A stretch of 64,000 bases of DNA from an uncultured Bacillota bacterium (lineage in GTDB: Bacteria; Bacillota; DTU025; MWDF01): NCBI GenBank assembly GCA_963823655.1, contig CAWGMK010000010.1:160001-224000 (forward strand). Direction: 5' to 3'. This document shows, piece after piece, positions 1-64,000 of the stretch; position 1 is the stretch's first letter, and every line of letters begins with the position of its first letter. The notes below the pieces were generated by a model, which was not told the DNA's origin, made no database searches, and saw only the letters and a program-made list of their open reading frames with translations. A program made the position numbers and the translations under genes.

Positions 1-1002
1 GATATGTTGGACAATGACGGACACGGCACGCATGTCGCAGGAATAATCGGTGCCACAGCCGATAACGGTATTGGCATATCAGGCGTCGTCGGTGCGATTA
101 CCCTGCTTCCTGTAAAGGTGATGGACTTCAACGGATTCGTGACTACAGGGACATTAAGCAGCGTATCCAGGGGAGTAAGGCTTGCCACCGACAACGGCGC
201 CGATGTCATAAATTTGAGCCTGGGCTGGCCGCTTATGTTCGCAGACTTCACTTTCAGGCTACTTAAAGAGGCGATAGATTACGCCGATTCGCACGGCGTG
301 GCAGTGATTGCGGCGTCTGGCAACAACGGTTCTGACACGAATCTGACTATGCCGGCGAAGTACTCGAAGTGCTTCGCGGTATCGGCGGTGGATCCATACC
401 TGTATGTGGCGGCTTACTCGAACACCGGGCCGGGGGCAGATGTATTCGGGCCTGGAGGAGGGGGAGGCTTTGACGGCGTGCTTAGCACTGTGCCTTATGC
501 CAAGTATCCTTCAGGTTACATAAAAATGTCCGGAACATCGATGGCTACGCCTCATCTGTCCGGCGTATTCGCAGCCCTCATGTCCGCGGGGATGGATAAA
601 GAGGAGGCAAAGGACGCAATTTCGTCTTCCTCCCAGTTTATCGAGGGTGAGGATATCGGGTTTGTTAACGCATATGCTGCGCTTTCCGGCGCAAGGGGCA
701 GCAGGGCGCTCTTCTGGCTGTGCGATGACGTGGGCGAGCCGCTAAGCTACGCTTTTAGGGGATCGGACGGCTCGCGGGATATGACTGTCTTCGGCGACTA
801 TTCAGGGCACGCATGGCTTTGCGGCTGGGTTCCGGTCTCCGGGGCCGATGCGCCGGTGCAGGGAGACTTCTTCGGAATCGAGGAAGTATTCGTTTCAGCG
901 GATGGGGTATCAGGACTGCCTTCGATCTTCCAGCTCAAGTACTTCGACCTGGAGGACGATGGGCCGCTAGTGGTTAAATCGGTGCCGCCTGAATGGAATT
1001 AG
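1..1002 (+). CDS. Subtilisin-like S8 serine protease, 5'-truncated by window edge
   Basis: HGTHVAG (catalytic His), AASGN oxyanion motif, GTSMATPH (catalytic Ser); C-terminal domain shared with the next gene. Confidence 0.92.
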   Translation, partial: DMLDNDGHGTHVAGIIGATADNGIGISGVVGAITLLPVKVMDFNGFVTTGTLSSVSRGVRLATDNGADVINLSLGWPLMFADFTFRLLKEAIDYADSHGVAVIAASGNNGSDTNLTMPAKYSKCFAVSAVDPYLYVAAYSNTGPGADVFGPGGGGGFDGVLSTVPYAKYPSGYIKMSGTSMATPHLSGVFAALMSAGMDKEEAKDAISSSSQFIEGEDIGFVNAYAALSGARGSRALFWLCDDVGEPLSYAFRGSDGSRDMTVFGDYSGHAWLCGWVPVSGADAPVQGDFFGIEEVFVSADGVSGLPSIFQLKYFDLEDDGPLVVKSVPPEWN

Positions 1003-1072
1003 GGTGGCCGTGTCGAACAAACGGTATGATTAGGCGTCATTAAACATATCTGGACGATTTGGGGGGCCGACT

Positions 1073-2921
1073 ATGAAGAAATATTTGGCATTGGCCGCGG
1101 TTGCAGCCTTGATGCTGTCGCTATCCGGCTGTTTCGAAACGACAACATTCAGTCTTCAGATCGCAGGTGTCGTTACGGAATTCGGTTCATCGACGGCAAT
1201 TTCGGGGGTCACTGCGACAGCTACCGTTCAGGGCAAGTTTGGAAGCTGGCAGGACGTAACAGACCTTTCCGGAGGGTATTCCATTTCGCTAACGGGCTTA
1301 AGCGTAGGATCTGTGATTACAGTGGCCTTCGCGCATCCTGACTATATTCAGGATTCGGCGACCTTTACGAGGTCTTCAGGCGGAACCTATGTGCTTAACA
1401 TGGCCCTGACCGAGGAATTCACAGGGGCCACCGTTGAGGGCTATGCATCGCTCATGAACCTGGTACCTCCGGCGTCATCGGTATCCAGTGCAGTGAGGAT
1501 AGGGGCAAAAACGCAGAAGACGCCCGTGGTCCCGGAGGCAACAGAGGTCATACTTGCGCCCAAGGCGGGGGTGCGCATTGACAAGATAAACACTTTCCTC
1601 GCTGCAAACAATACGAAGTCAATTAAGACTTCCTTCGAACGCGGCTACTTGGTAGTGCCTGTGCCTGAAGGAAAGGATATTGACGAATTCATTAAGAAGA
1701 TCGAGGATGCCGGCATCGCAAGATATGTCGAGGCAAATGACTGGGCGGTCATAAACTCGTTCTGGGAGCCGCAAGACGACTATTTCCTCACTACGCAGTG
1801 GAATATGTTCGCCACCAGCATGCCATATGTCTGGGACATGGCTGATTTCGGCGCTGCCACAATTATCGCGGTGCTCGATACAGGAATTCTCTGCGGCCCA
1901 TCCTGACCTTGCGGGCAGGACGCTTACCGCTTTGGATACGATATATGAGCCAAGCGGCACGTTGGATGTGCATGGGCACGGCACCCATGTTACCGGGATA
2001 ATAGCCTCAATCATCGACAACAGCCAGTATATGGCGGGCATGAGCAATAAATCGGCACTGGTGTTGCCAGTAAAAGTACTGGGAGACAGCGGCGCAGGAG
2101 ACGCTGATTCTATCGCAGACGGAATCGATGCGGCAGTGGCAGCCGGAGCCGATATCATAAGCATGAGCCTGGGATACGGTGACGCGTCCCAGGCAGTTGA
2201 TAGTGGAGCAATCGAACGATGCCGTTGAGCTGCCGGTGTGACGATTGTGGCGGCGGCGGGAAACGCAGCGAAATGGCAGGTGGACTTCCCGGCTAACAAT
2301 CCAAATGTAATAGCTGTCTCGGCCGTAAGGCCCGATTTCACATCATCCGACTTTACAAATTACGGCTCGGAAGTAGATATCGCAGCTCCAGGAGGAAATC
2401 TTACTCCGCCATACCTAGGCGTGTGGAGCCTCTACCCTTCTGCCAAGGGGATGGTTGGTGAGTTGGCCGGAACGTCTCAGGCAACCCCTCATGTGGCTGC
2501 GCTGCTTGCGATGCTGATGCAGCAGGGGTACAGCAAGAACGCGGCAATCGACATGATGGGAAAGACTGCCCAGTATAATGACAGAGACCCGCTTTATTTC
2601 GGCGACGGGATTATCAACGCGCATGCAGCCCTAAACCAGCTAACCATGGATAAGGCGGTCTTCTGGCTGGCGGACATTTCTTCAGGCGATGCGGTTACAA
2701 GCCTGTACTTAGGCAGCATAGACCGCAGCTTTGAAGTACCCTTTGAGGAGGCACCGGGTGATTATTATCTTGCAGGCTGGGTTGACACCGATGCGAGCAA
2801 CACAATAAACGACGGCGACTATTACGGCTATGAGGAAGTCACTATAAGTCCAGCGGGGCTTCACACTGGCTCACGTACTGGAACTTGGGCTTATACAGCA
2901 CTTCAGGGCCCAGCTCAATAA
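1073..2921 (+). CDS. S8 serine protease lipoprotein, broken into 3 ORFs by indels (~1890, ~2220)
   Basis: Lipobox LSGC; IAVLDTGI (Asp) in ORF 1073-1906, HGTHVTG in 1827-2228, AAAGN and GTSQATPH in 2238-2921. Confidence 0.88.
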
Positions 2922-2997
2922 AGCAGAGACTTCTAATTGCTCCCGATTTTGCAGCTCCCAGTAAAGTAAGCCAAATCTGGGCACATTCAAGCTTGAG

Positions 2998-3032
2998 GCC
3001 GGGCCCGCCTGCAAAGGCGAGCCCGGCGTTTT
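2998..3032 (+). terminator. Rho-independent terminator after S8 genes
   Basis: GCCGGGCCCGCC-tgcaaa-GGCGAGCCCGGC hairpin followed by GTTTT. Confidence 0.75.
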
Positions 3033-3109
3033 GCTAAAGGGGAGCAGGCGAACGTGTTATAAACCCATTCCATCAAACCCGCAGTTAATGTATAATCTTT
3101 ATGTTATGC

Positions 3110-3186
3110 GGAGGCGTGGTGTAGTGGTCCAACATGCCTGCCTGTCACGCAGGAGACCGCGGGTTCGACTCCCGTCGCTTCCGCCA
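3110..3186 (+). tRNA. tRNA-Asp (GTC)
   Basis: Acceptor GGAGGCG/CGCTTCC, anticodon arm CCTGC-CTGTCAC-GCAGG, TTCGA T-loop, encoded CCA; TATAAT at 3091-3096. Confidence 0.97.
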
Positions 3187-3276
3187 ATAACTTGATCTGG
3201 ATCGAAAGATAATGCATGGATGAAGAGCCAAATATTGCGGAAGCGTCGCAGTAAGGGCTATAATATTTCCTGCCGA

Positions 3277-3351
3277 GCGGATGTAGCCCAGTGGTAGGGC
3301 AATGGCTTCCCAAGCCATGTGTCGCGGGTTCGAATCCCGTCATCCGCTCCA
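3277..3351 (+). tRNA. tRNA-Gly (CCC)
   Basis: Acceptor GCGGATG/CATCCGC, anticodon arm ATGGC-TTCCCAA-GCCAT, TTCGAAT, CCA; TTGCGG-18-TATAAT promoter upstream (3235-3264). Confidence 0.97.
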
Positions 3352-3540
3352 TTTTTATGCCCAGCTAAAGCTCACTAATGAATTCCATACTGTATTGCAT
3401 AAGCGCCTAGAAAAAGCACACCAAAACCACACCATCAAATATAATGCCTGCAAAACAGGCGTTTGAACTATTGCGAATTAGGCACGATTTTGAGAGGATT
3501 ATTATTGCCAAACTTGACCAGCTCCAGATTTAGGTCCAGC

Positions 3541-4238
3541 TTAAGGTTTGGGTTCCATAGGCTCGAAAACAGACGATATTCCAGCAGCACTTGGGAGTGG
3601 CGAGACAATTTCGAAGTAAGCCCCTTTGTCAGTTATTGTTGAACCCTCTGTAAAATCAAATTGGTAGAACGATGTACCGCTTGGCTTCTTCTGGTATCCA
3701 ATAACACCAATTACAAAATCGAACTGAACGAGTTGCTCAGTAGTATCAATCCTGTAACAAAGGGTGAAACTAAAGGTTTTTCCTTTTGATGACTCAGACC
3801 AAAAATTAGGTAACATTGATGAGTGTAGCCACTCATTCGTTGTTGTGTCATAGGAAATATTATCTCTTGACAATACTGTGCAGTATTGGGCTTCTTTCGA
3901 GGGAATTATTGTGGCAGGAGTGGGCTTTTTGTTATAGGCATCAATATAGTTTACACTGGCAGGAACAATAGGATGTCTGGAGCCAAACAAATCGGTATAA
4001 ACACAATTGTCCCAAAGGATTTTTATTGCTGAAGTGCTAACGTTGGCAAGTTGAAATTTGATTGTACTCCCGATGCTTGTAAAAGTTAACTCGATTTCCT
4101 CATTATTGAAGGTTTTGCCGGAGACCCATCTAGGGGCAACAAAATCCATCCATACTGATTTGTAAATTCGAGTGAAGTGCAACCACTCAAGGATACAAGA
4201 GCAACTACGGCCAACATAACAACTAATAGCCTTTTCAT
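3541..4238 (-). CDS. Hypothetical lipoprotein (frameshift near the 5' end)
   Basis: ATG 4238 gives MKRLLVVMLAVVALVSLSGC (lipobox), which must shift frame into ORF 3541-4182. Confidence 0.65.
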
Positions 4239-4437
4239 TGAACGCCCTCCAATATCTGCGCTAGTTCTTTCAGCCTAATCTCCAGGTTTCCTTCGACACT
4301 CCGAAGATCCGAGCCATAGCCCTTGCTGACTTTTACTTATTGACCTCTATACTTTCTTCGAGCATGAGAATAGAGGCTGCGAACCTACAAGCTTGGCGCT
4401 CTTCCAAGGAGTCCGAAACTATGCTGCTCATTCGCAT
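4235..4437 (-). pseudogene. C-terminal remnant of ImmA/IrrE-family (DUF955) metallopeptidase
   Basis: Manual translation EERQACRFAASILM...ARIFGVSKE...IRLKEL matches the E-x2-A-x2-FA-x2-L-M and FGVS tail of ImmA; internal stop and frameshift. Confidence 0.6.
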
Positions 4438-4708
4438 TACTTGTTGCTGTTCTGGGACTTGAGGTACTCAAGGGGGATTTGGATGAGTATTTCCCCTGCA
4501 TGGTAGTATGATTTCGCTGTAAGAAGGAGTTATCCTGCAATTGAGATAGTTGTATCAATCTAAAACCAGGAAGGGGAAGTATAGGGCAGTGTCAAGAATC
4601 CTTTGTACATTGATAGCCGCTTGGCATCCGGAAGTCAACTTATGAGAGCTTCATCAGAGGCGTCCTCCGGATTGTAGATATGCTCGGTACTCATGTAGAG
4701 CTTGTTGC

Positions 4709-4757
4709 CCCAAGCCATGTGTAGCGGGTTCGAATTCCATCATCCGTTCCATTTTTA
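4709..4757 (+). repeat. attR-like copy of the tRNA-Gly 3' half
   Basis: cccaagccatgtgtagcgggttcgaattccatcatccgttccattttta, 45/49 identical to 3309-3357. Confidence 0.9.
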
Positions 4758-4792
4758 CCTCGGTTGAACACCAATTGCCCTCAGATTGAGGA

Positions 4793-5923
4793 CTAGCCGA
4801 TAAAAGCAGCTATCGCCCCCGCGACAGTTTCGATTTCATCATCGGTCATATATGCATGCATCGGCAGCGACAGTACGCGCCTTGATGCCTCAATGGAGTT
4901 TTCAAGAGAGACTAACGGCGGCTTTTGCCCGGAAATCGCCTTTTGCTGATGCATCGGTATAGGATAGTAAATCATCGAAGGAATGTCCCTTGCGCCAAGG
5001 AAAGCCTTAAGCCCATCCCTGGTCTTATTGTCTTCCAACAAGATCGTGTATTGGGCCCAGCTAGAGCCGAAGCCCTCAGGTACAATAGGAATGCCCACTT
5101 TGCCTTTCAACAGCTGGGAGTACTTATCTGCCACTATATTGACGCGGTTGATCTCGAAATCCTTAAAAGCCTTCAGTTTCTGAATCAGTATTGCCGCCTG
5201 CATTGTGTCGAGCCTGGAATTCAGTCCGACATTTATATTGTCGTACTGGTCCTCGACGGACCTTCCCAGGGCTCTCATCGATCTAAGCAGGTTGGCTATA
5301 TCCTCGGAGTCGGTGAATATGGCCCCGCCGTCGCCGTAACAGCCCAATGGTTTATTAGGGAAGAAGGAAGTTGTGGATATGTCGCCAAAGGAGCATGCCA
5401 TCTGCCCACCTATAGATCCTCCGAAGCCCTGGGCTCCGTCTTCCAGCACATTAAGGCCGTATCTGTCGGCGATTTCACGGATTTTCCTGTAATCAGCCGG
5501 CAGGCCGAAAAGGTCAACTGCCAGTATCACCCGTGGCCTCAACCTGCCTTCGCGGACTACTTCCGCAATTGCTGCCTCCAGAGAATCCGGATCCATATTG
5601 AACGTATCCAGGTCGATGTCCACGAACACCGGCTCTGCACCCCTAACCAGGATGCAGGTAACGGATGCAAAACAGGTAAAATCGGGGACGAACACAGCAT
5701 CACCGAGGCCTACGTTCCAGGCCATAAGCGACAATATAAGCGCATCCGTGCCGTTGGCGCAGCTTATGCAGTGTCTGCTATTCGTGAAGACTTTAAGCTC
5801 ATCCTCGAACTGGCCGACTTGCGGACCCAGGATGTACTGGCTATCCGTCATAGCAGTCGACATCGCCATATCTATATCGCCCTTAAGGGCAAGATATTGC
5901 CTTTTCAAATCCCGAAATAGCAC
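4793..5923 (-). CDS. DegT/DnrJ/EryC1/StrS sugar aminotransferase (WbpE-like)
   Basis: ANGTDAL, EDGAQGFG, SFFPNKPLGCYGDGG (PLP Lys), NSRLDTMQAA, LSLPMH. Confidence 0.93.
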   Translation of the reverse strand: MLFRDLKRQYLALKGDIDMAMSTAMTDSQYILGPQVGQFEDELKVFTNSRHCISCANGTDALILSLMAWNVGLGDAVFVPDFTCFASVTCILVRGAEPVFVDIDLDTFNMDPDSLEAAIAEVVREGRLRPRVILAVDLFGLPADYRKIREIADRYGLNVLEDGAQGFGGSIGGQMACSFGDISTTSFFPNKPLGCYGDGGAIFTDSEDIANLLRSMRALGRSVEDQYDNINVGLNSRLDTMQAAILIQKLKAFKDFEINRVNIVADKYSQLLKGKVGIPIVPEGFGSSWAQYTILLEDNKTRDGLKAFLGARDIPSMIYYPIPMHQQKAISGQKPPLVSLENSIEASRRVLSLPMHAYMTDDEIETVAGAIAAFIG

Positions 5924-6212
5924 TTGAATTGCTCCCTATCGTACGGCAGGAAAGCTTCTCATTTGCTTCGCGCCGTTTTCTATCCATCATAACAGGGTAT
6001 GCCCCCAAGACTTGAAACAAGCACGGAGGCATACGAGTACGCTATCGAATTGCATTCTGGATAATGTTGAATAACCGTAATAAGCGGGTGTGTTCAGCAA
6101 ATCCAAAGGTTGTGGATCCATCTGTCGCGAAGCAAAAACCTCAACCATCACTCATTCAGGTAGCTGAATTATCAGCGGCATCCTGGCCGAAAGCCAACCC
6201 TGGTTACAATCC

Positions 6213-6671
6213 TCAGGCCAGCTGAGCTCTGCCAAGGTCAAGGCATAATTCAATTTGCTGCCTGGCATCTGCCGCAGAATTTGAATCTGCTGTCTCCGAC
6301 GTGCAATGCGTATTTTCCGAATTTTCCACGTTGGAGCTTTCCAGCTCCTTCAGGTACTGCCAGCCCTTGCGCCTTATCAGGGCGCATGCGCTCGTTTCGC
6401 AGCTGCCGTTCAGTATAAGCTCGTCCTCTTCCAGCACTGCTAGTGCACATGATAAAGTCTCTCTATCAAGGCCCATGCTCTCGGCCATAGGAATCAAATC
6501 GATAAGCTTTGAGCTCTTGAATTCATCCTGCTTTTCGGATAGCCCTCTGAGGATATCGTCGCAAAGTCCCCTAGTAATTTTCTGCATAATTCGCCCTCCA
6601 ACTTGAACTATTAAAACATAGATTAATGAGAAAGCAAAGACGAAATATGCTATGGAATCCATAGCTATCAA
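6213..6671 (-). CDS. Hypothetical protein with N-terminal TM helix
   Basis: 152-aa ORF with hydrophobic N-terminus; no family recognised. Confidence 0.5.
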   Translation of the reverse strand: MIAMDSIAYFVFAFSLIYVLIVQVGGRIMQKITRGLCDDILRGLSEKQDEFKSSKLIDLIPMAESMGLDRETLSCALAVLEEDELILNGSCETSACALIRRKGWQYLKELESSNVENSENTHCTSETADSNSAADARQQIELCLDLGRAQLA

Positions 6672-6917
6672 CGATAGCCAATATTTGTAAGTCTCTATTT
6701 AGAGTATATGGCGCTTAGCAGGGATGAAGCCTCAATTAATCCTGTTTATCACTAAGGCCCGTAAACGGTTCCCCATCGTACTTCAAGCCATGGTTTCTTC
6801 CCCGCCCTTTCCTTGGGGGCATGTCTTCATCTGGCATAGTATGCCGAGGGAAATAGAGGTATATTGATGCGGACAGCGAATAACACATTAAATAGTGAAC
6901 AATTAAGGGGTGATAAT

Positions 6918-7046
6918 ATGGGAAAGAATAAGAAAGAACAGAAGCAGAAGGCTAAGCCCAAGCCGGTAGTGCAGGCTATGTCTGTGAAGGACGTCCTCGA
7001 GAAGCCGAGGGTCGGAAACCCGGAAAAGGGACAGAAGGGCAAGTAG
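6918..7046 (+). CDS. Small Lys-rich protein (42 aa)
   Basis: RBS AGGGGTG upstream of ATG; MGKNKKEQKQKAKPKP... Confidence 0.5.
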   Translation: MGKNKKEQKQKAKPKPVVQAMSVKDVLEKPRVGNPEKGQKGK

Positions 7047-7353
7047 TAGCCTAAAGCCCGATTGCTGAATAATCACGTCCGTGCTCGGCAGGTCCGGCAA
7101 GAATAATTATGGCCAGCATCGAGAAATGTAACAGAGCAATAGCGACAATAGCGGCCAATAACCGGGTATCCCGGATCATGCGAGTGGGGAGCCCGGTTGC
7201 CCATATAAATGCGGATAATAAGGAAGAAAGCCAGAAAAGCCGGTAAATTGGAGAGCTGAGCCTAGAAATAGTTCGATAACCATAGTTTCTCCATGAATTC
7301 TTAACAAACTGTGTGTAACATTATCCATGTATCACATATAAGGAGGCTGGAAC

Positions 7354-8037
7354 ATGAAAAGAGCTCATTTATTGGTAATAATCCTGACAATGGTTATGAT
7401 TGCCGGGTTCGCAGCAATAGCCGGAGCATCTGATCAGCCGGGAGCTGCACCTATGTCGGCGCCAAAAGCGATGACTATGGAAGGGCCCAAGGCAATGGCT
7501 GCAGAGGGACCCAAGGGCATAGAGCAGATGATAGCCGAAAGCCAGATCAGGCCCATGGAGATACTCGTCAAGGTTTCCGGAAAGAGCCCTGAGCAGGTCA
7601 AGATGCTCGTTATGCATAAGGGCATGTGGGCCGCCGCGCAGCAGCTTAAGGCCGCTGACGCCCTGGTCACGGCCGTGGTACAGAAGAGGTTCGCGATGAT
7701 AGATTTCCTGGTAGCCAAAAACAAGATAGGCCTTAAGCAGGCATTGCTTGTCAAGATGGCGTTCTTGCGCCGCGTCATGACGCTGGTTTCCGAAAAACAA
7801 ATGGGCCAGGGGATGATGGGTGGCATGATGTCGAAGGCAGGGTGCAATTGCCAGATGATGGAGGCCGAAGGTTCTGGCATGATGGGCAAGGGCATGGGAG
7901 ACGGCGCCAAGGCAGGAGAAGGTAAAATGGGCCGGTCTCAGGAAACCGAAACAACTGCAGCGCCCGAAGGCGACAAGCCTGAGGTAGCGAAGCCCGAAAC
8001 AGCAGTTCCCGTGACTGCTCCTGAACACCAGCACTAG
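7354..8037 (+). CDS. Secreted Met-rich hypothetical protein
   Basis: AAGGAGG RBS, signal peptide, Met/Gly-rich segments, C-terminal EHQH. Confidence 0.75.
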   Translation: MKRAHLLVIILTMVMIAGFAAIAGASDQPGAAPMSAPKAMTMEGPKAMAAEGPKGIEQMIAESQIRPMEILVKVSGKSPEQVKMLVMHKGMWAAAQQLKAADALVTAVVQKRFAMIDFLVAKNKIGLKQALLVKMAFLRRVMTLVSEKQMGQGMMGGMMSKAGCNCQMMEAEGSGMMGKGMGDGAKAGEGKMGRSQETETTAAPEGDKPEVAKPETAVPVTAPEHQH

Positions 8038-8058
8038 AGGCAATCGAGCAGAAATTGC

Positions 8059-8090
8059 GGCAGCCCGTCCTTGAGGATGGGCTGCCATTT
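8059..8090. terminator. Hairpin terminator between convergent genes
   Basis: GGCAGCCCGTCC-ttga-GGATGGGCTGCC followed by ATTT. Confidence 0.7.
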
Positions 8091-8094
8091 GCTT

Positions 8095-8349
8095 TCTATA
8101 AATTGCGGTTTCGGGACTGCCTAGGACATCAACTGCAAACAGAATCCGCCCATCGGGCAGCTTCTCCACAGACAGTCTTCGCTTTTTGTCATCAGCCAGT
8201 TTCCTGACGTGTTCAACCGCTTCTTCATTTTCGACGGTGACCACTACAGGTTTACCGCCCGAAATTGCCAAGGCACGCCTGACAATTGAAATCAGCAACG
8301 GTTTCTCAAGTCCGCAGGCGTCCACTTCAACTTAATTCATAGATGCCAT
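8095..8349 (-). CDS. TusA/SirA-like small protein (ends blurred by indels)
   Basis: VEVDACGLEKPLLISIVRRAL...VVVTVENEEAVEHVRKLA resembles the TusA fold pattern. Confidence 0.5.
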
Positions 8350-8381
8350 CCTTTTTAACAGGAATTTGCCCTTGTAACATA

Positions 8382-9495
8382 CTACTTCTTCAGGAATGAG
8401 CCCAGTAAGCCGCCCAAATCATCCATTACATTGCCGTCATCATCGGAATCCAGCAGTTTGGATGCCATATCCATAATGCCTCCTCCGCCGAGCTGATTTC
8501 ATTGAACCTGCAAGTGTTGAAGTAAGGCCGGCTACTCCGTCCGCATCGAGGTTCTGCTTCTTCTTCTGCTGTCCGAGCATTCCGAGCACCAGGGGCGCGA
8601 ACTGCGTCAGCAGCCCTGATACCTGGTTCGGGTCCAAACCTGTCTGTTTTGCGAGCTTGGTCTGCACTTTTTCGTTCTTGTCCGCGAAGACATGGCTCAA
8701 TATTTTGGCGCCGTCATTCCTGTCTACTTTGCCGAAAAAGCCCATAAGATCATCCACGCCGTCGTCCTGGTGGTTATCAAGCGCCTTAGCAAGGGATGCG
8801 GCGCCAGTACTGGTGCTGGCGTTTCTGCTGAGCGCCTGAAGTATTGCCGGCAAGCCCAGCTGTGCCACCTGTTGTGCCTGATTCGAGCTTACCCCCACCG
8901 ACTTTCCGAGGTTTCCGAGGGCATCGGAGCCGAGAAGGTTTTTTATATTGTCCATGATGTCACCGTCGCCGTCGGAATCCAGCAGCCTTGTGACCTGGCC
9001 GAGTATGTTGCTCCCGCCGGACTGATTTAGCGAACCCAGAAGGGAGGAAGCCAAACCGGCTACGCCACTAGCATCCACGCCCTGTTTCTTCTTCTGTTGG
9101 CCGAGGAAGCCGAGAATCAGGGGGGCGAATTGAGTCATAAGGCTCATTATCTGGTTCAGGTCCAAACCTGTCTGTTTGGCCAGGTTCGTCTGCACCTTCG
9201 TGTTCTTGTCCGCAAAGACGTGGTTGAGGATCTTCGCGCCGTCGTTCTTATCTACTTTGCTGAAGAAGCCTGCAATGTCGTCGATATCATCGTTTTGGTG
9301 GTCATCAAGCGCCCTGGCAAGGGAGCTTGCACCCTCGGCGGTACTTGCGTTACGGTTTAAGGCTTGGAGTATGGCCGGCAGGCCCAATTGGGCCGCTTTC
9401 TGCACTTTCGAGGGGTCCGCACCGACCGCTTTGCCCAGCTGGTTCAACGCGCCGGAGCTGCCAAGCTGCGAAGTCAAAAGCTCTAGAATGTCCAT
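8382..9495 (-). CDS. DUF937-family protein with two tandem copies of the domain (frameshift ~8490)
   Basis: Duplicated LPAILQAL...GASSLARALDDHQ...DGAKILNHVF; LDSDGDGD motifs; AGGAGG RBS before ATG 9495. Confidence 0.85.
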
Positions 9496-9713
9496 AATGG
9501 CTACCTCCTGTCTTTGATTACAGTCTAACACCGCTGGCAACGGCTGTAAAAAGTCCTCTGCCCCATACTGCCCGGCTCACCGGCCGCTCCAGGGCTAGCT
9601 TTCAGGTTGATTTTGCAGAAAAGTCCTGTAAATATAGATGAATTATTCCTTAAGGAAACGTCCGGATGTTAAAATCGTTTAGTAAGTATCAGATTTCGCC
9701 GGAGGTGTTGGCC

Positions 9714-10665
9714 TTGCGAAGATTCCACCTGCTGAAACTGCTAATGATTACAGCCCTCCTTCTAATGGTCCTGATAACCACGAATACTGCCGCCGCCAGC
9801 GGCACATGGACCGAATCGAAGATGCAATATGGCGGCTATGAGAGGGAATATGCCGTCTATGTCCCGTCGAACTGGGTTCGCGGAGGCCCCGTTTTCGTAT
9901 TCTTCCACGGCTTCACGCTCGGATATAAGGATTATAGGAAAGGCACCGGCATAATCGAGGCGGCAGACAAGTATGCCACCGCGCTGATAATGCCAAACGC
10001 CCTTCCTATTAAGCTGAAGAGGGCGCCCTGGCTTCTCAATCCCCGGGTCTGGGACATGGGGCAGGTCACCGACAGGAATGAGTTCATAGACGATGCAGCA
10101 TTCGTAGATCAGCTTATAAAGGACGTTTCGGCGCAGATAGGGGCAGACACCTCCCGCATCTTTCTGGGGGGCCATTCCAACGGAGCGTTCTTCGCCCATC
10201 ATATGGCCGGCAAATTTCCCGGCCGCTTCGCCGGCCTAACGTCAATAATGGGAAGGTACTACAAAGCGACCGTGCCCGAAATCCATTTACCCGCTGCCTA
10301 CAGTAATCATCAATGGACTACAGGATCCGATATTGCCCATAGACGGGACTACTGGCACCAAACCGCAGCAGAACGTCCCCGCCGCCCAGGAGAACATAGA
10401 TCTCTGGGCCTCGCTGATGGGCCTGGAAGCTGAACCTTTGAAATCGGACATCAAGGAGGGCGGCTACCAGCTAATCTATAAAGACGCGCTCGGCCGCTCA
10501 ATGCTGCTTGCAGTATATGTGGACAAGCAGGGACACTGGATACCTGGGGCAAAGCTTGCGGCCTTCCAATCGTTCTTCGGCGGGCCGATAAATATGAGCT
10601 ACGCAGCCTTCGACCGCGCCTGGGGGCTTCTGATCGGCTCGGGCCCGCAGGGGTTAAGCCTTTAG
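9714..10665 (+). CDS. Secreted LpqC/PHB-depolymerase-like esterase (alpha/beta hydrolase; frameshift ~10290)
   Basis: Signal peptide, REYAVYVP, FFHG, DDAAFV, nucleophile GHSNG, GHWIPG in the second frame. Confidence 0.8.
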
Positions 10666-10715
10666 TGCTGGCGCCTGCTTGCCGGATCGCGGTCTTAAGT
10701 TGAGCGTCGCCAAAA

Positions 10716-10744
10716 TTGACATAGCGGCCATGGATTGGTAAAAT
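10716..10744 (+). promoter_or_regulatory. Sigma70-type promoter of tRNA-Thr
   Basis: TTGACA-17 nt-TAAAAT. Confidence 0.8.
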
Positions 10745-10763
10745 CAAATTTGCGTTAGAGCAT

Positions 10764-10838
10764 GCCGGTGTAGCTCAGTGGTAGAGCAGCGCATTCGTAA
10801 TGCGCGGGTCGCGGGTTCAACTCCCATCACCGGCTCCA
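10764..10838 (+). tRNA. tRNA-Thr (CGT)
   Basis: Acceptor GCCGGTG/CACCGGC, anticodon arm GCGCA-TTCGTAA-TGCGC, CCA; one T-stem mismatch. Confidence 0.93.
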
Positions 10839-10911
10839 TATTGTTCATTTGCCGCGGCGGACTTCAATCCCTGCGGCTTTAACATTATCTAAGAGGCTAG
10901 GGGTGGCACAG

Positions 10912-11361
10912 ATGAGGCTGGACCTTCACGGCATGAGGACGCGCGATGCGATAGACCGCTTCATATACGAATATAACAGGACTGTGGGTGCAGGCGGCGA
11001 GAGGATGGAAGTCGTGCACGGTTACGGTTCATCAGGCGTGGGTGGGGACATCAAGGGCGCCCTTTGCGCCTTGCTTGATGCGCATGCCTCCAAGGTAAGG
11101 TATATTAAAGGTGAGTCACTGGGTAATAAAGGAATTACTGTAGTCATTCCAGATGGTGCGCTGCCTTCAAGGCAGTACGCCCTGGACCCGGTGGTTGGAA
11201 GCGCGCTTTCGATAAAGCCTGTTAGCGTAGCCGCAATAGAGCAGAAGCTGAGCGGGCTTGCGACCGCGGATGAGATCCAAAGAAGCCTTGCGGCGCTCGT
11301 TTCGAACGGGAAAGCCATAAAAGTGATACAGACCGGAAGGCTCTTATACGCGAAGAAATAG
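10912..11361 (+). CDS. Stand-alone Smr-domain protein
   Basis: LDLHGM, VVHGYGS, NKGITVV. Confidence 0.85.
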   Translation: MRLDLHGMRTRDAIDRFIYEYNRTVGAGGERMEVVHGYGSSGVGGDIKGALCALLDAHASKVRYIKGESLGNKGITVVIPDGALPSRQYALDPVVGSALSIKPVSVAAIEQKLSGLATADEIQRSLAALVSNGKAIKVIQTGRLLYAKK

Positions 11362-11376
11362 GACGGGGGGATCAGT

Positions 11377-11763
11377 TTGGCAGATTTGGACGTGTATGAT
11401 TACACGCTGAAGATCGACAAAGCGGGGCTCGCCAGGATATACAACGAGGCGGGCGAGCTTGACAGGCCGGAAGAATCAGTCGGCTACTTGCTGGTAGGGA
11501 TTTTAAGCTGCATGGGGCTTACTTGTAGATCGATACTCGAGAAGATGAAGATCGAATACGGCAAGATCATCATGAACGGCAAGGTCCACATGGTAGATGA
11601 CAATATCAGGTACGGCAACAGGATAGAGTGCAAACTGAGCCTTGAGGGCGGTCCAGAGCTGGGCTTAGATGTTAAAGCAAGGATTGCGCAGCTTACGAAG
11701 AAGTACTGCACAGTCTCCGTTACTATAGACAGGCACCCAGAGATAACTCTGGTTATGGAATAA
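11377..11763 (+). CDS. OsmC-family protein
   Basis: LSCMGLT and KYCTVSVT Cys pair. Confidence 0.8.
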   Translation: MADLDVYDYTLKIDKAGLARIYNEAGELDRPEESVGYLLVGILSCMGLTCRSILEKMKIEYGKIIMNGKVHMVDDNIRYGNRIECKLSLEGGPELGLDVKARIAQLTKKYCTVSVTIDRHPEITLVME

Positions 11764-11775
11764 GGTGATTGGGAC

Positions 11776-12399
11776 ATGACAAAACCTACAACGTTCCTGG
11801 TCAAGTTCAAGGACTATCTAATATCCGGGCTTCTGATAGTTGCCCCGATAGTCCTGACCATCTATGTACTGATATGGTCCTTCAACCTGCTAGACGGCAT
11901 ACTCGGCCCTCTCATCTATAACCTGCTCGGCCGCAGACTCCCCGGAATAGGCCTTATTGCAGGCATATTGATAACTCTTTTCGCGGGCTTTTTGACTCGC
12001 GGCTGGCTTGCCAAGAGGGTTATGAAATGGGCTGAGGCTACCGTATCCAGGCTGCCTTTGGTGAGGCCTCTCTACGGTACAATAAAGCAGCTTACCAGCG
12101 CCCTTCTGTCCGGCAGCGACAAGAACCTTTTCAAAAGGGTTGTGCTGCTGGAGTATCCAAGGAAGGGGCTATGGAGCATAGGTTTCGTAACATCGGAGGA
12201 AGATAGCGCCCTCAACCGCGAGCTTTCTGAGAAAGCCGGAAAGAAGCTGGTCTCGGTTTTCGTAGTATCATCTCCCAACCCGACGACTGGATGGCTGACC
12301 CTTGCCCCGGAAGAGGAACTAACGACTCTGAACATCAACGTCGAAGAGGCTCTTAAGCTGGTGGTATCAGGCGGCTATATCAAGCCCGAGGAGAAGTAG
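11776..12399 (+). CDS. DUF502 membrane protein
   Basis: F-x-RVVLLEYPRKG, SPNPTTG, VEEALKLVVSGG. Confidence 0.9.
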   Translation: MTKPTTFLVKFKDYLISGLLIVAPIVLTIYVLIWSFNLLDGILGPLIYNLLGRRLPGIGLIAGILITLFAGFLTRGWLAKRVMKWAEATVSRLPLVRPLYGTIKQLTSALLSGSDKNLFKRVVLLEYPRKGLWSIGFVTSEEDSALNRELSEKAGKKLVSVFVVSSPNPTTGWLTLAPEEELTTLNINVEEALKLVVSGGYIKPEEK

Positions 12400-12417
12400 C
12401 GAAAGCGGTAAAGAAAC

Positions 12418-12457
12418 AAGCGCCGCAGGTTGGATCCAATCCCGCCTGTGGCGCTTT
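12418..12457. terminator. Bidirectional terminator
   Basis: AAGCGCCGCAGG...CCTGTGGCGCTTT between convergent genes. Confidence 0.7.
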
Positions 12458-12479
12458 GCAATGATGTTGGCCTATAAGC

Positions 12480-13691
12480 CTATTCCTCGGGCGCCTCTCC
12501 CAGAGTCACCGAAATCTCCAGGGACTTGCCGTTTCTTATTACCGTTAACTTTACCTTGTCCCCGATTTCGTGCGCCCTTACTTCCTGTGACAGGTTGAAC
12601 TTTCCCTCTGCGGACTTGCCGTCGAATGATTTGATGACATCACCCTTTTTAAGCCCGGCCTTGGCGGCCGGCCCGCCTTCAGCGATGTCCGCCACATATA
12701 TCCCCGCGGTCTCTTCTATATCAAGCTCTGCGGCCGCGTCGGCGTTCAGGGCGTAATACCAGATGCCTATCCAGGGCCTAGCATATTTGCCCGTTGCTTT
12801 CAGCGACTGTATGGCGTCTTTCACCGAATCGATCGACACCGCGAAGCTGATTCCCTGCGCATATGGGATGATGGCCGTATTAATCCCGACTACCCTTCCT
12901 TCCATGTCAAGAAGGGGCCCGCCGCTGTTTCCGGAGTTGATCGCAGCGTCGGTCTGGATGAGCTCGGCCTGGGAAATATCCTCGGCGCCTTGCACGCTTG
13001 AAAGGTTCCTGTTTATCGCGCTGACTATTCCGGCGGTTACGGTATGGTCGAAGCCGTGGGGATTGCCGATGGCAACGACCCATTCGCCGGGTCTAAGATC
13101 GCTAGAATTTCCTAGCACTGCATACGGCAGCCCAGTCGCCTTGACCTTGATCACCGCTACATCGTATGCTGCGTAGCTTCCGACCAGCTCGGCATCAAGG
13201 GTCCTTCCGTCCAGCAGAGTTACTTTTATCTCGTCGACATCGCCGACAACGTGGTGATTGGTTACAATGTAGCCATCGGCAGACAGTATGAAGCCGGATC
13301 CGGATCCCTCTTCCTCATACTCGTAATCTCCGAAGTCCCTGAAGAAATCTCCGAGCGATCCCTGGCCGCCAATGGGCGACTGGGAGACTTTCTTGACTAC
13401 GTCGATCCTGACTACTGCAGGGCTGATCGCCTCGGCTATGTCGGCAATCGGAGGCAGCGCGGACAAGTAGTCCCCGCCCGTCGCCGGAAGGGCCGGCCCT
13501 GAAGCGGCTAATTCGTCATCCGAGCCCAACTCAAGCCCGTCTGTTTCGTTTTCATCGAGCGAATTATCTAATGTGCTCAGCTTTTCGGTTCTCTTATCCC
13601 ATCCGTCATAAAGGACCATTCCGACGGCAAGAAGACATGCAATGATTACGATAAACGATACGACTTTATAAGCTCCGCCTCTTTCGGACAT
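12480..13691 (-). CDS. htrA: HtrA/DegP-like S1C serine protease with PDZ domain
   Basis: TNHHVV, DVAVIK, QTDAAINSGNSGGPL, PDZ; N-terminal TM. Confidence 0.95.
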   Translation of the reverse strand: MSERGGAYKVVSFIVIIACLLAVGMVLYDGWDKRTEKLSTLDNSLDENETDGLELGSDDELAASGPALPATGGDYLSALPPIADIAEAISPAVVRIDVVKKVSQSPIGGQGSLGDFFRDFGDYEYEEEGSGSGFILSADGYIVTNHHVVGDVDEIKVTLLDGRTLDAELVGSYAAYDVAVIKVKATGLPYAVLGNSSDLRPGEWVVAIGNPHGFDHTVTAGIVSAINRNLSSVQGAEDISQAELIQTDAAINSGNSGGPLLDMEGRVVGINTAIIPYAQGISFAVSIDSVKDAIQSLKATGKYARPWIGIWYYALNADAAAELDIEETAGIYVADIAEGGPAAKAGLKKGDVIKSFDGKSAEGKFNLSQEVRAHEIGDKVKLTVIRNGKSLEISVTLGEAPEE

Positions 13692-13714
13692 TCTATCACT
13701 CCCGTATTAATTGC

Positions 13715-14353
13715 TTACCAGTTGCCCCCGAACGAGGCATTGCTGGCAGTAGGCCTGGTACTATCGAAAGTCTGCACATATCTCGACAGCCTTGCATCCT
13801 CTATGTTCAGGCTCAGGTCCGATGTGGAAGCAGTAGCTCCCAGCGTAAGAGAGCCATAGGATGCGCCGCTGATGGTGGCCGTTTCCAGTTCGCCATAGCC
13901 GGCCGGGTTGAGGTCGGGAAGGATGACTTCAGCCGTGTCGTCAGACAGGCTCGTTATGGCATCCTTTGTTACTAGCCCCGCAATCGCTCCCCCGATATCC
14001 ACTTTAAATACGAACTGGAGCACGGGAAGGGCGACCAGCGTCCCAACCAGGGCCGCGGGCAGCAGCGCCCTTCCAAGGAATGAGAACAGGCCGAAATGCC
14101 TCTCGTTGGCATACGATGCGGCCGCTTCCACTTCCAGGGCCCTTGCCCTGATAATCCCCATATCGAACAGGCCTTCCGGCACTTCGGCGGGTTCAAGTTC
14201 CTCTAAGGCCGACTTGATCCTCTCGAACTCGTCAAGAAGCCTTGCGCATTCGGCGCACCCGATTATGTGCCGCTTTACCATAGCGGATTCCTCAGGCGAC
14301 AGCTCCCTGTCAAGATAGGCCGACAACAGCCTCTCATACTTGCTGCAAGTCAT
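13715..14353 (-). CDS. Zinc-finger (zf-HC2) anti-sigma factor
   Basis: LSAYLD...HxxxCxxC (HIIGCAEC) plus TM; adjacent to ECF sigma. Confidence 0.88.
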   Translation of the reverse strand: MTCSKYERLLSAYLDRELSPEESAMVKRHIIGCAECARLLDEFERIKSALEELEPAEVPEGLFDMGIIRARALEVEAAASYANERHFGLFSFLGRALLPAALVGTLVALPVLQFVFKVDIGGAIAGLVTKDAITSLSDDTAEVILPDLNPAGYGELETATISGASYGSLTLGATASTSDLSLNIEDARLSRYVQTFDSTRPTASNASFGGNW

Positions 14354-14956
14354 CTAATTGTTCCTCCTTTGGGCGTCGAAATGAGGCGAAAGGGCCTCTC
14401 TTAAGGCCTTCCTCGCCCTGTGCAGCCTGCTGCGCACGGTTCCGATGGAGGTGTTCATGATGCCTGCTATCTCCTCATAGGAGAAGCCTTCGATGTCGCA
14501 GAGTATGACCACCATCCTGAATTCCGGCTGCAGTGCGTTCAGGGCTGCCGACACCCTGCTGTCCATCGCGTTCTTGTTCAGAACAAGATAGGGATCCGCC
14601 TCATAATCGGGCAGTTCCCTTTGCATGCTTCCCTCTTCGGTGCGCACGGGGGCGTCGTAAGACTCAGTCTCCGGGCGCCTTTTCCTCTTCCTCACTTCGT
14701 CAATAAACAGGTTCGTGACTATCCTGTAGAGCCACTTGTCGAAGGCCGTATCCTTCTTGTAGCTGTCAAATGACCTGTAAGCCCTCACGAACGCGTCCTG
14801 TGCCAGGTCCTTCGCGTCTTCGTGGTTGCCCGTCATCCTGAGCGCCGCATTATAAACCGAGCCCTGGTGCTTGCGCATCAGGCCTTCGAATTCTTCGGTC
14901 CTGGACATCCCGCCGGCGGTCGTCACAAATGTGCGCTCGGCAAGAAGCTGCAACAT
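14354..14956 (-). CDS. ECF RNA polymerase sigma factor
   Basis: DAKDLAQDAF, FDKWLYRI, SYEEIA...GTVRSRLHRAR. Confidence 0.95.
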   Translation of the reverse strand: MLQLLAERTFVTTAGGMSRTEEFEGLMRKHQGSVYNAALRMTGNHEDAKDLAQDAFVRAYRSFDSYKKDTAFDKWLYRIVTNLFIDEVRKRKRRPETESYDAPVRTEEGSMQRELPDYEADPYLVLNKNAMDSRVSAALNALQPEFRMVVILCDIEGFSYEEIAGIMNTSIGTVRSRLHRARKALREALSPHFDAQRRNN

Positions 14957-15105
14957 ACCTTTTCCTCCAGTACTTGGCACCTCGCGCCAAAATTGACTAG
15001 AAACATCGTTCAGTTCAAAATAACGATAGGAATATGCGGGTTGTTCCCGTATTCCTATTAGTAATTATAACCTACAGGGCCGCGGCTCAGAACGGCAGGT
15101 GGAAT

Positions 15106-16410
15106 GTGACGCCTTCAAAGAACGCAATCGAAAGGCTCCCGGCGCTCGGCGCCCTGCCTGAAAGGGTTAGGAAGGTGCTGTCCTCGCTTCAAGGCGACGG
15201 AAACGTTGCCTACATAGTCGGCGGCGCCATAAGGGACATTTTTTTGAAAGGCTCGACCGATGACTGGGACATCGCAACTTCCGCAAGGCCCGAGCGCGTT
15301 AAAGAACTGTTCCCTCATAATGCACCCGCTTGGCGAGCGCCACGGCTCCATTATGGCAATATTCGAGGACGGGAACGTGGACATAACCACTTTCAGGACC
15401 GAGGCGGGCTACAGCGACTCCAGAAGGCCGGATGCGGTCAGCTTCGTGGGCGACATCGAAGAGGACCTTTCAAGGAGAGATTTCACGATAAACGCCATGG
15501 CTTGGGATCCTTCAGGCAACCGCCTTTTAGACCCGTTCGACGGTCTTGACGATCTGCGCGCCGGGATCATACGGACCGTAGGGGACCCCCTTCTGAGGTT
15601 CTCTGAGGATGCGCTCCGCATGATTAGGGCGCTGAGGTTCGCATCCCTGCTTTGCTTCGAAATCCATTCCGACACTGAAGCTGCGATAGGAAGGCTCTCA
15701 GGAACCATTGGCAAGGTATCTGCCGAAAGGAAGGCAGTAGAACTGGGGCGAATGCTGTCGGGGCTATGTGCGCCCAAGGCCCTGGCACTTTTCATACGGC
15801 TCGGGCTTGCCTCAAGCCAATTTCCGACCCTGGACGGAAACGGGATGTTGAAAGCAGCAGAGCATATTGGAGAGCTATCGCAGAAGCCCCTTCTGCGCCT
15901 GACGGCGTTTCTGGCCTGCGGGGACAAGCTTGGCCCGCAAAGGGTGGATGAGAATATAAGGTCCAGGTTCGATGAGCTGAAGATGCCGAGGCTCGCCAAA
16001 ATACATGCGGCGAAGCTGGCGGAATCTTTGTACGAGGGATACGCCCTTGCCGACGGGCCGTCGATCAGGAAATGGGCCGCCCTTCTGGGCTGGGATGCCT
16101 TGGAAGAGGGATTGGAGCTTAGATCCTGGTATGACAGATTCATAAGGCTCAAGAAGGATTGGAAGGATGACGTCGAAAGAGTGAAAGGGGTGCTTGCGGT
16201 AAAGCCCCCTCTTACAAAAGACGAGATGAAGATCAGCGGCTCCGATATAGTAAGCCTTCTGGGCGGCAAGACCGGACCGATGGTGAAAGCGCTTATGAAC
16301 AGGCTGTATCTGGACGTGCTGGATTCCCCGAGCTCAACGACAAAGAGAAGCTGATGTTATTGGCTTTGATGTATCTAAAAGGTGATGAAGGCGGAGGTGT
16401 CAGACAATGA
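15106..16410 (+). CDS. cca: CCA tRNA nucleotidyltransferase (frameshifts ~15320, ~16330)
   Basis: IVGGAIRD, DWDIAT, EEDLSRRDFTINAMA, RFSEDALRMIRALRF; repaired end overlaps the next ATG (ATGA). Confidence 0.88.
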
Positions 16411-17552
16411 GGATCGTACTAGCCCCCGATTCCTTTAAAGGCTGCCTAACGGCCGTGCAGGTCTGCAATGCTCTGGAAAGCGGCATTAAGAGATCCTTTC
16501 CGGACGCCGAGATAGTTAAGGTGCCCATGGCCGACGGCGGCGAGGGTACGGTCCAATCGCTGGTAGACGCATCAGACGGCAGGATAGTGGAGGCTATGGT
16601 CACCGACCCGCTCGGAAGGAAGATCAAATCCTTTTTCGGCATAATGGGAGGGGGCAGGACGGCTGTAATAGAGATGGCCGCGGCATCCGGCCTTCCACTT
16701 CTGAGGCTGGGCGAGCGCAACCCCCGCATGACTACAACAAGGGGCACAGGGGATCTTGTACTTGCGGCACTCAACGAGGGTTGCCACAAGATCATAATGG
16801 GCATAGGCGGTTCAGCCACGAACGACGGGGGAAGGGGCATGGCCGAGGCACTGGGCGTGCGTTTCCTCGGGAAGGACGGCAAAACTCTTGAGACTCCCGG
16901 CGGCGGCGCGCTGCACGATTTGGACAGGATAGACGTAAGCGGCATGGACCCGAGGGTCAAGGACACGGAGTTCACGGTCGCCTGCGACGTCGACAATCCT
17001 CTAACAGGCCCGAAAGGGGCTGCTGCCGTTTACGGCCCGCAGAAGGGGGCGAACCCGGCTGATGTCGAGTTCCTGGATGCGGCTCTCGTGAGGTACGCTA
17101 AAATCATAGAAGCCCAGCTTGGAAAGAACATTAAGGACATTCCTGGGGCGGGTGCCGCAGGAGGCCTGGGCGCCGGCCTTATGACGTTCTGCGATGCCAC
17201 ATTGAAGCGCGGCGTGGAGATCGTTGTGGAGGCGACCCACCTGGTCGAGAAGTGCAAGGGTGCTGACCTGGTTATAAGCGGCGAGGGGAGGACGGACTTC
17301 CAGACGAAGTTCGGGAAGACCCCCATGGGAGTCGCAAAGGCGGCCAAGGTTCACGGAATTCCTGTTATACTAATCAGCGGCGGACTTGCCTCGGGTGCCA
17401 GGGACCTGTATGAGGTAGGGGTTGACGCGTTGTTCGGGATACCGAACATGCCCATGCCGCTTGAGACATCGCTGAAAGAGGCGCCGGCGCTTCTTGCCGA
17501 AGCCGCGGAGAACGTACTTAGGACTTTCGCCGCTGGTAGAGGCTTGGAGTAA
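16407..17552 (+). CDS. glxK: Glycerate kinase
   Basis: APDSFKG, PMADGGEG, GGSATNDGG, GPQKGA, GAGAAGGLG, GEGRTD. Confidence 0.95.
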   Translation: MRIVLAPDSFKGCLTAVQVCNALESGIKRSFPDAEIVKVPMADGGEGTVQSLVDASDGRIVEAMVTDPLGRKIKSFFGIMGGGRTAVIEMAAASGLPLLRLGERNPRMTTTRGTGDLVLAALNEGCHKIIMGIGGSATNDGGRGMAEALGVRFLGKDGKTLETPGGGALHDLDRIDVSGMDPRVKDTEFTVACDVDNPLTGPKGAAAVYGPQKGANPADVEFLDAALVRYAKIIEAQLGKNIKDIPGAGAAGGLGAGLMTFCDATLKRGVEIVVEATHLVEKCKGADLVISGEGRTDFQTKFGKTPMGVAKAAKVHGIPVILISGGLASGARDLYEVGVDALFGIPNMPMPLETSLKEAPALLAEAAENVLRTFAAGRGLE

Positions 17553-17591
17553 CCGAACGGGTCCGGATTCTCGGGCCCTTGGAGGAATTTT

Positions 17592-19022
17592 ATGGCGACC
17601 GAGAGACAGAAAGAAATCCTGCGCTCCTTCGAAGGGGCCCGCGTAGCCGTAACGGGCTTGGCGCGCACCAGCGTGCCCCTGGTAAGGGTGCTTTCGCGCG
17701 CAGGCGCGAGGATAACCGTATTCGACAAGAAGCCGGCAGAGGCGCTAAAACCCCAGACTGACCAGCTTGCCGGCTATGTATATGAGCTGAGGGCCGGTTC
17801 TGATTCCTTTGAGGGCATAGACTGCTATGACTATGTTTTCCCATCGCCCGGCATCAACCCCGACAGGCCGGATTTCCTTGCGGCAAGGGACGCCGGAGTG
17901 AAGTTCAGGTATGAGATCGAACTTACGATGCAGCTTGCCGAGTGCACTGTCATCGGAATCACAGGAAGCTCCGGTAAGACCACCACTACAACCCTGACCG
18001 GCCTTATCATGGAGAGGGCCTGCAAAAGGCTAGGCAAGGGGAAAGTGCTAGTCGGAGGCAATATAGGGCAGCCGCTGGTTGAAGCGGTCCTGGATGCAGG
18101 CAAAGACGATTTCATCGTGCTGGAGATGTCCAGCTTCCAGCTCAAGTTCCTGAAGACCAGCCCGGACATAGCCGCGGTGCTCAACATTACGCCAAACCAT
18201 CTGGACGTGCATCCAAGCATGGAGGACTATGTGGCCTCGAAGGCAAATATCCTCGCGTACCAGGGAAAAGAAGCGGTTGCGGTTTTGGGCGCCGATGATG
18301 TGGCGGCCTCTTCGCTCGAGGCTGTGGCCAAGGGCAGGAAGCTCTGGTTCTCGGCGGCGGGCGAAGTGAAAGCAGGAGCCTTCCTCAGGGGCGATGAGCT
18401 GGTACTTCGCCAGAGAGGCAAGGACGATGTCGCGGCCCTTACCAGAGATGACGTCCATTTGCCCGGGATGCACAATGTGCTCAACGTGCTGGCCGCCATG
18501 GCAGTATGCGGCGCGGCAGGCGCACAAGCGTCCGATATGAAAGAGGCAGTCGATGGTTTCCGCGGGGTAGAGCACAGGCTCGAGACTGCGGCGGAGGGCG
18601 GCGGCGTAGTCTACATCAATGATTCGATCGCCACTAGCCCGACAAGGACAATAGCTGCTCTGAAAGCTATGGAGGCGCCAGTGGTGCTTATTGCCGGAGG
18701 GTATGACAAGCACCTCCCCTTCGACGAGATGGCTGAAGTGGCGGTGGGCAAGGTAAGGCATATAGTGACGCTGGGCGTCACGGCAGAGAAGATCGAGGCG
18801 GCCTTCATGGCGGCGTATGCGAAAGCAGGGAAGGGCATACCGCCTATGGAGCGCGCATCAAGCTTCGACGAGGCTGTCTATGCCGCGGCACGAGCCGCCA
18901 AACCCGGAGACATAGTGCTCATGTCGCCTGCGTGCGCAAGCTACGATATGTTCAATAACTTCGAAGAGCGCGGAAGGCGCTTCAAGGAACTTGCAAGGCA
19001 AATCACATCCGGTGGGAGGTAG
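17592..19022 (+). CDS. murD: UDP-MurNAc-L-Ala:D-Glu ligase
   Basis: [44 protein letters not shown]. Confidence 0.96.
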
Positions 19023-19026
19023 ACAT

Positions 19027-19887
19027 ATGTCAGCAATCGTAATCGATGGCAAGGCCGTAGCGGCGGAGATCAGGGAAGGTTTGAAACTGGAAGTGGAGGC
19101 TTTCAAAGCCGAGTTCGGGCGCGAACCGGGGTTGGCGGTAGTCATCGTAGGAGATGACCCTGCCAGCAGGACCTATGTGAACAACAAGAAGAAGGGGTGC
19201 GCAGAGCTTGGCATGTATTCCGAGGAATACGCCCTGCCCGAGTCCACGACGCAAGCGGAGCTTGTGGAGCTCGTAAAGAAGCTCAACTGCGACCCGAAGA
19301 TAGACGGCATACTGGTGCAGCTGCCCGTACCCAAGCATATGGACGCCGATGCTGTAATCAGCACAATCGATCCCAAGAAGGACGTCGACGGCTTCCATCC
19401 GGTGAGCGTAGGCAACCTTTTCATAGGAAGGCCGTGCCTTAAGTCCTGCACGCCGGCTGGTATCATGGAGCTTATTAAAAGGAGCGGAATAGACCTTACT
19501 GGAAAGCATGCCGTGGTTGTGGGCAGGAGCAATATCGTTGGCAAACCCGTTTCCATACTGCTTCTTGAGAAGCACGCCACAGTAACGATATGCCATTCCA
19601 GGACGAAGGACCTGGGGGCGGTCTGCCGCACGGCGGATGTGCTGGTAGCAGCCGTCGGCAAGGCGAAGCTAATAAAGGGCGACTGGATCAAGCCGGGGGC
19701 GGTCGTAATCGATGTGGGCACCAACAAAGTCGAAGGCTCCAAGAAGCTTGTCGGTGACGTCGATTTCGACGAGGCCGTTGAAGTAGCCGGATGGATTACC
19801 CCGGTTCCGGGCGGAGTGGGACCCATGACGATAACCATGCTGATGAGCAATACGCTAAAAGCCGCAAGGGCGATAATGGCGAGGTAG
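19027..19887 (+). CDS. folD: Methylene-THF dehydrogenase/methenyl-THF cyclohydrolase
   Basis: [35 protein letters not shown]. Confidence 0.97.
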
Positions 19888-19889
19888 CT

Positions 19890-20612
19890 ATGATGGCTCA
19901 TGGCATGAAGGCCTGCCTGGCAGAAATATTGAAAGAGGAGCCCATAGTCAACTATGGGTTCCTCAAATATCTGGACAAGTACGAGATAAAAAGGTCCGCT
20001 ACATGCGGTTCGTCCTGCGCTGCGGCCTTCAGCTTTGATGGCGAGATCTTCGGTGCGCTCTACTCGAGGGACGAGGCAGAGGCGAAGCAGCTCTCCCACA
20101 TATTCGACGGTATAACAGGCATTGCGATAGAGCCTGCTTTCCCCTGGAGCCCGAAGGCAATCCTGGGAGACAGGGAACCGAAAGGGATGCTCAATGCCGC
20201 CATGCTCTACCTGCCGGATGGAGTAATAGTGCCGGAGGCGTCGTCTGATCCGGTTGTGATAGGTGTCGAGCATACGGAGACGGTATGGAAGAACTACAAA
20301 AGGGCCGAGCACGTTGACATAGCATATATCAGGGAGAGACTAGCTGAAGGGCCCGCAGTCGGCATCTTCAGGGACGGCAATCTGGTCGGCTGGGCTTTGA
20401 CGCACGACGATATGGCCATGGGAATGCTCACTGTGCTGCCGGAGTACAGGAGGCAGGGCATAGCACTCGATATTACGCTTGCCCTTATTGCCCGCATGCG
20501 TGAGTTGGGGGAGGTCCCGATTGTCCACATCTCGAAGGACAACACCATGTCGATGCCGCTTGTAAAGAAGCTCGGCTTCGTAGAGATCTGCGACGTCATG
20601 TTCCTAGAATAG
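19890..20612 (+). CDS. GNAT acetyltransferase (FR47-like)
   Basis: VLPEYRRQGIA acetyl-CoA motif, KKLGF. Confidence 0.85.
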   Translation: MMAHGMKACLAEILKEEPIVNYGFLKYLDKYEIKRSATCGSSCAAAFSFDGEIFGALYSRDEAEAKQLSHIFDGITGIAIEPAFPWSPKAILGDREPKGMLNAAMLYLPDGVIVPEASSDPVVIGVEHTETVWKNYKRAEHVDIAYIRERLAEGPAVGIFRDGNLVGWALTHDDMAMGMLTVLPEYRRQGIALDITLALIARMRELGEVPIVHISKDNTMSMPLVKKLGFVEICDVMFLE

Positions 20613-20746
20613 CTTCAGACAGGCCAGCTTTATTGCGCAATATGTTTCTGTTTTAAATAATCACGCCGATATTTCCCGCGTTGAAGGAATTCGAATCCTG
20701 ATATTGAAAGAGTAAACATCCTCGAAAGATTATTGGGGGTGTTCTC

Positions 20747-21394
20747 TTGAAAGCTCTTAGAATAGCGATAATCGCAGCAGTGATCATATTTGCGGTATTC
20801 CAGTCAGGTTGCCGGACGACATGGTCTTTGGATTTTACAGAGGCTATTGAGGAGGACCTTGCCGATTGGGGCGGGTATTCCAGCTGGGCACTTGACGACC
20901 CTCCCGGATCGGGCCTACAGGTCGAAGAGTATTACGTGCTGAGCCCGATAGGGTTCTCTGCCGATTTCACGCTGACTCTGGATATGTGGATGGATATTGA
21001 CGATTCCAACAGCGCAGATTTTAGGATTTGGATCGGCGATGATGAGAGCGACTATCCGGAGCATTACATTACCTGCGAGTTCGAGCAGGCAGGAGATGAG
21101 ATTAACGAGGAAGTCCTGATCCATGAGGACGGTGTGGGATTGGATTTTCGCGACATCGATACTTTGGAGCCCATACCGGGCATTAAGAATGGCACCAATA
21201 CATTCAAGCTGATAAGAAGAGGGGACCATATCAGGATAACCATGAACGGCGCTGAACTTGCGGACTTTGATGCCATCTACTTTAATCCTCCGGCATGTTT
21301 TGTCGGCTTTGTAACCGATGATACATCTAGCCAGGATGTCTATTACAGGAAGATCAGCGTCAGCTATGCGGGGGATCCGGTCCCGCTTCCTTAA
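20747..21394 (+). CDS. Acidic hypothetical lipoprotein, probable ConA/laminin-G-like beta-sandwich
   Basis: Lipobox-like QSGC; beta-rich; similar to 57085-57897. Confidence 0.65.
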   Translation: MKALRIAIIAAVIIFAVFQSGCRTTWSLDFTEAIEEDLADWGGYSSWALDDPPGSGLQVEEYYVLSPIGFSADFTLTLDMWMDIDDSNSADFRIWIGDDESDYPEHYITCEFEQAGDEINEEVLIHEDGVGLDFRDIDTLEPIPGIKNGTNTFKLIRRGDHIRITMNGAELADFDAIYFNPPACFVGFVTDDTSSQDVYYRKISVSYAGDPVPLP

Positions 21395-21499
21395 TCGGCG
21401 CGGCTGACTGCGAAGAAGTCACCGGCGGTATATAATAGCCCAAAGGCTCCATTAGTGCAGAGCCCGTTGATACTTGAGATTCTCGACAGTTATGGGGTG

Positions 21500-22624
21500 A
21501 TGCATCATTCGTCTAAGGAAGTAAGATATTCTTTCTGCTCAGTCTAATATTAGCCGTATTCCTGGCCAGTGCGACCACCTCGGCAGGCGCAATGACGCTG
21601 TCTCCGGCATGGGTTAAGGACGGCTTCGATGGTGCGTCCATGGCAACTTCGGGCGAGGGTGTCATCATTGTGGCTGTCGGAGATAGGGTCTATAAGATAG
21701 GCAAGGACGGCTCGACTGTCTGGGAGAGGAAATCCCCAGGGCCGGTGGCGGTTGTTGAAGGGGACGGATACGGGGGCGCATGGGCGGCGACGGGGAAGAC
21801 TCTGATACGAATCTCAACAGACGGCGCAATTAAGTGGACGTTCACCTATGACGATGTGATTTTAAACCTTGAAGCTTTGCCGGATGGCAGGATGCTTGCT
21901 GGCACCGAGCGGGGCGTGATCCTCGTGGATAGTGCAGGAAAGCTGGTATGGCTGTACGACCCTGCGACCGGGTGCGACACTTGAATACCTATCATTCTTG
22001 GGCCGGTTCGGTCCATTGAATACTTAGGCGGCGACGACATTCTTGTGCTCGGGCAGGTGTATCGGGATATTCAGCGACATGGAAGCGCTCGATTACCTGA
22101 CTGTCGTCAGCCTTGAATATGGCGACACATCCAACGACTGCAACTATATATGGCCATTCAACATTACTGCTGTGGCAATTGAGCACCGCAATTCGATCAT
22201 AGTCTCGGCTTACTATAGAAGGGTAGTCAAGTGGAACGGAATTAGCGAATTTGAAGTTGAATGGTCCAAGACGATGGATCTGCCGAAGTACTTAGCATAT
22301 GACAAGCTGACCGGCATAGTAATCATCGGGCAGGAGGGGAAGAGCATAACGGCAATAGCCACAAGGAATGGCGAAAGCGCGAGTTCTGCAGTGCTTCCTT
22401 TTGAGGTGCTTACAGAGCCTCTCAGCCTGGAAGGAAACGGGTTGCTGATAATTGGGGACGGAATTGCAGCGGTGCTTGACGGGAAGCTGGTCATTTCGGG
22501 CGAATACCGGGCTTCATGGATAGTGGACGGCGCAATTGCGTCATTTGACGGTAGCTCAATATTCGTGCTTTCTTCCGGCAAATTGGCTAGGTTCGGTGTT
22601 GTTGCGGTCCTGGGGCTGCCGTAG
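21500..22624 (+). CDS. Secreted PQQ/BamB-like beta-propeller; candidate selenoprotein (UGA 21982-21984)
   Basis: Signal peptide KIFFLLSLILAVFLASATTSAGA in frame upstream of 21592; blade motifs DGSTVWE, DGAIKWT, AGKLVWL; frame stays open after TGA; frameshift ~22065 into ORF 22043-22624; start approximate. Confidence 0.65.
21994..22021 (+). promoter_or_regulatory. Candidate bacterial SECIS hairpin
   Basis: ATTC-t-TGGGCCG-[GTT]-CGGTCCA-tt-GAAT; apical loop starts with GU about 21 nt after the in-frame UGA. Confidence 0.55.
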
Positions 22625-22771
22625 CATCGGACGGATGCCTCAGGAGCCTATTCTATTGGGGCCTTGCGTTTAACGGCGATAGCTGATTGTCGCATGCAAA
22701 GAGATGCTAGACAGTATTTGTACTTCGCATCGTTGTCATTCCTGTAAGAGCATACTTAGTCTGCCAACTGC

Positions 22772-24264
22772 TCAAACCTTGTCTTCATTGAAGGCATCAT
22801 CGGGCGTCACCTGATCCCTGACCCAGACAGAAACCTGGCCTCCGTTGCAGGGAAAGATGCCATTGCCATCTTTATCGATGGTGACTTTGTCGGTCCGGTT
22901 GCCCGTATAATCGGCATAAACAGCGCCTTGATTGATAGAGCCTACATTCATCTGTTTTTCGCCGCCGGCGCCGTTGCTCATGACAACAGCACAGCCATAG
23001 GGATGCACTCTCATCACCCATCCGGACCCAGCCGACGGAATTGTTGTGGTCGAAGTAGTCCACCTGTTTGCCATAGGCATGTAGATTCCGCAGATACAAC
23101 AGCTTATCAATCATCGCCTGCTGCCCGTCAAAGGGCTGTGGCGCCTTAATGCCATAATAGTCCCCGTAGAAGATCTTCGGATATCCGTCCTGGCGAAGCA
23201 GGATCAGCGCATAGGCCAGTGGTTTGAACCAGGCTTCAACCCAGGACTGGAGGGGCTGGTCAGGCTGGGAGTCATGGTTGTCGACAAAAGTCACGGCATA
23301 TTCCGGATGTTCCTTGACCAGAGATCCTTCAAAGATCTTGCTCATATCATAACGGTCGCCGGATTTGCTGGCCGTATGCATGTTGAAATGGAGTTTCACG
23401 TCGAAAAGGTCCATCTCGAAGTCGGTATTGTCAAGATAGTCATTGATCGCTTCTTTATCCTGATTCCAGTATTCACCTACGGCATAAAAGTCTGTCCGGT
23501 ATTCACCCCTGATCTTCCGAATTAGATCGCGTAAGAAGAAATCGTTGATATGCTTGACTGCATCAAAGCGGAAACCATCCACACCTGTCTCATTAACGAA
23601 CCAAAGCGCCCAATTGCGGACCTCTTTGACCACATCAGGATGTTTGTAGTCAATATCATTGAACATGAGATAGTCAAAATTGCCGTTTTCGTAGGTGACG
23701 CCACTTGACCAGCCCTTGTTGATGCCATCGATCATGTAGATAGCATCTTTGATTGTCTCTCGCATTGAAGTCGAGACCGGAGAAATGGATCCAGCTCCAT
23801 TTGAATGCGGAATACTGGTCGCCACGCCCGGGGAAAGTGAATTTTGTGTAAGCCTCGATCTCATAAGATTCGGAAATAGCCCGGGTTCGGTTTGAAGGGT
23901 CCATTTTCCTGGCCATGAAAGTTTCTTTTTCATCGCCATTGGCTTTATGGTTCAGGACGACATCGACATAGACATTGATCCCATGATCGTGAAGCACGCG
24001 GATGGCTTCCTGAAGCTCTTCCTTGGAGCCGTACTTGGTCCTGACCGATCCTTTCTGGTCGAACTCGCCTAGATCATAAAGATCATAAGTGCCATAGCCT
24101 GAATCAAAGGGAGAAGTAGCCTTAAAAACTGGCGGGATCCATACACTGGTGATGCCTAGCTCCTTCAGATGACCGGCATCATCTTTCAGCCGAATCCAGA
24201 GGTTATTCTGAAGATCCCCCATATACCATTCAAAATATTGAAACATGATTCCTTTTCGAGCCAT
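22772..24264 (-). CDS. Alpha-amylase GH13 (cytoplasmic type; 2 frameshifts)
   Basis: MFQYFEW, GYGTYDLYDLGEFDQKG, DVVLNHK, DGFRFDAVKH, VGEYW, FVDNHD. Confidence 0.92.
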
Positions 24265-24793
24265 AAAGCTTTCCTGCCTTTCAGTAATCACACCCATCAC
24301 CCAAAGTTGTTACACTTGCCATTCGAATAAGAATGCACTATGCGAATATTTCTTCGGCTTGGTCTGGGAGGTTTAACAGAATTTGCAGCCATGCCGAAGT
24401 TCAAAGGTGCTTTCTCTGTCACAAGGGCAGGTTCTACCTCAGAAAAGAGGCGCCTTTTTGGCGTCCACAAAGCCCGAACCCTTTCTAATGTTCGCTTCAA
24501 AGAGCGTTTCCCCATTGTTGAATTTAGTCCTCATAAACGACTGAAAATGCAGTGAATAAAATCGATTCCGGAGCTTTACACCGATATTGCTTTTGCGCCT
24601 ACTTAAGGCGCGATAATCTTTATGGTAGCGCCCGAAACAATCGCAGTTTTCGATCCTCTTGATGACAACGCCGCCTGCGACATCCGCAATCAGGATGCCT
24701 TCGAGACGGCAATTGGCGTGACCAGTTTTCGGACACCAAGTTGGCACACGCGGACAAACCCTACGTAATTCATCTTAGAGTCAACTGATATTC

Positions 24794-25000
24794 TTAGGGC
24801 TCCACAATGAAGGAGACCTTGGCATTCACACGATAACTGACGACTTTGTTGTTCTCAACAATGGCTTTCAGGTTTTCAATGTAAACGTTTTTAATGTTAC
24901 GTACTGTTTTAGCTGCCTCGGCAACAGCCAGTTTCGTTGCGGCCTCCCAGCTTTCAGTCAATTCTGCAATGATTTCGATTACTTTGACAACAGCTGCCAT
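24794..25000 (-). CDS. Dodecin-family flavin-binding protein
   Basis: VVKVIEII...SWEAA...AAKTVRNI...YRVNAKVSF. Confidence 0.9.
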   Translation of the reverse strand: MAAVVKVIEIIAELTESWEAATKLAVAEAAKTVRNIKNVYIENLKAIVENNKVVSYRVNAKVSFIVEP

Positions 25001-25037
25001 TTTTCATACCCCTCTCTTTATTTTGTTCAGGTAGACT

Positions 25038-25301
25038 TTAAAACCTTTTACCGCTGCCGCAAATCAAGTTAAACAGGAACAGTAACACCACAGCGCCTCC
25101 TACGGCAACCAAAAAGGTTGTGAAACTGAACGTGAGCGGCTCTATTACATCCATTAAACCCAGAAGCCACGATCCAGCCAATGCACCCAATATTCCGACG
25201 ACGATGTTCGATATAATGCCCATCTGTGCACTGTTTCTTGTTAACATGCTTGCAACCCAGCCGGCAAATCCTCCCAAAACGATCCAAGCAATCCAACTCA
25301 T
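25038..25301 (-). CDS. GlsB/YeaQ/YmgE transglycosylase-associated membrane protein
   Basis: WIVLGGFAGWVAS...NIVVGILGA...AVGGAVVLL. Confidence 0.9.
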   Translation of the reverse strand: MSWIAWIVLGGFAGWVASMLTRNSAQMGIISNIVVGILGALAGSWLLGLMDVIEPLTFSFTTFLVAVGGAVVLLFLFNLICGSGKRF

Positions 25302-25825
25302 CTATATTGCCTCCCTACATATTCCTAATCTGACAAGTTCCCTACAGAAATCGACAATCTCAGGTAATTCGATACACCAGTGGCTTTCTTTGGCGAAAAT
25401 TCACGAATTGGTCATTGGGAGCTGTTCATTGGCTTACATTCGAATATGGACGAACCATATGAACATGCTACTTGAAGCCACTAATAGTACAAGCTTATAC
25501 CCATTATGATAATTTGTCATCAGATTATTACATATATTTTTATATATTTTATTATAATATTTATTGGGTATTCAAAATAAGGGCATTGGCAAATTGATTC
25601 CAGGGTGATTTGAGGGCAAGCCGATGTTAAGCTTACCCCCAGTGTATGCATGGCTTTTTGTTGCAAGTCGGCTTTGGGAATCAAATCGCTAAGAAAAGAA
25701 AGGATGATAAGTGCCAGTATAAGAAATTCGTTGTTCGCTCAAGGCTCCAAAGGCAATTTGGCCAAGAACAAGTTTGGGGCCAAAGAGGTGGTTTGCTAAT
25801 GGTGAGACGGGGAGCCGAACAAGAT

Positions 25826-26728
25826 TCAAAAAGCCTGCACCTTAAGACTAAGACAGGCAAACCCTTCCGCTTTTTTGAAGCCTTCCTTTGTATACAGTGA
25901 GAGCGCAGATTCGTTATCGGCATTCACACTTAGGATTACGCTCTTATAGGATTTCTCATGGGCACAAATCAGCATTGCCCTCAGAAGGACTCTCCCGAGC
26001 CCCTTGCCCTGATAGGAGGGCAACACGGCAACTGGGCCGATATTCATAACGGTACGCTCCCCATACTCATCCTGCGGATCCTCTAATCAACCCTACCGGC
26101 TTTTCACCGTCTGTAAGGAAAAGCATCCCGCCGGCAATAAAATCGTCTCCGGCCGCCATTTCGCGAACCATATTTTCTGTTATCGGCGCTTCATTTCCTT
26201 TTAGAGCTAGAAAAAGCGCTGTTGCGGATATCGCACCAGGCCTGCTCGTCGGAACCTGCGACGTATTGCCTTATGCTGAAGCCAACAGGAAGGTTAAGCG
26301 CTCGGTTTTATCCCATCCTCCCTTATGAGCAGGAAGACGAACCTGTCAATCGTAAATCCGAGCCTTTTCAGATTGCCCAACAGCGAGAGATTTGTATCGG
26401 GCGAGAATATATAGAGGGAGTCAATGCCGGAGGTTTCTTTTATGAGGGCTTCCATAAGCGCTTTATAGCTGCCAAGATCGTCGGTTTCCGAGTGCAGTAT
26501 CCTCAGGCGGGCCCTTTTAGCCCTTAGTGCGGCTTCATCGATTACCAGCGATGCGGCGCCGCTAATCTTCATATCCTCATCAAGTGCGATGAACGTTGGG
26601 TTTGAGGGCCCGATCCTAAATTTCTCCAGCTCAGCGTCAGACAGGTAGGATTTGTCCAGCCCATCCCTGTGCCTGCGGCAGTAGTCCAGAAATGCCTCCA
26701 AGCCGGCCTCATCTAGCCTTCTTATCAT
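25826..26728 (-). CDS. Tandem GNAT acetyltransferase (several frameshifts)
   Basis: C-terminal VLPSYQGKGLGR...NESALSLYTKEGF; N-terminal degenerate GNAT in ORF 26294-26788. Confidence 0.7.
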
Positions 26729-26759
26729 AGCTTTAGCACCTCCGCCTGGCAGGGCTTGC

Positions 26760-27665
26760 CTAGAACTCGACCAGGTCAGCGTTCTCACCCAAAATTGACA
26801 TGGGTATTACGGCCCGCACCGTTTTCAGAGGGTCCACGCACTGGCTGATTCTCATATCCACCGCGAGGCTTGCCAGCATGTACGCCTCATCCCAGCCGAT
26901 TCCGCATGCATTGCACAAGAAGCTGACCGCGGATTCCGTCGCCAGCTCAACCGCCTTATCCAGGCTGGGAGCCGACGCTATTATCATAAACGCTTCTTCG
27001 TTTCTAATCACAGGCCAGCTTATATGTCTGCCTTTGATGACATCGACTTGGACTTGCACCTCGGCTGCCGCCTCGCATCCAGTCACGCAGACCTCGCCGT
27101 CGCCCATGACTGCATGTATGTCGCCGATCGCCAGCATCGCACCAACCTGGCTGACAGGAAGGTATAGGGTCGCTCCTTCGCAGATGTCCTTGGTGTCCAT
27201 GTTGCCGCCGTGCCTTCCGGGGGTGCCGGTGGGTATCAGCCCTTCTTCATCCGCCGTCGCCAGCCCGATGACTCCTATCATCGGCCTGGACTTAAGGGAA
27301 AGGGCTCCGAACTCCACGAAACCGTCAACTATGGGCAGCAGTTTAGTCGCAGATTTCTTTACTTTGTGCCCCAACACTCCAGCTCCAGGAATGATGTTCA
27401 CCACACCGGTCGAAGCTGTCCTTATGGAGAGAACCTTTACTGAAAGCACATCCCCGGGCATCGCGCCAGCAATGCTTACCGGCCCTGTGGCAGGGTTCAA
27501 GGAGGTGAAATCCACGCTTTCTATCTCCTGCCGTTCGGAACAGATCTGGCCGTGCCAGCAGTCGTTGGTCTCAAAGGAGATGACATCGCCCGGGGCAGCA
27601 TTGGCCGTCGCCTTCATATCGGGCCCGAAGCCTGTTACGAAATGCTCTTTTCCGATCCTAAGCAT
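26760..27665 (-). CDS. Acetamidase/formamidase family protein
   Basis: NPATGPV, PMIGVIG, HGGNMD, GDIHAVMGDGE. Confidence 0.92.
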   Translation of the reverse strand: MLRIGKEHFVTGFGPDMKATANAAPGDVISFETNDCWHGQICSERQEIESVDFTSLNPATGPVSIAGAMPGDVLSVKVLSIRTASTGVVNIIPGAGVLGHKVKKSATKLLPIVDGFVEFGALSLKSRPMIGVIGLATADEEGLIPTGTPGRHGGNMDTKDICEGATLYLPVSQVGAMLAIGDIHAVMGDGEVCVTGCEAAAEVQVQVDVIKGRHISWPVIRNEEAFMIIASAPSLDKAVELATESAVSFLCNACGIGWDEAYMLASLAVDMRISQCVDPLKTVRAVIPMSILGENADLVEF

Positions 27666-27692
27666 CGTTAGACCCAGCCTCCCAAACTGCGC

Positions 27693-28487
27693 CTATTTGG
27701 CCAAGTTCCAGGCATCTCCCCTGTACTTATCAAGCAGCTCCCCGGCCCTTTTCAGCTCTCCTGCCGTAAGCTCGGACTGAAGGATTGCAGAGCCTGTAAG
27801 CTTTCCGAACTCCTTGACGATAAATGGCACCAGCTCGTACCTGCCGACCGGCCTTCCCATTGCCTCACCTACCGTGGAGATTCCGGACTGGAGCCTTGCT
27901 CGCATTGCTTCCGGCAGGGCACACGATTTGAGCAGGGCGTCGATGTCTATGGACATGAGAATCGAGCCGTGCTGAAGGAAGTATCTGCCCGATCTGAACT
28001 GGGCGCTGCCTATTATCTTCCTGCCCTTCCATGCTACCTCAAAGCTTGAGGGGGCATCGAAGCATGCCGCCGACTTCTCCTTGCCCTTGTCGCTGTACGC
28101 AGGTACAAGGTCTGCAGCAACGCCGAATGCCTTTAAGCCGTCTGCCAGTGCGCTGCTGACCATCATGTAGACGTCGAGGACGGCCCCTCCTCCGAAAAGC
28201 AGGGAATCTGCTGTTACGCTGTAAGTAAGCTCGTCGTCATGCAATACTGCGCGCCCGCCGGTGCGGCGCCTTACCATCGTATAGCCACTGTCCTTAACGG
28301 CGTCCATGTCGCACGAATCCGCAGACCTTTGGTTGAACCCGAGCGAAAGGCAGGCAGGGTCCCATGTATAGAACCTGAGGGTGGGCGGCGCATCACCCGC
28401 CATCACCGCCTCCAGTATCGCCTCATCGACTGCCATATTCCATGCGCCTTCAGCGGCGCCCGATATGATTAGCCTCCAGTCGGTCAT
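27693..28487 (-). CDS. lipM: Octanoyltransferase LipM-like (LplA family, catalytic domain only)
   Basis: NMAVDEA, RRRTGGRAVLH, ACFDAPS (Cys motif of B. subtilis LipM), RKIIGSAQ, LQHGSI. Confidence 0.8.
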   Translation of the reverse strand: MTDWRLIISGAAEGAWNMAVDEAILEAVMAGDAPPTLRFYTWDPACLSLGFNQRSADSCDMDAVKDSGYTMVRRRTGGRAVLHDDELTYSVTADSLLFGGGAVLDVYMMVSSALADGLKAFGVAADLVPAYSDKGKEKSAACFDAPSSFEVAWKGRKIIGSAQFRSGRYFLQHGSILMSIDIDALLKSCALPEAMRARLQSGISTVGEAMGRPVGRYELVPFIVKEFGKLTGSAILQSELTAGELKRAGELLDKYRGDAWNLAK

Positions 28488-29507
28488 TCTTTCCCCTCCA
28501 AGCTGCCCGTACTGACCCCCTCAAGAGAGAGGGAGAGCGCCTTTTCGGCTTCCTCCGGCTCAAGCGCTGACAGGGTAGTTGTAAAGCTCGGTGCCGGGAC
28601 TCTCATTGTAGAAAGGCCTGTTGCACCAGCTGCAGCCAGAAGTCTCGAACGGGTCGCCCTTTTCTGCAAGCCTTCCTATTTCCTGCCCGCTCAAGCCTAT
28701 TCCGGCCAACCTGCCCTCATCGTCAAAGCTTAATGAACCTATGGGAAGCCCGTGGCGCTTAATGAGCCAGAAAGCGAGCTGCACCCTCCTGTAAGATGCC
28801 AGCTCGGGCTTCGGATGGCCCTCCATCTCGGTTCCCCGCAGAGGCGTGAACGCGAAAAGCCCAAGTCCCACACCCATGTCCCTTAGAGTCGCCGCAAGCG
28901 ACAAAAGCTCCTGCTCCGTCTCGCCCATGCCCGAGATAAGGTGGGTAGATATCCTGCCGGGAAAGCGAGCTGCAGCTTTTGCAATAAGCGACAGGGAGGT
29001 TTGCATATCGGCCTTCTTGATCGCCTTGTGAAGCTCCGGGTTGCAGGCATCCAGCGCGAGCGCTACCCTGTCCGCCCCGGCTTCCAAAATCCTTCCGACG
29101 TCCTCGATGCCCGCAGTCGCGCTGAATGACACAGAGAACGCGGTCTTTTCGGCGCATGAACGCTTGAGCACAGCTACAGCTTCGCAGACGGCATCAAGGG
29201 CCGCGCGGCCGCCCACCGTCTGCAGGCACACCCTCCTGATCTTGCCGGCCTTAGTGGCCCTTCCCAGGGCTTCCAGGAGGATGCCCTCCTCAGCCTCGGG
29301 CCAGGTGACCCTCGACAGCCTTCCGGCACCGGCGCTGCTGTTTCTAGCCTGGGCGCAGAAGGCGCAATCCCTTACGCACTTCTCTCCTAGCATGATATAG
29401 GCCGTGGTAGGCAAAGCATCAACCTTTATATCCAGCAGGCCAAGCGCCGCCATGGTTCCGGCGGACGGCCTGAACTTTATCTTATTGACTTTGCTTTCAC
29501 CTTCCAT
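28484..29507 (-). CDS. lipS2: Radical SAM lipoyl synthase LipS2 (continuous in frame with LipS1; C-terminal frameshift ~28570)
   Basis: CVRDCAFC radical SAM motif; TSGCSWCNRP resembles the LipS2 TxGCPxC(N/D)RP motif. Confidence 0.78.
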
Positions 29508-30372
29508 CCCCGATTTCGGGGCATCAATCGACGGGAAGGCACAGCATTCATCGTCCTCAGCTACTGAAAGGCCAAGCTCTGCAGCCCTAAGCCTTGCTTT
29601 GGCGGACGGCTGAACAATGACATCGGCCCCGGCATCTACAGCCATGGGGTCCAGCTCGTCCCTGTATTTGCCCGACGGCCTCATGCAGCCGAGGCAGACC
29701 CGGGATGAGGGGAACAATTCCTTGGCAAGCCCGATGACCTCGGCCACAGACTTGGGAGAGGGGGCGGGAACATCCTGCATCCTTGTGCCCGGCGTTGGCC
29801 TCAGGGCGATGATGACGATTGCAGGCGGCTCCGGTATAAGGCAGTCGTCGGAGAGCGAGCGTATCTCCTGAAGGCTCTTTCTTGGAAAGCGCCGGCTCTT
29901 CGTCCGGCCCCAGCAGCCCGACGGTAACATGTGGCACGGTGGGGGCGGTGTTCGATGCCATTATGAAGCTTTTTACGTAATCGGCCGCTTTGGAACGGGA
30001 GCCATACACGCCCTCTATGATGCGCTCATCGGAAACATAGTCGAAGGAGATGACATCGGCATAGCCTTTGAGCCGTGCTGCCTGATCTTCATCAAGCACG
30101 CCGGTATGGCAGTTCACCCTGGTATCGGGGGACATGCTCTTTATCCTTTCGGGCCAGCCCTCCATTGGCACATGCCCGAAAGCGTCGCTTCCTCCGGAGA
30201 TTAGGACGCTTTTCGGGGCAGAATCGGAAAAGGCCGCCAGCGCTTCATCCGGCGGCCTCATCCCCTTTAGATATTTCGCGCCGCAGTGGGCGCAGTCCAG
30301 CCCGCATGAGGCCCCCGTCACCGATATCGCGACGGTCCCCTTCGGGCGGCTGAAGGTTATCTTCCTAGGCAT
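29508..30372 (-). CDS. lipS1: Radical SAM lipoyl synthase LipS1 (frameshift ~29885)
   Basis: CGLDCAHC radical SAM motif; LGCMRP and ECC match the LipS1 GC(M/A)R and CC motifs. Confidence 0.78.
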
Positions 30373-31835
30373 TGTCCCCTTTTTGTCCACCTTAGTATCG
30401 GCTTCCTTGCGGCAAGCGTCTCGTCCAGCCTGCCGACCGGCGTATTGTGCGGGGCCGAGTGGAGATTCTCCGGATCCTCCACGGCCTCTTTTGCGATCCT
30501 CTTCATCGCGTCTATGAACGAGTCCAGGGTCTCCTTGCTCTCGGTCTCGGTAGGCTCGATCATTATCGCCTCTTCGACTATGAGAGGGAAGTAGACGGTG
30601 GGGGCGTGGAAGCCGTAATCCAGAAGCCTCTTCGCCATATCCAGCGTCCTTACTCCGTTTTCCTTCTTCTGCTTGGAGCCGGACAGCACGAACTCGTGCT
30701 TGCAGGCCCTGTCGTAGTTCAGCACGAAGTCCGACTTCAACGCGTGCATCAGGTAGTTGGCGTTCAAAACGGCCAGCTCGGAGGCCGCCTTAAGCCCGTC
30801 GGGCCCCATCGTCCTGATGTAGGTCCAGGCTCTCAAGAGCACGCCGAAGTTGCCGTTGTAGGAGTGCACATGCCCGATGGAATCCGGCATGTCGGCGTCC
30901 CACCTGTACATGGCCCCATCCTTTACCACGAGCGGCTTGGGAAGGAAGGGTATCAGCGACTTCTTGACGCCGACCGGCCCTGCTCCGGGGCCGCCTCCGC
31001 CGTGAGGCGTGGAGAAGGTCTTGTGCAGGTTCAGATGGACTACGTCGAAGCCCATGTCGCCGGGGCGGGATTTGCCCATGATGGCGTTGGCGTTCGCACC
31101 GTCGTAATAGACGAGGCCGCCCGCCTTATGGACTATGTCGGTTATCTGCTTGATGTGCTCATCGAACAGGCCAAGCGTGTTGGGGTTCGTAAGCATGAGG
31201 GCTGCGGTGTCGGGGCCTACTTTGGCCTTCAGGTCCTCTATGTCGACATTGCCCCTGGCATCCGATGCCACCTGGACTACCGTCATGCCGGCAGCAGCCG
31301 CGCTTGCGGGGTTGGTGCCGTGCGACGAATCGGGCGCTAGTATCTTGTCCCTCTTGCAGTCCATCCTCTTGAAATGGTAGGCGCGGATTATGAACAGGCC
31401 TGTCAGCTCGCCGTGGGCACCTGCTACCGGCTGGAGCGTGAAGCGGTCCATGCCGCATATTTCGGACAGCCACAAGTCGAGATCATGGATGACTTTAAGC
31501 GCGCCTTGCGCGCCGCGCTCGGGCATATCGGGGTGGAGCTTCGCGAAGCCGCCAAGCCTTGCCGCATCTTCGTTTATCTTCGGGTTATATTTCATCGTGC
31601 AGCTGCCCAGAGGGTAGAAGCCGGTATCCACGCCGTGGTTGAGAGTGGAGAGGTTGACGAAGTGCCTTACCACGTCCACTTCGGATACTTCCGGAAGCTC
31701 GGGGCGTGCTTTCCTGATCATGGTGTCGGGAACCATTGAATCTATCGGAAGCTGCGGCACGTCCGAGGAGGGAAGGCTTACGCCGATCCTTCCTGGCCTG
31801 CTCATCTCGAAAATCAGAGGCATGAGCTTTTTCAT
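30357..31835 (-). CDS. gcvPB: Glycine dehydrogenase subunit 2
   Basis: [36 protein letters not shown]. Confidence 0.97.
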
Positions 31836-33184
31836 TGTGCGTTCACCTCCAGCAAGGATACGAGCCTGTCCATCTGCTCTTTCGTGCGCAGTTCGGTTAC
31901 TGCCCACAAGGAGTTGTGCTTAAGCTCGGGGTACGCCGTGGAGAGCGGGATGCCGCCCAGGACCCCATCGTCCAGAAGCTTGTCCCTCAGCTCTGCTGCG
32001 CAGCCCTTGCCCTCGATGGCGAACTCGTTGAAGAAGGGGCCTGAGAACTTGAGCTTGAAGCCCGTCTTCTCGGATATCGCCTTCGCGAGGTAATGGGCCT
32101 TCCACATCGAAAGCTGGGCTACGGTCTTGAACCCTTCGGGGCCCATCAGGCTTAGGTGAATAGTGGCTGCCAATGCGCAAAGCGCCTCGTTCGAGCATAT
32201 GTTGCTGGTCGCGTTCTCGCGCCTTATGTGCTGCTCCCTGGTCTGCAGGGTGAGCACGAATGCCCTCTGGCCGCGGTTGTCTAGCGTCTGCCCGACGAGC
32301 CTTCCCGGCATCCTTCTGACGAGCTGCGTTGTCGCCGCCATGAAGCCGAGCAGCGGGCCGCCGAAGTTCATCCCGTTTCCCATGGACTGCCCTTCGCCCA
32401 CAGCGATGTCCGCCCCGTAGTTTCTGGGCGCTTCAAGCACCGCAAGGGAGACGGGGTTTACTACTGCTACGAAGAAGCCGCCGTCAGAGTGGGCGGCATC
32501 GGCAAGCTCATGCATATCCTCTATGACGCCGAAGTAGTTCGGGTTCTGCGCTATTACGCATGCCGCGCCCTTCGCCGCCTCTTTGAGTGCTGCGGCGTCG
32601 GTCTGGCCGGTCTTCGCGTCGAACGGGACTTCTACGACTTCATATTCCCTGGGCTCTGCATATGTCTTCACTACATCGCGGTAGCGGGGGTTGGTCGCCC
32701 TGGTGACGACTATCCTCTTCCTGCCGGTCTGTGTGGCGCACATAATCGAAGCTTCGGCGCTTGCGGTCCCTGCGTCGTACATGGACGCGTTGGCCTGGTC
32801 CATGCCGGTAAGCTCGCATATCATCGACTGGTATTGGAATATGGCGGTGAGGGTGCCCTGGCTTACCTCCGGCTGGTAGGGGGTGTAAGCTGTGTAGAAC
32901 TCTCCGCGGGTCAGCATGTGGTCAACGGCTGCGGGCACGAAATGGTCATATATGCCCCCTCCGGCGAAGCAGACGGTATCGGCCTTGTTCGATGACGACA
33001 TCCTCTCAAGCTCCGAAGCAAGTTCGGGCTCGGAGAGCGCTTCAGGCAGGTCCAGCCTCTTTTTCATTAACAAGTCTGCAGGAACGTCCGAGAACAGATC
33101 GTCCACGGATTTCGCCCCTATTGCATCCAACATCTCGCGGACCTCCCGGTCAGTGGCGGGGAGGTAATGGCGAGGAGCTCCCAT
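31832..33184 (-). CDS. gcvPA: Glycine dehydrogenase subunit 1
   Basis: [40 protein letters not shown]. Confidence 0.97.
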
Positions 33185-33205
33185 ATCAGGCTACCTCCAA
33201 TCTGA

Positions 33206-33583
33206 TTAGTGCTGCGTTGCCAAAAACTTCTGATAGGCTGCCTCATCCATCAAAGAGGCCAGCTCCGATAGGTCGGAGGCTTCGATCTTCACTATCCATC
33301 CGCCCGCTTGCGGGCCCTCGTTGATGAGCCCTGCGTTCTCCTCTAGAGCCTTGTTAACCTCGACCACTTTGCCGCTAACAGGGGAGAATACCTCCGCAAC
33401 GGCCTTGACCGATTCCAGGTCGATCAGCTTGCTGCCCTTCTTAGCCGCGGTGCCAATCGCCGGAAGCTCTGCGAATATTACGTCGCCTAAGTGCTCCGCC
33501 GCGTATTCGCTAATGCCAACCGTTACGATCTTGCCATCGGCTTTGGCCCATTCATGGCTGTCTGCGTACTTGAACATCTGCAT
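33206..33583 (-). CDS. gcvH: Glycine cleavage H protein
   Basis: HEW, LGDV, ESVKA lipoyl-Lys, SPVSG. Confidence 0.96.
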   Translation of the reverse strand: MQMFKYADSHEWAKADGKIVTVGISEYAAEHLGDVIFAELPAIGTAAKKGSKLIDLESVKAVAEVFSPVSGKVVEVNKALEENAGLINEGPQAGGWIVKIEASDLSELASLMDEAAYQKFLATQH

Positions 33584-33630
33584 TACCTCCGTATGTTAAT
33601 CATGCTTATCGATTTTCACGCTTTATGAAA

Positions 33631-34749
33631 TCAGGGCTTCCTGTATGCCTTCTTGTAGAAGGGGGTCTTCACGACGACGGCCTTCATGGCCTTGTCCCTG
33701 ATGCTTACCGCAATCTCGGTGCCGACCTTGGAATAGGGCATCGCCACCTGCGCCATGGCCAGATTTTTGCCCAGCGTTGGGCTCGGAAGGCCGCTTGTCA
33801 CCCAGCCGATCTCTTCGCCTTCTGGTGAGAGCACCTTATAGCCGTTTCTGGGTATGCCGCGGTCGATGAGCTCTATGCCCACCTGCCTGCGCTTCAAGCC
33901 TGCCAGCTTCTGGGCAACAAGCGCGTCCTTGCCTATGAAGCCGGGCTTGTCGAGCTTCACGAAGAAGCCGAGGGATGCCTCCAGCGGGGTGATGTCCCTT
34001 GAAAGCTCATGGCCGTATAGCGGCAGGCACGCCTCGAACCTGAGCGAATCCCTCGAGCCCAGGCCGCAGGGGGATATGCCGAAGTCCTCGCCTGCTTTCA
34101 TGACGCTCTCCCAGACTGTTATCGCGTCCTGGGGCTTAATGTATATCTCGAAGCCGTCCTCACCGGTATATCCGGTCCTTGAAATTATGCACTCCGCGCC
34201 GGCCACTTTAATGCCGGTCATGCAGTAGAAGAACTTCAAATCGTCCAGGTTGTAATCCGTAAGCCTCTGTACTAGCTCGTGCGCCTTCGGGCCCTGCACC
34301 GCGACCTCGGCCCAGTCCTTGGACTCATTTACTACCGAGCAGTTATAGCCCTTGGCCTGCTCCTTCATCCACTCGAAGTCCTTGTCGGAGTTCGATGCGT
34401 TGACTACGATGAAGAACTCCACGTCGGAGAGCTTGTAGGCCAGAAGGTCGTCGACTACGCCGCCTTCCGGGTAGCACATCTGCGCGTAGGTAACCTGCAT
34501 CCTCTCGGCCCCTACTAGGTCGTTGGTTACGAGGTTATCCACGAACTTCAGCGTATCCGGGCCCTTGACCCTGATTTCGCCCATGTGGGAGACGTCGAAC
34601 ATGCCGACTCGCTCCCTTACGGCCTTGTGCTCTTCAAGGTCGCCCTTGCCCTTGTACCTTACGGGCAGCTCCCAGCCGCCGAAGTCTACCATCATTCCGC
34701 CGTATTTGATGTGCATCTCGTAAAGCGGGGTCCTCTTCAGTTCAGACAA
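33631..34749 (-). CDS. gcvT: Aminomethyltransferase
   Basis: RTPLY, FGGWELP, FDVSHMGE, SRTGYTGEDGFE, RDSLRFEA; GGAGGT RBS before TTG. Confidence 0.97.
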   Translation of the reverse strand: MSELKRTPLYEMHIKYGGMMVDFGGWELPVRYKGKGDLEEHKAVRERVGMFDVSHMGEIRVKGPDTLKFVDNLVTNDLVGAERMQVTYAQMCYPEGGVVDDLLAYKLSDVEFFIVVNASNSDKDFEWMKEQAKGYNCSVVNESKDWAEVAVQGPKAHELVQRLTDYNLDDLKFFYCMTGIKVAGAECIISRTGYTGEDGFEIYIKPQDAITVWESVMKAGEDFGISPCGLGSRDSLRFEACLPLYGHELSRDITPLEASLGFFVKLDKPGFIGKDALVAQKLAGLKRRQVGIELIDRGIPRNGYKVLSPEGEEIGWVTSGLPSPTLGKNLAMAQVAMPYSKVGTEIAVSIRDKAMKAVVVKTPFYKKAYRKP

Positions 34750-34923
34750 TCGGGACACCTCCGTCGATAAAGTTGTGCGCAGCCCGTGCATGCGAATAAA
34801 ATGCGGTTACTGTCGCCTTCTATTATATAATAATCTGTGTGTAATAGGACATCGGAGCGGTCGCGGCGAATAGGTTAACGATATGCCCCGGCCCCTCGTT
34901 ATTATCTGCATGGAGGTTCGGCA

Positions 34924-36297
34924 ATGTTCGACGTTCTGATCATCGGAGGAGGCCCCGGAGGCTATACTTGCGCTATAAGATCCGCCCAGCTAGGGCTCAA
35001 GGTGGCGCTTGCGGAGAGGAAGCATCTTGGCGGCATCTGCCTCAACTGGGGATGCATCCCCACAAAGGCGCTGTCGCATACGGCGGAGGCCCTTGCAATG
35101 GCCAGGAAAGGCGCCGAATACGGCATAAATGCTGAGGGTATAAGCTTCGACATCGTCAAGGCCATGTCCAGGAAGGACAGGGTAACCGCCAAGCTTAAGG
35201 CGGGCGTCGCCTTCCTTATGAAGAAAAACGGGATTACGGTGCTGAATGGCACTGCAAGGATACTCTCCCCCGGCAAGGTCGAGGTGACCGACGCCGAGGG
35301 CAAGGGCGAATTGTACGAAACAAAGAACATAGTGATAGCGACTGGATCGTCGCCGGTGACGCCCGCGATGTTCGGATATGACAAGACATTGGTGCTGACT
35401 TCGGACGAGATGCTCGCGCTCAAAGAAGTGCCGGGCGAGCTGCTTGTGGTGGGAGCCGGAGTCATAGGATGCGAGTTCGCAAGCATCTATTCCACATTCG
35501 GCAGCAAGGTGAGCCTCGTCGACGTGATGCCCAGGATCCTTCCCATGGTGGACGAGGAGGCATCAAGCCTGGTATCCGCCTCTTTCAAGAAGAGGGGCAT
35601 GGAAGTTATAACGGGCATCGGCGTAAAGTCGGTGGAGAAGCTCGGAAACAGGGTGGCCGCGGTTTTAGATGACGGGCGCCGTATTGAAGCCGACAGGATG
35701 CTGCTTTCGATAGGCAGGAGGCCGTCCGCGGGGAATATCGGGGCTGCTGAGGCCGGTGTGGAGATCGGAAAAGCCGGCGAGATCACGGTGGACAGCGGCA
35801 TGAGGACCAATGTGCCGGGCATATGGGCGGTGGGTGACGTCAACAACCGCATGCAGCTTGCCCACGTGGCCTCGACCCAGGGCATGGTTTGCGCGGCGAA
35901 CATGGCGGGGGGCAACAGGGCCATGGATTACTTCGCCGTCCCCAACTGCATATTCACCCATCCGGAGGTCTCCCAGGTCGGAGTCAGCGAGGAAGGCGCC
36001 AAGGCCTCGGGGATAGAGTACAGGGTGGGAAGGTTCCCGTTCTCGGCTTTGGGCAAGGCCGCCGCCATGGGGGAGACCGAGGGCTTCGCGAAGCTCATAG
36101 CGGACGCCGAGGGCAGGGTTATCGGCGGCACCGTGGTGGGTTCCCACGCATCGGATATAATCGCAGAGGTGGCGCTGGCGGTTACTAACCATCTCAGCTT
36201 GAAGGAAGTAGGGCATACGGTGCACGCGCACCCGACGCTTGCGGAATTGGTTCTGGAGGCGGCTGAGGCCGCCTATGGGATCGCCATAAACATATAG
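34924..36297 (+). CDS. lpdA: Dihydrolipoamide dehydrogenase
   Basis: GGGPGG, GGICLNWGCIPTK, HAHPTLAE. Confidence 0.96.
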   Translation: MFDVLIIGGGPGGYTCAIRSAQLGLKVALAERKHLGGICLNWGCIPTKALSHTAEALAMARKGAEYGINAEGISFDIVKAMSRKDRVTAKLKAGVAFLMKKNGITVLNGTARILSPGKVEVTDAEGKGELYETKNIVIATGSSPVTPAMFGYDKTLVLTSDEMLALKEVPGELLVVGAGVIGCEFASIYSTFGSKVSLVDVMPRILPMVDEEASSLVSASFKKRGMEVITGIGVKSVEKLGNRVAAVLDDGRRIEADRMLLSIGRRPSAGNIGAAEAGVEIGKAGEITVDSGMRTNVPGIWAVGDVNNRMQLAHVASTQGMVCAANMAGGNRAMDYFAVPNCIFTHPEVSQVGVSEEGAKASGIEYRVGRFPFSALGKAAAMGETEGFAKLIADAEGRVIGGTVVGSHASDIIAEVALAVTNHLSLKEVGHTVHAHPTLAELVLEAAEAAYGIAINI

Positions 36298-36337
36298 TCA
36301 AGACATGCGGCATAAAGCCGCTCTCGGAGGTGGGATT

Positions 36338-36630
36338 GTGAAAGGCAAGGATTGGTTCGCTCTAATATTGATACTTCTGGGCCTTGTTCTTCTAGGAGAC
36401 AACCTGGGCCTGTTCAGGCTCGGCAGCATCCTCAGGCTCTGGCCTGTTGTGCTGATAATCCTGGGGCTGTGGGTGTTCGTGAAGAAGGACGAGAACCGCA
36501 AGAAGACACAGTAGAGGTAAGCTTCTCCACAGGCAAGGCCGCGGAGCCTTCTTCCAAGGTGGAACCCGAGGCGGAAATCGCGGAAGTCAAAGCTGCGGAT
36601 GACGATGACGATGAAGAGGACGAAATCTGA
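36338..36630 (+). CDS. LiaI/LiaF-like (DUF5668) small membrane protein; acidic tail joined only via a frameshift
   Basis: LILILLGLVLL.DNLG...LWPVVLIILG; as read it stops at 36514. Confidence 0.7.
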
Positions 36631-36652
36631 TAAGCCCAATGGAGGTAGAGGT

Positions 36653-37135
36653 ATGAAAGGCAGGATATTCCTGGCACTTGCCCTGATAGCTATCGGTGTA
36701 GTGCTGCTTCTAAACAACCTTGGCATGGGGGTGCTCCCCAATAAGCTTGAGCTTTGGCCCGTAATCCTAATGGCTTTCGGTGCGGCTATAGGCGCAGATG
36801 CTGTCAGGAGGAATGAGAAGGACCCGCTATTCGGCGCGGTCATACTCTTCTTCGTAGGCCTGCTGTTCCTGCTAACCGAGAGCGGCTACCTGGCGGGCGG
36901 CATGACCAAGCTTTGGCCCGTAATAGTGATAATCGTGGGCCTTGCTTTCATGTCCAACTCCTTCATGTCGGGGACCGCAAGGGGGCTTCTGATCGGCCTC
37001 ATTTACGCTGCTGTGGGCTTCGTGCTGCTGGCAGACAAGTTCGGGCTGCTGGGCATAAGCTTTGACCTCGGGACATACTGGCCCGTCATACTTATCGTCC
37101 TCGGCCTCGCGACGTTCTTCCAGAAGGGGAGATAA
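36653..37135 (+). CDS. LiaF-like membrane protein with three WP repeats
   Basis: LWPVILM, LWPVIVI, YWPVILI repeats. Confidence 0.8.
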   Translation: MKGRIFLALALIAIGVVLLLNNLGMGVLPNKLELWPVILMAFGAAIGADAVRRNEKDPLFGAVILFFVGLLFLLTESGYLAGGMTKLWPVIVIIVGLAFMSNSFMSGTARGLLIGLIYAAVGFVLLADKFGLLGISFDLGTYWPVILIVLGLATFFQKGR

Positions 37136-37137
37136 AG

Positions 37138-38689
37138 TTGAGAAAAGGGCTTTCGTGCCAGGGCAAGCCCCAGAACGCCTCCGAATGCGTGATGAGGGCT
37201 GCCAGGGACTTCTTCTCCTCTCTTTTCAAGGACAGGGAGGAGGGGGCAGTGGAGCCTGTGGTGGTCGGCTTCTCCGGGGGAGTGGACTCCACCGTATTGC
37301 TTCATGTGCTTTACGAACTGGGCTCAGAGCTTGGCATTCAGCCTGTCGCGGCCCATCTCAACCACAGGTTAAGAGGAGAAGATTCCAATATAGATGAGGA
37401 GCACTGCCGCGCATTCTGCGAGAAGCGCGGCATTCCCTTCAGGTCGCGGTCCGTGGATGTGGCAGAGCTTGCATCAAGAAGCGGGCTCAACCTTGAGGAC
37501 GCGGGTCGAAGAGGAAGGTACTCCCTCTACCATGAAGTGGCGGAGGAGTTCGGCGCAAGGTATGCGGCGCTGGCCCATCATGCGGATGACCAGGCCGAGA
37601 CCGTGCTTATGAGGATAATCAGGGGTACGGGCACGAGGGGCATGGGTGCCATGCCGAAGATCAGGAAATCCGGCAACATCAGCATAGTCAGGCCTCTCAT
37701 ATCCGTAAGGAAGGCCGATGTGGCCGCCTTCGCCGCCGAACAACAGCTTGAGTACAGGGAGGATGCAAGCAACCTCGATACGGGCTATCTTCGCAACAAG
37801 GTGAGGCACGAGCTGCTCCCTCTTCTGGAAAAGGGCTATTCCCCGGGCATAGTAGATGTGCTTTGCAGGACGGCGGAGCTTGCAAGGGATGAATCCTCAG
37901 CCCTGGATGAGCTGGGGCTTGCGGCTTTCAAGGACGCCTTGAAGGCATCAAATGAAGGTCAAAGGGCCGTATTGGACCTCGACAAGCTCAGGGGCCTGGC
38001 CCCTGCCGTGATGGCCCGGGCGCTAAGGACGGCTTATGCATTCGTTAAGGGAAGCGCCTCGGACCTGTACGCATCGAACCAGTCAGACCTGCTGAGCCTT
38101 GCAACCTCATCCGGAAGGGCGAAGGAGCTGGACCTGCCCGGCAACGTCAAGGCGAAGAAGAGCGGCAGGGAGCTTACGATGCAGATGCCCTCGGCAATGG
38201 GTGATGCAGCGGTTTTGAATGGCATCGGCGGTTACGGTCCCGGGCGTAGTTGATACGCCTCTAATGAGGATCAGGGCCGCTTCGGCCGACTTACCGGCGG
38301 AGCTGTCCGGGAAAAGAAGGTTTACGCATAACGAGCTTGCGCTGATAGCATGCAGGGCGCTGGGGCCCGGATATGCCAACGAGTGCGGCGCCGGATCGAT
38401 CTGGGCCGTGTTCGATCTGGAGCAGGCAGGGGAGCTCTCCATCAGGGCATGGGAACCGGGGGACACCATTATTCCGTTCGGTATGAAGGGAAAGAGAAAA
38501 CTGCAGGATGTCTTCACGGACGAGAAGGTGCCCAAAGACAAGAGGGGGCTTTGGCCTGTGCTCACGATCGGCGACGGGAGCATCGCCTGGATTCCGGGCA
38601 TAAGGCAGGGCTCTGTTGCCAAGCTGGGGGCTTACACTAAAACGGCCTTGGTGCTGGCTTCAGAGCAAAGGGACGAGGATAGTCCCTGA
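37138..38689 (+). CDS. tilS: tRNA(Ile)-lysidine synthetase (frameshift ~38215)
   Basis: SGGVDS PP-loop, AHHADDQAET, RPL, DASN, RNKVR; TilS_C (R-x-x-x-PGD...KLQDVF.D.KVP) in ORF 38219-38689. Confidence 0.93.
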
Positions 38690-38754
38690 GGCTCTTGAAG
38701 TGATATAATATTCTTTGTTTCACCCCGCTTCTTCGCTATAAGGAGGATTGTGAT

Positions 38755-40682
38755 TTGAATCGAGGCTTTCAGAGGGCGGCATTGTGGATTCTAATATTCC
38801 TGATTGCCGTAACAATAGGGCAGAATTTCCTGGGCTCGCAGAACAAGGCCGAGGAGATGACCGCCGACGGATTCCTTGCCCAGTGGAACGCGGGCAATGT
38901 CAAAGTGCTTGAAATACTGCCGGAGGGGATCATCCAGGGCAAGCTCGCCGACGGCAAAGAATTCGAGCTGTACTATACGAACTCGGCAGGGCTGATGGAC
39001 GACGTCAAGAACAATCCCGACAAGTTCGCCGGCCTTACCATATCCGAGAAGCCCAAGACCAACGACTGGCTCATGGTGCTTCTTCCCAACCTGTTCTTCA
39101 TAGTCGCGCTCGGGCTGTTCTTCATGTTCATGCTCAACCAGATGCAAGGCTCCAATAACAGGGCCATGCAGTTTGGCAAGAGCGAGCCCGCCTTCAGACT
39201 GACGGCAGGGGTAAGATCACCTTCGCCGACGTTGCGGGCATAGACGAGGTAATGGAAGAGCTGGCGGAGATCGTAGACTATCTTAAGTTTCCCAGGCGCT
39301 TTACGGAGATGGGCGCAAGGGTACCCAAGGGCATACTGCTCATGGGACCTCCCGGCACAGGCAAAACGCACGTCACAAGGGCGCTTGCCGGTGAAGCCGG
39401 CGTACCCTTCTTCTTCATATCCGGCTCCGACTTCGTGGAGATGTTCGTGGGCGTTGGCGCAAGCCGCGTTCGCGACATGTTCACCCAGGCGAAGAAGGCG
39501 GCGCCTTGCATCATCTTCATAGACGAGATCGACGCGGTAGGACGCCAGAGAGGCGCAGGCCTTGGCGGAGGGCACGACGAGAGGGAACAGACATTAAACC
39601 AGCTCCTGGTGGAGATGGATGGCTTTGAGAACAACTCGGGCGTAATAGTCGTGGCGGCCACAAACAGGCCGGACGTACTTGACCCGGCGCTACTGAGGCC
39701 GGGCAGGTTCGACAGGCAGATTACGCTTGATGTGCCCGATGCCAAGGGGCGAGAGGGCATACTGAAGATATATGCGAAGAACAAGCAGCTGACTGACGTG
39801 GACCTTAAGGAGCTCGCCAGGCGCACGCCGGGCTTCACCGGCGCCGACCTTGAGAACCTTTTAAACGAGGCTGCGCTGCTTGCCGTAAGGTACAGGAAGA
39901 AGAAGATATCGATGGAGCTCGCCGACGAGGCCATCGAAAGGATAGTCATGGGCCCCGCCAAGAAGGGCCGCCTGCTCACCGACAAGGAGAAGGATCTCGT
40001 AGCTTACCATGAGAGCGGACACGCGCTACTGGCCAAGCTGCTTCCCGGATCCGACCCCGTGGTCAAGGTGTCCATCATCGGAAGAGGCAGTTCAGGCGGG
40101 TTCACGCTGGTAATTCCCGAGGATGAGCGCAAGTTCAGGTACTCGTCCAAGGTGGATATCATCAACAACATCACAATGTCGCTCGGAGGCCGCGTGGCCG
40201 AGGAGCTGTGCCTTGAAGATGTGTCGACAGGCGCATCGAAGGATCTGGAGCGCGCAACGGGGCTTGCAAGGAAGATGGTCGCAGAATACGGCATGAGCAG
40301 CCTCGGCCTTATAACTTACGGCAGGCCCGAGACCCAGAACGTATTCCTAGGCCGCGACATATCGCGCGAGCGCAACTACTCCGAGGAAGTCGCAGCCCAG
40401 ATCGACAAGGAAGTAAAATCCATAATCGACGAGTGCTACTCCAAGGCAAGGCAGCTTCTGTCCGAGAACATCGCCATGCTGAAGAAAGTGGCGGAGATAC
40501 TCAAGGAGCGCGAAAACCTTGAGGGCAGCGAGCTCGACATGATACTCGAAGGCAAGGAGCTGCTCCCCAAGGAGGAGCTCACCTCCCATCAGCCGGACGA
40601 GCCAGCGGAAAAGAAGGGCGCAGAGCAGCAAGCTGAAGAGCCAAAAGCGAGCTTGAACAGGCCGGCTACGGAACAGCAGTAG
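38755..40682 (+). CDS. ftsH: ATP-dependent zinc metalloprotease FtsH (frameshift ~39185)
   Basis: 2 [42 protein letters not shown]. Confidence 0.96.
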
Positions 40683-40701
40683 ATTTCAGGCCAACCTTAC
40701 A

Positions 40702-40733
40702 GGGGCCATGGAGGCGCAAGCTTCGATGGCCCC
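40702..40733 (+). terminator. Hairpin after ftsH
   Basis: GGGGCCATGGAGGC-gcaa-GCTTCGATGGCCCC. Confidence 0.6.
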
Positions 40734-40767
40734 GTTAAAAGACTCCTACCGATAAAGCAGACGCATC

Positions 40768-41130
40768 ATGCGGATAATCAGGAGGGATACCGTGGACCTG
40801 ATCGATTCACACCCTATTCTGGAATTCAAGCATGGAAGGAAAGTGGCATTCACCTTTGACGGGGCTCCGATGGAGGGCTTCGAGGGAGAGCCGATAGCGG
40901 TGGCATTGCACGCAAACGGCGTGAAAGTGTACAGGTACAGCCCCGTGGCCCACAGGCCCCGGGGATTTTTCTGCGCAATAGGCAAGTGCAGCTCCTGTTT
41001 CATGGTGGTAGACGGGCTGCCCAATGTCAGGACTTGCGTAACTCCCCTGAAAGAGGGCATGGCGGTTGAGACCCAGCACGGCAGGGGAAGCTTGCCTGCA
41101 GCCGGGACTGGAGGCCATGGGAATGCGTGA
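40768..41130 (+). CDS. [2Fe-2S] subunit of a sarcosine oxidase/proline dehydrogenase-like complex
   Basis: RPRGFFCAIGKCSSC...NVRTC. Confidence 0.9.
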   Translation: MRIIRRDTVDLIDSHPILEFKHGRKVAFTFDGAPMEGFEGEPIAVALHANGVKVYRYSPVAHRPRGFFCAIGKCSSCFMVVDGLPNVRTCVTPLKEGMAVETQHGRGSLPAAGTGGHGNA

Positions 41131-42214
41131 AGTGGAGCTTCTGGTAATCGGCGGCGGTCCTGCGGGCCTAACTGCCGCGGCTGAAGCAGCGGCCATGGGC
41201 GCTTCGGTGCTTTTAGTAGACAGCGCTCCGATGCTGGGCGGGCAGCTTATAAAGCAGACGCACAAGTTCTTCGGAAGCCGCGACGAGTACGCGGGCACGA
41301 GGGGCTTCAAAATAGCGGACATACTGCTTGACGAGATAAAAGGGCTTTCAGGCAGGATAGAGGCCATGACCGACACTACGGTAGTGGGCTATTACAGGGA
41401 GGACGGTACGGTCTCCCTTACCAGGGGCGAGGAGGAGTACTTCCTTGTCCGGCCCAAAAAGATCGTGCTTGCCGCAGGCGCCCAGGAGAGGCTCATACCA
41501 TTCCCGGGCAACGACCTTCCCGGCGTATACGGGGCCGGCGCTGTGCAGACGCTAATGAATGTCTATGGTGTGGTGCCGGGCAAGAGGGTGCTCATGGTGG
41601 GGGCGGGCAACATCGGCATAATCGTGGCCTACCAGCTCCTGCAGGCGGGCGTTGAGGTGGCAGGAGTGCTCGAGGCCATGCCCAAAGTGGGCGGATACTG
41701 GGTGCATGCCGCAAAGATCAGGCGCCTCGGAGTCCCGATCCATCTGATGCACAGCATAAAAAGGGCGATCGGCACCAGCGTGGTGGAGGCGGCCGTTGTG
41801 ATGGAACTTGACGAGCGCTTCAGGCCCACAGGCAGGGAGTGCACCGTCGAGTGCGATACCATCTGCCTTGCGGTAGGCCTAACACCTACTGTCGAGCTTC
41901 TGTGGCAGGCAGGCTGCCAGATGAAATACATTCCTCAGCTTTGCGGCTATGTGCCTGTCAGGGACTGCAACTTGAGGACTACCAACAGGGACATCTGGGT
42001 GGCGGGGGATTCCTCAGGCATAGAGGAGGCAAGCTCTGCCATGGTGGAAGGAAGGCTCGCCGGCTACGGCGCGGCCTCTTCTCTCGGCTACAAGCCGGCA
42101 GATGGCAGATACGAGAGCTTCATAGCCAGGCTCGAGCATCTGAGGGCCGGGGAAGTGTGCGAGAAGATCAGATCGGGCATAGCGTGCGCCCTTTGCGAAG
42201 GAGGCGAGGAGTAA
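41117..42214 (+). CDS. FAD/NAD(P)-dependent oxidoreductase (alpha-like subunit)
   Basis: GGGPAG, LGGQLIKQTHKFFG, FPGNDLPGV, AGDSSGIEEA. Confidence 0.9.
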   Translation: MGMREVELLVIGGGPAGLTAAAEAAAMGASVLLVDSAPMLGGQLIKQTHKFFGSRDEYAGTRGFKIADILLDEIKGLSGRIEAMTDTTVVGYYREDGTVSLTRGEEEYFLVRPKKIVLAAGAQERLIPFPGNDLPGVYGAGAVQTLMNVYGVVPGKRVLMVGAGNIGIIVAYQLLQAGVEVAGVLEAMPKVGGYWVHAAKIRRLGVPIHLMHSIKRAIGTSVVEAAVVMELDERFRPTGRECTVECDTICLAVGLTPTVELLWQAGCQMKYIPQLCGYVPVRDCNLRTTNRDIWVAGDSSGIEEASSAMVEGRLAGYGAASSLGYKPADGRYESFIARLEHLRAGEVCEKIRSGIACALCEGGEE

Positions 42215-42738
42215 TGCCGATTTCGAAAGAGGAGCTGCTGTTCGGCTCCGGCGTCCTCACCGGCGCAAGAGACGGCATCTGCGTCCCCGATGAGGCCGCA
42301 TGGCTTGGCAAGAGGGGCGGCTACGTCGTAATTGAGTGCCCGCAGAGGATACCGTGCAACCCATGCCATACCAGCTGCCCGACAGGCGCAGTCCTTCCCT
42401 TCGAGGACATTAACGATGTGCCCAAGGTGGACTATTCCAAGTGCACAGGATGCACAAGGTGCGTCGCCAGGTGCCCGGGGCTCGCCTGCTTCGTTGTGGA
42501 TCTAGCCTGGAAGCCGGGCTGGGCGCTGATGAAGCTGCCCTATGAGCTGCTTCCAAAGCCCGTCAAGGGCATGCAGGTCGACTGCCTGGACAGGGAGGGC
42601 AGGATTGTCTGCCAATCGGCTATCGAACAGGTGCTGGAGCCCTTCAAGGACAGCACATATGTGGTGGCGGTGGCGGTGCCTGCGGAATATAAGGATTGCG
42701 TGCGCGCTGTGAAGGTGGTGGGCCCCCATGGCAAATGA
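42214..42738 (+). CDS. 2x[4Fe-4S] ferredoxin-like subunit
   Basis: ECPQRIPCNPCHTSCP, CTGCTRCVARCP. Confidence 0.9.
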   Translation: MPISKEELLFGSGVLTGARDGICVPDEAAWLGKRGGYVVIECPQRIPCNPCHTSCPTGAVLPFEDINDVPKVDYSKCTGCTRCVARCPGLACFVVDLAWKPGWALMKLPYELLPKPVKGMQVDCLDREGRIVCQSAIEQVLEPFKDSTYVVAVAVPAEYKDCVRAVKVVGPHGK

Positions 42739-43018
42739 AGATATCGTGTACATCTGCAGATGCGAGGAGGTCAGCCTGGACGAGGTCAGGGAGTGGATCG
42801 CAAGAGGGTATGACACGCCCGAGGAGCTCAAGCGCGTAACAAGGATAGGAATGGGACCCTGCCAGGGCAGGGGATGCACCGACATGCTGGTGAGGGAAAT
42901 CGCCAGGATGAGGGGCATCGATGTGAACGAAGTGAAGGCTCCCAGCTTCAGGCCCCCGGCGAAGCCTGTGAAGCTAGGGCTTCTTGCCGACTCCAGGAAG
43001 GGGGGCGGCGGAAGATGA
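42728..43018 (+). CDS. BFD-like [2Fe-2S] subunit
   Basis: ICRCEEV, GMGPCQGRGC, RPP. Confidence 0.9.
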   Translation: MANEDIVYICRCEEVSLDEVREWIARGYDTPEELKRVTRIGMGPCQGRGCTDMLVREIARMRGIDVNEVKAPSFRPPAKPVKLGLLADSRKGGGGR

Positions 43019-44157
43019 TGAACAGGGCCGATGTTGTCATAATCGGCGGCGGCATAAACGGAGCTGCTTCTGCCTACAACCTCGCCAAGCTGGGCGTGAA
43101 GAATATAGTGGTCGTCGAGCGCGATACGATATGCGGGGGATCCACCGGAAGGTGCGGAGCCGGCATTAGGGCCCAGTGGGGGACCCTCATGAACTGCACT
43201 ATCGCCGCCAACGCGATAGCTACCTTCGAAGGGCTCAAAGACGAGCTCGGAATGGATATCGGGCTCAACCAGTGCGGCTATCTCATGGTGGCCTACAAGG
43301 ATAGTGAGTTCGAGCAGCTCAAGGAGAATATCTGCCTTCAGAACTCCTGCGGGATCGAAAGCAGGGTAGTCAGCAAGGATGAAGCGTATGAGATCTGCCC
43401 TGGGCTGTGGGCGGAGGACGCCGTCGGGTTCACATTCCATTCCAAGGACGGGCATGCAGACCCCTTCCTCACAACCTTCGCCTATGTGGAGGCGGCCAAG
43501 AGGCTGGGCGTGGAATTCGAGCGCTTCACTGAGGTGCAGGCGATTAACACGGTAAACGGCAGGGTGGAATCGGTGCTTACGGATAAGGGGACCATCTGGA
43601 CAAAGGTCGTGCTCAACTGCGCGGGGCCATATTCGCAGATAGTCGCCAAGATGGCAGGAGTCGAGCTTCCGGTCTTCTCCGAAAGGCACGAGATTGTAAT
43701 AACCGAGCCGGTGGATCCTGGAGTATGCCCTCCGATGCTCATGAGCTTCTCCGGCAACTACTATATCCAGCAGAGGCCGCACGGCTCGATCATCGGCGGC
43801 TGCAGCCCGGAGGGACATCCGCAGGATTTCGCCAACAATGTATCATGGGACTTCTTAGGCCACATGGCGGGCGTCTTCACGAAGCTTCTGCCGCGCACCA
43901 GGGACATAAGGATTGTTAGGCAGTGGGCGGGCATGTACAACATGACGCCGGACAGGCAGCCTCTTTTAGGCAGCACTGAGGTCGAGGGCTTCTACATCTC
44001 CTGCGGCTATTCCGGGCATGGCTTCATGCTGGCGCCTTTTACAGGAAGGCTCATGGCGGAGCTCATATCGTCCGGCAAGTCGTCTATGGACATCTCCATG
44101 CTGGATTACAGGCGGTTTGAAAGAGGCGAGATGATAATCGAGCCGGCCGTTGTGTAG
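43015..44157 (+). CDS. DAO-family FAD oxidoreductase (sarcosine oxidase beta/proline dehydrogenase beta-like)
   Basis: IIGGGING, GSTGRCGAGIR, TPDRQP, GYSGHGFM. Confidence 0.92.
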   Translation: MMNRADVVIIGGGINGAASAYNLAKLGVKNIVVVERDTICGGSTGRCGAGIRAQWGTLMNCTIAANAIATFEGLKDELGMDIGLNQCGYLMVAYKDSEFEQLKENICLQNSCGIESRVVSKDEAYEICPGLWAEDAVGFTFHSKDGHADPFLTTFAYVEAAKRLGVEFERFTEVQAINTVNGRVESVLTDKGTIWTKVVLNCAGPYSQIVAKMAGVELPVFSERHEIVITEPVDPGVCPPMLMSFSGNYYIQQRPHGSIIGGCSPEGHPQDFANNVSWDFLGHMAGVFTKLLPRTRDIRIVRQWAGMYNMTPDRQPLLGSTEVEGFYISCGYSGHGFMLAPFTGRLMAELISSGKSSMDISMLDYRRFERGEMIIEPAVV

Positions 44158-44205
44158 CAGGATGCAAGGCAGTAGAGCATTTGGGTGCACCATCGGGGAG
44201 CGAAC

Positions 44206-45258
44206 ATGTACGACATAGCGATAATCGGCCTGGGGCCTGCCGGTGCGACCTTGGCAAGGGCGCTTGGCGGCAGGTTCAAGGTGGTCGCAATAGACATGAA
44301 GGGCGCTACTGCGGCGAGCGGTGGCTTCATGAAGCCCTGCGGAGGTCTGATCGCCCCGGATGCGCAAAGAGCCCTTGCGAAGGCGGGCATGGCGCTGCCG
44401 GCACATGTATTGGCCGACCCGCAGATGTTCTCTGTAAAGGCGTTTGATCTAAAATCCGGCCTATCCAGGCAATACCAGCGGTTCTACATAAATGTCGACA
44501 GGCACAGGTTCGACCTGTGGCTTTGCTCTATGATTCCGGCCGAAGTCGAAGTCATCCCTGAAGCCAGGTGCACAAGTATAAGTGTGGATGACGGGGTTTA
44601 TCGAGTTGGCTATGTAAAAGGCGGGCTGGAGAGCGAGCTGACTGCAAAATATGTAGTTGGAGCGGACGGGTCCAATTCTATTGTCAGAAGGACGCTTTTT
44701 AAGACCCCGATTAGGCGTTATGTCAGCATACAGCAGTGGTTCAGAAGAGATTCGGTTGGAGGCAGCTTCTCCTGCTTCTTCGATGAGTCCATCACGGACT
44801 GCTATGCCTGGGGCAATCAGAAGGACGGATACTTCGTGCTGGGGGCGGCGCTTGCAAAGAAGGGCTGCAGGGAGAGCTTCGAGCGCCTGAAGGCGAAGCT
44901 TGAGAGGAAAGGGTACGACCTGGCAGAGCCCGAGAGGACGGAGGCATGCCTGGTATCCAGGCCTTCGAATGTCGGGCAGATAGTTGCTGTAAAAGGTAAT
45001 GCATTTTTGGTAGGGGAGGCAGGCGGCTTCATAAGCCCGAGCTCGCTCGAGGGGATAAGTTATGCCATTGAAACCGGCATGATGCTCGGGAGGGCTTTCA
45101 ATGAACACCAGGACAGACCCGGGAGGGCCTACAATCGCATGCTGGCAGGACTGAAGCTGAAGCTGATGCTCAAGACCCTGAAATCGGTGGGGCTATATAC
45201 TCCATGGATAAGGAGAATGATACTCAGGAGCGGCCTCAATTCCATAAAGCAGCGGTAA
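44206..45258 (+). CDS. cbrA: CbrA-like FAD-dependent reductase (geranylgeranyl reductase family)
   Basis: AIIGLGPAG, KPCGGLIAPDAQ, PQMFSVK, YQRFYINVDRHRFDLW, GEAGGFISPSSLEGISYA, all recalled from E. coli CbrA. Confidence 0.85.
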   Translation: MYDIAIIGLGPAGATLARALGGRFKVVAIDMKGATAASGGFMKPCGGLIAPDAQRALAKAGMALPAHVLADPQMFSVKAFDLKSGLSRQYQRFYINVDRHRFDLWLCSMIPAEVEVIPEARCTSISVDDGVYRVGYVKGGLESELTAKYVVGADGSNSIVRRTLFKTPIRRYVSIQQWFRRDSVGGSFSCFFDESITDCYAWGNQKDGYFVLGAALAKKGCRESFERLKAKLERKGYDLAEPERTEACLVSRPSNVGQIVAVKGNAFLVGEAGGFISPSSLEGISYAIETGMMLGRAFNEHQDRPGRAYNRMLAGLKLKLMLKTLKSVGLYTPWIRRMILRSGLNSIKQR

Positions 45259-45332
45259 TGGGAAGGCACATCTGCTAGGGCTATTACGACAATGGATAAC
45301 CTATAGGGCTTCCTTTGGAGTCTGGAAACCTC

Positions 45333-45912
45333 CTAGATGAAAAGGGATGCTGCGCAATAGAGGAGCAGCAGCGCCATCACGGCGTTCGTAGCCTTGTAGT
45401 GATTCGTATAGAAAGACTGGAACATCGCCCCGAAGCCTCCCCATATGACGGTAGACAGGAAGCATAAGAACCCCAACAGCAGGCTGAGGCCCGCTATCGG
45501 CGCAAACGCCGTGAAATTGGGGGTTATGAACACCGATGCGACGGTGAGGGCCATCAGTATCCCTTTGGGATTTATAAACTGTACGGCCAGAGCCGGCAGG
45601 AAGTTCTTGATGCTGGCTGCGGCATTCTTCTCGTGAGGCTTGGCAGTCCATATCTTGTAGGCCAGGTAAAGGATATAGGCAGCGCCCAGGATAGTGACGA
45701 AAGGTTTGATCTGAGGAACCAGCTTGTACAGGTATGAACTGAACAGGCAAGCCATCAGCACATTGAACGTCTGGCCCACCATGACGCCGAAATCGAAGCC
45801 GATGCTCTTTACTAACTCCGTACCTGATGCCGTTGTTCATCGCCATGATGTTGTTCGGCCCGGGCGTCAGTATCTGCAGGAGCGTATATGAGAAGAATGC
45901 GGCGTAGTTCAT
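45333..45912 (-). CDS. LysE-family amino acid exporter (frameshift ~45810)
   Basis: TPGPNN, GAAYILYLAYK, QFINPK. Confidence 0.88.
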
Positions 45913-46172
45913 AATCCGTACCCCAATCTATGTTCTTCAAGTGGTTATCATTCATTGGAATATAACATAAAAGCCATATGTAATGCATCACAATGGTTCA
46001 TCAAGAGAGAATTGGTATGGCATTATAAAATGCGGCAGCAACGGGAATGATAGCGCTTGTATCTTTTGCAATAGAGCCACAGGCAAGCAGGGAGCCCTCA
46101 CGATGAAGGGCGTGCTTATAACGCAGATTATTTGGCACGCCCGACTAGTCGATTAAGCATTTCGGTTAAGGG

Positions 46173-46934
46173 TTAGACATACATTTCCTTGTATATCTGC
46201 TCGAGCATATACTTTGCGAAAGCTAATAGCTCATCCTCGGCTACGTTCATCTCGTTCTGTGTGTCTGCGCAAACTTTCACGGCCTCGGTGACTAGACCAT
46301 GGTATTCTTGCGGCAAGTGCGATGCGCACCAATATCCTCCCTCTAGTTTCGAACCGATGAACCCCTTCCTGAGGAAATAGAGGGTTCTGCAAAGATTGAG
46401 CGTTACGTAGACCGGATCCTTGTTGATAGCCTCCTTGGCATCCTCTATGTCGTAAATGAGCGCGTCAATGAAATAGGACTTGGGTATCCTTCCGAAGACC
46501 TCCTCGATGGGCTTCCCGTACAGACACACGCCCCTGTGCTTCACTACGGCAAGATGGGCTGCAAGATCCCTGTCGGTGGTCCCTCCGCAGATATAGTCCA
46601 TATCCGCCTCGTACATCTGCTTGTGGGCCGGCGAGTAGTGGAGCTCGAATGGCATCGGATGCACGATGTTCTTCGCGTGTTTTTCAAGGATTACGCTCAT
46701 CTCTAGCCCCTTGGCGGGCAGAGGGCCGACAGTCGAAATCTCGTCTATGAGGGCCCGCTTGGTTTTAAGCTCCATCGGCTCCTTGACTACAGCTATCAAG
46801 TCGATATCACTCTTCGGCGTGAAACACCCCATAGCAAGAGAACCATGCAGGTATAGTCCCGTAAGGTTGTCCTGGAGGACTTTCTTGTATTTGTCTACTA
46901 TCTCAACCAGGGTTTTCTCGATATTCATCAGCAT
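46173..46934 (-). CDS. Aminoglycoside adenylyltransferase-like (AadA/ANT(9)-related, DUF4111)
   Basis: GLYLHGSLAMG...SDIDL, LEMSV, DRDLAAH, LNLCR, SKLEGG. Confidence 0.85.
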   Translation of the reverse strand: MLMNIEKTLVEIVDKYKKVLQDNLTGLYLHGSLAMGCFTPKSDIDLIAVVKEPMELKTKRALIDEISTVGPLPAKGLEMSVILEKHAKNIVHPMPFELHYSPAHKQMYEADMDYICGGTTDRDLAAHLAVVKHRGVCLYGKPIEEVFGRIPKSYFIDALIYDIEDAKEAINKDPVYVTLNLCRTLYFLRKGFIGSKLEGGYWCASHLPQEYHGLVTEAVKVCADTQNEMNVAEDELLAFAKYMLEQIYKEMYV

Positions 46935-47261
46935 GCACCACCTTTCGTCGGAATCTCGTTGTTCCGCGATCCGGTTAAGCATCCTAAGAATATTCTATTA
47001 CATAGAAGACGAAATGTTGGCAAGTATGAATAGTTTATAAAAGCAATAATAAGAACCGCTGCCCAATGACTTTATCTGTTAGTCCTGTGTTCAATCCGTA
47101 GGTGCGAATTAGAAAAGTGAACGCCGGCATGAGCGAAGAAAACGTCCGTCATAAAAACATGGTGATAAGAAGAAATACCGTATGGGTATCGTCTGGTGTT
47201 TCTTGAATGGCCCTGTAACTGTATCTTTGCTTTTCATACAATAATCTGGCGCTGCATGAGC

Positions 47262-48650
47262 TTATGCTTCAGGGACGTCGGTGAGGTTTTTAACCCAGCG
47301 TTCCTTCCTGAAGAGCGAATAGGCTATTGTAAGCTTTATAAACTCTGTCGCTTGTGCCAGCACGAACAGCTGTATCAATGGCAACGAAGTGAAATTCGCC
47401 AGCATCAGAGCGTATGGCACCGTTATGAACCAGGTGAATAGGGAGTCCATTAGCATAACCGACTTTGTATCGCCACCTGATCTGAGTATGAAGAAGAAAC
47501 CTGCATTAGTCAGGTATATCGGCATCATGACGGCAGATATCGCTATCAGTATCCTGGCCGTGGCTCGCACATCAGGCGTGACATTGTAAACGGACGGTAT
47601 CAGGATGCCAGTGGCTATATGCAGCACCAACAGGCATGCCGATATGAATATGCCGAACAGGATCAATCTCCTTGAATCCCGCCTCGCCTCATCAAGCTTG
47701 TTAGCACCAAGCGCATGGCCAATTATTACGGATATGGCCGTAGCCTGTCCGCTGTTAACCACGAAGAACATGTTGTTCACGGCGTTCATGATATTCAGAG
47801 CCGCCAGCGCTACGACGCCTCGCGTGGAATAGGCCTTGAACTGCATCGTAACCCCGGTGGACCAAAGAAGCTCATTCGCAATGAGGGGAATCGACTTTAT
47901 CAAGATTGTCTTGAACAGCACCCGCTTCACCTTGATTATCCGGGCTATGGACGTCCTGAACGGGCAGGTATCCTTCTGCATGGCGGAATAGAGCATGATT
48001 AGCTCAACTACCCTTGCGATTATCGTGGCGTATGCCGCGCCTCTGACGCCAAGGGCAGGTGCGCCGAACTTGCCGAAAATCAGAATATAGTTGAAAACCA
48101 TGTTGACGAAGACGGCTACTATTGACGGCAGCACCGCCACCTTTGATTGTCCGATGCTCCTAAAAGAGCCTGCAGTTGCGATGCTGAACGCCATCGGAAG
48201 ATAGGTGAACAAGGCTACTCGTATATAGGCGACGCCTTCTGTTATCGTGCCAGCGTCCTTCGTAAAGAATCCGATTATCTTATATGCTCCGAAATAGGCC
48301 AGCAGCATGAAGAATATGGAGACCACAAAAGAGCAGATTAGCATGAATCTGTAAGACTGCTTCATGCCGTCCTTGTCTTTTGCACCCCAGAATTGGGCTA
48401 CGTATAATCCGCCGCCTCCGGCAATTCCGAAGAGCATCAGCGTATAGATGAAGTAGAACTGATTGGCAATACCGACGCCCGCAATAGACTGCGATCCCAA
48501 CTGACCTACTTGCAGATTGTCCACCAGGTTGACTACCGTAGATATCAGCTGCTGCAGCATGATGGGGGCCATGATGACGATCGCGTGTTTATAGAAGGCC
48601 TTGTCAGCCACATGGGGCCTTATCCTTCTTTCGAACCACGATGACCGCAT
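47262..48650 (-). CDS. MATE efflux transporter
   Basis: PIMLQQ, DNLQVGQLG, AQFWGA, LGVRGAAYATIIAR, LRSGGD. Confidence 0.93.
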   Translation of the reverse strand: MRSSWFERRIRPHVADKAFYKHAIVIMAPIMLQQLISTVVNLVDNLQVGQLGSQSIAGVGIANQFYFIYTLMLFGIAGGGGLYVAQFWGAKDKDGMKQSYRFMLICSFVVSIFFMLLAYFGAYKIIGFFTKDAGTITEGVAYIRVALFTYLPMAFSIATAGSFRSIGQSKVAVLPSIVAVFVNMVFNYILIFGKFGAPALGVRGAAYATIIARVVELIMLYSAMQKDTCPFRTSIARIIKVKRVLFKTILIKSIPLIANELLWSTGVTMQFKAYSTRGVVALAALNIMNAVNNMFFVVNSGQATAISVIIGHALGANKLDEARRDSRRLILFGIFISACLLVLHIATGILIPSVYNVTPDVRATARILIAISAVMMPIYLTNAGFFFILRSGGDTKSVMLMDSLFTWFITVPYALMLANFTSLPLIQLFVLAQATEFIKLTIAYSLFRKERWVKNLTDVPEA

Positions 48651-48824
48651 AATAGACCTCCAGAGTGTATTCGCAGCAACATAAAAGTTTAACAGCGAGC
48701 CGTAAAAGGGGCAAGGAAAATATGCTATTAGGGCGATTCCTTGCAAGTAAAGCAGAAGGAGCGCCCATGTCAAGCGCCCCTTCCTTAACAGCCCATATTA
48801 GGATGTCCAAAGGAATGCCCTAAG

Positions 48825-50012
48825 CTAGAAAGACCAGCCCACCCTGAATATGCCGAATTCCTTATGCCCGGTTATCTCGGACTTTGTGAGCTTTCCTCTT
48901 GAGGCTTCCACTATCGCCTCGAATATCAGCGCTCCTGCTTCGTCCAGGCTCATCTTCCCATCCATGACAGGCCCCAAATCCAGGTCGATATTTTCCTGCA
49001 TCTTGCGGTAGGTCGCGGAGTTGCCGGTTACTTTGATTACCGGTGCGATCGCGGTGCCGGTAGGCGTGCCGAGGCCTGTCGTAAAGACCAGGATGTGGGC
49101 TCCGCCGGCCAGCTCTCCCGTCATGGAATCGACGTCCTGCCCGGGCGTGTCCATCATGTATAGCCCCTTTGTGCCTTGCGGCAGCTCCTGCCCATAGGAG
49201 AGCACACCTTCAAGCGGCGCTTTGCCGGCTTTCAGTATGCAGCCAAGGGATTTCTCCTCTATGGTCGAGATCCCGCCTCTAATATTGCCGGGCGTGGGCT
49301 GAGTGCCCCTTAGGTCGGAGCCCATGGCAAAGGCCCTCTTTTCGACATCAGTTACGATCTTCACCAGCTCGTCGGCAGTCTGCTTGTCCCTTGCCCTTTC
49401 GGCGAGTATCATCTCGGCCCCGATGAGCTCGGTCGTCTCAGACAGTATGGCGGTTCCTCCTGCCGCTACCAGGGCGTCTGAGGCAACTCCAAGGGCGGGG
49501 TTGGCCGCAATGCCGGATGTCGGGTCTGATCCGCCGCACTCAAGCCCCAGCACAAGCTCGGAGAGGGGGAAGGGCTCCTGCTTCATCGCTGAGAGCTTCT
49601 CGGAAAGCTTCAGTGCCTTCCTTACGCCCTCGGCTACGGCGCCGCTGGTGCCACCGCTCTCCTGTATGATCACAAGCTCTACGTCTTTGCCTGAAGATGA
49701 TATGCCCTCGGTAAGCTCAGTCGGCTTCATACCTTCACAACCGAGCCCCACTACAAGCACTGCGCCTACATTCGGGTTCTTTCCCATGCCTATTAGAGTG
49801 CGCGCGGTCTGTGCGTAATCTTCGCCCATCTGGCAGCATCCGTTGGAGTGCACAAGGGCGACCGAACCGGGAACAGCGGCCGCGATCCTTGATGCCACCT
49901 CGCCAGCGCAAACGGACGCGGGGATTATCGCAAGGTGGTTTCTTATGCCATGCCTTCCTACAGGCCTTTTATAACCAAGGAGCATAATAGGCTTTTCTGT
50001 CATACCGCTCAT
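48825..50012 (-). CDS. UxaA-family hydro-lyase, large subunit
   Basis: GIRNH, GCCQ, VGLGCE, ECGGSD, SETTE, GNIRGGISTIEEKSLG. Confidence 0.92.
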   Translation of the reverse strand: MSGMTEKPIMLLGYKRPVGRHGIRNHLAIIPASVCAGEVASRIAAAVPGSVALVHSNGCCQMGEDYAQTARTLIGMGKNPNVGAVLVVGLGCEGMKPTELTEGISSSGKDVELVIIQESGGTSGAVAEGVRKALKLSEKLSAMKQEPFPLSELVLGLECGGSDPTSGIAANPALGVASDALVAAGGTAILSETTELIGAEMILAERARDKQTADELVKIVTDVEKRAFAMGSDLRGTQPTPGNIRGGISTIEEKSLGCILKAGKAPLEGVLSYGQELPQGTKGLYMMDTPGQDVDSMTGELAGGAHILVFTTGLGTPTGTAIAPVIKVTGNSATYRKMQENIDLDLGPVMDGKMSLDEAGALIFEAIVEASRGKLTKSEITGHKEFGIFRVGWSF

Positions 50013-50293
50013 CTCGCATCCCTCCTCGCCCTGAGGCTGGCAATGTTGTGGATGTGTACGTGTTCGCCGCGGGCGATGGGCTTTGTGGCAACTCCCATGG
50101 GGCTGCCGTACTTTACGATTATCGAGCCTTCGTGTATGTCCTTGATCGCTATCTTGTGAAGGCCGGGGATGTCCTGCAGGGCTTGCACCGAATGGCAACA
50201 GTCCTCCCCTATTTGGACATGGGAGCCTTCCTTTACATCGGTAAGGACCGTGGCGATGTTGTCAGCGGGGTCAGAGAGAAGGGCGAAAGGCAT
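50009..50293 (-). CDS. UxaA-family small (SAF-domain) subunit
   Basis: DNIATVL, IPGLHKIA, KYG, GEHVHIHN; ATGA overlap with the large subunit. Confidence 0.9.
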   Translation of the reverse strand: MPFALLSDPADNIATVLTDVKEGSHVQIGEDCCHSVQALQDIPGLHKIAIKDIHEGSIIVKYGSPMGVATKPIARGEHVHIHNIASLRARRDAR

Positions 50294-50436
50294 TAGAGCA
50301 CCTCCAGAAATAAATACGCGCAAGCAAAGGATATTCATCTTCGTTTATACTGATAGAATAATACATATAAGCCACATAGCGCCACATGGCGCAAGCCTTA
50401 GCGAATATTGCCGAAGAGGCATCAGGGGGTGAGCGG

Positions 50437-51156
50437 ATGGGAAGGTATGACAGGCACAAGGGGCTTCCGGGTTTCGACGAAGGGGCCCAGGACAGGCTCA
50501 AGGCGTCCGGGGCGCTTGTAGTAGGGGCCGGTGGGATCGGCTCTCCTCTGCTCTACTATCTTGCGGCAGCGGGCGTTGGAAGAATTGGAATAATCGATTC
50601 CGATGTAATAGAGCTTTCCAACCTCAACCGCCAGATCCTGCACTTCACCCAGGACATAGGCGAGGTGAAGGCGGCCTCCGCCGCATTCAAGATCTCGCAG
50701 CTTAACCCCGAGGTGAAGACCGTGATGCATGCGCTTAGGCTGGACGACGACAACGCTCCGGAGCTTATCCTCGGCTATGACATAGTCCTTGGCGCCGTGG
50801 ACAACCCCCATGCGCGCCAGGTGATGAACCGCGCCTGCCATAAGACGGGCACGACTTACATAGACGGATCCGTGGCGGGATATACGGGAATTGTAGGCTT
50901 CTTCGAACCGAAAATAGGCCCTTGCAGGGCATGTTTGCTGCCGGACAAATCGCCTGAGAAGGGCGAATCCCCGGCGGTGCTTGGGGCAGCGGCAGGAACC
51001 GTCGGCTCCATAATGGCGGCTGAGGCAGTGAGGTTCCTGGCGGCGGGCAAGAAGGGCTTCCCGGCAGGAAGGCTCATCTATCTGGACCTGTACTCCGGAA
51101 TCTTCGAGACCATGGAGCTCGCCAGGAAGGAAAGCTGCATAGTTTGCGGCGGCTGA
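50437..51156 (+). CDS. HesA/MoeB/ThiF-family adenylyltransferase
   Basis: GAGGIGS, SNLNRQ, CRAC and CIVC zinc motifs. Confidence 0.92.
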   Translation: MGRYDRHKGLPGFDEGAQDRLKASGALVVGAGGIGSPLLYYLAAAGVGRIGIIDSDVIELSNLNRQILHFTQDIGEVKAASAAFKISQLNPEVKTVMHALRLDDDNAPELILGYDIVLGAVDNPHARQVMNRACHKTGTTYIDGSVAGYTGIVGFFEPKIGPCRACLLPDKSPEKGESPAVLGAAAGTVGSIMAAEAVRFLAAGKKGFPAGRLIYLDLYSGIFETMELARKESCIVCGG

Positions 51157-51272
51157 TGTCAGTTGCCCTGCAAACCTTAAATCAAATGACGGACTGAAGC
51201 ATAATCAATATGTAAGCGAAATAGGCCGGCCGCCAGCCGGCCTTGTTATTAGCAATATGAGGAGGTAAGCAA

Positions 51273-52436
51273 ATGCCCAACAAGGAAATGCTGCTCATCC
51301 CGGGGCCGACTCCGGTAGCCGACGAGGTATATGATGCCCTGTCGAGCGAGATTCGGGCCCATACCGATCCCAGGTTCGTCGAAATCTACAAGAACGCCCT
51401 TGCAATGACCAAGCAGATGTTCAACTGCGACGGAGAGGTATTCGTAGTTGCCGGCTCCGGAACGCTGTCCATGGAGATGGCCGTAGTCAATACAGTGGCC
51501 CCCGGCGAGAAGATACTAGTATTGAGCCATGGTTACTTCGGCGACCGCTTCATCCAGCTGGGAGAGGCTTTCGGCATTAAAGTAGAGGCCATCAAATCGG
51601 AGTGGGGCAAGCACGTGGACGTCAAGGAAGTTGAGAAGAAGCTGGCCGAGGGTGGCTTCAAAGCCGTGACAGTGACGCATGTGGACACCTCGACCGGTGT
51701 TGAATCGAACCTGGAGGCCCTTGTGCCCGTAATAAAGAAGAGCGGTGCGCTTCTCATCCTGGACGGCGTTTGCGCAACCGCTGCCATCGAAGAGGACATG
51801 AACAAGGCATACTCCGGAAACGAGGACTACAAGATAGACGTAGTGCTCACAGGAAGCCAGAAGGCGATAGGAGTGCCCCCCGGACTTGCAATCGTTGCAT
51901 TCGGCAAGAAGGCGCTTGCTGCAAGGGAAGCTCTCGGCAGGATATACGCTTATTACGCGGACATCAAGATGTGGATCCCCGTCATGCAGAACCCCGGCAA
52001 GTACTACGCCACACCTGCCATAAACATGGTTTTCGGATATGAAGCGGGCATGAAGGCCGTAATGGCCGAGGGACTTGAGAAGAGGTACGCAAGGCACAGA
52101 GCATATGGCAAAGCAGTTAGGGCGGCGCTTGCAACATACGGGCTCAAGGCCCTTGCGGACGAGTCAATCGCAGCACCCACGCTTTCGACCATACGTCATA
52201 TCGAAGGTGCAGATGACGCGGCATTCAGGGCAGCTCTTGCGAAGCGCGGTATGATCGTAGCTGGCGCGCTGGCATCTCTTGCCGGCAAGGCGTTCAGGAT
52301 AGGGCACATGGGAAGCTCAACTCCCGCTATGCTTGAGAAGGCCGTATTGCTAATCGGCGAGGCTCTTGAAGAGCTAGGCTACAAGGTCGACAAAGCGGCT
52401 GCAGTTGCCACATTCAAGAAGGTCTACGGAGCCTAA
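51273..52436 (+). CDS. Class V aminotransferase (alanine-glyoxylate/serine-pyruvate type)
   Basis: LIPGPT, HVDTSTGV, GSQKAIGVPPG, FRIGHMG. Confidence 0.92.
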   Translation: MPNKEMLLIPGPTPVADEVYDALSSEIRAHTDPRFVEIYKNALAMTKQMFNCDGEVFVVAGSGTLSMEMAVVNTVAPGEKILVLSHGYFGDRFIQLGEAFGIKVEAIKSEWGKHVDVKEVEKKLAEGGFKAVTVTHVDTSTGVESNLEALVPVIKKSGALLILDGVCATAAIEEDMNKAYSGNEDYKIDVVLTGSQKAIGVPPGLAIVAFGKKALAAREALGRIYAYYADIKMWIPVMQNPGKYYATPAINMVFGYEAGMKAVMAEGLEKRYARHRAYGKAVRAALATYGLKALADESIAAPTLSTIRHIEGADDAAFRAALAKRGMIVAGALASLAGKAFRIGHMGSSTPAMLEKAVLLIGEALEELGYKVDKAAAVATFKKVYGA

Positions 52437-52473
52437 AGAAGCCAGAAACAAAAACTTAAGATAGAGTTCAAAC

Positions 52474-52509
52474 CAAAGCTGCGGCACCTGGAAAAGTGCC
52501 GCAGCTTTG
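52474..52509. terminator. Bidirectional terminator
   Basis: CAAAGCTGCGGCAC-ctggaaaa-GTGCCGCAGCTTTG perfect 14-bp stem. Confidence 0.85.
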
Positions 52510-52519
52510 ACTATGCCTA

Positions 52520-55500
52520 TCAGAACAGGTCGAAATTCAGCGTGTAGCCGGGTATGCTGACGCTGAATTTACCGGTGGCAAGGTCCACATTGCCGCTTAC
52601 AGACTTGGGGTCGATAACAGGGGCATCAACTGTCCCGCTTGCCGTAAGCCTAAGTTCATTAGTGTTCTGTATCCCAACTGATACCGTGGCAGAGACGGAG
52701 AATGTCGGATCCGGCAGAAGAGGTACCGATACCGTGCAGCTCGCGCTGGCCCCCATGCTTCCTGTAAGCGTAATGCCGCTGCTTTTTATAGTGAAATCGC
52801 ATTTTACGCTGTTGCCGCCGAGGCCCAAATATGCAATCCCCTGGATGCCGCCAGTTTTGGTAATGCCGAAGTCGGCGCTTGCAAGCGTAACATTGGACAG
52901 CTTCAGCTTGCCCGTGCCCCTCATCCCATTGGAAGTGTTCAAAGTGAGGATGGCGTCATCAAGGGTCACGCTCTTTCCTCCAGGAAGTGGTATTGCCAGG
53001 TCCTGCTCATACCTGCCGGACGCGCCCGCAGGCGATATCGTAAAGTCGAACTGCGGGCTTACGCCCAGTATTGTTATCTTGCCCTTGCCGGTGATAGTAG
53101 TGCCGGCCATCTTAAGGCTGGATTCGGCAACGTCCCAGTCGCAGACCTTGATATTGCCGGCCGCCGTTGCCTCGAACTTCGTAGGGCTTGCCGCCACCGT
53201 GAACTCAGTGGAAGTCAGCCCGGGGACTGCGAGGTCGAATGTTCCTGTCATTGTGGAGCCGTTGATCTTCAAGTTGGCATCGGCCACATTGAAGCCGAAG
53301 ATGGTGACAGCGCCCAGATAGGTAGCCTCAAACTTGGTAGGCGTTGCGTTTACGGCGTATGAGCTCTGTGCTATTCCCGGCACTGTCATAAGAAGGGTGC
53401 CGGTCACCAATTCATCGGATAAGGTAAGGCCCCCGGAAGCAAGGCTCCATCCGAAGAACGTCGGCCCCTGGACCTGGGCGGATCCGGAGATGTGGCCCGG
53501 CGTGACGGTTACTGCAAACTGCTGCGTAACGGACGGCGTCGTGCCGAGCTTCAGCTTGCTTGTTCCGGTAAACGAAGACGATGAAAAGCTGAGATCTATC
53601 GCGCTTGCGGTCCAGCCCAGCAGCTTTCCTGATGCCAAAGTGGCGGATCCGCTCACCGAGGTGGGAGTCAGGTTCAGATTGACCGAGGCCTTGCTGGCCC
53701 CGGGCAGGTCGACTTTCCCGACGGCGGTAAATGACGCTTCCGTCAACGTGAGCTTAGTCGAGGTGAATGTCCAGCCCAGCATCGTGAAGTCCTGGGTTAC
53801 GGTGCCCGAAAACGTAGTGGGCGTTATGTTGAAGGCGAGGCTTACGCTCGGTCCTGAAGGGATGCTGACCGCAGCGTTTCCGGATATCTTCGTGGAGCTT
53901 ACAGTAAGCGATGAGTTCGTAGATTCCATCCGAACAGGCTGAGGGACTGGCCTATGCCTGCTGAGAAGCTTGTGGCGGTGCCTGACAGGCTGAGCGATAT
54001 CTGTGCGTTCCCCGGTATGCCGACGCTTGCGCTGCCGGCAAATGTTTTATTCGTTATGGATACATCCGCATTCGCAAGCGACCAGGAGCCATATCCAATG
54101 TTGCCTCCGCCGTGGGCGATAAGCTGAAGGTCCTTGGAAATAGCCACATCGAACTTGATGTCCGTCGAAGTGCCGGGCAGCCTCGCATAGGCGACGCCCG
54201 CGATTTGGGTGTTGCCTATGCTTAAGTCCACCTGGGACAGTGTCCATCCCGCTATCCCGAACGACTGGTTGTAGCGCCCGGTGATAATGCCATCAGTGCC
54301 AACACTAATATTCCAGCGCGTGCTGGTGCCGGTCGGCATGACGAGATCGCCCGAGCCCTTAATGCCTGTGTTGTCGATTTTGAAGTCGGCGTTTGCGAAA
54401 GTCCACGGGCCCACTTTGACGGTCTGGGTAGCAGAGCCATAGAACTTGCCTGTGGCAAGGTCAAGGCCTACGGAGTATTGCTGTGAAATCCCCAACAAGC
54501 TGGCAGAGGCTGTGCCCTGGCCGCCGACTTCGAAATCGGGCCCCAGCTTCATATCTATTGCGGCAGTCGCCGGTATGAAAGGAAGGTTGGGCTTCGCGGA
54601 CCAGTGTAGCCCGTCATCGGCTATTGTGCCGGAGGCCACCGTGAAACTGTTACCCGCTATGCTGAAGCCGCCCCTCCAGGTGCCTTTCAATACTTTACCG
54701 GCAGCGTCAGTGCTGAAAGTCGCATCCACCGTGCCTCCGATGGGCAGGTGGAGCTTCCCAGAGCCTACAAGTGCCCCTGTGCCGGCTATTGTGCCCTTAT
54801 AGCCTGTGACTATGAAGCCGGCCACCATAACTTCGTCCGCCGCCTCAACTCGGTTTATCCATCTCAACTATCGACACGTTGAACAGCTTGTGGCTCGTTT
54901 CGATCCCGGCTGAAGCCTCTATTTCGACTATCTCCCCGGGCTCCACCTTTCCTTCGCCCTCGAAGTCGAATACTATGCCAATCGCAGCTTTGCCGTCTTT
55001 GCCGGGCGTGTCGTATTGCTTTCCCGCAAGCACGCAGGGCAGCTCAAGGTCCGTCTCGATGAAAGCTTTGGCTCCCAGGCCGAGCTCGCTTGCGCCCTCA
55101 GCGCCCACTGATACATCGAAACCGGCGCCAAGCTGCATAGTAAATTTGGATTCCTTCTTGAATTCTGAGATGGCGGCCCCCGTAATGCTTGCAAACGCGC
55201 CGCCCGCTTTTGAAAGCAGCGGCCTGAAATTGCCGTCCTTTACGCAGGCTGGCAGCGATTTCAGGAGGTCCATGACCGACTTCGCGCTTGATTTCATGGT
55301 TTCCACCATTGCCTCAAGGGGGAACTTGGCACCGAGGGTAAGTATGGGGATTCCGGGGCTGAGCTCAATTTCAAGGGTGGTTCCTTTGGGTATAACTGAA
55401 GACAGCAGTGTCCAGTCTGGCTCCTTGGCCGACTTGCTTCCGGAAATCCCTTTGGGGGAGATCTGGTCCTGCATGAATATGATAGCCTTGATGCATTCCC

Positions 55501-56920
55501 TGATGAAATCGGGCCTTAAGGCGGTTTGGATGCTCCTGCCGGCGGGAATCTCGGCTTCGAACCCGAACATCCGCATGGCAGTGGAGGAATCGGAGCCGCC
55601 ATCTTCGCCGAGCGCATCCAGGCCCAGTTCAAGCGTGATTTTAGAATCTGAAGAGGCGGTTATCGCCTTTCTGAAGACGCCTTCCGCAAGCTTGATGCAG
55701 ATGGGATCGAGTGCCTTTATTAGTTCTGCCATCGCCTTGGCATTATTGAACGCCCCGGCACTTGCGAACTTATGAATTAAGGGAAGAGCCTCAGTACCTG
55801 CAGATATCATATCCGATATCATGCCTGCGGAAAACTTCACGGCATCGCCCAGAGGGACCATCATCCCCAAACCTGCTTTCAGGGTGCCAGCCGTTGCAGA
55901 AGTATCGGCCAAGCCTGCTCCTGCCTTTGCTGACAGTTCCACTTGGACGCCAATCTCGCCCAGATCATCGCCCGATCTCGAGATGATATCGACTAATGCC
56001 CTCAAGCCGGCGTAGAGCATCGAGGCTGCCTGCCTCGCATCAGGGTTTCTTCTCCATCCCGGAGGCGCCCTGCGCATCGCCTGCATGGCGGGTTTGGCAT
56101 ATGCCCAGGCCTTGTGCGGCTCAGTTTCGAAACAGAGCTTGCCCTCAAGCTCAGCTTCGGCCATCAACACATCGTCGAAAGTCGCTTCTATGCCCAGGCC
56201 TATCTCGCACTTCACTTTGGTTGGTACAAGGTCAAGGGCGCTGAGGTCGACCTGGAACATCTGGCCTCCGATGTCTACCAGGGAGGATGCCCTTATCATG
56301 GGAAGCCCTCCCGCCAGGGGCACTCTGGCCTGGAAGCTGGTGAAAGGCCCGCTGGTTATATCAATGAATGCATAGGGCAAGCCCGGCGTAGGGTTGGAAA
56401 GCCTTCCCTTTCCGTAGGAGCATAAAGGGTCAGCGTTTGAGACGCCAACTACAAGGCGGTTTCGCCCCTGCCTTGCAATCGCCATTATCGAAAGGTCGGT
56501 CCCGTGCTTGATGGCCTCGATCCTGCCGCCGCCGAAGCTCCAGCCCAGTTCCACATCAGGAAGGCCGGATATGGCGGAGCGTACTTTATCGAAAATGATT
56601 TTCGCCTTGTCCCCTGTGAAGGCGACCATTGCTTGAGCCATCTGGCTCATATCCTTAGCAGTGTTGCCCAGGTCCTCTTGCAGGCGGAATTCAAGAGGTG
56701 CCTTGAACCTGTTCAATATGCTGAAAGAACCGGAAGCCGCCTGCGACAGTACGGATTTCGCAATGTCGACGGCCTTTAAGATTCCGGATGAATCAACGAA
56801 ATCCATAATGTCGGACTTGAAGTCCTGGTCTGCATAGGCTGTGCCGGCCGGGATGGTGAACGAAGCTAGCATGAGAGAGGCCAAAACCAAAAACGCCAAC
56901 CTGCGGGCCGTATGTGCCAT
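52520..56920 (-). CDS. Giant exported beta-repeat protein (~1,460 aa if indels at ~54852 and ~53920 are repaired)
   Basis: Signal peptide ending AYA; three overlapping ORFs; the repeat register runs through the 53920 break. Confidence 0.7.
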
Positions 56921-57084
56921 GAAGGTATGCCCCCATTCATATGCATCGGCAACTGTTCTTAACGCAGATAGTTCTATAAATAAACGAAATGTCCTTTGGC
57001 AAATACAAAAAGAAGGACGGAAACTAGCAGGTCAGGGGCTAAGCCCCGTCGAAAATTGACATATCAACACAAGGAGGGTCAAGA

Positions 57085-57897
57085 ATGAAAACTACCCGCA
57101 TCATCTTAGCCATGTCGCTGCTGCTCACACTTACCATGCTGACCGGATGCGCCCTTTTGGGCTTCTCCAGGGTCGACAACTTCGTAACTGAACCCACGCT
57201 GAGCTGGCGAGGAGGTTCCAGTCTGAGGCCAGGGCAGGAGGAGGGGATGGCGACAGGCTTCCATTTCGTCCCCTATAAGGGCCTTGCGCTTCACAACTAT
57301 GAGGTGCTGGCACCGCTTGCCTTCGTCGACGACTTCATATTCTCCATGGAGTTCGAGCTGGACTGCAAGCCGTCGGGCGCCGACGACGAGCACTGGAACG
57401 GTTTCTATGTCTTCATGATAAACATTATGAAAGTGCCCTGCCTGGGAGATGACTACGCTATGCCTGCGGCCTGTCCGCCTCCTACCGATCTCGGCTTCTT
57501 CTTCCTGAGGAACAACCCGGTTGAAAAGCCTACCGAACCTCACCTGGCGGTGCTGTTCAAGGACCAGACCATAGTTGAGCGTACAATGGATACGGGCACG
57601 ATCATGGATGGGAGAAATGTGCTGACTTTGAGCAGGCTGGGCGACGCCATTATGCTCAAGATCAACGACAGGGTATATCAGAAATTCTACCTAGAGCTGG
57701 AGCCGGGCGACCTTGTAACAGTCAGTGTGACTGCAGACAGCGGCCACTACGAATCTGAGCTTCCCCCGGACGACGAGGGGAATATCAGGATGCCGTCAGA
57801 CGTCATGTACTTCAGGAAATTCATACTGAAGGGCTTGAAGGGCAGCAGCTATTATGTGCCCGAGTCCTTCTACTTCGAGCACCTCAACGAGCTGTAG
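57085..57897 (+). CDS. Hypothetical lipoprotein, paralog of 20747-21394
   Basis: AAGGAGG RBS, lipobox LTGC, shared motifs. Confidence 0.75.
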   Translation: MKTTRIILAMSLLLTLTMLTGCALLGFSRVDNFVTEPTLSWRGGSSLRPGQEEGMATGFHFVPYKGLALHNYEVLAPLAFVDDFIFSMEFELDCKPSGADDEHWNGFYVFMINIMKVPCLGDDYAMPAACPPPTDLGFFFLRNNPVEKPTEPHLAVLFKDQTIVERTMDTGTIMDGRNVLTLSRLGDAIMLKINDRVYQKFYLELEPGDLVTVSVTADSGHYESELPPDDEGNIRMPSDVMYFRKFILKGLKGSSYYVPESFYFEHLNEL

Positions 57898-57913
57898 GAA
57901 TACTAGGCCATGA

Positions 57914-57950
57914 AAAAGGAGCCGTCGAAAGGCGGCTCCTTTAGTTTTTT
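57914..57950. terminator. Bidirectional terminator
   Basis: AAAAGGAGCCGTC-gaaa-GGCGGCTCCTTT plus T-tract. Confidence 0.85.
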
Positions 57951-57965
57951 CGGGCGTTGCTGTCC

Positions 57966-58469
57966 CTAGAACCTGAACCCTATGGATCCTTTCGCGAAGA
58001 ACCAGCCCTCGCTAACAGGGGATGGGTATAGGAATACCGTAACGAACTCGTAACCGGCCTCGGCCGCAAGCCTGAGGTTTCCGGGGGTTATCTCGATACC
58101 TGCCGTCGCGTGCATGTTAAAGGCGATATTGGCGCTTATAGCTGCCGGTTCCGGCGGATAGATTACAAGAAGGGCGCCGGGGGCAAGGCTGATGTACGGC
58201 TTAAGGCGGGGGAAAAGGTCGAAATAATAACGCAGCAGCGCATTGGCCCTTATGGGCAAAGGTGCAACGGCGCTGTAGAAGGCTTTGCTGTTGAATGTGC
58301 TCAATTCCAGCCCTAGTCCGAAGTTGCCGAGCCTCTTCTCATATTCCAGGCCGACCAGGGTGGAGCCGTAGGACCCTGTCAGGCTGAGCGTGTTGCCTGT
58401 CGCCATGACCGCAGGCGCAAAAGAGAGCAGAAATAGTATGACCACCGCTGCCAAGATGCGTTTCTTCAT
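57966..58469 (-). CDS. Putative small outer-membrane beta-barrel protein
   Basis: Signal peptide, amphipathic strands (LRYYF, PYISL, AGYEF), C-terminal GSIGFRF. Confidence 0.65.
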   Translation of the reverse strand: MKKRILAAVVILFLLSFAPAVMATGNTLSLTGSYGSTLVGLEYEKRLGNFGLGLELSTFNSKAFYSAVAPLPIRANALLRYYFDLFPRLKPYISLAPGALLVIYPPEPAAISANIAFNMHATAGIEITPGNLRLAAEAGYEFVTVFLYPSPVSEGWFFAKGSIGFRF

Positions 58470-58678
58470 CGTGTTCCTCCTGCATTTCCTGATGATACTT
58501 TCACAGTGCCGAGGATAACAATTCAACGGCTGATTTTTAAATCCTTTAAAATTCACTCGTCGCACCCTTATTAATGCCTTGCGGCCGATTTTTCTGAGGC
58601 CCATCCGAGAGAAGGGTTGCTCCCCTTGGCATCGAAAGCTACATTAATAGTAAGCAAAGTTCGCAAGGAGGCGAAAGC

Positions 58679-59065
58679 ATGGAAGATAACGGGAATACTC
58701 CGAAGACCATAGATGAGTACATCGCGCAATGCCCGCCGGAGCTGCAGAAGACGTTGCAACAGCTTAGAAAGGCAATAAAGAGGGCGGCACCGGAGGCTGA
58801 GGAGAAGATCAGCTGGCAGATGCCCACTTTCTATCTGCACGGCAACCTTGTCCATTTCGCAGCGCATAAAAACCACATCGGCTTCTACCCGGCACCTACT
58901 GGAATCGAAACCTTCAAGCAAAGGCTAGCCCAATACAAGTCATCCAAGGGCGCGGTACAGTTTCCAATCGACAAGCCGCTACCTATCGAGCTTATAGAGG
59001 AAATGGTGGCATTCCGGGCTGCGGAGAACATAAAAGAGCACGAAGCGAAGACTAAGAAGAAGTGA
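58679..59065 (+). CDS. DUF1801 (YdhG-like) protein
   Basis: TIDEYI, EEKISWQMPTF, HIGFYP, SKGAVQFP. Confidence 0.9.
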   Translation: MEDNGNTPKTIDEYIAQCPPELQKTLQQLRKAIKRAAPEAEEKISWQMPTFYLHGNLVHFAAHKNHIGFYPAPTGIETFKQRLAQYKSSKGAVQFPIDKPLPIELIEEMVAFRAAENIKEHEAKTKKK

Positions 59066-59124
59066 GGCCCTGCAACTGACCGACTGAAATCTTGGTGCCG
59101 GTTTGTAACACACAAGCGCAAGAA

Positions 59125-59155
59125 ATGGCCTCCGGTTTTGATTTCCGGAGGCCAT
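59125..59155. terminator. Hairpin between convergent genes
   Basis: ATGGCCTCCGG...CCGGAGGCCAT. Confidence 0.7.
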
Positions 59156-59189
59156 GATAATTATCGGGGCAATTTCACTTCAAACCGGG

Positions 59190-59597
59190 TTAATCCCTCT
59201 GCGATAGCTCTATAAGGACCCCTCCGGTAGCTTTGGGGTGGATGAAGGCGATCTTCGCGCCGCCAGCTCCGTATCTTGGTACCTGGTCGATGAGGGGTAC
59301 GCCTGCCGCCTTGAGAGATTCCAACGCTTCTACAATGTTGTCTACCCTGAATGCCAGGTGCTGTATGCCGCCTCTTCCGCCGTTCTTCTCTATGAACTTG
59401 GCGATGGGCCCCTCAGGATCGGTCGATTCCAGCAGCTCGACTTCCGTATCACCGACGGGGAAGAAGCCAACTCGAACTTTCTGCTCCGCCACTTCCTCCG
59501 TGCCGGCGAGCTTAAGCCCCAGGGCCTCATACATCTTGGCGCCCTCTTTAAGCCCGGTGACCGCAACTCCGATATGGTCCAGTTTCAAAACCTTCAC
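59190..59597 (-). CDS. mce: Methylmalonyl-CoA epimerase
   Basis: DHIGVAV, EQKV, ELLE, HLAFRV, FIHPK...GVLIEL. Confidence 0.95.
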   Translation of the reverse strand: MKVLKLDHIGVAVTGLKEGAKMYEALGLKLAGTEEVAEQKVRVGFFPVGDTEVELLESTDPEGPIAKFIEKNGGRGGIQHLAFRVDNIVEALESLKAAGVPLIDQVPRYGAGGAKIAFIHPKATGGVLIELSQRD

Positions 59598-59599
59598 AG

Positions 59600-60574
59600 T
59601 TATTCCCCCTTATCGATTACTGCCTCGAAAAGGCTGTGTGCCGCCTCGAAGGGCGTTGCCTGCCTCTCTGCTACTTTCAAATACTGCCCCTGGGCCGTCT
59701 TTCCGCCCTCGCCCTCCGAGCTCAGCTTCTTCATCAGCCGGTCAGCAAGTATCCTGGAGACTACAAGTTCCGCATGCCTGAAGCGGCGCTTGGCCAGGAG
59801 CCCCGTCTGGGCCAGCCACGCATAGTAATCGTCCACTTCGGCCACCAGCTCGTCCACGCCCTCGGAGGTCTCTGCGTTGGTCATCAGCACCTTCGGCCTT
59901 CTGGAAAGAGCGTAGCCCAGATCAAGAGCATATTCGATCTCGGCTTTGGTCCTGTCCGCGCCGGGGCGGTCCATCTTGTTGACGACGAAGACGTCGCCAA
60001 TTTCCATGATGCCCGCCTTGATGATCTGGATGTCGTCTCCAAGGCCCGGCACATTCAAAAGGACGACCATATCCGACAGCGAAGAGATCTCGATTTCGGA
60101 TTGGCCGACGCCTACGGTCTCCACAAGCACATATTCGTATCCCGCGGCATCAAGGACGTCGACGGCCGCGGCCGTCCCCCTGGATAGCCCGCCAAGATGG
60201 CCCCTGGTCCCCATGCTCCGGATGAATACTCCGGAGTCCGCGTTATGCCTTTGCATGCGCACCCTGTCGCCAAGCACCGCGCCGCCCGTGAACGGGGAGG
60301 TGGGGTCCACAGCGATGATGCCCACCTTGTGGCCGGCCTCCCTCAGCTTGAGCGCGAACTTGTCCACGAGGGTGCTCTTCCCGCCCCCGGGAGGCCCGGT
60401 AATGCCGATGACCTTAGCATGCCCCGTCTTGGGGTAGAACAGGGAATAGGCAAGCTCGTAACCCGGTGCTTCGTTCTCTACAAGGCTGATGAGCCTGGAG
60501 ACCGAGCGCACATCGCCTTTTAGCGCGCCGTCTACAAGCTCCCTGGCCCTTTTCTCGTTATCGGCTGAAGACAT
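59600..60574 (-). CDS. meaB: MeaB/ArgK GTPase chaperone
   Basis: GITGPPGGGKST, AVDPTSP, LGDRVRM, ETVGVGQSE, NKMD. Confidence 0.95.
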   Translation of the reverse strand: MSSADNEKRARELVDGALKGDVRSVSRLISLVENEAPGYELAYSLFYPKTGHAKVIGITGPPGGGKSTLVDKFALKLREAGHKVGIIAVDPTSPFTGGAVLGDRVRMQRHNADSGVFIRSMGTRGHLGGLSRGTAAAVDVLDAAGYEYVLVETVGVGQSEIEISSLSDMVVLLNVPGLGDDIQIIKAGIMEIGDVFVVNKMDRPGADRTKAEIEYALDLGYALSRRPKVLMTNAETSEGVDELVAEVDDYYAWLAQTGLLAKRRFRHAELVVSRILADRLMKKLSSEGEGGKTAQGQYLKVAERQATPFEAAHSLFEAVIDKGE

Positions 60575-60575
60575 A

Positions 60576-60974
60576 TTACTTCCTCTTGATATTTGTACGT
60601 ATGAACTCGGCAGTGGTCGTCGTCGGCGTGCCGGGGGTGAACACTGCGGCAATGCCTCCTGCTATAAGGCCCGGGATGTCCTCGTCCGGAATGACGCCGC
60701 CGCCTACCACAAGCACATCGTCGGCGCCTTTGGCCCTGAGAAGCTCCACTACCTTGGGGAACAGGTGGTTGTGGGCGCCGGAGAGTATGGACAATGCTAC
60801 ACAGTCCACGTCCTCCTGAACCGCGGCGTTTACTATTTGTTCTGGCGTCTGCCTGAGGCCAGTATAGATTACTTCCATGCCGGCATCCCTTAGGGCGCGC
60901 GCTACTACTTTCGCCCCTCTGTCATGGCCGTCGAGGCCCGGCTTGGCTACAAGCACCCTGATCTTCCTATCCAT
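60576..60974 (-). CDS. Methylmalonyl-CoA mutase, B12-binding subunit
   Basis: [10 protein letters not shown] (DxHxxG), SILSGAH, GGVIP. Confidence 0.95.
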
Positions 60975-60988
60975 TCTCAAGAGCCTCC

Positions 60989-62657
60989 TTACATGCCCGC
61001 CGGCTTATATTCGCCGAAGACTTTCCTCATTACGTCGCTTATCTCGCCCAAAGTCGCATATTCCTTTACCGCGGCTAGTATCGGAGGCATCAGGTTGTCT
61101 GTGCCCACCGCCGCAGCCTCAAGGTCCTTCAGCGCCTGGCTAACAGCCCTATTGTCCCTCTTCGATTTGACTGCCGCGATCTTCGCGCACTGTGCCCTTC
61201 CGACCGCCTCGTCGACTCTCAGAAGGCCCTTGGGGGAGCCCTCCTTGATCTGGAACTTGTTGAGCCCGACGACTACCCTGTCGCCGCTTTCGATGGACAT
61301 CTGGTACTTGTAGGCGGAATCTTCGATCTCGCGCTGTATGAAGCCCTGTTCTATGGCCCTTACGGCGCCGCCGATCTCATCGATGCGCTTAATGTAGTCC
61401 GCGGCCTGTTTCTCCATCTCATCGCACAGGGACTCTACATAGTAGCTTCCAGCCAGCGGGTCGACAGTCTCGCAGACGCCGCTTTCATAGGCGATGATCT
61501 GCTGCGTCTTAAGTGCGATGCGCACGGACTCCTCGGTGGGCAGCGCAAGCGCCTCGTCCTTGGAGTTGGTGTGCAGCGACTGCGTGCCGCCCAAAACCGC
61601 GGCAAGCGCCTGCAGGGTGACCCTGACGATGTTGTTGTCGGGCTGCTGGGCGGTGAGCGTGCATCCTGCCGTCTGGGTATGGAATCTCAGCATCAGGGAG
61701 CGGGGGTTCTTCGCCCCGAACCTGTCTCGCATGATCTTGCCCCAGAGGCGCCTGGCCGCCCTGAACTTGGCGACCTCCTCCAGGAAGTCGTTATGGCTGT
61801 TGAAGAAGAACGAAAGCCTGGGGGCGAAGTCGTCTACATTGAGCCCCGCCTTTACTCGCAGCCTCTACATAGGCGATGCCGTCGGCCAGCGTGAATGCCA
61901 CTTCCTGTACTGCGGTGGAGCCCGCCTCCCTAATGTGGTAGCCGGATATCGATATCGTGTTCCACTTGGGGACATTGTCCTTGCAGTAGGCGAATATGTC
62001 GGTGATGAGCCTCATCGAGGGCTGCGGCGGGTATATGTAGGTGCCGCGGGCCGCATATTCCTTGAGGATGTCGTTTTGTATCGTGCCGTCCAGCTCACAG
62101 GAGGGTACGCCCTGCTTCTCGCCCACTGCGATGTACATTGCGAGAAGCACTGCGGCGGGGGCGTTAATGGTCATGGATGTCGAGACTTTATCAAGGGGTA
62201 TGCCGTTGAAAAGAGTCTCCATGTCGGCCAGGGAATCGATGGCGACTCCCACTTTGCCGACCTCACCGGCAGACAGCTCGTGATCGGAATCGTAACCTAT
62301 CTGGGTGGGAAGGTCGAAGGCCACTGAAAGGCCGGTCTGGCCGGATTCCAGGAGCATCTTGTAGCGCTTGTTGGACTCTTCGGCCGATGCGAAGCCCGCA
62401 TACTGCCTCATCGTCCAGAACCTTCCGCGGTACATCGTCGGCTGCACGCCCCTGGTGAACGGGAATTCGCCGGGGAAGCCGAGCTGCTCGCCGTAATCCT
62501 TGCCTTCCAAGTCAACCGGAGTGTAGAGGGGCTTTACTTTGATGCCCGAGCCCGTCTCGAAACTGTCGCGCCTTTCCTTGCGCTTAGGGTCCGCGACCGA
62601 GGGCTCGTACACCTTCTCATACCACCTCTGGGTCGTCTCCTTGACCTGATCTTTCAA
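60989..62657 (-). CDS. Methylmalonyl-CoA mutase, large subunit (frameshift ~61855)
   Basis: [15 protein letters not shown] (Tyr specificity residue of MCM), [23 protein letters not shown]. Confidence 0.93.
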
Positions 62658-62868
62658 TATTTACACCCCCATGCATGTTTCTGGCAACATAAATATATTT
62701 TATCACAAATAACGGAAATTCCTGCATATTGAGGAGTACAAAGGGTCCGAAAAGAGGGCGGGGCGGCTGCTTTCCACCGGGTCGTTATGCGCGGGTGCAT
62801 GAGCAGGAATCCGAGCACCGGGGGTTATAATATTCCTAGGTAGAAGCGGGCGGAAGGGGTGTTGCCGG

Positions 62869-64000
62869 ATGATCGTGACGAACAATGCCGCGGTACTGAA
62901 AAGCCAGCTCATGCTGAAAGTCGCGGAGGCGGTGCTGGACGGGGAGCTGGTCGAGAAGGTAGACAGCATACCTGTCGGCATAAGGCCGAGGGGCCAGGCG
63001 TCCACGAGGTGCTGCATCTGGAGGGACAGGGCGATAATAAGATACAGGCTGATTGCCATCCTCGGGGGCAGGATCGAAGACGAGACCGACGAGATAAAGC
63101 CTCTTTCCGAATACGCGGCGGAGGCCCTTTCGAGGAAGTCGCCGGAAAAGCCGATACTCACCGTGCTTGATGAAATCATGCACTGCCTGCATAGAGGCCA
63201 ACTACTTCGTGACCAATGCGTGCAAGGGATGCCTTGCGAGGCCATGCACTATGCACTGCCCCAGCGATGCAATCCTGATTGAGGGGGAAAGCGCCCGTAT
63301 AATCCCCGAGAAGTGCACCAACTGCGGCAAGTGCCAGCAGGTCTGCCCGTACCACGCCATAATCTATGTGCCGGTGCCCTGCCAGGAGGCATGCCCGGTG
63401 GACTGCATACATAAAAACGATGAGGGCAAGATATACATAGACTTCGACAGCTGCATAATGTGCGGAAAATGCGTGAGGGCATGCCCGTTCAGTGCGGTCA
63501 TGGACCGATCGCAGATGGTGGATGTGCTCATAAGGCTCGGAAAAGCGCGAGATGAACGCGCTGCTGGCACCGGCAGTGGCGGGCCAGTTCGACGCCGAGA
63601 TCGAGCAGATTGTAGAGGCGGCCCATAAGCTGGGATTTACCAGGGTAATCGAAGTGGCATCCGGCGCTGACGAAGTGGCTTTGCACGAGGCGGAGGAGTT
63701 CAAGGTCAGGATGGGCAGGGGAGAGCCTTTCATGACCACCTCTTGCTGCTATGCATACACGGAGACGGTAAGAAAGCACATACCCGATCTGAAACGCTTC
63801 GTGGCATCCACGAAGACCCCCCTGGCCATAACTGCCGAGCGGGCCAGGGCGGAGCATCCGGGCGCGCTCAATGTCTTCATAGGCCCGTGCATAGCAAAGA
63901 AGCAGGAGGGCATGGACAACGACGATATCGACTATGTGCTGACTTTCGAGGAGTTCTCCACCATGCTAGACGCCCTGCGCATAGTCCCTGCAGAGCTGGC
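62869..64000 (+). CDS. Monomeric [FeFe]-hydrogenase with ferredoxin domains, 3'-truncated, 2 frameshifts
   Basis: RCC, CKGCLARPC, two CxxCxxCxxxCP; manual translation gives TTSCCYAY (L1) and GPCIAKKQE (L2). Confidence 0.88.

Follow-up and report, generated by a model that had tools for sequence, protein, structure and literature searches.

The window, a stretch of 64,000 nucleotides from an uncultured Bacillota bacterium (assembly GCA_963823655.1, contig CAWGMK010000010.1, positions 160,001 to 224,000), carries on its forward strand the fragmented gene of a putative exported beta-propeller protein, interrupted by an in-frame TGA. The gene is preceded by an ORF encoding a 215-residue lipoprotein-like protein (20747–21394) with a signal peptide ending in ...SGC. 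This protein matched no family in a Pfam scan, and its counterpart is found in synteny, likewise 5' of the propeller loci, in three related genomes (G005, G004 and G001). The 5' end of the propeller gene (21500–21591) was assigned from the translations, which show an ATG at 21500 in one frame and a signal-peptide-like stretch, KIFFLLSLILAVFLASATTSAGA, in the main frame (21523–21591). Between 21517 and 21591 the main frame is devoid of any ATG, GTG or TTG start, and the sole upstream ATG, at 21500, is out of frame with the signal-peptide stretch, implying a frame disruption between the two. The N-terminal half of the propeller, approximately blades 1 to 3.5, extends over 21592–21981 and ends at Cys-Asp-Thr; its assignment is based on the ORF, on matches to orthologs and on the presence of PQQ_2 (PF13360) in family members. 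The ORF itself (21592–21984) terminates as ...WLYDPATG-C-D-T-TGA, the codons at the site being TGC (21973–21975), GAC, ACT and TGA (21982–21984). The cysteine encoded by this TGC is invariant (C160 in 22/22 sequences of alignment A1).

Downstream of the TGA the same frame continues as IPIILGPVRSIEYLGGDDILVLGQV (21985–22060), a peptide that is also read in the orthologs, and both other frames reach stops within ~35–40 nt. These features, together with a hairpin at 21994–22021, had been pointed out in a preliminary description of the locus, and everything listed there as seen was present in the sequence. The frame running past the TGA comprises only 43 codons before a second TGA is encountered at 22114–22116. 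The C-terminal half of the propeller, approximately blades 4 to 8, is located in the +1 frame of the assembly (22062–22624, within ORF 22043–22624, stop TAG at 22622–22624), with the shift in frame caused by an extra base at 22061. A C-half profile (A3) used to search the source genome matched contig 10 at positions 182037–182600 (E 2.9e-60). The preliminary description had joined the two halves across the TGA only, and this part of the proposal needs correction, as the downstream ORF is in the +1 frame; consequently, both UGA decoding and a frame change near 22060 are needed to obtain the ~370-residue product. The exported, joined propeller with a selenocysteine was retained as a model, but the window copy is not made whole by UGA decoding alone.

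Comparison with short-read contigs of one sequencing run (X1) reveals at least one single-base assembly error in the window copy. Over 22008–22177, the single X1 contig covering position 22061 is identical to the window except for the omission of one letter at that position, and omitting this base restores ...LGQVFGIFSDMEALDYL..., as the orthologs read. The X1 contig of record 1 is identical to the window across 21854–22004, so that an independent short-read contig contains the same TGA at 21982. The X1 contigs leave 21400–21769 and most of 22377–22538 uncovered, placing the signal-peptide region outside this comparison, and the best-matching DNA sequencing run contains only 0.16 of the sampled words. 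The two frame disruptions found in addition to the TGA are probably assembly errors, one of them being backed by the short-read contig. Alternatively, the window copy may represent a decaying pseudogene with true frameshifts at ~21520 and 22061, in a family that could be real all the same. Such decay would be in line with the two additional disruptions and with the fragmentation of five of the seven family copies in the source genome, including the window copy. We consider it improbable, as the otherwise identical short-read contig lacks the base at 22061 and the other two copies (L039 and L044) are whole. Moreover, selB and the alpha-amylase-like ORFs at 22872–24300 are also split in the source assembly, whereas the selB reading frames of relatives are unbroken. 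The splitting of such unrelated genes is consistent with indel errors scattered over the assembly.

Searching 41 related genomes with the N-terminal half gave 28 match rows from 8 genomes, corresponding to 27 loci, and a TGA was located inside the match in 27/27 of these loci; the single row without TGA is the N-terminal fragment of a frameshifted locus. The same codon was present in all 17 full-length matches from a phylum sample of 401 genomes and in 5/5 metagenome loci. Neither TAA nor TAG was found at the Sec column among the relatives examined, in agreement with the expected conservation of a TGA flanked by homology on both sides. The motif at the site is CxxU or CU, observed as CDTU, CATU, CSTU, CD[FY]U, CFTU, EDCU and PNCU, and is in every case followed by x5-G-P-[VA]-[RW]. 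The N-terminal half shares 46–54% identity with orthologs from 6 genomes within the genus. The 27 loci are only 17–55% identical, yet the frame is continuous across the TGA with no change in spacing. It should be noted that these loci are drawn from two neighbouring genera, and the counts across loci are therefore not independent. Every relative examined has both the TGA and the hairpin, which is more than chance. A genome-wide reassignment of TGA to a sense codon was ruled out, since, among the 22 intact genes of the family, 10 terminate in TGA. In the public databases the family is represented mainly by separate halves, with the named ones labelled “hypothetical protein”. All six N-half records that were examined end exactly before the Sec column, and the C-half gene calls begin at differing spurious codons.

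The hairpin reported in the preliminary description, ATTC-t-TGGGCCG-GTT-CGGTCCA-tt-GAAT at 21994–22021, was reproduced by RNAfold. Its core stem is formed by 21999–22005 and 22009–22015, enclosing an apical GUU loop (22006–22008) located 21 nt past the UGA; the lower ATTC/GAAT stem is peculiar to the window copy. A stem of 6–7 bp with a GUN or NGUNN loop, starting 14 nt past the UGA, was found in 26/26 aligned loci, and RNAalifold independently recovered the same stem as consensus. Over the 26 loci, 93.4% of the paired cells are complementary as compared to 85.8 ± 1.6% in shuffled alignments, with none of 500 shuffles reaching as high a value, and sliding the partners by one column lowered the pairing to 64–68%. 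Individual positions vary in a compensatory manner, for example pair 27–43 (13 GC, 4 AU, 4 UA, 2 GU and 3 other combinations) and pair 33–37 (7 GC, 7 UA, 3 GU and 9 other). The codons that form the stem also specify a conserved peptide, G-P-V-(R/W)-(S/F/L), and part of the conservation of the hairpin is hence attributable to the protein level. However, synonymous codon choice within the stem is strongly biased relative to the remainder of the same genes: the Ser codon is TCC in 19/19 cases (17% of Ser codons elsewhere), the Gly codon GGR in 22/22 (46% elsewhere), and the Arg codon NGG in 18/18 (63% elsewhere). The compensatory changes and codon choices in the hairpin exceed what protein conservation alone explains.

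The bacterial SECIS model comprises a loop of 3–9 nt, a stem of 4–16 bp, a G in the first two loop positions, a spacing of 16–37 nt from the UGA and a minimum free energy of ≤ −7.5 kcal/mol (PMC13188914, section 5). All 26 loci conform to this description, with loops of 3 or 5 nt carrying GU, stems of 6–7 bp and a UGA-to-loop spacing of 20–21 nt (counted in alignment columns). The free energies calculated for the 27-nt segment range from −8.0 to −12.9 kcal/mol, i.e. ≤ −8.0 kcal/mol in 26/26 loci. An Rfam scan of 21900–22150 at E ≤ 10 gave no match.

The structure of the joined G005 ortholog was modelled by AlphaFold2 (pLDDT 89.9, pTM 0.84), and the prediction is a single, complete BamB-like eight-bladed propeller behind a signal peptide, in favour of the joined protein proposed in the preliminary description. 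The top PDB matches of the predicted fold in a Foldseek search were BamB chains (E 2.6e-16, TM 0.67–0.70) and YxaL. Five of six family members scored 29.1–48.1 bits against PQQ_2 (PF13360) and one scored 24.4 bits (gathering cut-off 27.6 bits), and no meaningful match to this or other Pfam models was obtained with the two pieces of the window copy. The family falls far short of the BamB equivalog TIGR03300, whose cut-off is 285.2 bits, with a best score of 30.6 bits. With regard to the PQQ cofactor supply that a PQQ-dependent dehydrogenase would need, a pqqC model found no match in the source genome, nor in any of 14 control genomes. Inspection of the ortholog N-termini by eye showed an M-(R/K)-rich n-region, a hydrophobic stretch and A-x-A-like sites, with no lipobox Cys at +1 of the predicted cleavage site. 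Together with a BamA-like gene, these N-termini suggest export to the periplasm. Family-bearing genomes contain 2–7 paralogs each, the source genome seven; the habitats of these anaerobes are digesters, groundwater and sediments. Pfam analysis of 60 flanking ORFs at 8 paralog loci, a set that excludes the propeller halves as well as several other ORFs, revealed no recurring thioredoxin, DsbD/CcdA, cytochrome or metal-transport neighbour. The neighbours identified were a DUF6305 protein near three loci and, near two loci each, a SurA-like/TPR protein and an AstE/AspA-like protein.

These data bear directly on the possibility that the TGA is a true stop, separating a 3.5-blade and a 4.5-blade protein. 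The hairpin would then be a by-product of the G-P-V-R-S peptide or a signal for translational coupling. The separate listing of the halves in public gene calls, the lack of a Cys form joining them and the partial coding constraint on the hairpin would all fit such an arrangement. We nonetheless regard it as very unlikely: the frame remains continuous with unchanged spacing among loci of such low identity, the peptide directly following the TGA is conserved with no conserved start codon there, the choice among synonymous codons and the covariation at third positions argue for RNA pairing, and the structure prediction gives a single closed propeller, with high confidence where the two halves meet.

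The source genome contains the expected selenocysteine machinery: tRNA-Sec (76 bits), selD (372 bits), selA (499 bits) and selB (280 bits) occur together on contig 6, all above their cut-offs, and selB is the gene split into two frames as mentioned above. The selD gene itself contains a TGA, followed after 11 nt by a hairpin, GGGUCC-GGC-GGACCU, that resembles the one in the propeller gene. In five of five other family-bearing genomes tested, tRNA-Sec was found and selB matched above cut-off with no internal stop, covering the whole model in one genome and its first ~345 positions in four (open frames of 641–733 residues).

One full-length database record (P0014, 342 residues), derived from two short contigs of 1839 and 1176 nt, has Trp at the Sec column; its coding DNA was not recovered in the metagenome scan, and the Trp could plausibly stem from a gene call made with table 4. 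Near-cognate read-through of UGA occurs in bacteria. A selenium-free product in which UGA is read as a standard residue (Trp, Cys or Gly), as such read-through and the Trp of P0014 might suggest, is nevertheless hardly credible given the co-occurrence of a complete Sec system with the family in all 6 genomes tested, the fit of the hairpin to the SelB-type SECIS model and its likeness to the genome's own selD element, the adjacent invariant Cys typical of Sec sites, and the plausible gene-call origin of the Trp in P0014, given its short contigs.

The gene is thus best described, with a probability that we put at about 0.88, as encoding a selenoprotein of ~365 residues, consisting of a signal peptide and an eight-bladed propeller of the BamB/PQQ_2 type in which UGA 21982–21984 specifies selenocysteine. 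In the proposed mechanism, SelB carrying Sec-tRNA(Sec) would bind the compact hairpin starting 14 nt past the UGA, and the UGA would be decoded as selenocysteine. What the comparisons establish is that the UGA is conserved, together with the hairpin, the selenocysteine machinery and a fold as one domain. The selenocysteine and the invariant Cys, spaced as C-x-x-U here and as C-U in a sister subgroup, are located on the loop that precedes the first strand of blade 4. On balance we favour, with some reservation, a function of this Cys/Sec pair as a selenenylsulfide redox centre or nucleophile; a role as ligand for a soft metal or metalloid is a less likely option.

The arrangement is reminiscent of bacterial CxxU selenoproteins whose SECIS is within the coding region, such as GrdA, SelW-like and AhpD-like proteins (Table 1, PMC13188914), which share a UGA three residues after a Cys, a small stem-loop with an apical-loop G ~20 nt downstream, and dependence on selA, selB, selC and selD. 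Those families mostly comprise proteins of thioredoxin-like type or small redox proteins of the cytoplasm, and their Cys homologs are numerous, in contrast to the exported eight-bladed scaffold found here, for which no Cys form was found and which occurs as multiple paralogs per genome. The vicinal Cys-Sec of one propeller subgroup (EDCU, PNCU) is shared with the CU-motif selenoproteins SaoL, HgcA, MbdU and SaoC (Table 1, PMC13188914). The database proteins of these families are likewise truncated at the CU site, but their folds and contexts are unrelated and their gene neighbourhoods link them to organometallic or metal handling (10.1101/2022.07.06.499078); no metal-handling neighbourhood was seen at the 8 paralog loci of the propeller family. 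BamB and YxaL are similar in fold (Foldseek TM 0.64–0.70, E down to 2.6e-16) and in possessing an N-terminal export signal, with BamB set apart by the equivalog score and the lipobox Cys noted above. Neither BamB nor YxaL is known to have a Sec or a CxxC at the corresponding loop. A recently predicted outer-membrane barrel selenoprotein is comparable as a cell-envelope, beta-rich protein with a CxxU motif, but it is a barrel with reported Cys homologs rather than a soluble propeller.

Cys-containing homologs exist for most selenoprotein families. Here, no Cys form was detected among the best 150 of 430 representative profile hits (E ≤ 1e-30), most of which are giant repeat proteins matching only profile positions ~27–146. 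A search among proteins of near-equal length gave 21 matches, all of them C-halves and none a Cys form; the word-indexed searches scored 8000 candidates each. A profile search of longer proteins (369–2000 residues) also retrieved no Cys form, albeit this constitutes weak evidence. Apart from P0014, the matches listed in these searches were split halves of the family and generic propellers. With no Cys-containing homolog found, the support usually derived from Sec/Cys pairs is removed. The view that this is not a described selenoprotein family held against the 2026 catalogue of 119 prokaryotic selenoprotein families, which includes no propeller family. The genes described here very probably encode selenoproteins of a small family, not catalogued before, of exported propellers with eight blades. 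We further incline, albeit cautiously, towards the view that this is the first beta-propeller selenoprotein, obligately Sec-dependent, periplasmic, having grown to 2–7 paralogs per genome within a single small lineage of diderm anaerobes, and with its SECIS fixed inside G-P-V-R-S, so that RNA and protein constrain each other.

Selenoprotein catalogues are compiled for the most part by searching for Sec/Cys pairs and for motifs of the thioredoxin type. A search based on such pairs would miss a family that lacks Cys forms and is built on a non-redox scaffold. If the present family were recognised, gene calls in the lineage would be corrected, a genome of 2.3 Mb would gain as many as 7 selenoprotein genes, and selenocysteine would be known from a broader set of folds. 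The compact natural SECIS, with a 17-nt core overlapping a fixed peptide, would also provide material for studying recognition by SelB. If selenocysteine has indeed been kept through all paralog splits, this would point to chemistry in which sulfur cannot take its place, for instance that of a periplasmic reductase of low potential or of a site binding a particular metalloid. That the family has expanded and has strictly kept selenocysteine suggests that its function in the envelope of these anaerobes is important.

Translation of the window confirmed the reading-frame features from which a selenoprotein had been proposed. The ORF encoding the N-terminal half of the propeller (N-half, 21592–21984, forward strand) ends ...WLYDPATG-C-D-T followed by TGA (21982–84), beyond which the same frame reads IPIILGPVRSIEYLGGDDILVLGQV, while each alternative frame meets a stop no more than about 40 nt downstream. 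The single protein envisaged in the preliminary description is borne out as far as the UGA and the in-frame continuation of homology are concerned, but not as an uninterrupted frame in the window copy. Here, the frame continuing past the TGA stops at a second TGA (22114–16), and the long ORF of the C-terminal half (C-half, 22043–22624, forward strand) lies in the +1 frame relative to that of the N-half. Moreover, the signal-peptide-like stretch at 21517–21591 (forward strand) has no in-frame start, the sole ATG near the 5' end (21500) being in another frame.

Part, if not all, of the frame problem of the window copy stems from the assembly. Contigs of four public sequencing runs were aligned to 21400–22700 of the window, which is G000:C10:160001-224000 of a 2.3-Mb assembly in 13 contigs. 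One contig of run X1 is identical to the window over 21854–22004, TGA included, and a second over 22008–22177 save for one letter omitted at 22061. Upon omission of this letter the frame reads ...LGQVFGIFSDMEALDYL..., matching the orthologs. The TGA at 21982–84 is accordingly kept in the first X1 contig. Both contigs have a depth of about 2.5, come from a run that could either share the assembly's source or be independent of it, and do not extend to the 5' region. Elsewhere in the assembly, selB is likewise split between frames, as are five of the seven propeller copies, window copy included. An alpha-amylase-like gene on the minus strand (22872–24300, named from reading the translation) consists of two overlapping ORFs in different frames, 22872–23939 and 23674–24300, a split consistent with single-base indels scattered through the assembly.

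Conservation of the TGA was assessed with the N-half, translated past the TGA, as query against 41 related genomes; this gave 28 match rows from eight genomes, equal to 27 loci (G000, the source genome, 7; G001, 4; G002, 3; G003, 3; G004, 4; G005, 2; G006, 3; G007, 1). At all 27 loci the TGA lies within the match, with homology on both sides; the one row devoid of TGA is the N-terminal fragment of a frameshifted locus in the source genome. The TGA falls in a single column, preceded either by C-D-T, C-A-T, C-S-T, C-D-F/Y or C-F-T (the CxxU type) or by an immediately adjacent Cys (EDCU, PNCU), and always followed by x5-G-P-[V/A]-[R/W]-[S/F/L]. Alignment of the 22 intact members (17–55% identity to the first) gave invariant columns including W152, C160, Sec 163, G169, P170 and V171, and none of these members carries TAA or TAG at the Sec column. 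The genes themselves terminate in TGA (10), TAG (9) or TAA (3), and because 10 of the 22 end in TGA, this codon still serves these organisms as a normal stop. The TGA also occurs at five loci from short-read metagenome assemblies; being nearly identical in sequence to genes from the same genus, they add independent assemblies and no new lineages.

The hairpin noted downstream of the TGA was reproduced by RNAfold (stem 21999–22005 with 22009–22015, loop GUU at 22006–08, and a lower ATTC/GAAT stem), and it is kept in relatives. Over 26 loci, aligned gap-free from the motif onward, the RNAalifold consensus is a 6-bp stem (columns 27–32 and 38–43) with a 5-nt loop. In the 7-pair version 93.4% of cells are paired vs. 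85.8 ± 1.6% in shuffled alignments (0 of 500 as high), and the covariation score is 0.329 vs. 0.194 (0 of 500), although three stem pairs are invariant and the sequences related, so that these shuffle counts are not probabilities. Sliding the partners by one column lowered pairing to 64–68%. The outer pair, which links a third with a first codon position at variable residues, is GC in 13 loci, AU in 4, UA in 4, GU in 2 and unpaired in 3; the innermost is GC in 7, UA in 7, GU in 3 and unpaired in 9. Codon choice within the stem backs the hairpin separately from these pair counts. At U+10, all 19 Ser codons are TCC, which makes up 17% of Ser codons elsewhere in these 22 genes; at U+6, all 22 Gly codons are GGR (46% elsewhere); and at U+9, all 18 Arg codons are CGG or AGG (63% elsewhere).

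The bacterial SECIS consensus specifies an apical loop of 3–9 nt, an upper stem of 4–16 bp, a G at loop position 1 or 2, commonly with G or U after it, a UGA-to-loop distance of 16–37 nt and a minimum free energy of −7.5 kcal/mol or lower (PMC13188914, section 5 and Fig. 2 legend). Family loops are GUN in 14 loci and NGUNN in 12, the spacing taken from alignment columns is 20–21 nt, and all 26 loci give a folding energy of −8.0 to −12.9 kcal/mol for the 27-nt segment. The 27th locus, L047, has GCN where the others have GUN. As an internal control, the selD element of the source genome (GGGUCC-GGC-GGACCU), which starts 11 nt past the selD UGA, is similar.

The machinery for selenocysteine insertion is complete in the source genome, where contig 6 carries tRNA-Sec, selD, selA and selB at 98054–104116 (L001, L009, L012 and L020). 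The respective scores are 76.3 bits for tRNA-Sec (cut-off 47), 372 bits for selD, which contains one in-frame TGA, 499 bits for selA and 279.8 bits for selB, divided over two frames. Stop-free selB matches above cut-off were found in G001 over the full model and in G002, G004, G006 and G007 over roughly its first 345 positions (open frames of 641–733 aa), and tRNA-Sec scores 75.7–78.4 bits in the same five genomes. Within the window, a tRNA-like match at 3275–3349 (forward strand; G000:C10:163275-163349) scores 37.8 bits with the tRNA-Sec model, short of the cut-off, and is presumably an ordinary tRNA gene.

With regard to the fold, PQQ_2 (PF13360, cut-off 27.6 bits) matched five of six members at 29.1–48.1 bits and one at 24.4, and no fitting model was found in NCBIfam, the best BamB equivalog score being 30.6 bits vs. 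285.2. AlphaFold2, run on the 22-member alignment for a G005 ortholog of the window copy, gave an all-beta model (mean pLDDT 89.9, pTM 0.84) whose best PDB matches in Foldseek are BamB chains (E 2.6e-16, TM 0.67–0.70) and Bacillus YxaL. Judged from this model, the joined protein is predicted to be an eight-bladed propeller. Cys160 and Sec163 are placed in the loop at the entry to blade 4 (pLDDT 77–83 there), between strand 150–154, with a short helix at 156–159, and the long strand 166–178. N-termini of the family, as read from sequence, resemble Sec-type signal peptides (M-R/K n-region, hydrophobic stretch, A-x-A site), and the model has a low-confidence helix at 9–23. A BamA-like gene (G000:C10:440935-442488) scores 178.6 bits to TIGR03303, below the curated cut-off of a model that was positive solely in seven diderm control genomes. 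This gene suggests an outer membrane, though one public record labels a relative Bacillota, and a periplasmic location of the propeller would be a reasonable reading.

Public records mostly hold the gene in halves. A word-indexed search with the 22-member profile returned five C-halves (193–202 aa), of which P0004 alone has a source name ("hypothetical protein"), and three generic propellers. An exhaustive search of representatives gave 430 proteins at E ≤ 1e-30. The best 150 are mostly giant multi-repeat proteins matching only profile positions of about 27–146, and include 11 C-halves (177–210 aa), six N-halves (149–152 aa), all ending ...EDC, ...PNC or ...ECDT, and one full-length protein, P0014. 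The giant proteins (within P0011–P0159) reach 7935 aa, with 6–22 tandem stretches that match just the N-terminal three blades of the family. P0014 (342 aa; contigs of 1839 and 1176 nt; cluster member P0160) has W at the Sec column, ...RPEDC-W-FPTLTGPVRS..., reflecting either translation of a TGA with a code in which it means Trp or a genuine TGG codon. Searches with a C-half profile yielded no protein of greater length, all 21 near-length matches being 184–206 aa, and a Cys form at the Sec column was found neither here nor in the word-indexed search or the best 150 of the 430 representatives. Among 401 genomes across the phylum, full-length matches occurred only in G000, G001, G002 and G004 (genus g1) and G007 (genus g2), with TGA in 17 of 17; the remaining 12 rows, from 11 genomes, are stop-free partial matches to generic propellers. 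Within the class (21 genomes), the C-half profile matched the source genome and all six other g1 genomes, and none of the remaining 14.

The conserved TGA, the hairpin, the Sec machinery and the single fold together support the selenoprotein reading of the propeller TGA, and we regard this as very probably a genuine selenoprotein family (probability of about 0.88). It is new as a family, with Sec insertion by the known bacterial mechanism. No propeller, PQQ_2 or BamB-like family is present in Table 1 of a 2026 review, which by its own account comprises 119 families and subfamilies (PMC13188914). By term search, propeller, PQQ and BamB are likewise absent as family names from the main texts of that review, PMC12013277 (deep-Sep), PMC13326102 (BSepDB), the Haft 2022 preprint (10.1101/2022.07.06.499078) and a 2022 review (PMC9312934). 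Full-text searches of the literature that paired selenoprotein or selenocysteine with propeller or PQQ gave eukaryotic papers only.

Gene neighbourhoods vary among paralogs, and no redox or metal partner genes were seen in them. A 215-aa lipoprotein-like ORF (20747–21394, forward strand), which has no Pfam family, lies directly upstream of the propeller orthologs in G001, G004 and G005. Other neighbours are a DUF6305 protein near L093 (G001:C33), L098 (G004:C10) and L099 (G004:C49), a SurA-like/TPR protein near L093 and L099, an AstE/AspA-like protein near L093 and L098, and an uncharacterised gene (353–394 aa) directly downstream in L093 and L099. A pqqC search gave no match in the source genome, with an uninformative control for the model.

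Once blade-typical residues and the G-P-V stretch are set aside, the Cys and the Sec are the conspicuous invariant positions of the alignment, with the Cys moving between −3 and −1 relative to Sec by subgroup. We infer from this that the two form a Cys/Sec site in a loop between blades of a putatively periplasmic propeller. Such a site may resemble the vicinal Cys pair found in PQQ alcohol dehydrogenases, as well as the GCUG motif of thioredoxin reductase. Its possible roles are those of a selenenylsulfide redox centre or nucleophile, or else of a ligand for a soft metal.
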